IMG/VR virus record: IMGVR_UViG_3300044580_000075
Coordinates: 1-36,581 of that record
Direction: 5' to 3' (one strand)
From: a virus
Taxonomy: Duplodnaviria; Caudoviricetes
DNA: 36,581 nucleotides
The first letter of the stretch is position 1, and the number at the start of each line of letters is the position of its first letter. Under the pieces are notes generated by a model, which worked only from the letters and a program-made list of their open reading frames with translations, searched no databases and had not been told where the DNA came from. This document shows positions 1-36,581 of this stretch, one piece after another. Made by a program: the position numbers and the translations under genes.

Positions 1-195
1 TTGGATTACGAGAACTTTAAGAACCTTGATTAATAAGGGTTAATTTGAGTTCGTGAAATATCCGTTTACTCAATCGGTAGTTAATCAAGATAAATCGTGA
101 TTAAGTACGATTAGACGATTAATTGCGATTAACTCGAATTGAACTTGATAAACTTGAAATCAGTCAAGATCACTCATGAGCCCATCTGACAAACA

Positions 196-224
196 TTGAT
201 TAAATAATTAGATAGTAGTATAAC
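196..224 (+). promoter_or_regulatory. sigma70-type promoter for the early (+ strand) genes
   Basis: TTGATT (196-201), 17 nt spacer, TATAAC (219-224) in an AT-rich non-coding stretch upstream of the first ORF with a ribosome-binding site. Confidence 0.6.
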
Positions 225-319
225 AATAAAACAATTGAACAAACTTCGTTCTTAATCTAGTCAACTGGTGACTTGATGAGTGAACGATTAAACGACCGGA
301 GGGTCAAAGGAGATTGAGT

Positions 320-566
320 ATGAATACCAACACAAACGGAGTTGAGATTGGTGATCGAGTAGAGATGATTGATGAACCTAGAGTTAAGGGAGTGGTTGTA
401 GGATTGGCGATGTTATCTACTATTGCAGATGATATGTTACCTGAGGAAAAAAGATTCGGTATTTGCGTATGTAAGAATACTTGAGGATCCTGAGTTCGGT
501 AGTGTTGATGAGGTGTGTAATACATCAGTGTTGAATCTTAGACTTATCGAAAAGTTTAAAGAATAA
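320..566 (+). pseudogene. small SH3-like hypothetical protein split by a frameshift in an A6 run (or a sequencing error)
   Basis: AAGGAG RBS then ATG at 320. The frame stops at 482-484. Deleting one A from AAAAAA (447-452) gives an 81 aa ORF (...EIGDRVEMIDEPRVKGVVVG...EEKDSVFAYVRILEDP...LIEKFKE) ending at TAA 564-566, just before the RBS of the next gene. Confidence 0.6.
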
Positions 567-584
567 CAAAGGAGGTAGACGAGA

Positions 585-980
585 ATGAGAAGAATGATTA
601 AGCAGGAACGAGACTTTGTTCGTGAGCTTCGTAAGAAACTGAACGACGATCGGAGAGAGTACGTCGTAAGTTTCAACGATCCATGTGTGAGTGGAGGGTT
701 CAGATTGAAAGTGTTTACAGTCAGTTGGAAGGATGTAGATCATCTTGAGGAGGTTGTAATCGAACTGCGACGTAAATATGGTATGAATACACGTATTCAG
801 GTTGAGAGTGATTACGAAGATTTCAAAACAGTAAGAGTGTTTTACAAGCACTCGAAGTCGATTATTACCTTCTATCACGAACAGAGAAAAGTATGGAGAA
901 CGATTGACAGATCACGTCAGTACATGACTCCAGCTGAAGCAACCGAGCACGTCCAGTCAACGTATTCAACTAAGTCATGA
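585..980 (+). CDS. hypothetical early protein
   Basis: 131 aa ORF, AAGGAGGT RBS, ATGA overlap with the next ORF. Confidence 0.75.
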   Translation: MRRMIKQERDFVRELRKKLNDDRREYVVSFNDPCVSGGFRLKVFTVSWKDVDHLEEVVIELRRKYGMNTRIQVESDYEDFKTVRVFYKHSKSIITFYHEQRKVWRTIDRSRQYMTPAEATEHVQSTYSTKS

Positions 981-1162
981 AAGAAGTTATTCGCAAACTT
1001 GATACAGTACGTTTAATCAGACTAATCGATCGAGTACCAGAGTTATATATAGGTCAGATAGGAGTAGTTCTCGCCACTCGAGGAGATGATCGACTAGTTA
1101 AGTTTAAACGTAAACGAGGACTAGTTTCAGTAACAATTGAGGATATCGAACGACTAAGTTAA
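977..1162 (+). CDS. hypothetical protein, small SH3-like beta-barrel
   Basis: 61 aa; D-x-V-R-L...GQIGVV...LVKF pattern typical of small phage SH3-fold proteins; ATGA coupling. Confidence 0.6.
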   Translation: MKEVIRKLDTVRLIRLIDRVPELYIGQIGVVLATRGDDRLVKFKRKRGLVSVTIEDIERLS

Positions 1163-1210
1163 ACTATAAGCTTCAGCGCAAGATCACGACAAGATCAAGG
1201 AGGTAACAAG

Positions 1211-1597
1211 ATGAAAACTGGTGTTATAAGGATTCGGAGTAACCAATTGGTTAACGTGTTCATGGAAGTAGATGGAAATAAGAGAGTATTGTTTCAGGGT
1301 AAAAGATTGCCAAAGAGTTTAGCTCACCTGGAGAAGTATAAAACGAAAGTAACGAAGAAGGAAGATAATGAAAGAGTATTGATTAAGATTAAGACGAGAA
1401 AGGAATTAGGATGCACGAAGAAAGGTTCTATTCCTGGTGGCTGGTCTACACAAATGAGTTATCTATTTGGACGAAAGATTAAGGCAGAGTTTTATCGTGC
1501 CCTCTTTCATGTAAAAGACAAAAACAATCCTAATATTACTTGGTGCTTGCTTCCCAGAGAAGTTACAGTCTTACGAGAGCTGGAAGGAGGTAGATAA
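1211..1597 (+). CDS. hypothetical basic protein
   Basis: 128 aa, AAGGAGGT RBS, TAATG coupling to the next ORF. Confidence 0.75.
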   Translation: MKTGVIRIRSNQLVNVFMEVDGNKRVLFQGKRLPKSLAHLEKYKTKVTKKEDNERVLIKIKTRKELGCTKKGSIPGGWSTQMSYLFGRKIKAEFYRALFHVKDKNNPNITWCLLPREVTVLRELEGGR

Positions 1598-2133
1598 TGA
1601 ATGACGAATCAACAAATAAAGTGCTACCTATCGGATGGTTACCTTATACTCCGGAGGAGATAAGTCCTCCACCTGCCTTGATGCAACCAGATACGAGATA
1701 TTATCTGAGTCGAGATTCTGAATCAGGGTTGATTGGATGGGTACCCTTCGACAGCGAGCCTGAACCTGAACCTGAGCATGATCGAATTAATCCGACTCAT
1801 CAAGTGACGTTTGAAGAGTTGGAGAAGTTCGAAGATAAGCAGCAAACAACTCAGCTTGTGAATAACGAGAAGCTTGCATGGCGTAAGCGTAAGCAAGCGT
1901 TGAGGAATCGAATCACGAGAATTCGTCAGCATGCGAAACAGAAAGGGAGGCAGTTGATTCAGCAGGAGCAAGATGAGATCGCCGCGATTAAGCAGAAACT
2001 TGAGCATATGCGTGGACATTACACTCAGCAGGTAACGAAGTCAAGACTTGACGTAATTGAAGAAAAGATCGACTACCTCACGAAGTGTATAGATGATTTA
2101 CTCTCGAGTTTGAACGAGGCGAAGCATGAGTAA
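1597..2133 (+). CDS. hypothetical coiled-coil protein
   Basis: 178 aa, AAGGAGGT RBS; Pro-rich N-terminus and helical Q/K/E-rich C-terminus. Confidence 0.75.
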   Translation: MNDESTNKVLPIGWLPYTPEEISPPPALMQPDTRYYLSRDSESGLIGWVPFDSEPEPEPEHDRINPTHQVTFEELEKFEDKQQTTQLVNNEKLAWRKRKQALRNRITRIRQHAKQKGRQLIQQEQDEIAAIKQKLEHMRGHYTQQVTKSRLDVIEEKIDYLTKCIDDLLSSLNEAKHE

Positions 2134-2341
2134 GACAGATGTAACGAGAGATTTATCGAAGGCGAGACGGACGCAAGCATTTCAGCTGCTTAAGCTTATT
2201 ACGATTGGGTTGAGCGAGCCGTTCTCAGGAATTATCCACACAGGAAAAATCGAATGTGTAGATGGATCGGAGCTTGAGTTTTTCGAGACGGGAGATGCTG
2301 CAATTTTAGTACCGCCAATAAGTGGAGAGGAACCTACATGA
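2126..2341 (+). CDS. hypothetical protein
   Basis: 71 aa, overlaps neighbours in operon fashion. Confidence 0.6.
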   Translation: MSKTDVTRDLSKARRTQAFQLLKLITIGLSEPFSGIIHTGKIECVDGSELEFFETGDAAILVPPISGEEPT

Positions 2342-2484
2342 GCGAACTCGGATTGATTCTTCTACAAATCGCAAGTGTGGTTGTCTTACTCGTAATCGCT
2401 GAAGTAATATTCGACGTAATCGTCGGAAGGAGGAAACATGATCAAACCAACAAAAGTAATGCTCGCACAAACATATTCGAGTAA
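2338..2484 (+). CDS. small membrane protein (not in ORF track)
   Basis: ATGA overlap, GGAGAGG RBS; MSELGLILLQIASVVVLLVIAEVIFDVIVGRRKH... 48 aa with one hydrophobic helix followed by basic residues. Confidence 0.55.
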   Translation: MSELGLILLQIASVVVLLVIAEVIFDVIVGRRKHDQTNKSNARTNIFE

Positions 2485-3265
2485 TCGTGTACGTCCACAC
2501 GATGAGTGTTGGATTCAGCCAAAGCTTGATGGCATTCGAGTCTTGGCGACAAGAGACGGACTTTGGACTCGTAACTTTAACTTGCTGCCTACTCTTCCTC
2601 ATATCGAGAAGACGTTGAAGCCATTCTTCCTTCGTCATCCTTTCGTTGTACTTGACGGAGAGGCGTACACGCAAACTTTGCAAGATGACTTCCCTCGTAT
2701 TTGCTCGCTCGTGAAGAAAAAGTATCCCTCAAAGCAGGACCTAATCGAATCGAGGCAAATGCAATACTGGATATTTGATATGTACAATCCAACGTCGCAA
2801 TCGGACTGGAGTACAAGATTTCGATTCCTGCAAGAAGTTCAGAAAGACTTCATCTTATCTCGAGATGTTATCTTCACTCCTACCTTTCATCAGATTGGTG
2901 GAGATGTCGAAGAAGTTACGAAAACCTTCCTTAAGTCCGGATTTGAGGGCTCGATCATTCGCTTAAACGGCGACTACGAAGACATTCGTTCGTATAACCT
3001 ACTCAAGCTCAAGCCTTGGATGGACGACTACTTCGAAGTGATTGGATGGGAGGAAGGAATAGGCAAGTGCAAAGGCCTCGTAGGAGCATGGATATGCAAG
3101 ACTCCAACTGGAGAGAAGTTCAGGTGTACAGCAGGTGGCTTCTACACCGAACGAGAAGCGATGTTTAAGACAGCTCAGTTATTCGTCGGAACGAAGATTC
3201 ACGTCAAGTTTCAGCATTATATGCCGAGTGGGGTACCTCGACACCCTGTGCAGTTAATCGACTAA
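2438..3265 (+). CDS. lig: ATP-dependent DNA ligase (minimal adenylation + OB fold)
   Basis: Motif I QPKLDGIR, III LDGEAY, IIIa WIFD, IV EGSIIR, V LLKLK, VI PRHPV. Confidence 0.95.
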   Translation: MIKPTKVMLAQTYSSNRVRPHDECWIQPKLDGIRVLATRDGLWTRNFNLLPTLPHIEKTLKPFFLRHPFVVLDGEAYTQTLQDDFPRICSLVKKKYPSKQDLIESRQMQYWIFDMYNPTSQSDWSTRFRFLQEVQKDFILSRDVIFTPTFHQIGGDVEEVTKTFLKSGFEGSIIRLNGDYEDIRSYNLLKLKPWMDDYFEVIGWEEGIGKCKGLVGAWICKTPTGEKFRCTAGGFYTEREAMFKTAQLFVGTKIHVKFQHYMPSGVPRHPVQLID

Positions 3266-3278
3266 AGGAGGAAACAAG

Positions 3279-3350
3279 ATGAAATCAGCAGGTTGGGCAA
3301 TTTATGGGTTAATCGTTGGGATGGCGTTAGCTATCTTGATAAGCTTGTAA
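3279..3350 (+). CDS. 23 aa hydrophobic membrane peptide (not in ORF track)
   Basis: AAGGAGG RBS; MKSAGWAIYGLIVGMALAILISL*; fills the gap between the ligase and the next gene. Confidence 0.6.
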   Translation: MKSAGWAIYGLIVGMALAILISL

Positions 3351-3359
3351 GGAGATAAG

Positions 3360-3767
3360 ATGACACCAGATGACCACGCTCGTTGGATCGAGCAAAACAC
3401 GCGTTTATGTACGAAACGGAATGTACGGCTACATCCTAAGAACTGTATCGCGTATCATCGTCTTCCGAAGGTTAAGGCAGCTCGAGTTGATGGGTTCGAC
3501 TCCGCTCGAGTAAACAAGATTGGTTATATGCCAATCGAATGCGAAGATTGTCCTGGGCTTCCAATGCCTTCGAAAGTAGCTCCACCGAAGGCAATCTGCA
3601 GCGAGAATCCTTGCTCGCCTAAATACGAACGATCAGCTAAGGTGTATCATCCTCCAGTTAAGCCAAAGTATAAGTTCTTTAACGAAGAGGATGCGAAGCA
3701 GATACATCCGGTTAAGGTATACTCAAAGAAGGAGATTGAAGAATATGAGCGCAAACGTAAAGCGTAA
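3360..3767 (+). CDS. hypothetical Cys-rich protein
   Basis: 135 aa, AAGGAG RBS, six Cys including CEDC. Confidence 0.7.
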   Translation: MTPDDHARWIEQNTRLCTKRNVRLHPKNCIAYHRLPKVKAARVDGFDSARVNKIGYMPIECEDCPGLPMPSKVAPPKAICSENPCSPKYERSAKVYHPPVKPKYKFFNEEDAKQIHPVKVYSKKEIEEYERKRKA

Positions 3768-3951
3768 CTACCGAATCCAATTCAACTGGCACTACGAGAT
3801 TTACACGTTTTACAAATACGCTCATTCGAAGAAGCAAGCCAAACGTCTCTGTTGGGATGAGCTTTCTACTCGTCTCGGCTTAAGCAAACGAGCCGTTCAG
3901 ATGTACTTCGATGGCTCGAAGGATAACGTAAGTATAAAGGAGGTAGCATGA
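3745..3951 (+). CDS. hypothetical protein
   Basis: Start more likely ATG 3745 (MSANVK) than 3691; ATGA-coupled to the next ORF. Confidence 0.65.
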   Translation: MSANVKRNYRIQFNWHYEIYTFYKYAHSKKQAKRLCWDELSTRLGLSKRAVQMYFDGSKDNVSIKEVA

Positions 3952-4226
3952 CGACTGTAAGGATACCAATACTTGACTTTATCGAAATGTTTGAAGATAG
4001 CCTTTCAACTGTAGAGATAAGCGGGATAGTTACTCCTGAAGAGAAGCCGACAAAGGATTGTCCTGGTGGACCTTTAGAAGTAGAGGTGACGAGAGTAGTC
4101 TTCGAATGTCATCCCGACTTGATAATCAAGCTGCAAGATCTTATACTCAAGAAGTATGAGCAGGATCGAGAAGATGAAGCTTATGATAGAGCGGAAGCTA
4201 TCGTTGAAGAGAGGAGAAGATTATGA
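3948..4226 (+). CDS. hypothetical acidic protein
   Basis: 92 aa, AAGGAGGT RBS. Confidence 0.75.
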   Translation: MTTVRIPILDFIEMFEDSLSTVEISGIVTPEEKPTKDCPGGPLEVEVTRVVFECHPDLIIKLQDLILKKYEQDREDEAYDRAEAIVEERRRL

Positions 4227-4528
4227 GCAGATTGGAGGTGTTAAAGAAGTGGCTTGGTGACGAAAGCATGAGGCTACAAAGTAACAATATCGAAATATCA
4301 AGCGTGCTGGGCAAGATGTCCGAACTCGAATCATCAATCCCAACGGTTGTTGAATACAAGGAATATTGCGAGTACACATATAAAGACTATGATTATTCCA
4401 ATGGTAAGTGCCGAGCAGATACATCTTGTGGTATATTTTGGTATGGTGAGATAGATTTATTGTATAACTTTAAACACTGTCCTGAATGTGGCAAAGAAAT
4501 AAAGGAGGTCAGACGTGATCAGTCGTGA
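4223..4528 (+). CDS. zinc-ribbon protein
   Basis: C...TSCG...FKHCPECGKEI, a common phage Zn-finger C-terminus. Confidence 0.7.
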   Translation: MSRLEVLKKWLGDESMRLQSNNIEISSVLGKMSELESSIPTVVEYKEYCEYTYKDYDYSNGKCRADTSCGIFWYGEIDLLYNFKHCPECGKEIKEVRRDQS

Positions 4529-4608
4529 TCAGCCTTGAGCAGGATGGTTAAACTTGAATTTCAAATTAAAAAACTTGATAATCAAAATCTAAATAATAGG
4601 AGGCATAG

Positions 4609-4842
4609 ATGAAAGTAAACTTAAACGTTCACATGTCTTACTTCCACAATAATCAGCTTCTCTCTCGAGAAGAGACAAAAGTCGAAACGGTTGAAGAGTT
4701 TCTAGCTCGTGGCGGACAGATTACAACTCTTCCTACAGGTAAGTCAGATCCTACTGGATGCTCCACTCAAGTAATACGTGAGGCACTCAGGATCTATCAA
4801 AGACGTGAAGCAGCTCAGCTGCTAGCGAATAAAAAATCCTAA
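4609..4842 (+). CDS. hypothetical protein
   Basis: 77 aa, AGGAGG RBS; contains VEEFLARGGQITTLP. Confidence 0.7.
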   Translation: MKVNLNVHMSYFHNNQLLSREETKVETVEEFLARGGQITTLPTGKSDPTGCSTQVIREALRIYQRREAAQLLANKKS

Positions 4843-4856
4843 ACGGAGGTAGTACA

Positions 4857-5153
4857 ATGGCAGTTAACACAAGGATCGAAGAGTTAAGAGACAAGTTGGC
4901 AAAGGGTTTCGAGCTTACACCGGAAGAGATCGCAGAGATCTTGGGTGAGCATGACCTGATCAAAGAAAAGCTCGCGAAGAGGAACGCTTCGGGCTACTGG
5001 CAGAAGCAGAAGGAGCGCATGGCTGCTGATCCGGTATACGCCGAGAAGATCAAACAGCAGAGGAAGGAGATGGGTGAGAGGCAGCGCGACAAGAAGAAAG
5101 CTGAGAAAGCGCTTCTCGACAAGTACATCAAAGAATTCGGTCCGCTCGACTAG
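4857..5153 (+). CDS. hypothetical helical, charged protein
   Basis: 98 aa, GGAGGT RBS. Confidence 0.75.
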   Translation: MAVNTRIEELRDKLAKGFELTPEEIAEILGEHDLIKEKLAKRNASGYWQKQKERMAADPVYAEKIKQQRKEMGERQRDKKKAEKALLDKYIKEFGPLD

Positions 5154-5169
5154 TCTCACCTAAGCAAGC

Positions 5170-6042
5170 ATGGAGATACGAAATACATACTTGAATTCGT
5201 ATGCGAATTGTCCTCGGCGTTACTTTATCGAGTGCGTCGAGGGCATGCTTGCTCGCCCTTCGAAAGCGATGAATGTTGGAGGCTTGACACATGCAGGCCT
5301 TCGAGACACCTACCTACCATCAACGACTAAGTCGTTCTGGGACATCGAGGTGGAGGAGAGAAACGCTGACGAAGAAACGCAAATGCAGGCAGGCAAGCTA
5401 GTTCGCGATTATCGAAAGAGGTATATCCGAGATGGGCAGGATCAGGAATGGAAGGTGTTGTCGGCTGAGTTACCGATAAGCTTTCCTATCTTTGACAAAG
5501 ACATTCCAGTCTACTACTCGGGTACAGCAGACGCTCTTATAGAAGTACAAGATCGTCTATGGCTTGGAGAGCATAAAACATCTGCTTCTATGTCGTCGAC
5601 AGTAATCCTACACTACGCGTATTCTCCGCAGGTGTATGGTTACTTAAAAGCGATACAAGAAGGGTTGACACGTAAGCTTGATGGAGTGTGTATTAACTTA
5701 ATCGTTAAGACTAAGGAAACAGGCTTTCATCGAGAGTATGTACCAGTCAACCAGCTTTGGATGGAACAGTGGGAGCGAGCGACTAAGAGGATGATATATT
5801 CGCTTGTACATTCTTGCTTACGTCAGCTTAATGGCGAACCACTCGATTCGAGCTTTCCACAAAACAGGTACAATTGTGTACCCTACTTCGGAGCTGAGTG
5901 CCCGTTCAGGTTGGTCTGTTGGCATTCTAACGGTCACTTATCGGATGCGATTAAGCAGACTTACATCCAGAATGATAAGAAAGTCACGACTGAGCAGCTC
6001 TTAGAAGTAGAACAATCTCCCTTCCACTCTTTATCGCTCTAG
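5170..6042 (+). CDS. PD-(D/E)XK exonuclease (RecB/Cas4-like, probable Fe-S cluster)
   Basis: N-terminal CPRRY, G-x-x-x-H, E...GTAD...EHKT, Q-x-x-x-Y, C-terminal C-x7-CP-x4-C. Confidence 0.85.
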   Translation: MEIRNTYLNSYANCPRRYFIECVEGMLARPSKAMNVGGLTHAGLRDTYLPSTTKSFWDIEVEERNADEETQMQAGKLVRDYRKRYIRDGQDQEWKVLSAELPISFPIFDKDIPVYYSGTADALIEVQDRLWLGEHKTSASMSSTVILHYAYSPQVYGYLKAIQEGLTRKLDGVCINLIVKTKETGFHREYVPVNQLWMEQWERATKRMIYSLVHSCLRQLNGEPLDSSFPQNRYNCVPYFGAECPFRLVCWHSNGHLSDAIKQTYIQNDKKVTTEQLLEVEQSPFHSLSL

Positions 6043-6051
6043 GAGGCGAAC

Positions 6052-6405
6052 ATGAAAAGTATCGTTTACGCAGAGATTCAAGTTCCAGGATTTCATTCTT
6101 GGCCAGACGCGCCAGATGATCTCGCGTTCCTTCGAGAGGAGCACCGTCATCTCTTCTTGTTCAGGATTGGAATGGAATCTCACCAATCTCGTCAATTCGA
6201 GTTCTTCAAGCTTCAGCAGGCTCTTCGAGATTACATCGAAGATGCTTACGATGAAGTTGAGAGTAGTCTCGGATATGACTTCGGTAACCTCAGTTGCGAA
6301 GAGATAGCACAGAATCTTCTCGACGCGTTCAGAGGTATGGGAATCGTCAACTTCGTTGAAGTGTCTGAGGACCAAGAAAACGGAGCAATCGTTTACAACT
6401 ATTAA
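6052..6405 (+). CDS. dpdL: QueD-paralog T-fold protein, probable CDG decarboxylase DpdL
   Basis: GFHSWP...LREEHRHLF (LxxxHRHxF instead of the QueD CxxxHGH), SCEEIA, VEVSEDQENGA; second T-fold gene beside a canonical QueD. Confidence 0.7.
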   Translation: MKSIVYAEIQVPGFHSWPDAPDDLAFLREEHRHLFLFRIGMESHQSRQFEFFKLQQALRDYIEDAYDEVESSLGYDFGNLSCEEIAQNLLDAFRGMGIVNFVEVSEDQENGAIVYNY

Positions 6406-6433
6406 ACAAAACAAAACAAGCGGAGGTAACACA

Positions 6434-6832
6434 ATGAGAATGAGTTTGAAGTCACTTGCAGGAAATGAACCAGTTCCATCAGGCACGTACACTCTCGGTC
6501 TTGCCAAGATCGACGAGAAGGTATTCGACAAAGGGTCGTGGGGATTCAAAGCTCGCTTCAAGATACTCGAGGGCGAGTACGAAGGTAAGGCTATCTTCGA
6601 AAATCTCGTCATACTCGATCCGGAAGGAGAGGTATCCGGCGCAGTTTTCAGATTCGCACAGTTCGCGACTGTGACTGTCGGAGAAGAGCTTGAAGTCGAC
6701 CTTCAGAACAAAGATGAAGTGAAAGATGTTCTCACAGCTGCCATTGACGTACCCTTCCAGGGCAAGGTAGTAGTCGAGCCCGACGACAAAGGAAATCCAC
6801 GCAACCGGATAGAAGCTTACAACAAGCTGTAA
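6434..6832 (+). CDS. single-stranded DNA-binding protein, DUF669-like OB fold
   Basis: Start ATG 6434 after GGAGGT; PVPSGTY...FKILEGEYEGK..FE...RNRI; in the same module as the Sak4-like ATPase and nuclease; followed by a terminator. Confidence 0.75.
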   Translation: MRMSLKSLAGNEPVPSGTYTLGLAKIDEKVFDKGSWGFKARFKILEGEYEGKAIFENLVILDPEGEVSGAVFRFAQFATVTVGEELEVDLQNKDEVKDVLTAAIDVPFQGKVVVEPDDKGNPRNRIEAYNKL

Positions 6833-6843
6833 TCAGTTGACCG

Positions 6844-6870
6844 GCCCAGCTTCGGCTGGGCTTTCTTTTC
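6844..6870 (+). terminator. Rho-independent terminator
   Basis: GCCCAGC-TTCG-GCTGGGC stem with a C(UUCG)G tetraloop, followed by TTTCTTTTC. Confidence 0.9.
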
Positions 6871-6914
6871 TTCGTAGTGTAGCTTTTCAAGTTCAAATAA
6901 TTTAAGGAGCAAGT

Positions 6915-7292
6915 ATGGTCAAACTAACGTATCCTGAGTTTCATGATCATGTCCGATCACTTGCTCAGAAGCTTCGTCAGCAATCGTTTATTCCAAAGTA
7001 TATCTTAGCGGATAAGCAAGGGTTGATCGCTGCGAGCTTTTTAGCAAGTCGATTCCAATGGTATCCGATCATTCTAGATGCGAGAAATCTTTCCTCGAGA
7101 GGAATTGAAGGGAAGGTACTCGTCTTCTCGTTTTGTTCGGATGATGCAGAACAAGCTTTGTTAAGCGCTGCGTACGTAGTGTTTCAAGAAGCAAGTACTA
7201 CGATAGCGACCGCAGCGGTTATCGAAGTCGGGATGAAAGTAGACTTCTCAGCGACGGATTCACCTGAGGAGATAGGCCCTCCGTGGGCTTAA
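6915..7292 (+). CDS. degenerate type I phosphoribosyltransferase-fold protein (Gpt-like)
   Basis: LTYPEFHDHVRSLAQKL start, GLIAASFLA, GKVLV.., IATAAV, VDF, terminal PPW mirror Gpt/Hpt-like layout, but the VDD..DTG PRPP loop reads VFSFCSDDA. Confidence 0.5.
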   Translation: MVKLTYPEFHDHVRSLAQKLRQQSFIPKYILADKQGLIAASFLASRFQWYPIILDARNLSSRGIEGKVLVFSFCSDDAEQALLSAAYVVFQEASTTIATAAVIEVGMKVDFSATDSPEEIGPPWA

Positions 7293-7302
7293 AGGAGGTA
7301 GA

Positions 7303-7638
7303 ATGAGTAAACGAGAAGAGGCTCCAGGAATACTTATCGGAGTTTTGATTCAAACAGCAGATGGAAAGGATCTTACTCGTAAGGCGATTAAGTTTCCCTT
7401 AACGGATAAGAAGTATCAGGAGTTGCTTGAGCATCAGAGCTTGATCGTAAGTCTTGCGAAGGGATTGCTTACGCTCGCAGGACAGGCTATGGAAAGGTTC
7501 GCTACGACTGAGCTTTCCGAGCTTAAGGAGCAAGCCTTACGAGCAATGGAGGAAGCTAAGCAGTCGAAAAGCAAATCGCAGATTTTTCGAGAAGCAATAA
7601 TCAATGCAGGAAAGGGAGTCGCCAATGCTGACAATTAA
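7303..7638 (+). CDS. hypothetical protein
   Basis: 111 aa, AAGGAGGT RBS. Confidence 0.75.
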   Translation: MSKREEAPGILIGVLIQTADGKDLTRKAIKFPLTDKKYQELLEHQSLIVSLAKGLLTLAGQAMERFATTELSELKEQALRAMEEAKQSKSKSQIFREAIINAGKGVANADN

Positions 7639-8011
7639 TGTCGAGACACATTTCGATGCTGCACATTTCCTTCCCGAACCTTACGAAGGGAAGTGTAGTC
7701 GGATGCACGGCCATAGGTATCGGTTGATCGTAGGATGGCTAGTTAAATCACTTGATCAGGTAGGAATGGCCGTTGACTTCGGAAGGATCAAAGAGAGGCT
7801 TGAAGCTTACCTCGCATCCTATGATCACTCAGTCTTAAACACAACAATGAATGAGCGACCAACAGCTGAGGTAATGACTCTTCAACTTGCAAAGGAGCTT
7901 GACGAGATTACACAAGCTGAATTTCCTGCTCTCCTCTTATTCTCGGTTAAGCTTTATGAGACTCCAGAATGCTTTGCGATCTGGATGCTTGATCGGGAGG
8001 AGACAGCATGA
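7625..8011 (+). CDS. queD: 6-carboxy-5,6,7,8-tetrahydropterin synthase QueD
   Basis: FDAAH, CSRMHGHRY, VDFG, DH..LN, PTAE, ETP; start likely ATG 7625. Confidence 0.95.
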   Translation: MLTINVETHFDAAHFLPEPYEGKCSRMHGHRYRLIVGWLVKSLDQVGMAVDFGRIKERLEAYLASYDHSVLNTTMNERPTAEVMTLQLAKELDEITQAEFPALLLFSVKLYETPECFAIWMLDREETA

Positions 8012-8685
8012 GTGGGGGTAAGATCGATATAATCGAAATCTTCAACTCGATACAGGGTGAGGGGATGTTTGTAGGAACTCCTATGACATTTATTCGTCTT
8101 AAGAATTGCAACCTTCGATGCGAGTTTTGTGATACTCGTCCATGGGAGAAGGAATCAAGCAGGATGACTACTGATGAAATACTTCAAGCTTGTTGTCTTC
8201 TTAGCGAGGGACTTCTTCCTCATGTATGTATCACAGGTGGAGAGCCATTACTTGAGCCTTTACTTGAAGATCTACTTTGGGGGCTTCGAAGCCGAGGTGT
8301 TTCTGAAATGCATATCGAGTCGAATGGCTCAGATGATGTATGGAAGCACGGACTCGTTGAATACTGGCCTACCGGAAGCGTATCGATTACGTTAAGTCCT
8401 AAAACTCCTGAATGGTCCCTCAAAAGGATGTATGATAGCTCGTTAGCTGACCTCGTAACTGACATCAAGATCCTCGTCGACGAGAACGGTCCGAGGTATC
8501 CCCTCGAGCAATTTAAAGATTGGCATGGTGGAATCTACCTTCAACCAATCTCAGACCCTTCTCTCAGCATGATAGGAGAATTCGGGTATCTGAAAGAGCA
8601 ATATGAGCTGCTCAAGCCTTGGTTGTTCAGGTTTCCGTTCTGCTCGATGTCTTTGCAGATACATAAGCTTCTCGGAATAAGATAA
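8008..8685 (+). CDS. queE: 7-carboxy-7-deazaguanine synthase QueE (radical SAM)
   Basis: EIFNSIQGEG, FIRL, CNLRCEFCDT, TGGEP, ESNG, SPK, LQP, QIHK. Confidence 0.95.
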   Translation: MSGGKIDIIEIFNSIQGEGMFVGTPMTFIRLKNCNLRCEFCDTRPWEKESSRMTTDEILQACCLLSEGLLPHVCITGGEPLLEPLLEDLLWGLRSRGVSEMHIESNGSDDVWKHGLVEYWPTGSVSITLSPKTPEWSLKRMYDSSLADLVTDIKILVDENGPRYPLEQFKDWHGGIYLQPISDPSLSMIGEFGYLKEQYELLKPWLFRFPFCSMSLQIHKLLGIR

Positions 8686-8695
8686 AGGAGGACGA

Positions 8696-9466
8696 ATGAG
8701 TAAACTAACTGAAGCAAAAGATTCACTTAACATCGCGAAGAGGCGGATGATGCTCTTCTTCGGACCAGCGAAGTCAGGTAAGACGACCTTAGCATGTAAC
8801 CTTCTCGGCAAGGATAATACGGTCGTATTTGCGTTCGATCCTGACGGCGTGAAGTCAGTTCTTCCAATCGACGTCTTCTACATCGATCCCAAACGACCAT
8901 GGGAAGATACTCTCGACACTTTGAACGAGTTGCAGAAGCTGAAGGATAAGAAGAAATGCATAGTCGTAAGTGACCTCACCCAAGCTTCGAAGTTGTACTA
9001 TCGTACATCAGGAGACTTCAAAGACCCTCGTAAGACATACGGCATTGCAATTGATCGAATGATGCAGCTTATGGAGCAGCTGAAGCAAAACTTCAGGTGG
9101 GCGACTATTATCTTCGAAGCGGTTGATATGTACGTCGAAGACGAGCAGGAGAAGATTACGACCGCGTTGCCGAATGTAATCGGTAAGACTACTCTCGCTC
9201 CTCAGATCCCTATGATGGTTGATGACGTTCTGTATTTCAATCTTCCTAAGCAGATCAAGCAGAAGTCAGCTGATGGAAAGAGTATCGAGACAGTAGTTGA
9301 GCGAACTATTCTCACGGCCGCGGATGGATTTAAGCTTGCTGGGAATCGTATTAACAAAGCAGGCGAGACGGCTATACTCGACCTTAATGAGGAGGTCTCC
9401 ATCGGCCATAACGACTTCTCGAAGATCGAAGCTTTGAGGAAGAAATTCTTCCCGGAGGGTGTATGA
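8696..9466 (+). CDS. Sak4-like / AAA_24 P-loop recombinase ATPase
   Basis: Walker A GPAKSGKT near the N-terminus, FDPDG, strand VVSDLT at the Walker B position; context with SSB and exonuclease. Confidence 0.75.
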   Translation: MSKLTEAKDSLNIAKRRMMLFFGPAKSGKTTLACNLLGKDNTVVFAFDPDGVKSVLPIDVFYIDPKRPWEDTLDTLNELQKLKDKKKCIVVSDLTQASKLYYRTSGDFKDPRKTYGIAIDRMMQLMEQLKQNFRWATIIFEAVDMYVEDEQEKITTALPNVIGKTTLAPQIPMMVDDVLYFNLPKQIKQKSADGKSIETVVERTILTAADGFKLAGNRINKAGETAILDLNEEVSIGHNDFSKIEALRKKFFPEGV

Positions 9467-10050
9467 CAAGCGGAAGACACGTATTCGAAAGAAAGTTTGA
9501 TGGGAGTGACAGAAGCTACATTGCTAGCTTATTTAAGGGAATTATGGTCGCTCTTGGATGCAACGTCGACGACGATCCTAACTTTATAGATACGCCTATT
9601 CGATGGGCAAATTCAATCTGCGACCAGTTCGAACCTGAAAAGTGCAAGCTTACTACCTTTCCTCACGAAGACTACAGCGGCTTAATCACGCTTCATAAAC
9701 ACGAGTCGTGGACTCTCTGTCCTCATCATTTCGAACGAGTTAAGCTTATCTCGACGGTAAGCTACATCCCACGAAACGGAAAGGTCGTAGGAGCAAGTAA
9801 GCTTGCTCGTATCTGTAACATGTTCTCGAAAGGATGTATCATGCAAGAAACTTATACGCGAATGGTAGCCGACTTTATCATGAACGAGTTTGATCCTGAG
9901 GGAGTAGCTGTTCACGTGGAAGGATTTCACAACTGCATGCAGTGTCGAGGAGTAAGAACAAGTGGAAGTTTTATTACACGAGAGCTCAGAGGCTTATATC
10001 TGCACTCGCCTCAGACAAGAGAAGAATTCTTGTCAGACCTAGCAAGATAA
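9463..10050 (+). CDS. folE: GTP cyclohydrolase I FolE
   Basis: DTPIR, LCPHH, YIP, GASKLAR, QE, HNCMQCRG, REEF. Confidence 0.95.
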   Translation: MTSGRHVFERKFDGSDRSYIASLFKGIMVALGCNVDDDPNFIDTPIRWANSICDQFEPEKCKLTTFPHEDYSGLITLHKHESWTLCPHHFERVKLISTVSYIPRNGKVVGASKLARICNMFSKGCIMQETYTRMVADFIMNEFDPEGVAVHVEGFHNCMQCRGVRTSGSFITRELRGLYLHSPQTREEFLSDLAR

Positions 10051-10071
10051 GGGGTTTTAAGGAGGCATAAC

Positions 10072-10419
10072 ATGCCAGAAATAAATCCGGAAACAGATCT
10101 TAACCTTAAACTAAAGACAGCTTACGAAGCAGGTTACTCGCTAGGTGAGATGTCCAGAATGTTTAAGATGAGTGTTGGAGCGATGAGAAATCGCTTGGTA
10201 CTCATGGGAGTACAGATGAGAAGTAGAGGAGGACCTAACAACACGTTTAAGATTATTGATGCTTTACTTGCAGGAGAAGATGCTGAGCAAGTCCTTCGAA
10301 TCTTAACTGATAAAACAATCTCAATTGATAAGAAGGCTACTCTCCTTTGTGTGCATCCAAGTACGGTAAGGAGCTATATCAAGAACTTAAAGGAGGAGGT
10401 TGATGAACGAACTGTGTAA
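10072..10419 (+). CDS. helix-turn-helix DNA-binding protein (two HTH-like segments)
   Basis: YEAGYSLGEMSRMFKMSVGAMRNRL and SIDKKATLLCVHPSTVRSY. Confidence 0.75.
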   Translation: MPEINPETDLNLKLKTAYEAGYSLGEMSRMFKMSVGAMRNRLVLMGVQMRSRGGPNNTFKIIDALLAGEDAEQVLRILTDKTISIDKKATLLCVHPSTVRSYIKNLKEEVDERTV

Positions 10420-12736
10420 TCCTCAATGCAAGATGTATGTTCCTCTCGAACCTCAATGTCCTGGATTCTATCCTCGTAATTTAGATGAAGTCGAGGTCTT
10501 GTTTGTGGCGGAAGCTCCAGGTAGACAAGAAGTACTCGAACACAAGCCGTTAGTAGGCAGCGCTGGTAAAGTCTTATGGAAGGCGATGCACGAAAGCGGC
10601 TTCGCTTCTGTTTCGTTTGAGGGAGATAAATACACCTGGGCGTATGGATTGAACCTCCGTCCTATTAACGGAGTGGCTCTCGATAACGTCGTTCATTGCT
10701 ATCCTGGTAATCGACCACCTACCTACGCTGAGCGGATACATTGTGCGAGACATCTCGGAACAGCTTTAACCAATCTTAAGAACCTTCGTTTAATCGTAGC
10801 GCTGGGCGACACCGCATTCAATCACTTCACGAATGAGTCGAAGATACTCAAACGAAGAGGAATGCCTATCGTCCAATTCATTCCAGCCTTAGGTCGAGAG
10901 GTACCTCTCCTACCTATGCTTCATCCTTCCTTCATCTTACGTCAACGTCAGTGGTATGACACGTTCGTACGAGACCTACGCAAAGCGTACAAGATGTGGA
11001 AAGAAGGATTTCAACCATACGAGGTAGAAGCACTCGACCTAGATGAAGAAGCTGTTCGAGAACTTCTACGAACTGGATTTGCATTCGACATCGAGACGAC
11101 GGGCTTCTCCTTTATCGAAGAGAAGATTATCGGATGCTCGTTCTCAAACGGACGTAGACAAGCTTGGCATGCTTGGTATGATAAACCTCATGAGTGGCAA
11201 CTTGCAGTTCGATTGCTTGAATCAGATGCTTACAAGATAGCTCAGAACGGATGCTTTGACGTTCCGTTCTTGAAAGCTAAAGGAGTGAGGATTAATAAAG
11301 TTGAGTATGATACTTGCTACGCCCAGCATTTGATAAGTCCTGAGCTTCCATCCAATCTCGCGTTTATCTCTTCGTTATACACAAACTCTCCTTACTACAA
11401 AGAACAACGAGATGAGTTGATTGCTGGAAGACTTACACATGCTCAAATTAAGCAGTACTGCTGTAACGATTCGGAAGTAACTTACTCAAGCTTCCAGAAG
11501 CAGCGACTAGAGCTAGCTGAGGATCAGGAACTTACGAAGGTATTTAATACAATCGTAATGCCTTCGACTAAGGTTGCGAACAACTTGATTCTTAAAGGAG
11601 TCAAGATTGATCTCGAGGAGATCGAGAAGGTAAGAACTAATCTACAATCTATCGTTCTACCTATTCGTGAGGTGTTCGACAACTACGGAGTCAATCTTAA
11701 CGCTCCTGCGCAGGTAAAGCAATTGTTGACTACTATGAAAATGCCTGTAGCTGACACGTCCGCAGAAACTCTTCTTAAGCTCTACAAGCGTACCAATCAT
11801 CCTTTAATCCCATCCATCTTGAAGTACAAAAAATACAACAAAGTACTTAGCACCTTCATCGATGGGTTGAGTAAGCGACTCGATCCTAACGGCTTCTTGC
11901 ACACCAGCTATCGAGTAGACGGAACGAAGAACTCTCGCTGGAGTTCAAAGAAGCCAAACTTGCAAAACATTCCACCTGAGGTTAGGAAGTTATTTATTCC
12001 ATCCGCTCCAGGAAAGATATTCGTACAAGCTGACTACTCACGACTTGAGTTGTTTGTCGCAGGCGTGTTGTCGGAAGATTCGTTATTCCTTCACGACGTC
12101 GAGACTACTCCTATCCATGACGTAATGGCTGAGGAATTGTTTGGTGCTTCGTATACAAAGCATCAACGGTTGCTTGCTAAGACTGTCATCTTCGGAACAA
12201 TCTATGGTAGGTCAGCTAGAAGCATCGCAATTGCTTTTGGTATCTCAGTAGCGGACGCAGAACGAATCCAGCACACAGTCGCTCGGAAGTATCTTCGCTT
12301 AACTGCTTGGACAAAGATATCGTTAATGAAGCTTAAGCAAGACGGATATCTTCGCTCTGCGTTTGGACGAATCCGTTACTTCGATGAGGGTAATCTCGCT
12401 TCCGACGCAGCGAATTATCCTGTACAGACAGCTGCAGGTGACATCACGAACACCTCTCTTATCTTACTCGACGACTTACTCGACCTTCGCTTGACAGTTC
12501 ATGACTCAATTGTTGCTGAATGCTACGAACACGAACGAGATCAAACCGCAAAGACTCTTCAATCAATCATGAGTCGACCCATCCCAGAGTTGAAGGGTTA
12601 TCAATTCCCAGTATCAGTCGAATACGGACCTACTTGGGGAGACTTAACCGAGTGGGTTCCTTCAAAGCTTAAAGACGAAACAGACATAATCGACCAGTTC
12701 AAAACTCTAGAGGAGGAAGACAATGAGCGAAATTAA
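10400..12736 (+). CDS. polA: family A DNA polymerase with N-terminal family-4-type uracil-DNA glycosylase domain and 3'-5' exonuclease
   Basis: UDG: AEAPG..E, VGSAG, NVVHCYP.NRPP, ALG, HPS. Exo I FDIET, Exo II QNGCFD, Exo III YCCND. Pol: PNLQNIP, motif A DYSRLE, B R...KTVIFGTIYG, C VHDS. Confidence 0.95.
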   Translation: MMNELCNPQCKMYVPLEPQCPGFYPRNLDEVEVLFVAEAPGRQEVLEHKPLVGSAGKVLWKAMHESGFASVSFEGDKYTWAYGLNLRPINGVALDNVVHCYPGNRPPTYAERIHCARHLGTALTNLKNLRLIVALGDTAFNHFTNESKILKRRGMPIVQFIPALGREVPLLPMLHPSFILRQRQWYDTFVRDLRKAYKMWKEGFQPYEVEALDLDEEAVRELLRTGFAFDIETTGFSFIEEKIIGCSFSNGRRQAWHAWYDKPHEWQLAVRLLESDAYKIAQNGCFDVPFLKAKGVRINKVEYDTCYAQHLISPELPSNLAFISSLYTNSPYYKEQRDELIAGRLTHAQIKQYCCNDSEVTYSSFQKQRLELAEDQELTKVFNTIVMPSTKVANNLILKGVKIDLEEIEKVRTNLQSIVLPIREVFDNYGVNLNAPAQVKQLLTTMKMPVADTSAETLLKLYKRTNHPLIPSILKYKKYNKVLSTFIDGLSKRLDPNGFLHTSYRVDGTKNSRWSSKKPNLQNIPPEVRKLFIPSAPGKIFVQADYSRLELFVAGVLSEDSLFLHDVETTPIHDVMAEELFGASYTKHQRLLAKTVIFGTIYGRSARSIAIAFGISVADAERIQHTVARKYLRLTAWTKISLMKLKQDGYLRSAFGRIRYFDEGNLASDAANYPVQTAAGDITNTSLILLDDLLDLRLTVHDSIVAECYEHERDQTAKTLQSIMSRPIPELKGYQFPVSVEYGPTWGDLTEWVPSKLKDETDIIDQFKTLEEEDNERN

Positions 12737-13580
12737 GTTCTCAATGGAAATACCAACGAAGTATATTGGTTATATGAGCGACTGCGAAGATCAAGGATTC
12801 GCAATCGTTCCGTATGTGTTGAAGTATCCTGAGTATGCGAAAGCATATCGAGAGTTGTATCTTGAGAAAGGTAAGAAGGTTATACTCGATAACGGAGCGT
12901 ATGAAGCTACTACTTCTTCTAGTCTTGATCATATTCTCAAGGTAGTACGTCTTCTTGGAGGATCAAGACATAATCTAATTGTAGTTCTTCCAGATGTTCC
13001 TTGTGAATATGAAAAGTCTATTAGGTTAACTATCGATACGAAGGATGAGTTACAAAAACGACTAGCAAGTAATCATCCTGCAGCTCAGATATTTCCAGAT
13101 ATTAACCTTATGGGAGTCGTTCAAGGAGCTACTCTTGAGGAGCAATGGAGATGTTACAACACTTTACTCGATGAAGGAATTAAAAACATCGCTCTCTCCT
13201 TCCTCTGGGATCGAGTAAGCTTTCTTCGAAAGTATGGGAGTGAATTAGGTAAGCACCCAATTCACCTTCTCGGCTGCTACGGCATTCAAGAAATTCAATG
13301 GCTTCGTCGAATAAATGAAACTTGGAACCTCGACTTGAGCATCGACACCGTTAAACCTCTCAAGGCCGCAATCGCAGGCAAGTCAATCGAAGAATACGAA
13401 CGAGGCGAGGTAAGTGTCAAGTGGAATCCTGAAGCCACCCTCGGCGACAAAGTACTCGCTCGTTGGCGACGCAATGCAGAAATCATGCATACTCTCTGCC
13501 ACATTCGACCATCAAGCATCTCTTACAATCCAAATTACGAAAGGCCACTCAAGCGCTCATCGGATTCTCGAGCTATATAG
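12723..13580 (+). CDS. dpdA: divergent TGT-fold guanine transglycosylase (DpdA family, possibly DpdA3-like)
   Basis: ILDNGAYE (cf. DSGAF), VLPD, GVVQG, IHLLG, SIDT: the ordered motif set of the TGT TIM barrel with catalytic Asp positions; no C-terminal Zn site; directly after the polymerase in a folE/queD/queE phage. Confidence 0.75.
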   Translation: MSEIKFSMEIPTKYIGYMSDCEDQGFAIVPYVLKYPEYAKAYRELYLEKGKKVILDNGAYEATTSSSLDHILKVVRLLGGSRHNLIVVLPDVPCEYEKSIRLTIDTKDELQKRLASNHPAAQIFPDINLMGVVQGATLEEQWRCYNTLLDEGIKNIALSFLWDRVSFLRKYGSELGKHPIHLLGCYGIQEIQWLRRINETWNLDLSIDTVKPLKAAIAGKSIEEYERGEVSVKWNPEATLGDKVLARWRRNAEIMHTLCHIRPSSISYNPNYERPLKRSSDSRAI

Positions 13581-13589
13581 GAGGTTGTC

Positions 13590-14855
13590 GTGGGAGGATT
13601 AAACCTTCCAGTTAAGGGGTGGCTTGCAGACTATCTCACGTATAGTCGAAGCACTCCTAAGCAGGAGACTGAAATACCAATTGAGTTTAACTTATTTACT
13701 GGAATTGCTACAATCGCTGCTTCTCTTCAACGAAACGTATGGGTGTCGAGAGGCTTGTACGAATTGTATCCTGCTATGCTTGTCGTGTTAATTGCTCCGA
13801 CTGGCAAAGGAAAGAAGACTTCTGCGATTAATCTAGGAGCTAAGCTTTTAGTCAAAGCAGGTGTGACTAAGATCATCTCCGAGCAGATTACTCCTGAAGC
13901 TCTCGTACTTGCTCTCAACAACGCTCAGCCTATTCTTAAGAATGGAACGATTCAACCAGGAGCTAGAGACGCTACAGGCTTGCTTATCCTTCCTGAGCTT
14001 TCAGTCTTCCTCGAGAAGAGAGATTACAAGACAGGACTTGTTCCGCTTATTACTCGTCTCGCAGATGCGCCTGACGAATGGTCGAGTGAGACTATCTGTC
14101 GAGGAGAAGTTAAACTCACCAACGTAGCCTTATGCATGCTTGGCGGATCTGCTCCTTCATGGCTCGTAGGCTCCATTCCAACTGAAGCTTTCACAGGTGG
14201 CTTCATGGCTCGTTTCTTATTCGTAGTATCGGATGGGGCAGCCGTTCCTGTTCCTAAGCCACCTCCATTCGATAAAGTCTTGCAAGGCGAGCTTATCATG
14301 CGGTTGAAGTTCTTCAACACTCTTCGAGGAGAAGTGGTAGTAAATGAAGAAGCAGAGGAGTACTTCGCTAAGTGGTATCGTGGATTCTATCATCGAAGAA
14401 GTGTAGATGAGAAGCGAGCTGCCTATCAAGAACGTAAGCATGACCACCTAATGCGTATCGCGATGATACTAGCCATCTCAGAAGATAGGATGATTATTCA
14501 GCTTGAAGACATTCGACGAGCTACTAATCTACTCAACTACGTCGAAGAAGGAATGTTCTCGTTGTTCGGCGAGATCGAACGAGGTCAGTCAGCTGTCGGT
14601 GAAGCTATCCAAATGATACTTGCAATCATTAAGAAGAGCAAGTCGATTAGTCATGAAGACCTCCTTCGAATCGTAGTCGGTAGAGGTATGTCAGCTTCAA
14701 CTGTCTCAGAAGTAATCGATTCGTTAAGAGGTGGTAGATTTATCGAAGTAACGGGTAGTATAGGTAAAAAAGCATCAATCACATATCATTATAGATCAGA
14801 AGCACCATCAAGCAAGGAGGAAGTACATGAGCGAGATAGAAGTGAAGGAGTGTAG
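13590..14855 (+). CDS. DUF3987-type P-loop ATPase/helicase with C-terminal winged helix
   Basis: IAPTGKGKKTSA Walker A, TPEAL, PELSVFL Walker B-like, GFMARFLFV arginine finger. Confidence 0.75.
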   Translation: MGGLNLPVKGWLADYLTYSRSTPKQETEIPIEFNLFTGIATIAASLQRNVWVSRGLYELYPAMLVVLIAPTGKGKKTSAINLGAKLLVKAGVTKIISEQITPEALVLALNNAQPILKNGTIQPGARDATGLLILPELSVFLEKRDYKTGLVPLITRLADAPDEWSSETICRGEVKLTNVALCMLGGSAPSWLVGSIPTEAFTGGFMARFLFVVSDGAAVPVPKPPPFDKVLQGELIMRLKFFNTLRGEVVVNEEAEEYFAKWYRGFYHRRSVDEKRAAYQERKHDHLMRIAMILAISEDRMIIQLEDIRRATNLLNYVEEGMFSLFGEIERGQSAVGEAIQMILAIIKKSKSISHEDLLRIVVGRGMSASTVSEVIDSLRGGRFIEVTGSIGKKASITYHYRSEAPSSKEEVHERDRSEGV

Positions 14856-15225
14856 TAATTGTGGACAAGCAAGCTGTAAGCGAGACAGTTGGATTAAGGA
14901 TAAGAATGGAGAACCTATTTGTTGGGTTGCTAAGCAAGTCGCGACTAAGCTAGACGTAGACAAGGATAGATGGGACCTTCTCCAATGGAATGCCGTTCAC
15001 GATGTCGTACGAGTAGCTACCTTCGGCTCAAAGAAGTACGGTGATAATAACTGGAAGCAGGGAGGAGGCTTAGATAAGCTTCGATTATTTGCTGCTTGTA
15101 TGCGCCACGTCTACGCTTGGTTAGGAGGTCAGCCAGACGATCCTGAATCTGGCCTTCCTCACCTTGCGCATGCAGCTTGGAACTTACTTGCCATCCTTGA
15201 ACTAGACGTAAAAGAGAAAGACTAA
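14827..15225 (+). CDS. dATP/dGTP diphosphohydrolase domain protein (former DUF5664) with a short Cys-rich N-terminus
   Basis: K.D..K.RWDLL, V..FG..KYG..NW, A..RH...W..G...DPESGLPHLAHA.WN. Confidence 0.85.
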   Translation: MSEIEVKECSNCGQASCKRDSWIKDKNGEPICWVAKQVATKLDVDKDRWDLLQWNAVHDVVRVATFGSKKYGDNNWKQGGGLDKLRLFAACMRHVYAWLGGQPDDPESGLPHLAHAAWNLLAILELDVKEKD

Positions 15226-18200
15226 TCTCCAAATCCTATCGCTGACTTAAACTTACGAGAGGGTCGTATATTTTCGACTCTCTCTTTTTCTTTTCTGATC
15301 TCCTTAAGCTTCTCGATGTAATCCTTCCTAGCTTCCTGCCTCACTTGCTGATTTTTCTTCTCATCCGTAGTAGTTCCGAACTGAGCAATTTCTCCGTATG
15401 CTTTTTTACGAGCAAGTGACTGCTGCTTCATAAGCTTACCCTTCCATCTTCGATCGACTTCAGAAGCAGTTAAAGGCATTATTTTTAATCCAAGCTCAGC
15501 GAGTAAGGCCTGCGCAGGAGTACGTCCTGACTTCGCTTCTCGCATAACTTTATAAATATCCGTCGCCGGAGCCATCACTGCTGGAATCATAGACTGTGCT
15601 ACACTCAACAACGCCTTACTCGATGCCGTCGGAATACTATCCATCTCAGAATTCCATATAGGCTTACCGTTAAACCCAACATTTGTCGCAAGCGAAGCTG
15701 CAGTAGCAAATAAAGGATTAGCAAGCATAATCTTTCCTACTCCTGGAAGTCTCGGCCCCATCGCTTCTTTAGCTCCTCCAGCTAGCCCATATATATCTCC
15801 CCAAGGAAGAATGTAAGTCATATCGAGCCACTGCATACGTCCTCTCGAATCCTTCCAAGGCATGAGTAGATACTTTCCTTGAGCTACCGACGCAGGAAGC
15901 TTCGCCTTCAGCTGTTCGAACTGATCGAAGTTTATTCCTTGAGCATTCATAGCTCCTACTTGCCAAGCCCACATACCCATTTGTAGGCTGAGAAGTCTCC
16001 AAGGAGCTTGTACTAACGACTTCGCAATCAACGGCATAGCTTTATACGTAAACGTTATAAACGGAGCACCCACCCAAGAGTTTCTCCATCTGCGAATAAA
16101 CGGACTTACATCGTTGTAGTTAAAGGTAGACTCCATCGCAGACCGAGCAGCTTCCTTTCTGCTCAATCCCTTAACGTCTCGTAGATACTTATACTTCGCT
16201 ATCTTTGCCCACTGCTCTTCCATCTCGTAAGCGGAAGCCATCTTCCTTCCAATCTTCTTAACTCCATACTTTCCAGCTTCGAGCAATCCAAGCATTCCTT
16301 CTTGATGCTTCATTCGAAGGATAGGTTCGAGATGTTTTAACTCACTTGAAGTAAATGTACCGATCGTCAACCCATCCTCAATTGCTTCATTCATAAACTG
16401 CTTATACTTCTCAGGATTACGAAGAATCCTAACCGAATCTTTATAAGCTAACCAAGCTCGTGGGTCATATAAAGACATCCCATGCTCGGTTCCCATATGA
16501 TTCAAAATCACGTTCGAGTAAATATTTCTCATATGCGTACGAGGATTAGCTACGGTCGCTCCAAACTTAAACCAATTCAACGCCGTTTGGCTAAGGCCTC
16601 CCGTCTGGCTAGGAATCACCATCGTTTCGAGTTCGAAGAAAGCATCCTGATTAAGCCATTTGTTTGCAAGCATTCCATACTTCTCGACGTTGTCAGGAAC
16701 CTTGATGTAGTGAACGACCTTCCCAGCTTCATCTGCAACACTAGCTACGGCAGTATGTCCTCGTTGAAGAGGCTGAAGTATCTTCGGTCCGAGAGTTACT
16801 TCTCGTATATCTTTAACTCTTCCTGAGGCAGTTAAAGCTTTCATAGCTGATTCGTCCATACATATTTTGTTATCAGCACTTAAGGTTCTGAAGGCGTCGG
16901 ACATCATCAAGTCACTTTTCGCTGTCACATACTGCGCATGGCTTAGCGTAGCCATATCTACGATCGGATCAAGTTCGTCAATTAATTCCTGAGGCAGATT
17001 ATTAAGCTTTCGATATCTTGCAGTAGACATCGCTAGCATCTGCATACTTGAGAGTTTCTGAGCCGCATCGTAACTAGCTTTATAATCTGCGTACTTAAGG
17101 CGAATAGCTTCTGGTAGCTGATTCCAATGCTTCTGATAGATTCGTGAAGTATACGTATCGAAGTTATTCATATGCGTATCCCATTTAAGGAACATCTTCT
17201 TCAGCGAATCAGTAACCTGTACAGGCGTACCTTGTCTGTTTACCTCATCAAGTAAGTCTTCAACCTTAACTCCTTTCTTATCGGCAATTGCTGTAAACTC
17301 TTTTACAACTGGACTTACCACTCCATTCTCGACTGCTTTAAGATTACGAGCATCGTCAAGCGTAATTACCTTTCGTCGATTTGTTTCATCCATATATCCA
17401 AAGACAGGAAGATGTCTTTCCATTCCTTCCGTAACAGCCCGTCGTTGAGTCTCTGCCTTACGAAAGCCTAAGAATTTAAGACCTATCGCTTCGTCTTCAG
17501 GATCCGTCGAACGAAGCCAATCAAGAGCTCCTTTCTCTCCATCTATCATAGACTGATTAGCTTTCTTAAGCCAAATCGTTTGCTTCCCTTGAACCTCTCG
17601 TTGTACTTTCTGACTCGCTTCAAGGCTTACTTTCTTCCTCATCGAATCGAAATGAACATACGCATCAAGCATCTCCTCACGAGTTTGCTCAGGCAAGCCT
17701 TCAAGATCGATTCCACGCTCAAGCCAATCTTCTCTACGAGTCTCGAGCATCTTTTTAAGCATATCATTCTTAGCAGGGTCTTTTGCGACTACATCTATTT
17801 TCTCTGCAAGCTCTCGACCTTGCTGACGAATGATTGACAGATCACGAGCTACGTTTTCGATCAGCTGCTGACCTTCAGGAGTAGTCTTCCTCAACCTATT
17901 CGAAGCAGGTTCAAGAAGCTGTCGCCAGTTAAGCTCACCACTCTGACCGATATACTGTGATCCTCCAATCTTAGGAACCTTCGGATGAATCGTAGTCGGA
18001 ACATACTCAAGTCCTTTCAAGCCAAGCTCGCTTAGATGCTCCCATAACTTAATCAGAGGCTCCTTAAAAGCTTTCTGAGACGCATTAATTACCGGCCGAC
18101 TTAACGCTCCCATAAACATAAACGGTAAGCCAATATTCGAAACTAATGAAAGGCCAGGTGATCCTCCTGTCATCAAATCGAATGGAATACCTACCATCGC

Positions 18201-20153
18201 AGCTTCCCAAGTTGCTCGAGCAGCTTCTCCTGACTTGTATAAGTCTAGCCAGCTCCTTCCTTTATTAATCGTCTGGCCGAGTATTTCCATCTCGCCTAAG
18301 GGACCTCTCGAGATAGCTAGCCTCCCAGCATTTGCCGCCTTAAACAAAGCGGAATAACCAATCGCCCAAGTAGCTTGCTCAGCAATCGTTCCAGGAAAGA
18401 TAGGCATATCAGGAAATGCAGCTTCCATCATTCGTGTTGTACGCTCAAGTGAAGTATTCTGCTGATCATACCAGTCAGCTGCAGCTACGTACGTCGGAGA
18501 AGTTACCGCATGAGCTACCTTTTGAAAGATGTGTTTACGATTCAAAGCTCGATCAACGGGAGTCATCTTAGCCGAGATAGCTAACTGACTTCCTATTCCA
18601 GGCTTGATTAAAGCAGCTGCTGCAGGCGATACAATCGGCTGGTCAGCATTCATCTCGTTTACGACTATCTTCTCGTTAAGTTGATTAAGCTTATCTCCTA
18701 CGTAATCAAGAGCCTTACCCAATCCTGGAGTGTTTACTCTTGGAATTAACGATTTGATAAAAGGAGATATATTTGCTACTCCTTGCAAACCAAGAGTAGC
18801 TATCACTTCAGCTGAGGCTGCCTTACCAGCATTTGCGTTTCGTATTCCTTCTGATACTTGCTTAAACGCCGGATGTAAGGCGGTAGGAATTTTCTGCTCA
18901 GGTAGCTTCGGAAGATTCAACTCAGGCACGTATAAAGGATCTTCCTCGGCCATAATCTCATTTATAGGATCTGGAAGGATACTTTCTGCTTTAGCTTCTC
19001 TGCTAGCTGCTAGCATACCTGCTCCAGCTAGGGTACCCGCTACTCCAAGCTTCCACACAGGTCCTATAAATTTCTTAGTCTCAGGATCAGCTAAGCGAGC
19101 AAGAACGTTTCCGCTACCCATCGTAATTCGAGGACCAATATCTTCAACAGCTATTTGACCAGTCTTGCTAAGCTGTTCATGTCCTTTCGGAGTAAGTAAC
19201 TGAACTACATCAATCCCTCTTCCACCGCTTGCTTTTCCACCAAGCTTCATTGCAAGTCCACGATTCATAGCTCGATAGATTGCTTCGTCAATTAATCCAA
19301 ACTGGTCGGGGAACTTTCCCTTCCAGTGGTCAACAAACTGCTCATCTGTAAGATGAGTCTTCGAAAGCTTCTCGGGAGGCAGGCCCAACAACTGTCTTCG
19401 TATGATATTAATTCTCGATTGAGAGTACTCCGAAGCTACTCCTCCCAAACTCTTCATCAAGGCGTAGGGGTTGTTTAAGATATCTCTCGGATCCATCTGC
19501 TTAGCTTCTTCACGCGTCATAGGAGCCTGCTTACCATACAACGATTCGATAGGTGCGTTAGGATCTTGCAACGTCTTAAGCGTCTTAATCCTACTCATCT
19601 TATCTTTCCAAGCGAGAGTAGCCTGCTGCCTAACCCAGTTGTATCCCTTCGAGTTCTTACTCGGATCAATCATATGAGCAGCAAAGACCTTAAGCTGGTC
19701 AGGCGTAAGACGAGCAACTCCTTCACTTGAAGCTGGAACGGTATATAAAAGTTTCTGTCCTCGAGCTGCTACCTTCTCGAGATCAGCTCGCGGCTTTCTT
19801 ACTGACCCTTCATATCCTGAAGGCTTCCATATCTCATCCATTGTTCGAGGAATGGTACCTGGTCGTAGATTTTCTCCTGCTTGCTCGAAACGATATCCTA
19901 AGCCTGTATTCGACATTACTTCCTGAGCTAGCCCTTCAGCTTTATCACCAACTTGAAAATTAAACAACCTATCAGGATATAAATCTCTGGGAGCAGACTT
20001 AAGCATATCAACTGCAACGTTCCAAGCTTCTGGCTCTCTCTTTGCAACTTTACCAAACCTCCTTAGCAAGGATTCGAGAACTGGATCGTTAGTCTTAACA
20101 GCTTCGAATATACGCCCTAGAGCATCCTCAACTGCAGGCGAAAACTTAGCCAT
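15222..20153 (-). CDS. large internal virion / DNA ejection protein
   Basis: 1643 aa, mainly helical, last gene of the structural block; NP.TH.RN..SN and PF..F.Y segments like those in large podovirus ejection proteins. Confidence 0.7.
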   Translation of the reverse strand: MAKFSPAVEDALGRIFEAVKTNDPVLESLLRRFGKVAKREPEAWNVAVDMLKSAPRDLYPDRLFNFQVGDKAEGLAQEVMSNTGLGYRFEQAGENLRPGTIPRTMDEIWKPSGYEGSVRKPRADLEKVAARGQKLLYTVPASSEGVARLTPDQLKVFAAHMIDPSKNSKGYNWVRQQATLAWKDKMSRIKTLKTLQDPNAPIESLYGKQAPMTREEAKQMDPRDILNNPYALMKSLGGVASEYSQSRINIIRRQLLGLPPEKLSKTHLTDEQFVDHWKGKFPDQFGLIDEAIYRAMNRGLAMKLGGKASGGRGIDVVQLLTPKGHEQLSKTGQIAVEDIGPRITMGSGNVLARLADPETKKFIGPVWKLGVAGTLAGAGMLAASREAKAESILPDPINEIMAEEDPLYVPELNLPKLPEQKIPTALHPAFKQVSEGIRNANAGKAASAEVIATLGLQGVANISPFIKSLIPRVNTPGLGKALDYVGDKLNQLNEKIVVNEMNADQPIVSPAAAALIKPGIGSQLAISAKMTPVDRALNRKHIFQKVAHAVTSPTYVAAADWYDQQNTSLERTTRMMEAAFPDMPIFPGTIAEQATWAIGYSALFKAANAGRLAISRGPLGEMEILGQTINKGRSWLDLYKSGEAARATWEAAMVGIPFDLMTGGSPGLSLVSNIGLPFMFMGALSRPVINASQKAFKEPLIKLWEHLSELGLKGLEYVPTTIHPKVPKIGGSQYIGQSGELNWRQLLEPASNRLRKTTPEGQQLIENVARDLSIIRQQGRELAEKIDVVAKDPAKNDMLKKMLETRREDWLERGIDLEGLPEQTREEMLDAYVHFDSMRKKVSLEASQKVQREVQGKQTIWLKKANQSMIDGEKGALDWLRSTDPEDEAIGLKFLGFRKAETQRRAVTEGMERHLPVFGYMDETNRRKVITLDDARNLKAVENGVVSPVVKEFTAIADKKGVKVEDLLDEVNRQGTPVQVTDSLKKMFLKWDTHMNNFDTYTSRIYQKHWNQLPEAIRLKYADYKASYDAAQKLSSMQMLAMSTARYRKLNNLPQELIDELDPIVDMATLSHAQYVTAKSDLMMSDAFRTLSADNKICMDESAMKALTASGRVKDIREVTLGPKILQPLQRGHTAVASVADEAGKVVHYIKVPDNVEKYGMLANKWLNQDAFFELETMVIPSQTGGLSQTALNWFKFGATVANPRTHMRNIYSNVILNHMGTEHGMSLYDPRAWLAYKDSVRILRNPEKYKQFMNEAIEDGLTIGTFTSSELKHLEPILRMKHQEGMLGLLEAGKYGVKKIGRKMASAYEMEEQWAKIAKYKYLRDVKGLSRKEAARSAMESTFNYNDVSPFIRRWRNSWVGAPFITFTYKAMPLIAKSLVQAPWRLLSLQMGMWAWQVGAMNAQGINFDQFEQLKAKLPASVAQGKYLLMPWKDSRGRMQWLDMTYILPWGDIYGLAGGAKEAMGPRLPGVGKIMLANPLFATAASLATNVGFNGKPIWNSEMDSIPTASSKALLSVAQSMIPAVMAPATDIYKVMREAKSGRTPAQALLAELGLKIMPLTASEVDRRWKGKLMKQQSLARKKAYGEIAQFGTTTDEKKNQQVRQEARKDYIEKLKEIRKEKERVENIRPSRKFKSAIGFGD

Positions 20154-20509
20154 TATCCCTCCTGACTAATCTGATTATACAAATGACGATATCCTGGAGC
20201 TTTATCCAGAAATGATTCGAGAGAGTCTGTAAATCTCCTCTCCTGAAGCAGCACCTCTTTATACGGATAAGGAGTAGTATCTCCCTTCTGAGCAGCCAAC
20301 TTCCACTTATTGTGAAGTCGTTCAATAGCTACCTGAGCAGCTAATTGCTGAGTAACTAATTTACCAGGTACTCCCTTAGGAAGATCTGTCGAAACCTTCT
20401 TCAGGCAGGATTGTACGAATGCATCCGCTTCTCGATGTGATTGAGGATTTAAAGGCTTACTCGGCTGCGGCTGAGATAGATCAGCATTTCCCATTAATAA
20501 GTCGTTCAT
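20153..20509 (-). CDS. hypothetical protein in the ejection module
   Basis: 118 aa, translationally coupled on both sides. Confidence 0.7.
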   Translation of the reverse strand: MNDLLMGNADLSQPQPSKPLNPQSHREADAFVQSCLKKVSTDLPKGVPGKLVTQQLAAQVAIERLHNKWKLAAQKGDTTPYPYKEVLLQERRFTDSLESFLDKAPGYRHLYNQISQEG

Positions 20510-21309
20510 TGCATATCTCCTTCTTCCTCTTCTGGATAGGGGTTGTCGAATACAGAAGGATAGTTAGAAGCTGGCATAGGTGTTCGATACATATCAGCTG
20601 AAGGAGCAAGATCTGGAAATAGTCGAGATGCTTGTGTATTAAACACGCTCGCCATCTTAGCATAACCATCAGCTATTCTCATTAGCTCAGCTGCTTGTGC
20701 CTGAGCTGTTGGTGAAGGAGGACCTCCTAGCATATCTCCTTTAAGAAGCGTACTCGCATTCGTTCGATACTTAGCCGCTAGCGCAGCATACGTAGCAGCA
20801 TTCTTCGAATAGTCATTAAACTGCTTTACGTAATTCTGAGTAGCCTTCGAACGTTCGACATCCGTCTTAGCCGATTCGATAGATAAAGCTGCTGCACGAA
20901 TCTTCATCTCCTGCTGCTTAAAGCCTAACTCAGCCTTAGCAAGCATTCGATTGAAGTCATAGTTATCCTTCATATGCTCAGCTTCAAACTTTTTCATTTG
21001 AGTTGTCAACGCAAGATCTTCTTCCTGGTAAGGCCAGAGATTCTTCTGATGACCGAACAACTCCTGTTCGTTTGCAAAGGACTGCTTCGCCATTCCAAAC
21101 TGCTCTCGTTGCATATTCAACTGCTCAGGAAGAAATCTATTACGTACTGCCATCTCTCTTTGTCGAAGCTTGTCAGTTGCGAGTCGAGACTTCGATTCAG
21201 CAATCCCAGCTGCGTGAGCTTGCCCACGCATAAACGCTTCAGGAATGTTTACGTTCAGCTTGTCATAAAGTCGATTGTAGAAATCAATCATCGGATCTTG
21301 TGGTTGCAT
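20506..21309 (-). CDS. putative internal virion / ejection protein
   Basis: 267 aa, Q/A/M-rich helical, GGAGG RBS, position after the tail genes. Confidence 0.65.
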   Translation of the reverse strand: MQPQDPMIDFYNRLYDKLNVNIPEAFMRGQAHAAGIAESKSRLATDKLRQREMAVRNRFLPEQLNMQREQFGMAKQSFANEQELFGHQKNLWPYQEEDLALTTQMKKFEAEHMKDNYDFNRMLAKAELGFKQQEMKIRAAALSIESAKTDVERSKATQNYVKQFNDYSKNAATYAALAAKYRTNASTLLKGDMLGGPPSPTAQAQAAELMRIADGYAKMASVFNTQASRLFPDLAPSADMYRTPMPASNYPSVFDNPYPEEEEGDMQ

Positions 21310-21317
21310 GTATCCTC

Positions 21318-22403
21318 CTACTTAGCGTATCCACGACCAGGATACCAATCTGTTTTAAGGTCGTATGAAGGAGTAAACGCTTGCTGGCTATAAGTGTAAG
21401 GCTGATAGTTTAACTGCTCTAGCTGCTTTCCATACGCAGCTGCAGCTGGACTACCTGCTTGAAAAGATCCAGGAGCTACTCCACTTCCGTAGTTACTTCC
21501 AGGATTATCAATTAACCGTCCTTGAGTATTCCCCGCACCAAAGGCTCCACTTGCTCCCTGTATCTCTGCCCAGTTCTGATTCATCTTTCCAAACATAGCA
21601 AGCATCTGTGGCCAGAGAGAAGGAGAATCCATTCCGGGCCAAGGAACACTTCCAGGTGAGCGATTAGGAAGACTTATTGCTTGAGCCATAGGATTCAATT
21701 GAAGTCCTTGCTGGATACCTGGAACTTCCAATCCTCGGTTAGCGTACCACTGTTTCATTTGTCGTTCTTGCTGAGCTTGAGTATACTCAGCGTTTGCGAG
21801 ACCACTTCTTGCTCCGTATATGTTACTCAGGTTTTGTAAGCGTTCCTGATTTCCTTGAATATCAGCTTGCTGACGGGCATCTGCATAACGATTAGATAAC
21901 TCACGCATAGCTGATACTCGCTCTCGAGGAGCCATTCCAGAAGCTTCAAGTCCTCTTCTTGCTTGATTCCAATTTGAAGCGGCAAGATTTTTATATCCAC
22001 CTATGCTTCCGATATTTCCCTCAAGAGCTCGAGTATACTGCTCAGTAGGCTTACGAAGAGGATTTTCACCAAAGCCCTTATTATATAAGGGAGCCATCTC
22101 GTCATATCGCTTTCCGACTAGATCAGCATATTCCGTACCTAATCCTACATTTCTCTGGATCTGCTGCTTCATCCATTCGGGGTATCCCCAACCCCACTGA
22201 GCCATTTCTATAAGCTGACGAAGCTGTTCTCGAGCGGCGTCTTTATACGAATCTGATTCTTCCTTTCCTAAGAAGTATCCACCTATCCCACTTGCTAGGT
22301 CTCCAATAGTTTGAGAAACACCTTGACCTAACATTCCGTAAGGACCCATAGAGGCTCCGCCACCTCCACCACCTGCTCCACCAATCATGCTCATCCAATC
22401 CAT
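21318..22403 (-). CDS. putative DNA pilot/ejection protein
   Basis: Gly-rich N-terminus (GGAGGGGGG...GGYFLG) followed by Q/A/G-rich helices. Confidence 0.65.
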   Translation of the reverse strand: MDWMSMIGGAGGGGGGASMGPYGMLGQGVSQTIGDLASGIGGYFLGKEESDSYKDAAREQLRQLIEMAQWGWGYPEWMKQQIQRNVGLGTEYADLVGKRYDEMAPLYNKGFGENPLRKPTEQYTRALEGNIGSIGGYKNLAASNWNQARRGLEASGMAPRERVSAMRELSNRYADARQQADIQGNQERLQNLSNIYGARSGLANAEYTQAQQERQMKQWYANRGLEVPGIQQGLQLNPMAQAISLPNRSPGSVPWPGMDSPSLWPQMLAMFGKMNQNWAEIQGASGAFGAGNTQGRLIDNPGSNYGSGVAPGSFQAGSPAAAAYGKQLEQLNYQPYTYSQQAFTPSYDLKTDWYPGRGYAK

Positions 22404-22413
22404 ACTTATCTCC

Positions 22414-24363
22414 TTATAGAAGCTTCTCGAGCTCGTACTGAAAAATTATCGGAAGATGCAGCTGCGACTCAGCTGCTCCTGAAATTCCTATCTGATACGT
22501 ATACGCCCAAGTATCCCACGCACTCTGAATCTTGAGGACAGTTAATCCTGTAGAGCCATGATACTCCTGCCAGAACGACAGCGTACTATCATTCCATTCT
22601 GACTTTGACGAATCGATAAATCCCGCTCTTGACTGATCGAAGTCGTAGAAGTCCTTCGGCCATTCAAGAGTACGAATAAGTTCGCCATCACCATAAATCG
22701 AGATATCCATCCTACCCTTAAGATAGAGCGTAACTTGATTCAATCGTTTTCGTCTACCTGCCTGACCCAAATAACTAGATACACTCTTCCACTGCCAAGC
22801 AAGTCGACCACCAACGAAGGCATTACATATTCCACTCGGAATAGCTGCATACGTAGTCTTCTTTTCAAGATCGCTTGAAATACCAATCGTATCTTGACTA
22901 GACGAGCTCCATATCAATCCATTTGACCTTCTCTCACGTATAAGTGTAGAAGATACTCTTCCAACTCCACCACCATCGATATAAGTTACTCGACCATACT
23001 CCGAGCTGAATACGTAAGTATTCGATCCGACCATTCGCTTAATCGTACCTACCTCAGTAGGAGCTCCTAACGAATCTACCCACGAATAAGTATCTTCCTC
23101 ACTCATATCGTTGATAGCAACTATGATACCATTATTCGCACTCGCGAAGTAGTTGTTAAATGTAAGAAGAAGTCTACCCTGCGAATCAACCGTAAGAGTA
23201 GATATCTCGCTATCCTGAGGGAACAACCCTCGAACCGATTCTGAATCCTCCTGAACTGTAATTCCATTCGTTCGATACAATCCAAGAGGCCCACGCCAGA
23301 AGGCTTCGTTATCCCATTGTAAGACCGCCCACGAGCTACTTGCAGACATTCGAGAAGGTAACTCTTGATAACTTGCATTCCCTTCTTGATCTATCTGAAT
23401 CATAAACGGAGTAGTCTCGGTAAGTACGAGCGAATAGTTACCAAGAGGGCATCCAGCTTTTACCGCATCAGGAAGATCGATGTAATACTCGAGAGGCCAA
23501 GCTTCTGCGTAAGGAGCAGGCTTGGAGTAGTACACCCGTAACGGATGAGTTGTATCTCCTGATAAGAACCAACGAAGTCCGCTTCGCCAGATTATAAAGC
23601 ATGTTTGCGTAGGCGGATCATGATCTATCGGAGGAGAGTTAGGATACAATCCTACATCCAACGTCGTATCGGAATACGCCGTATCGTCGTTATCAATTTC
23701 GTCAAGAAGGAAGTAAGGCCCGACTGAGCTTGATCCGTTCTGCGTACGATAAATCCGCTTACGAGTAATTGCCTCATCCGTACTACCTACAGGAATATTC
23801 GCTAACGCAACTGAAGCGCACAAGCCTCCCAACACTTCAACTTCTGCTGAACTTGCATTTCCTTCAAATCCATCCTCGTTAACAAACGTAACTCGATAGA
23901 ACCAATGACCAGCTGTAAACGCCGACCCAGCCACTTTCGTAGCAGTCATAAAGGTAGTATTAGGAGCAGTCACTCCCATCGACCATACATCTTCTCCATC
24001 TGTCACGAGTACTCTCGAACCATTCGTCATTGCAAGAGTACGAGTACTCCTTCTCGAAGGAGAATTAGCAAAGCTCATAAACTCACAAGCGGTAAAGCGG
24101 TCTCCCCAATCGTCTAGCAATTCTACTCCGTTGTAATATAACGAGGTAAGCGAAGTGTAGAAAACTCCATCTTTCCATCCAAACAATCCTCTCGGATTCG
24201 TTAACGGATAAAGAAGAGAATGTCTCCGCTCGCCCTGGAGTACCCCTCTTACACTTCGATAATCTACATCTCGAAGAGCTTCAGCATATCCTGGAGGAAG
24301 TAAGATAGGATCATCTTCGGTGTTAAGTCCCCAGAAAGAGTCGATTACGAATATCTCAGCCAT
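22414..24363 (-). CDS. tail tubular/nozzle (P22 gp10 or T7 gp12-like beta-propeller) protein with inserted Fn3-like domain
   Basis: Start likely ATG 24363 (MAEIF); F.GLN N-terminus, YRVTFV...EG..S and RIYRT Fn3-like insert, R.YYS, WKS...G...RKR C-terminal domain. Confidence 0.7.
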   Translation of the reverse strand: MAEIFVIDSFWGLNTEDDPILLPPGYAEALRDVDYRSVRGVLQGERRHSLLYPLTNPRGLFGWKDGVFYTSLTSLYYNGVELLDDWGDRFTACEFMSFANSPSRRSTRTLAMTNGSRVLVTDGEDVWSMGVTAPNTTFMTATKVAGSAFTAGHWFYRVTFVNEDGFEGNASSAEVEVLGGLCASVALANIPVGSTDEAITRKRIYRTQNGSSSVGPYFLLDEIDNDDTAYSDTTLDVGLYPNSPPIDHDPPTQTCFIIWRSGLRWFLSGDTTHPLRVYYSKPAPYAEAWPLEYYIDLPDAVKAGCPLGNYSLVLTETTPFMIQIDQEGNASYQELPSRMSASSSWAVLQWDNEAFWRGPLGLYRTNGITVQEDSESVRGLFPQDSEISTLTVDSQGRLLLTFNNYFASANNGIIVAINDMSEEDTYSWVDSLGAPTEVGTIKRMVGSNTYVFSSEYGRVTYIDGGGVGRVSSTLIRERRSNGLIWSSSSQDTIGISSDLEKKTTYAAIPSGICNAFVGGRLAWQWKSVSSYLGQAGRRKRLNQVTLYLKGRMDISIYGDGELIRTLEWPKDFYDFDQSRAGFIDSSKSEWNDSTLSFWQEYHGSTGLTVLKIQSAWDTWAYTYQIGISGAAESQLHLPIIFQYELEKLL

Positions 24364-25376
24364 TAGAATACCCTTATGATATAGATTACTCCTAACCACT
24401 TTGGACGATTATCGATTCCCTGCATTTCTTTTTCGCCACTACCTAAACTTTCCCAAGATGTTCCATTCAGCAGCTCATCTTCAAAGCTCATTACTTGATT
24501 AGCTCCACCAAGTCCATGATCGTGAGTATACTCTCGACCATCTGTAATTGGATCAGTAGACATTGTAGTCCAGTCTACCCCAGCCATTAAGCTACCTACA
24601 GCAGCAGTTAAATCATGTTTGTGTGGTAAGTCGTTAGCGTCCATCGTTACTGGTTGGAGACCATGAACGTGGTGGCCATTAAAGCCTGCTGCCCATACTT
24701 CCTCTTCCCATTCTTCCCCTTCACCAATAGTAACAGGCCCATCTACACCCATTAAGAATCTCTCATCAGTAAGAAGAGGAAGATACTTTCCAGGAGCATT
24801 CCAGATCGGCGAAGTAGCTAAGTTTGGAGCGGTACCGTCACATACCCTCCAACCTAAGTCAGATCCGCCAGGTCCTCCAGTAGAGAGGAAAGTATTGCAA
24901 GCTGCAACTAAGCTAGGCTCACTTATCTTTGGAGCAAGAAAGGAAGCTCGTACGAAGTCTGCATTCTCTCCTTCGAAGTATCCAGGCATCCATGGAAGGA
25001 TTGTTCCTACCGGATGCATCGAAGGACAAAATCCCCAAGGAAGTTCAGTGATAACTTGATCAAGAGAGTTAACTCCAATCAAGCCTGCAAGCTCGTTAAG
25101 CAAGCTCATTCTTACTTGCAACATCTGTGTTTTATTAATTATCGGAGCGGTACCTGCTAACCATCCAGATATCAACTCTTCAACAGTTGTTACCTCAAAT
25201 GGCGGCCAAGTAGTCTGGTCCTCCAATGGAATAGTCAACGCTGATATTTTATGAACTACCTGCTCTCCGCCTGTCGAAGTAGTACGAGTAAACGTCTCGG
25301 CTGACTGCTTACTCCCATCACTCCAGTTTATATCTTCAGACGCTATAGGCTCTACAATTACTTCAATTTCTGCCAT
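24363..25376 (-). CDS. short tail fibre with tail-collar-like domain
   Basis: PVGTILPW...GWRVCDG...LP.L...FLMG collar motif, HxH repeats, C-terminal DNRP...V.YIIR. Confidence 0.8.
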   Translation of the reverse strand: MAEIEVIVEPIASEDINWSDGSKQSAETFTRTTSTGGEQVVHKISALTIPLEDQTTWPPFEVTTVEELISGWLAGTAPIINKTQMLQVRMSLLNELAGLIGVNSLDQVITELPWGFCPSMHPVGTILPWMPGYFEGENADFVRASFLAPKISEPSLVAACNTFLSTGGPGGSDLGWRVCDGTAPNLATSPIWNAPGKYLPLLTDERFLMGVDGPVTIGEGEEWEEEVWAAGFNGHHVHGLQPVTMDANDLPHKHDLTAAVGSLMAGVDWTTMSTDPITDGREYTHDHGLGGANQVMSFEDELLNGTSWESLGSGEKEMQGIDNRPKWLGVIYIIRVF

Positions 25377-25543
25377 TAGCTTTCTCCTATTTCGATATCG
25401 GTTGTTTCAACAACTACGTTAAACTCTTTCAGTACGCGAAGAAGATTCTCGATAAGCTTACGTGCTTCTTCAAGAGAAGTAATCTCAGAAGAAAGATTAA
25501 GTCTCTCAGGCCCTTTAAGAGTTACTTTAGTAACGACTACCAT
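25376..25543 (-). CDS. small hypothetical structural protein (not in ORF track)
   Basis: MVVVTKVTLKGPERLNLFSEITSLEEARKLIENLLRVLKEFNVVVETTDIEIGES*, 55 aa, fills the gap and is TAATG-coupled to the fibre gene. Confidence 0.6.
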   Translation of the reverse strand: MVVVTKVTLKGPERLNLSSEITSLEEARKLIENLLRVLKEFNVVVETTDIEIGES

Positions 25544-26256
25544 AAGTCAGTCACGAGAGGATAATTAGACGGTAGTCTAGGACCACGTCGTTCAGGAACT
25601 ACTGTTCCAGCCACACCCATAATCAACCTCTTAGGAGGACTAGTCGACTTCTTATCCCATTTGTTTCTCGCAATGAGATAATCCTGCCAGTACTTCTCTC
25701 CTAATGCCTCGTTTTGTACCTCCATCTGAAACTTATAAAGCTGAGATAAGCAGTAGTTAACTGCTATAGTTTTGCTGTAAGTAAGGGGAGCTGGAAGCAA
25801 GCTACTCTCGTTAACTATATCTGCTCGATATGTAGTATAAACTAAGGTAACTGGTTTAAGATTCCAATCAGCACTCGGCTTACGAAAGAATCGAATACTT
25901 CTAGGTGCGTCGAAGTCAAGTACATACCATCGAGGATCTCCTACTTCAGTTTGCCAGGTAGACGAGAAGTTCATTAACTGATCAACTGTTGTAGGGTAGA
26001 TATCTTCTCCGTTGTAGTCCGTTAAGCTCCTAATCTCATACAAAGACGTAGGAAGAGTATACGTAGCTACTCCTGTAGCAAATACTAAAGCAGAAGTACT
26101 CTTCGCTACGAAGACAGGAGTATTCTCAGTCATATCGACTAAGAAGTTGTTAATCTCTCCTAATACCTTCGAACGAGTAAGAGCTAACGGCTTCTTAACA
26201 TTCTGATTAAGCTTGAACAATACCTCATCAATTACTTCTTTAGCGCTTACTGACAC
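25537..26256 (-). CDS. head-tail adaptor / tail tubular protein A-like
   Basis: Helical N-terminus, G..TY.LP, G.PRWY, F..P pattern, position after capsid genes. Confidence 0.7.
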   Translation of the reverse strand: MSVSAKEVIDEVLFKLNQNVKKPLALTRSKVLGEINNFLVDMTENTPVFVAKSTSALVFATGVATYTLPTSLYEIRSLTDYNGEDIYPTTVDQLMNFSSTWQTEVGDPRWYVLDFDAPRSIRFFRKPSADWNLKPVTLVYTTYRADIVNESSLLPAPLTYSKTIAVNYCLSQLYKFQMEVQNEALGEKYWQDYLIARNKWDKKSTSPPKRLIMGVAGTVVPERRGPRLPSNYPLVTDLW

Positions 26257-26422
26257 GATAAAACTCCTTAGCTATTTGAGAGTCAAGAAGTAAGTCTTCC
26301 TGAGAAGGATCGATTACGACTTTATCGAAGGTAGCATCTTCGAAAGGCAAAGCTCGAAAGTCAGCAATTACTCTAGCCAATCCCACCCACATGTTTTTAT
26401 CTTTATCGATTACTAAGTTCAT
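26240..26422 (-). CDS. 60 aa fragment resembling the middle of a SAM-dependent methyltransferase
   Basis: GGAGG RBS, ATG 26422; ADFRALPFEDATFDKVVIDP...EFYRV.K; no motif I glycine loop. Confidence 0.5.
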   Translation of the reverse strand: MNLVIDKDKNMWVGLARVIADFRALPFEDATFDKVVIDPSQEDLLLDSQIAKEFYRVSKR

Positions 26423-26431
26423 ATGTCCTCC

Positions 26432-26471
26432 AAAATTGGGTAGGAGAAATAGCCGATCTACTCTCCTACCC
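26432..26471 (-). terminator. probable terminator after the capsid genes
   Basis: Inverted repeat GGGTAGGAGA (26438-26447) / TCTCCTACCC (26462-26471), followed on the - strand by AATTTT. Confidence 0.7.
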
Positions 26472-26497
26472 ATTACACCTACAGTATCATCAAGAGG

Positions 26498-26896
26498 TTA
26501 CTTTACGAGCACCCAGATCGTCGCCGTGCCAGAGGCTATCGCCTCGAGAGCATAGAACTTATGCCCGATTGCATGAGCTCCACCGCGGATAAGCTGACCG
26601 GTAGTGGTCGGAAGGAGATACTCTCCAGCTGCAATTGCAGTTCCTGAACCAACTACGATTGAAGCTTGTACGAGTCCTCTTATCACAACTCTACCTGTTT
26701 TACCTGCTGACTGAGCCTGATCTACCAATCCAATGATAAGAGACTCCTCAGTAGAGTTGGTAGCTTTCTTTACGGTATACCCATCAACGCCTGACATATC
26801 CCACTGGACGCAATCACCTGCAGCTAAATCAGCTGCAAACTTCGCGTTGACATATTCACAATCCTGTCCTTTTGAGAGGGTTTTAGATTCCATCAT
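26498..26896 (-). CDS. capsid decoration / cement protein
   Basis: 132 aa right after the capsid gene; AAGD.V, IG.V..A..AG..G.V...G, AG..L....G pattern. Confidence 0.7.
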   Translation of the reverse strand: MMESKTLSKGQDCEYVNAKFAADLAAGDCVQWDMSGVDGYTVKKATNSTEESLIIGLVDQAQSAGKTGRVVIRGLVQASIVVGSGTAIAAGEYLLPTTTGQLIRGGAHAIGHKFYALEAIASGTATIWVLVK

Positions 26897-26903
26897 TCAC
26901 CTC

Positions 26904-27950
26904 CTATGACCTTGCGGTATCTTCGAGGATACCATGCTTACGACGATTGGAGATTGTCGTATTCCCATACCACAGAATCAAGCAGCTTCTCGCATCCTGG
27001 TTCTGAGGAGTCACCCACGGAGTACGTACGAAGTTCTTGCTCGCCGCATACCTCATCTTGAGGAACTTGGAGTTCAAGAAAATCAACGCGTTGTGAGAAT
27101 CCGGATCGGTGCAGTACGCGGTGCGGAAGTTCTCATCCCAGTACAGGTTGCAACCACGGAACTTGAGATGTTGGAAGCCAGCCGCAGCCGCTTCAGTATC
27201 CTGCAAGGTTTCCATGTATTTCAACGTAGCAAGGTTTGTTTCATAATTCTGGAACATTGCCAGACTGCAGAGCGCTACGTCAGGAGATCCGCCGGTACCC
27301 TTCGAGCAATCGTTGTACAGCTTCGTCATTGCGACCACGCCGGTTGCTCTTGCTGAGGTAGAATCAATCCACGTAAACGGAGTACTTCCGTTTCCGATAT
27401 ATTTGTTTCTCCACCATGTGTCGACTGCAGAGTTAATTCCACCAACCTGATATGAATCAGGGGTGGCAGATACTAACGCTGTCAGGCCTGCCGGATCTTT
27501 CGTCGACGATTTCTGAGTCTGATTGTATCTTCCAGTTCCGAACATAAATGTCGAGAACTTCTCCTGGAAGCTCATCTCGAGCTGCATGATCTTCGAGCTT
27601 ACCAACGAGATCAGATTACCCTTTCCGGCATTCTGGAACTCGCTCAAGCCATCGATCACGACTGAACCACTCACCTGTGCCCACGGCCACAAAGTCGCCG
27701 TAATGCCTTCCTGAGGTGAGAGATCCAACGTATCATACCTTTCGTACGATTTAACCGTGTTGTTACTCCCGTACATCAAGGGCTCGATTATCTGAATGCC
27801 ACCACTCTGAGGAGTGTAGCATCCCTTTCTCTTCAGCTCGAACATCGCTGGAGTTTCTTTGAAAATGTTATCGACGAGAGTATTCATGTACAAGTCAAGA
27901 CTTGTAGATACTATCTCGTCAAAGGTCCTGGTTTCTGTTACATCCGCCAT
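26904..27950 (-). CDS. major capsid protein (HK97 fold)
   Basis: 348 aa after the scaffold; DNIF..TP, GG..I..PL.Y, GL..LV, GGIN...WWRN, GF..L.F.G, FLN, NRR.HG. Confidence 0.9.
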   Translation of the reverse strand: MADVTETRTFDEIVSTSLDLYMNTLVDNIFKETPAMFELKRKGCYTPQSGGIQIIEPLMYGSNNTVKSYERYDTLDLSPQEGITATLWPWAQVSGSVVIDGLSEFQNAGKGNLISLVSSKIMQLEMSFQEKFSTFMFGTGRYNQTQKSSTKDPAGLTALVSATPDSYQVGGINSAVDTWWRNKYIGNGSTPFTWIDSTSARATGVVAMTKLYNDCSKGTGGSPDVALCSLAMFQNYETNLATLKYMETLQDTEAAAAGFQHLKFRGCNLYWDENFRTAYCTDPDSHNALIFLNSKFLKMRYAASKNFVRTPWVTPQNQDARSCLILWYGNTTISNRRKHGILEDTARS

Positions 27951-27962
27951 CTTTCTTCTCCT

Positions 27963-28757
27963 TTATTTAAGTCCATATTTGTCTGCGACAAATGATAAAG
28001 CATCCTCTGGACGCTTAAACTTCGGAGCGTTTGAGAAGTCTGGTTTGTTTCCTTGATTTGTCTGAGGCTGACCAAATCCTCCTCCCATCCTACTCTGAAG
28101 TAGAAACGCTGAGTCAGGGACTCCCTTACCATTCATCGTTCGATCACTTTTTGCCAGAGCATACGCGTCTTCCAACCTGTATGCTCGCCCTTCCGAAATA
28201 ATTCTCTCTACCTCTCCTCGAAACATCGGTTCGTGTAATCCCGGATAACGTAGATTACCTGACTCATCCAGCGTCGAGCTCATACGCTGGAGCTCAGTAT
28301 TCAACGCGGTAGCTTTAGTAGCTGCCTGAAGGGTTCCTGCCATCTGCTCGAACGGCCGAAGCATAGGCGTAACTGTTTGAGCGATGATCTGCGGAAGAGC
28401 TTTCATCAAGCCTGGAATGTCTTCAACATCATCGAATCCGCCATTCAGCTGTCCGTTAGCATTCCCACCCTGATTTCCTTGAGTGGTTCCGCCACCGTTA
28501 AGCCAGCTTACGAAGTCGGGATCCTTCAGCATTCCATCAAGAATAGCTGCCTTCCGAGTAGCCTCTTCATACCCTGCGTACTGAGATTTAATCTCGTTTA
28601 CTCTCTGGCTAACAATCTTGTTGACTTGTTCCTGAGATAACATCTTTCCAGCTTGATTTGCTGCTGGATCGTTCACCTGGCCAGGTCCTGCTTGCCCTGG
28701 AACTTCCCCACCATTCGCACCGTTTGCGCCTGGCTGTACATTTGGTTCGTTTTCCAT
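27963..28757 (-). CDS. capsid scaffolding protein
   Basis: Low-complexity N-terminus, SQEQVNKIV..R, LEDAY, position between portal and capsid. Confidence 0.75.
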   Translation of the reverse strand: MENEPNVQPGANGANGGEVPGQAGPGQVNDPAANQAGKMLSQEQVNKIVSQRVNEIKSQYAGYEEATRKAAILDGMLKDPDFVSWLNGGGTTQGNQGGNANGQLNGGFDDVEDIPGLMKALPQIIAQTVTPMLRPFEQMAGTLQAATKATALNTELQRMSSTLDESGNLRYPGLHEPMFRGEVERIISEGRAYRLEDAYALAKSDRTMNGKGVPDSAFLLQSRMGGGFGQPQTNQGNKPDFSNAPKFKRPEDALSFVADKYGLK

Positions 28758-28758
28758 C

Positions 28759-29067
28759 TTATACCCCTTTTAGTTTTATTCTCTCAACTCCGCGGTCGTT
28801 AAGATAACCAGCTACGAAGTTTTCGATCTTTTTTGCCCTCTCTTCGGGACGAGGTTTTTTCGCAACAGAAGAAGGATCGTATTCGCTCAATCCCTGCTGC
28901 TTCATTAACTCTCGCTTTTGCTGGCGAGATTCTATCCAACCCCCTAACGTATGGCTGTAGTACGGATCTTTAAAACTCGCATCGAACAAGCCACTCACGT
29001 TAGGTATTTCATCGGAAACTTTTTCAAGCTTTCCGTTGATAACTTTATATACTCCTGACTTACCCAC
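28759..29067 (-). CDS. hypothetical protein after portal
   Basis: 102 aa; G..I.SR.Q.RE.MK..G..E pattern common at this position. Confidence 0.7.
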   Translation of the reverse strand: MGKSGVYKVINGKLEKVSDEIPNVSGLFDASFKDPYYSHTLGGWIESRQQKRELMKQQGLSEYDPSSVAKKPRPEERAKKIENFVAGYLNDRGVERIKLKGV

Positions 29068-30790
29068 GACGTCCTCCTTGAATTAACTGCATGAGTTGAG
29101 TCGCCTGAGGAAGAGAATTCGACATCGGATTTACTCCTCCAGGCATTCCAGGAACCTGAGGAGCTCCAGGCATTCCATATTGATTACCTGCCCCACCTGG
29201 AAGTGAAGCTGCTCCACCAGGTCCTTCTCCTACTTGTTGCTGTCCTGGTACTCCTTGCTGAGGACCTCTACCAAGTAGGAAGTCTTTATCTCGTATATTC
29301 ATCATATTCATAGCGACTTCAACAAGAGCTTGATGTTGGATTGTTGGGTCGGCTCCAAAGGTCTGATAAAGAAGTAATCCACGCTGGAAGTCAACCGCAT
29401 CATCTCTTGGCCGAGTACTTCCTGCATGTATCCTTACATAATGCTCGCCTTGAAGCTCCCATTGCTGAATCTGTCTCCACTCCTGTTGACCATCCGGACC
29501 AACCCACTGCATCACCTGCTGATCAGGATACATCTGCTTCATTATCTCGATATCTTTATAAGCTACTTCTTCACAGAAGTCTCCTACAAGATCAGGTTTC
29601 TCACTTGCTCGAGCATTACCGCCTTGAGTAATCTGCTGAGTTTCATAAGCAGTCTTCGTGCCTGGCATCTGAGAAGCCATCATGTATTCATTTACACCTG
29701 TAATCTCTCGATGATCGTTTCGTATCGACTGGAAGTAGTTGTACACATCTCCAGACATCTGAGCATCTTGAACAGGCTTAAGTCCATCAACATCATCAAG
29801 CTCAATTACTGTTCCATCTTCTCCGCTTTCGATTGCTTCCTTCGCTTCGTTATCGGCCAAACCTTTCTGAAGTGTATACTTACGATTAAATCGCTTCGTA
29901 TGCGTCATCATAGCACTTCGTACGCGATCGAGTTCTTCTTGCTGCATGAAAGTAGGTTCGAGGTCACCTATCCCATAATGAGCGTCAATTATCTCGTTGA
30001 ATATAAGCTCAGTAAATAACGTATCAAGAGGATACGGATTCGGTCTAGGGGCAGACAAGAACTTATCGCAGTCAGGAGAGATAATCGAAATCTCACGATT
30101 ATACTGATCGTGTACTTCAAATACCTCAACTCGTTCGAATTCGTCCACTGCTCCTGGAAGAATCAATCCGCTCTGTGTACGAGGAATGCTCGCAGCCTCC
30201 CGAAGACGATCTTGAGTAGATACAGCCTTCAATCCAAGATAATGAGATGGCCATAACTCCTTCGCTTCCCCTCTACTCATAGTTACTCTTCGGAAGATAT
30301 AATACGCATCCGTAACGGACATACACCCAGGCTCCAACCAAAGGTCATAAGGAGATACTCTCGAGAGAGTTACCTCATTCCTTCCTGTACGCGAATTCTC
30401 TACTATATGAGTCATCCCATATCCGACCTTGAGAATAAGCGCATCGAGAATGATTCTTCTCATAATCTTCTTACGTCTTTGTAACGACCATAAACGATTA
30501 ACGAGGTATTGAAGTATCTCAGCACTTCGTCTATGCCAGGGCTGAATATCCTTCACGTATATAAAAGGATCTTGAGAATACGACGCTCGTAGTAGCACCT
30601 TAATCGTTGGGAACGCCATATTTACTCTTATATCTTTTCCAGCGCTAATCGTATCGGAAGGAAGAAGAAGCTCAAACTGATTGCGAGATATCTGCCAAGC
30701 AGTTTCAGCTTTATCCTTTCTAAACGTCTGAGCGGTTGATAATCTATTCGTCCACTCAGATATATCAGTAGTCCCTCTACGCCTAGCCAT
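29060..30790 (-). CDS. portal protein (P22-like)
   Basis: 576 aa after TerL; D.L...VGY, VSP.D...EP, YG.G.., TA.E, Q/G/P-rich C-terminal tail. Confidence 0.9.
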   Translation of the reverse strand: MARRRGTTDISEWTNRLSTAQTFRKDKAETAWQISRNQFELLLPSDTISAGKDIRVNMAFPTIKVLLRASYSQDPFIYVKDIQPWHRRSAEILQYLVNRLWSLQRRKKIMRRIILDALILKVGYGMTHIVENSRTGRNEVTLSRVSPYDLWLEPGCMSVTDAYYIFRRVTMSRGEAKELWPSHYLGLKAVSTQDRLREAASIPRTQSGLILPGAVDEFERVEVFEVHDQYNREISIISPDCDKFLSAPRPNPYPLDTLFTELIFNEIIDAHYGIGDLEPTFMQQEELDRVRSAMMTHTKRFNRKYTLQKGLADNEAKEAIESGEDGTVIELDDVDGLKPVQDAQMSGDVYNYFQSIRNDHREITGVNEYMMASQMPGTKTAYETQQITQGGNARASEKPDLVGDFCEEVAYKDIEIMKQMYPDQQVMQWVGPDGQQEWRQIQQWELQGEHYVRIHAGSTRPRDDAVDFQRGLLLYQTFGADPTIQHQALVEVAMNMMNIRDKDFLLGRGPQQGVPGQQQVGEGPGGAASLPGGAGNQYGMPGAPQVPGMPGGVNPMSNSLPQATQLMQLIQGGRRG

Positions 30791-32426
30791 TAGCTACTCT
30801 CCTGTCAGAATAGAATTGATTATACGTCCTCATAGCACCTCTTTTCTTTTCAGCAAATGCTCCCCATTCATCGAGAGTCTTGAAGGGATAGATTGGTTGA
30901 GAGTAGTCTACCTTCTTATCCTCGAGAGGGGCTTCGGGGAGATTTTCCACTTCAACCAATCGTTTAATTCCAATCGCGGCTAGCGAAGCAGCCATTACGC
31001 AATCGTCGAATTCTCCTTCAGGACCTTGAAGCTTTCCCTCGACTTCTTCGAATGCGCTTAACTCATGATACGTTTCGCTATTGTGAATAATTAATCCACG
31101 TCGTAAGTATAAGCGAAGAGTCGAACACATATACGGCTTAGAAGCTTGAGTAGTCAAATAACCAAGCACATTCTCCGCTTTAACTATCTTCTTGTTCGCA
31201 GGTACCTCTCGTTTATATATCTTCCATACAGGATAGATTCGTTTGAGTACATCTACGCCCAACCTACCATGATTGTTGTATTCTGGAACGACATACGCGT
31301 CGTTGTATAATCTTCCAAGAGTAGCTGCTATGTGCGAAAGATTCTCAGGAAGCGTCCAGCAATCTCGATAGATTGCGACCTGCTCCATCGCGTCCATATC
31401 GTATACATCAATCACAGCGTAGTCTTGCCCAACACCTCCACTATAATCTACTCCAATCGTATACCTATGCCCGGCTACTGGTTCTCGATAAATAATCGTC
31501 TTACCATCAAGTCTAAGAGGAGCTATTGGCTCAAACCTAAACTTCCCAAAGTACTTCGATCCCGTCGACATAAACGCTTCTTCAATCGTAGTCGGATACT
31601 CCTGCTCAAACAACTTTTTCCCATCAATGTCGTCAGGCGATTCCATATAATCCTCTCGCTTAGTAACATACCACTTCATCTGTGACCAGCTGAGGTTATG
31701 ATCTTGCATACGAACCAAATCTTCATCCATAAGAGTAATCAACTCGTTCTCGAAGACTGGAAGCTGATTGTCCGGATCATCATACCACGGATAAAAGTGA
31801 AGAGTAAAGCTTCCACGTCCGTTAAACGCTTTGTTAACAAGCTTCTGGAATCGATTAAATCCATTCGCAGTTGACTCAAGCACAACTCGCTTTGCGTGTG
31901 CAGCAGCTTCACCAACACCAGCCATAGTAGACTTCAAATCAGCGTAGAAAGCTGCTTCAGATAAATGCAGATGCGTAATCGTATCACCACGACCAAATTC
32001 CGAACTTCCAGCTGTACCAATGTAGAAGGTCGAATCCGTACGTGGGAAGGAGATTTCATTTCTCGAGTTGTATCCAGTCTCAGGCTTACCACCACGCATA
32101 TGCTTGATTATATATCGAACTGTTTCAAGATGCTTCTGAGTTGAAGGAGTATCCTGAGCAAGTATAACAGCTCGTGTATTCATCTCAGTAAGACATGCAG
32201 CGAGAAACTCTCCTTTGATATACGTAGAGAATCCCTCTCTCCTTGCCTTAAGAATGATATCACGAATAGTACAAAGAGTTGAGTACTTCGTCTGAACTAA
32301 GTTCAAATGGAAGGGCACACGTATAGCTTTCTTATTCACAATCTGGAACATGTGTTGAATTACTCTATCACATGGTCGTGGATAAACAAGCATTAACGTG
32401 CACCACCCCTTACTGGATAAAGCCAA
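30783..32426 (-). CDS. terL: terminase large subunit
   Basis: LN..Q, KARREGFST Walker A, LHLSE Walker B, ESTANG, GVD..GG...D, E.N..G, DD.VMA. True start may be ATG 32393. Confidence 0.95.
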   Translation of the reverse strand: MALSSKGWCTLMLVYPRPCDRVIQHMFQIVNKKAIRVPFHLNLVQTKYSTLCTIRDIILKARREGFSTYIKGEFLAACLTEMNTRAVILAQDTPSTQKHLETVRYIIKHMRGGKPETGYNSRNEISFPRTDSTFYIGTAGSSEFGRGDTITHLHLSEAAFYADLKSTMAGVGEAAAHAKRVVLESTANGFNRFQKLVNKAFNGRGSFTLHFYPWYDDPDNQLPVFENELITLMDEDLVRMQDHNLSWSQMKWYVTKREDYMESPDDIDGKKLFEQEYPTTIEEAFMSTGSKYFGKFRFEPIAPLRLDGKTIIYREPVAGHRYTIGVDYSGGVGQDYAVIDVYDMDAMEQVAIYRDCWTLPENLSHIAATLGRLYNDAYVVPEYNNHGRLGVDVLKRIYPVWKIYKREVPANKKIVKAENVLGYLTTQASKPYMCSTLRLYLRRGLIIHNSETYHELSAFEEVEGKLQGPEGEFDDCVMAASLAAIGIKRLVEVENLPEAPLEDKKVDYSQPIYPFKTLDEWGAFAEKKRGAMRTYNQFYSDRRVANG

Positions 32427-33022
32427 GGCTTTCTCGATGCTATGTTGTTGTAGTAATTGTAGAACATATCAAGCATTTCTCGATTCTTAGCATCTGTAAG
32501 AGCCTTCTTAATCATTTGAGTTTTTCGTTCTGCTTCTAACGCACCTGAACCGCTACCTGTCCATAAGTTTAAATTAGACTCCTTAGGTAGAGTTATCTTA
32601 GTATCTTTAGGTCCATTCTCTCCTAACTTATACTGTAAGTACTTTATAGCCATCAATGCGTCAGCTTGCTTTGGAGCTATAGTATAATAATTAGGTTGAG
32701 TCATCTTACGCCATTCTCCACCTGGCATTTTATATACTTTCTGAGCAGCGGGAGACAAGCCATATCGAGTAGTAAGCTCGTTAACTGGCTCGTAAAAGTC
32801 TCTAACTCTATCTGGATGTAAAGCTCTGTCAGTCATTCCATAATCTCGTCTACCTTCTCGAAGAGCTGTAGCCAGGAGAAGTTTTGGAGACACCTTCAGC
32901 TGATTAGCATGCTTCATAAGAGCGGCCGCACGAGCTAGCTGCTCGATATCATTACGCGGAGCTATCTCAGCCTTCCAATTCTTTGGATACCAAGGAGGAC
33001 TGTAAGTTATGAATTCGTTCAT
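32393..33022 (-). CDS. hypothetical protein with lysozyme/SLT-like N-terminal motif
   Basis: A...KVSPKLLLATALREG resembles the helix-Glu motif of SLT-fold muramidases; the rest is not recognised. Confidence 0.5.
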   Translation of the reverse strand: MNEFITYSPPWYPKNWKAEIAPRNDIEQLARAAALMKHANQLKVSPKLLLATALREGRRDYGMTDRALHPDRVRDFYEPVNELTTRYGLSPAAQKVYKMPGGEWRKMTQPNYYTIAPKQADALMAIKYLQYKLGENGPKDTKITLPKESNLNLWTGSGSGALEAERKTQMIKKALTDAKNREMLDMFYNYYNNIASRKPWLYPVRGGAR

Positions 33023-33061
33023 GTTAACCTTTCTTGCCCCACCATCTACGTAGGGCGTCGA

Positions 33062-33328
33062 TTAGTTTTTTATTAAAGCTTTTAAGCCTGTTGGCTTTGC
33101 CGGAGGAACTGAATCGATTACAATCGAAATCGGGTCAGTTAACTCAGATTCATTTCCTGAGGAATCTACCGCTGATACTCGATAGGCATACGTACCATCA
33201 ATTCGAGAAAGAGTAAGTAGATGAATAGGATGAGCAATCGTATCGATTACAGTTCCGTTCTCGTATACCTTATACGAAGCTATGTCTGGTTCGGTATTAA
33301 GATTCCAACTTATTTCGATTGTCTTCAC
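33062..33328 (-). CDS. stand-alone fibronectin type III domain protein
   Basis: SW..N.E.D.A.YKVY...Y.YRVSAVD.SGNES...D.VPP..P.GL. Confidence 0.85.
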   Translation of the reverse strand: MKTIEISWNLNTEPDIASYKVYENGTVIDTIAHPIHLLTLSRIDGTYAYRVSAVDSSGNESELTDPISIVIDSVPPAKPTGLKALIKN

Positions 33329-33759
33329 TTCTTCGCTCCTATCTGCTTGGTGTCAGTTCCCTTCGCTTTATCGAACGATCGCATACCGCCTACACCAAGC
33401 ATAGCAAGTAGTACCGTCGACATAACACTCATATCAATCTCAGGCGCATCAGCACCAGCCGTTACCAACAAGGGACGAACTATCATAGCATATAAGAAGC
33501 CTGTTCCACAAACCCATCCTATAAATGGTCGCCAACCAGCAACCCACATACTCGCTGACTTCGCCTCTTCAAGATTAATCGCAGCTTGCTGAGCCATATT
33601 CTCATACTCAAGTTTAAGCTCTTCTAACTGCCCATCCTGCTGGAGCTTCATAAACTCTAGTTTAGCCTTCGCCGCAGCATCCTTGTCCGGGAATATCTTA
33701 TCGATGACTTTACTCCCGAAGTCAAAGATTGAACCTAAGCCAGCTACATCAAGTCCCAT
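33325..33759 (-). CDS. holin, 3-TM GTA-type family
   Basis: IDK.FPD, N..EA.S....GWRPFIGWVCG, MLG.GG.RS.DK. Confidence 0.85.
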   Translation of the reverse strand: MGLDVAGLGSIFDFGSKVIDKIFPDKDAAAKAKLEFMKLQQDGQLEELKLEYENMAQQAAINLEEAKSASMWVAGWRPFIGWVCGTGFLYAMIVRPLLVTAGADAPEIDMSVMSTVLLAMLGVGGMRSFDKAKGTDTKQIGAKK

Positions 33760-33761
33760 AC

Positions 33762-34226
33762 TTACCTCTGTTTAATCTCAAAGTAGTTCTCAGAAACAAA
33801 TGTCTTCTTTATACTTCGTATAGGGTTGACATGGTAGATTAAAACCGCGATAACCTTATACTTCCCGGGCGGTACTTCCTCGCTTAATCGAACCGACTTA
33901 CTAGTCTTTGTGTGCCCGAGTGGAGTATTAACCATTCCACTTTCAACTGTGTACATTGTACGCAAACTGTTTGTAGTTTGTAAAGGAATCAAATTCACAT
34001 AATACTCTGCGGGCTTATCGATATACTTATCAAACTCCCATGAAGCAGACACTACGTAGCCCAAGTCATAAGGTCTCTTTGCTACATTCGTAATATTAAA
34101 CTTACTGAACTCGACTGTTTTGTATGGGTAGAAAATCCACCACAAAGCTGTTATTAAGGCCATGATTACAAATATAAATGATAGATACAACAAACACGTT
34201 ACGACTGCGTTTTTAATATCCATCAT
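33762..34226 (-). CDS. membrane-anchored protein in the lysis cassette
   Basis: N-terminal TM helix then a beta-rich domain (PPG.Y...Y..NP). Confidence 0.65.
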   Translation of the reverse strand: MMDIKNAVVTCLLYLSFIFVIMALITALWWIFYPYKTVEFSKFNITNVAKRPYDLGYVVSASWEFDKYIDKPAEYYVNLIPLQTTNSLRTMYTVESGMVNTPLGHTKTSKSVRLSEEVPPGKYKVIAVLIYHVNPIRSIKKTFVSENYFEIKQR

Positions 34227-34510
34227 CCGAGAAGTCCTCCTAGTATCTTTGCGCCTGCTGCAAGGGCTCCAGCTACCACTGCCGTTATCACAATAGCAAT
34301 AATCGCATCAACTTGCTTCTTAACTGGATTAAACTCTGCCTTAGTAGTAAAGTTATTCTGAAGGTTATTGTTTAACTTATCTACCGTAACAGTAAGCGCA
34401 TCCATACTCTTCTCGTTGTTATCGAGTTTCTCGGAAAGCACTGCCACCTTAATCGCGAGTTCAGTCATATCAACGTCCACTATACAAGCTCCAAGTGAGG
34501 CAAGTCCCAA
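34223..34510 (-). CDS. coiled-coil + C-terminal TM protein (holin/antiholin-like)
   Basis: Heptad N-terminus, EF.PV, hydrophobic C-terminus; true start probably GTG 34480 or ATG 34468. Confidence 0.65.
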   Translation of the reverse strand: MGLASLGACIVDVDMTELAIKVAVLSEKLDNNEKSMDALTVTVDKLNNNLQNNFTTKAEFNPVKKQVDAIIAIVITAVVAGALAAGAKILGGLLG

Positions 34511-34875
34511 CCATCGGGGTCAGTGTCCATATTCCAGTTACAGCCAACGCGAACCTTAATTCCCTTCGCCGCCGCAATAGCTACTGCCATGCCCATCATG
34601 TAGAAGAATGCCGCTCGATTGTCCCACCTTATGTGTGGCTCTTTATCAAACCAAGGCGCAAGGTCAACTGCTCTAGCTGGCAAGTGATTATGCTTCGACT
34701 TTGGCCAAGGAGTCTTCGACTTACCCTCTGCAACAGCTTTGTTCTGATCTGCTTCTCCCCTGAAGGTACAAAGTACCTTACAGTTGAAAATCTTAATAAG
34801 CTCGTTGCAGATATACTGCAAGTCAGGATGCGCAGCTTTTAATAGTCGAGTAGACTCCTCTCCAAACTTAGGCAT
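34480..34875 (-). CDS. endolysin, peptidase M15 family (L-Ala-D-Glu peptidase-like)
   Basis: HPDL, R....Q, SKH, AVD, W...D.PH.EL zinc-peptidase motifs. Confidence 0.9.
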   Translation of the reverse strand: MPKFGEESTRLLKAAHPDLQYICNELIKIFNCKVLCTFRGEADQNKAVAEGKSKTPWPKSKHNHLPARAVDLAPWFDKEPHIRWDNRAAFFYMMGMAVAIAAAKGIKVRVGCNWNMDTDPDGWDLPHLELV

Positions 34876-35519
34876 TAGGCCTCACCGTCGTCGTATTCAA
34901 CCTTGAACGAATCTGAGTCGACTGTGTTCTCGTCGATATCAACACTGAAGGTAACTTCGATTGTAGAATCGACTGCTACATCCTCATCCTCATCTACCGG
35001 ATCGGTAGATGCCACTGTCATCGTATCACCAATCGTAAGGAAGGTAAGTACGACAGCTTCAGCAAGTGTCTCTTCGTTTGTTCCCTTCACAGCTACGCCG
35101 ATAGTGACTTGGATATTCTGGTTGTAGCCCAAGTCGCTTGTCGGAGTGAATGTAACCACATTATCCACTACCGCAAACGATCCAGCGATTACGGAAGACG
35201 TATCCGCATCGATAATCACGATATTAGTTGCATTAACTGTTGTCTCGTCAATATCAGCGCTGAACACCATCTCGATTGTAGTATCGACTGCAACCTCAGT
35301 CGCATCGTCACTTGGAGTCGATTCGCTCAGAAGAAGCACCGCATCAATCGTTGTGAACGAAAACTCATAATTTGTTGCAAGTCGCTGATTTGCAGTTCCT
35401 CTTACTCCTGTCGTAACCGTTACAAGTATCTCTGTATTGTTGGGCAGATCACTTGTTGGAGTAAAGGTAACAACTCCGTTTACAACTCCGAAAGTCCCTG
35501 GTATAGCTACTCTTGCCAT
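34875..35519 (-). CDS. Big_5 Ig-like protein, permuted: C-half / full domain / N-half
   Basis: aa 61-163 form a complete Big_5-like domain; aa 1-58 repeat its second half and aa 166-214 repeat its first half. Confidence 0.85.
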   Translation of the reverse strand: MARVAIPGTFGVVNGVVTFTPTSDLPNNTEILVTVTTGVRGTANQRLATNYEFSFTTIDAVLLLSESTPSDDATEVAVDTTIEMVFSADIDETTVNATNIVIIDADTSSVIAGSFAVVDNVVTFTPTSDLGYNQNIQVTIGVAVKGTNEETLAEAVVLTFLTIGDTMTVASTDPVDEDEDVAVDSTIEVTFSVDIDENTVDSDSFKVEYDDGEA

Positions 35520-35533
35520 CTCTCTTTTCCTTA

Positions 35534-36493
35534 TTAGGACAAAGGTCCTATCATCTTATTTCCGTCCGCGTCTTCAGTCGTGGGTTCGACTGTAGTTACC
35601 TTAAAGTCATCAAGCCACATATTTTGATCTGCTGGACATCCATCATTCCAGTAGCTCATTACGTTCACTCGATCGGCATAGTCATTAGCATTACGAAGCG
35701 TTGGAGCAATTAAATTCTCGTAAACTAAGTCGCCGTTCATCCATATACGAGACTCTCCTGCTGTGTGATGAAGCTTAACATAAAGCTCTAGGCAAACCTG
35801 CTCACCCTTAGGAATGATAGTGGAAGTTGTTACTTCAGTATTAGCGACTTCCGGTTCGTTGGAGTATCGAATCTTTCCCCCAAATGGAGAGCTAGTCTCG
35901 CACTCTTCCATAATTGATACGTATCCAATATTCCCTCCAACGGAATCAGCTACGTGAATTCTCAGTATCTTAACAGGAGCATAAGGATTACTTAACCTAG
36001 GAACCCAACTCCACCCTGCGGGGAAGTAGTAGTATCCACGCACCCAGATCGATTGCCCTTCTACTACATGTTCAGGAAAGTTAAGTAACCCTGTGCATGC
36101 ATCGTATCCAGTATCTCCAAGTGTCCACGCCATCTTACAAGACTTAGAGCCAGAGTTAACCTGGCCACTATTAGCTACGTTATCGAACGTTGTAGCAGAG
36201 CCCGTATCCGGATCTGAGAAAGCATCTTCCTGAGGAGTTGAATGAGCATTATTGGCTAGCTGCCCAATTGTACCATTCTCAAATCCAGCAATCATTGACC
36301 AGCCGGCTGCGGGACTTCCTACGGTGTCGAAGTTAAACGCATAGCTAGTTGCTAGACGTTGGTTAGCCACTCCTCGAAGGCTCGTATTTATAGTAACTTC
36401 GATCGTAACCCCAGAAGGAAAGTCACTTGTAGGAGTAAACGTAACCACTCCATCTACTACTACATACGATCCTGAGATTGGAATTTTAGCCAT
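35534..36493 (-). CDS. Ig C-half fused to a beta-jelly-roll (polysaccharide lyase / LamG-like) domain
   Basis: aa 1-57 are 34/57 identical, ungapped, to aa 1-57 of the downstream protein; then FE.G, W.R...YFP.G, K..R, E.YV.., R.W.NG, DD motifs. Confidence 0.75.
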   Translation of the reverse strand: MAKIPISGSYVVVDGVVTFTPTSDFPSGVTIEVTINTSLRGVANQRLATSYAFNFDTVGSPAAGWSMIAGFENGTIGQLANNAHSTPQEDAFSDPDTGSATTFDNVANSGQVNSGSKSCKMAWTLGDTGYDACTGLLNFPEHVVEGQSIWVRGYYYFPAGWSWVPRLSNPYAPVKILRIHVADSVGGNIGYVSIMEECETSSPFGGKIRYSNEPEVANTEVTTSTIIPKGEQVCLELYVKLHHTAGESRIWMNGDLVYENLIAPTLRNANDYADRVNVMSYWNDGCPADQNMWLDDFKVTTVEPTTEDADGNKMIGPLS

Positions 36494-36500
36494 CTATTAC

Positions 36501-36581
36501 TTACTGTAGTGTCCACTTAAGGAAGTAGCCGTCCGGGAATGAGACTGTAACGCCCCGCCCTGCCGGTGAGAGCGCAGGTGA
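36501..36581 (-). CDS. 3' end of a gene running off the window
   Basis: Open frame ...SPALSPAGRGVTVSFPDGYFLKWTLQ* ending just upstream of the ATG at 36493. Confidence 0.5.
   Translation of the reverse strand, partial: SPALSPAGRGVTVSFPDGYFLKWTLQ

Follow-up and report, generated by a model that had tools for sequence, protein, structure and literature searches.

The window analysed here, 36,581 nt in length, derives from an uncultured, podovirus-like phage; the record is linear and about 79% complete by the CheckV estimate. Near the end of the window the gene order on the minus strand is a cut open reading frame, a 319 aa gene, a 214 aa gene and an endolysin gene. The 214 aa gene (34875–35519, minus strand) encodes the C-terminal half of a Big_5 domain, a whole domain and an N-terminal half, in that order. 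It is followed directly by the endolysin gene (34480–34875, minus strand; phrog_465, E = 1.3e-25), whose ATG overlaps the stop codon of the 214 aa gene (TAATG). At the other end, translation of the window terminus revealed the last 26 codons of a cut upstream gene (36504–36581, minus strand), with its stop codon at 36501–36503, 7 nt ahead of the point where the 319 aa gene starts with ATG. This cut gene could encode a further head protein or an anchor. Circular closure was considered and rejected, as the contig lacks a terminal repeat and is rich in stop codons at its left end. The 214 and 319 aa genes adjoin the lysis cassette and lie outside the tail module, so that a virion location of their products is an assumption.

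The 214 aa protein matched the Pfam profile Big_5 (PF13205) in three stretches, with an E-value of 2.1e-31 and a score of 109.2 bits (cut-off 23.6), and a six-frame profile search yielded four Big_5 matches in the record. The orphan C-half (C1) comprises residues 1–57 (35349–35519, minus strand) and corresponds to profile positions 47–105 (six-frame match 35349–35525). The complete Ig-like domain, residues 58–162 (35034–35348, minus strand), covers profile positions 8–105 with 60.8 bits (match 35034–35327), and the orphan N-half (N3), residues 163–214 (34878–35033, minus strand), covers positions 5–51 (match 34878–35021). A complete Big_5 domain spans about 105 positions; both end units of the 214 aa protein, and the corresponding unit of the 319 aa protein, are partial. 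No linkers are present, the three units of the 214 aa protein being directly contiguous.

Self-alignment against 300 shuffles related both orphan halves to the whole domain (z = 16.9 for C1 and 8.8 for N3), with z of 0.5 and 0.7 in the control alignments of N3 with C1 and with the C-half of the 319 aa protein. Residue 6 of C1 aligned with residue 111, and residue 214 with residue 109, and the cut falls in a loop between strands 100–104 and 113–118 of the whole domain in the AF2 model. At the sequence level the profile ranges of the halves are complementary (1–51 and 49–105), overlapping by 3–4 positions within one loop. The split Ig layout proposed in an earlier sequence-only reading of this DNA is therefore real, on the strength of the Pfam matches and the self-alignment scores, and the self-alignment also bears out its single cut point, at which MARVAIPG aligns with SSVIAG and FKVEYDDGEA-stop with IVIIDADT.

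The 319 aa protein begins with an orphan C-half of the same kind (residues 1–57; 36323–36493, minus strand), corresponding to Big_5 profile positions 47–105 or 52–105 (six-frame match 36323–36499). Alignment with C1 was ungapped with 34 of 57 residues identical, exactly as had been claimed (z = 31.6, 300 shuffles), and the C1 HMM matched this N-terminus with an E-value of 1.2e-25. By itself the Big_5 match of the 319 aa protein scores 21.7 bits, slightly below the Pfam cut-off of 23.6, but its assignment to Big_5 is safe because of the similarity to C1. Searches with the C1 and N3 HMMs detected no N-half in the 319 aa protein, again in line with the sequence-only reading. The two stretches that encode these C-halves share 59% nucleotide identity, which makes recombination between them unlikely.

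The remainder of the 319 aa protein, residues ~60–319 (35537–36316, minus strand), forms a head domain. In the ESM Atlas its feature score against polysaccharide-lyase clusters was 0.94 and its TM-score to a PL14 cluster 0.76. The head is probably a polysaccharide-lyase-like beta jelly roll, in keeping with the jelly roll proposed earlier, the Atlas being the one source of the lyase-like assignment. Beyond Big_5, the head had no Pfam match at E-values up to 0.1 and none among PHROG, NCBIfam or PDB sequences, and the polysaccharide lyase profiles PF21294 (PL14), PF14099 and PF21340 gave no sequence match to it. Our own AF2 model of the 319 aa protein (pLDDT 36.4) was too low in confidence for use in a fold search.

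Breakage of a longer gene is a common source of partial domains at gene ends; in this case it would be a multi-Big_5 gene disrupted by misassembly, frameshift or deletion. As the sequence-only reading had argued from gene order, N3 is not repairable by read-through, because the endolysin gene lies directly downstream with the TAATG stop/start overlap. Read-through or frameshift repair was likewise rejected on inspection of the frames, the 319 and 214 aa genes lying in different frames with no C-half downstream of N3 in any frame. The 319 aa gene has two in-frame stops ahead of its ATG, and the 214 aa gene has only 12 open codons ahead of its own, neither of which favours a broken longer gene. 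Searches for relatives assembled a very small family, six proteins of the 214 aa type among 5.8 billion clusters: the window copy, P0001, P0002, P0003, P0006 and a copy at a second locus (L005). The layout of C-half, whole domain and N-half, with identical ends, is present in all six, the other five being 45–96% identical. The length is 212 aa in P0006 and 214 aa otherwise, and the same frame recurs across independent samples. The earlier reading had held that an arrangement found unsplit in all homologues would point to artefact or decay; instead, every one of the six is split.

Mean pairwise identity among the six homologues was 77% for C1, 70% for N3, 65% for C2 and 58% for N2. Comparison of the window and L005 copies, for which synonymous sites are saturated (pS ~0.7), gave pN values of 0.09 for C1, 0.107 for N3, 0.157 for C2 and 0.24 for N2. 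The 214 aa gene is thus under purifying selection, which weighs most heavily on its orphan halves. The closest longer relatives found (755–1776 aa, 25–33% identical) are mostly arrays of near-whole Big_5 domains, none of which begins with a C-half, indicating that the phase shift is specific to this phage family, and no fused close relative was present among them. Because the split is conserved and purifying selection is strongest on the orphan halves, artefact and decay are excluded for practical purposes, and we consider them extremely improbable.

In run contigs from two studies, which cover mainly the 214 aa gene, the gene showed ~90–96% nucleotide identity while both flanks were divergent, a pattern that fits a conserved connector with variable neighbours. 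No relatives of either protein were detected in a phage collection by tblastn, and none in IMG/VR viral contigs or in genome contigs. Two candidate loci were discarded, one (L007, genome contigs) being a chance match to RG-x-x-N-x-RLAT in a pilin-like ORF and the other (L006) an unrelated high-GC bacterial contig.

The L005 locus has the order 5'-cut ORF, 307 aa gene, 214 aa gene and endolysin. The cut ORF encodes a C-half with a Laminin_G_3 domain (E = 5.6e-12), and the 307 aa protein is a C-half with a head, so that at least two genes for C-half and lectin-like proteins lie upstream of the 214 aa gene. These heads fit a role of orphan C-halves as docking modules for exchangeable heads. Gene context comes from these two loci and a 30-base loose end in one run. 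An alignment (A3) of seven orphan C-halves from four kinds of protein, together with the matches of the C1 HMM, shows a conserved N-terminal module common to several heads. Orphan C-halves from distinct proteins and lineages are 46–65% identical to each other, compared with 22–53% to the internal C-half, and share an RG-x-x-N-x-RLAT signature that is absent from the internal C-half. Such likeness would be expected if all of them fit one partner.

The sequence-only reading had proposed looking in other genomes for the gene pair and for an anchor protein ending in an N-half. The pair recurs at L005, where C-half and head genes lie beside the 214 aa gene; for the anchor, a search of all six frames of the window, whose contig ends mid-gene upstream, and of L005, with the N3 HMM and a motif regular expression, returned no other orphan N-half. 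The sole orphan N-half at either locus is therefore the C-terminus of the 214 aa protein. Orphan C-halves outnumber N-halves by 2:1 in the window and by at least 3:1 at L005, such that one C-half always stays unpaired unless an anchor exists.

Structural models were informative mainly for the whole domain. The AF2 monomer model of the 214 aa protein (mean pLDDT 51.3, pTM 0.45) is usable for the middle domain only, and a Foldseek search with this domain retrieved Ig-like domains of TssM, ECAM MG1 and SbsC, with rmsd values of 1.9–2.6 Å over 86–90 columns. The ESM Atlas held no model of the 214 aa protein, and searches of PDB sequences gave no matches with alignment A2 and chance matches only (E ≥ 0.49) with alignment A4. 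We take the cut loop to lie between strands C and C', following the general strand order of Ig folds and not model coordinates; the N-half would then hold three strands and the C-half four. In the same assumed order, the strands of the two halves interleave in both sheets. From this we infer that neither half folds alone, and therefore that the N-half pairs with a C-half.

Such pairing could in principle take place within one chain, N3 and C1 joining into one circularly permuted Ig domain next to the complete domain of a closed two-domain monomer. A duplication with later loss of sequence from either end, the classical permutation route, would have produced this arrangement, and the C-half of the head proteins would dock elsewhere, for example on an anchor encoded past the contig end. 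N3 and C1 are exactly complementary, with termini that would meet at a hairpin loop, both halves are co-conserved within one chain, and the cut upstream gene could encode the real partner of the heads. Ig geometry, however, suggests that with one intervening domain and no linkers the chain would have to make two tight U-turns and pack antiparallel and side by side. Closure would also leave the head C-halves that share the C1 signature without a partner at both loci. AF2 gave no confident closed fold, with pLDDT values of 29–51 in the orphan halves against 63–83 over residues ~80–150 of the middle domain from the same alignment; because this alignment holds six sequences, the evidence against closure from this source is weak, and we read the monomer model as speaking neither for nor against it. 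On balance, closure in cis is unlikely, though it deserves serious consideration.

Alternatively, the 57-residue C-half could be an independent docking or oligomerisation module that brings all of these proteins to one virion site, with N3 serving another role or being a remnant. Secondary tailspikes, with their conserved N-terminal peptides, would offer a parallel for such a module. The presence of an N-terminal module on differing proteins matches the logic of anchor-branched receptor-binding protein systems (PMC6872550), and the failure to find an N-half anchor in the window or at L005 is also in its favour. N3, however, is kept with the same end in six of six proteins and has the second-lowest pN, which argues against a remnant. 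Four strands that make up one half of an interleaved sandwich are moreover unlikely to be stable alone, and Pfam and PHROGs scans identified no T4gp10-like or other branching domain in the late genes. We therefore regard an independent docking module as decidedly unlikely.

The explanation that we prefer, to which we give about an even chance, is completion of orphan C-halves by the N-half in trans. The 214 aa protein would thereby act as a split-Ig connector or extender to which exchangeable glycan-active heads attach, the joined chains forming a fibre or an adaptor. The protein is a phase-shifted Big_5 Ig array, whose terminal N-half would likely complete, between chains, the orphan C-half of its lyase-like or lectin-like neighbours, and possibly also that of a second 214 aa copy. 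The units follow one another directly, as they do in an ordinary tandem array, so that halves paired across chains would restore a straight Ig rod with a nick in it, and the head would be placed where the next domain of the array would be.

The sequence-only reading went further, describing a self-polymerising shaft in which the N-half of each copy completes the C-half of the next and the head protein caps the chain. As plug and socket reside in one protein, the 214 aa protein is a candidate self-assembling rod with length set by a capping subunit. Its chains would form a continuous tandem-Ig rod with a nick in every second domain, and growth would end once the free N-half is capped by a C-half that bears a lyase or lectin head. 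The proportion of shaft to head protein would then govern how long the fibre is and which tip it carries, and assembly would take place in the cytoplasm of the infected cell, without chaperone or usher. A shaft of this kind is possible but less likely, and the connector or extender acting in trans is preferred over such an open-ended polymer.

If the halves pair between chains, they would constitute a very compact natural plug-and-socket, with about 50 residues per side, by which a phage equips a connector with interchangeable heads that bind or cut glycans. Such a joint would help to explain the swapping of receptor-binding and depolymerase modules among uncultured phages, and would provide a natural split-domain pair for protein engineering.

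The closest known counterpart is the baseplate of the Lactococcus phage Tuc2009, where the crystal structure shows a beta-hairpin of BppU completing an Ig-like domain of BppA, an accessory protein with a carbohydrate-binding module (PMC4742702). BppA is thereby fixed to a structural protein through strands of one chain that complete an Ig-like (titin-like) sandwich of the other. A comparable joint would here hold heads with putative carbohydrate-active modules and, at the sequence level, the end of one chain and the start of another are complementary pieces of a single sandwich. The differences lie in the size, position and origin of the parts. BppU donates a 25-residue hairpin to a C-terminal sandwich, whereas here the halves are nearly equal (~52 and ~57 residues) and the head proteins carry the incomplete part at their N-termini. 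In addition, both complementary halves occur on one protein, the domain family is Big_5, and binding is putative. The earlier statement that no phage appendage of this kind had been described thus needs qualification, since inter-chain Ig completion has been solved in Tuc2009; our literature search found no paper on a split Big_5 or half-Ig phage fibre.

Chaperone-usher pili such as Fim, Pap and Caf1 consist of incomplete Ig-like folds, each completed by its neighbour, giving a head-to-tail fibre with a tip adhesin. Completion by a neighbour, head-to-tail growth and a distinct tip are likewise features of the polymer proposed here, which, if it exists, would be a variant of pilus-like donor-strand assembly based on half-domains separated at the gene level. 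A pilus subunit, however, lacks a single final strand, which is donated by a short N-terminal extension of the following subunit, whereas here the domain is cut in the middle into halves of ~52 and ~57 residues. Pili also require a periplasmic chaperone and an usher, whereas the phage proteins would assemble in the cytoplasm. Pfam scans of 44 ORFs of the window, in sets of 8, 17 and 19, gave no chaperone or usher families, and no signal-peptide-like N-terminus was seen by eye in the window translations.

The rebuilding of an Ig fold from two chains has precedents. In 3D domain swapping, which includes tandem-domain swapping, and in circular permutation, an Ig fold can be rebuilt from N- and C-terminal halves of different chains, as in the intertwined dimer of CD2, or in permuted order. 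These are other states open to intact domains, while the halves described here are genetically separate and conserved as such. In the cellulosome, cohesin and dockerin act as plug and socket through which a scaffold recruits different carbohydrate-active modules. The counterpart of the 214 aa protein would be an adaptor scaffoldin with one plug and one socket; the folds and the binding mode are unrelated, and the analogy is one of logic only.

Among phages, K1-5 gp37, G7C gp66/gp63.1 and Klebsiella phages combine a small adaptor or anchor with exchangeable depolymerase heads, a conserved N-terminal module and mosaic genes (PMC6872550). Docking there occurs via T4gp10-like domains and peptides of 7–29 residues, whereas we propose two Ig halves; HMMER scans with Pfam and PHROGs detected no T4gp10-like domain in the late genes of this incomplete genome. 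If pairing takes place as proposed, a half-domain form would be added to the inter-chain Ig completion exemplified by the donor strands of pili and the hairpin of Tuc2009.

The Pfam Big_5 profile matched the 214 aa protein (34875-35519, minus strand) with 109 bits in three stretches. A six-frame search placed a C-terminal half-domain at its N-terminus (C1, profile positions 47-105), a whole domain in its middle (8-105, with internal halves N2 and C2) and an N-terminal half-domain at its C-terminus (N3, 5-51). The 319 aa protein (35534-36493, minus strand) begins with a fourth match, again to positions 47-105. In self-alignments with shuffle controls, C1 and N3 aligned to the whole domain with z of 16.9 and 8.8, and C1 to the 319 aa start with z of 31.6; control alignments of N-half against C-half gave z of ~0.5-0.7. 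The layout proposed in the sequence-only reading is borne out by these matches and controls, and its count of 34/57 identities between C1 and the 319 aa start was exact. Its single cut point also held: the end of N3 and the beginning of C1 fall within 3-4 shared positions of one loop, located between strands 100-104 and 113-118 in an AF2 model of the whole domain. The three units (residues 1-57, 58-162 and 163-214) adjoin directly without linkers, making the protein an ordinary tandem Big_5 array, phase-shifted by half a domain.

Foldseek identified the middle unit as an ordinary Ig-like sandwich, with matches to TssM, ECAM MG1, SbsC and CopC (rmsd 1.9-2.6 Å over 86-90 columns). In the AF2 monomer model the middle domain has pLDDT of 63-83 and the orphan halves 29-51, despite these being the best-conserved columns. 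Because the alignment holds six sequences, this contrast can do no more than hint that pairing inside one chain leaves the halves unsatisfied. Closure in cis, by which the protein would be a circularly permuted two-domain monomer, is a possible but rather improbable alternative.

A near-length search with the 214 aa protein returned four proteins, three of them 214 aa in length with identities of 96, 78 and 75%; the fourth, P0004, contains one whole domain only and was set aside as unrelated. Another homologue (P0006, 212 aa, 45% identical) was found through a search with the 319 aa protein, and the metagenome contig L005 carries a further copy. C-half, whole domain and N-half with matching ends occur in all six 214-type proteins. 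In the 214 aa gene, comparison of the window with L005 shows saturated synonymous sites (pS ~0.7), and pN is lowest in the orphan halves (C1 0.09, N3 0.107, C2 0.157, N2 0.24). Mean pairwise identity likewise ranks the orphan halves highest and N2 last (C1 77%, N3 70%, C2 65%, N2 58%). These observations argue against an assembly artefact or gene decay, as do the two stop codons preceding the 319 aa ATG and the absence of a C-half start among the longer relatives, which are only 25-33% identical and mostly near-whole-domain arrays; such an origin is scarcely credible. Upstream of the 214 aa ATG there are 12 open codons only.

In L005 the gene order is a 5'-cut ORF, a 307 aa gene, the 214 aa gene and the endolysin. 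The cut ORF encodes a C-half followed by Laminin_G_3 (E 5.6e-12), and the 307 aa protein has a C-half followed by a head with distant similarity to the 319 aa head. When orphan C-halves of distinct proteins and lineages are compared, identity is 46-65%, against only 22-53% between them and the internal C-half; the orphan C-halves share an RG-x-x-N-x-RLAT signature. Searches of every frame of the window and L005 with N3 and C1 HMMs and a motif regex revealed no further orphan N-half. The last 26 codons of another gene run off the window end (36504-36581, minus strand), its stop codon lying 7 nt ahead of the ATG of the 319 aa gene, and the contig is therefore cut within a gene of the same operon. 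By eye, this stretch seems richer in GC than the window average of ~44%. Contigs from sequencing runs X1-X3, which belong to two studies and are labelled as bioreactor and lagoon metagenomes, match the 214 aa gene (34885-35523) at ~90-96% nucleotide identity and diverge immediately on both flanks. Conservation seems higher in the connector gene than in the genes beside it. By eye, one of the loose ends upstream is similar to the end of the 307 aa gene of L005.

The head part of the 319 aa protein (residues 60-319) had no match in Pfam, PHROG, NCBIfam or PDB sequences. The ESM Atlas placed them near polysaccharide-lyase jelly rolls (PL14, PF14099, PF21340; feature score 0.94, TM-score 0.76), a lead only, from a single source, to a putative lyase-like head. 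An AF2 model from a two-sequence alignment was unusable (pLDDT 36).

The window, an IMG/VR virus record, is linear and 79% complete by CheckV estimate, and no terminal repeat joining the contig ends was found. Early and replication genes occupy the plus strand from 1 to 15.2 kb. Three closely spaced genes in this stretch encode a QueD-like 6-pyruvoyl-tetrahydropterin synthase (7604-8011, E 7e-27), a radical-SAM QueE-like protein (8008-8685) and GTP cyclohydrolase I (9463-10050, E 3e-31), which we take to be a likely 7-deazaguanine (preQ0-type) DNA-modification pathway. A 778 aa fusion of a UDG-superfamily domain, 3'-5' exonuclease and family A DNA polymerase (10400-12736, plus) and a 132 aa protein with a dATP/dGTP diphosphohydrolase N-terminal domain (14827-15225, plus, E 2e-27) are consistent with a phage having modified bases. 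Positions 1-500 are AT-rich, with frequent stops in all frames and repeated GATTAA-like words, and may be an origin, packaging site or regulatory region.

The minus strand carries a long late operon running from the 319 and 214 aa genes through lysis genes to virion genes. It encodes the endolysin (34480-34875, phrog_465, E 1.3e-25), a 95 aa XhlA-like protein, a 154 aa protein, a three-TM holin, a 209 aa protein, the large terminase, a P22/SU10-type portal, a scaffold protein, the major head protein, a cement-like protein and an SU10-type adaptor. Between the holin gene and the gene preceding the terminase is one for an 88 aa Ig/FN3-like protein (33062-33328, minus), which is unusual in a lysis region; its L005 copy (3329-3661, plus) has a hydrophobic, signal-like N-terminus. 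Among further virion proteins, a 1643 aa protein (15222-20153, minus) had no Pfam or PHROG match; it could be a fibre, or else a protein that sits inside the virion or is ejected from it. Terminase comparisons with the phage collection gave <30% identity at best, and the phage looks like a podovirus without a close cultured relative. A place for the 214 and 319 aa proteins in the virion is only assumed, because their genes adjoin the lysis cassette; a soluble lyase complex set free at lysis is another conceivable role.

In the standard Ig strand order, N-side and C-side strands interleave in both sheets. From this topology and the DSSP strand order of the AF2 model, considered without coordinates, the cut would leave three N-side and four C-side strands, and neither half should therefore fold alone. 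That the C-half is instead a stand-alone docking or oligomerisation module appears unlikely. Each head protein carries a C-half and lacks an N-half, and the sole N-half available is the C-terminus of the 214 aa protein. In the simplest reading, N3 would complete the C-half of a head protein in trans, a prediction that we hold at even chances. Because the units directly follow one another, as they ordinarily do in tandem arrays, this pairing would restore a straight Ig rod; the composite domain would be nicked, and the head would take the next domain's position. By the same logic, N3 of one 214 aa copy could take C1 of another, giving a chain capped by the head. The sequence-only reading had proposed such a self-polymerising chain with the 319 aa protein as glycan-active cap; its half/whole/half split is real, and open-ended polymerisation is doubtful. 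Orphan C-halves outnumber orphan N-halves in the window and L005, and one C-half would therefore always be left over without an anchor that ends in an N-half. No such anchor was found in either, the contig stopping inside the upstream gene.

Our literature search found no published Big_5 or half-Ig phage fibre of this kind. The arrangement resembles donor-strand exchange in pili and cohesin-dockerin scaffolds. Inter-chain Ig completion has a phage precedent in Tuc2009, where BppU ends in a 25-residue hairpin that completes a sheet in the C-terminal sandwich of BppA, a protein bearing a carbohydrate-binding module, and the composite domain is like a titin Ig domain (PMC4742702). Adaptor or anchor-branched receptor-binding protein systems, in which heads dock via conserved N-terminal peptides, offer a functional parallel (PMC6872550). 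The present system differs in that the fold is divided into near-equal halves, the domain family is Big_5, both complementary halves lie on one subunit, several heads occur per locus, and the genes run from heads to connector.
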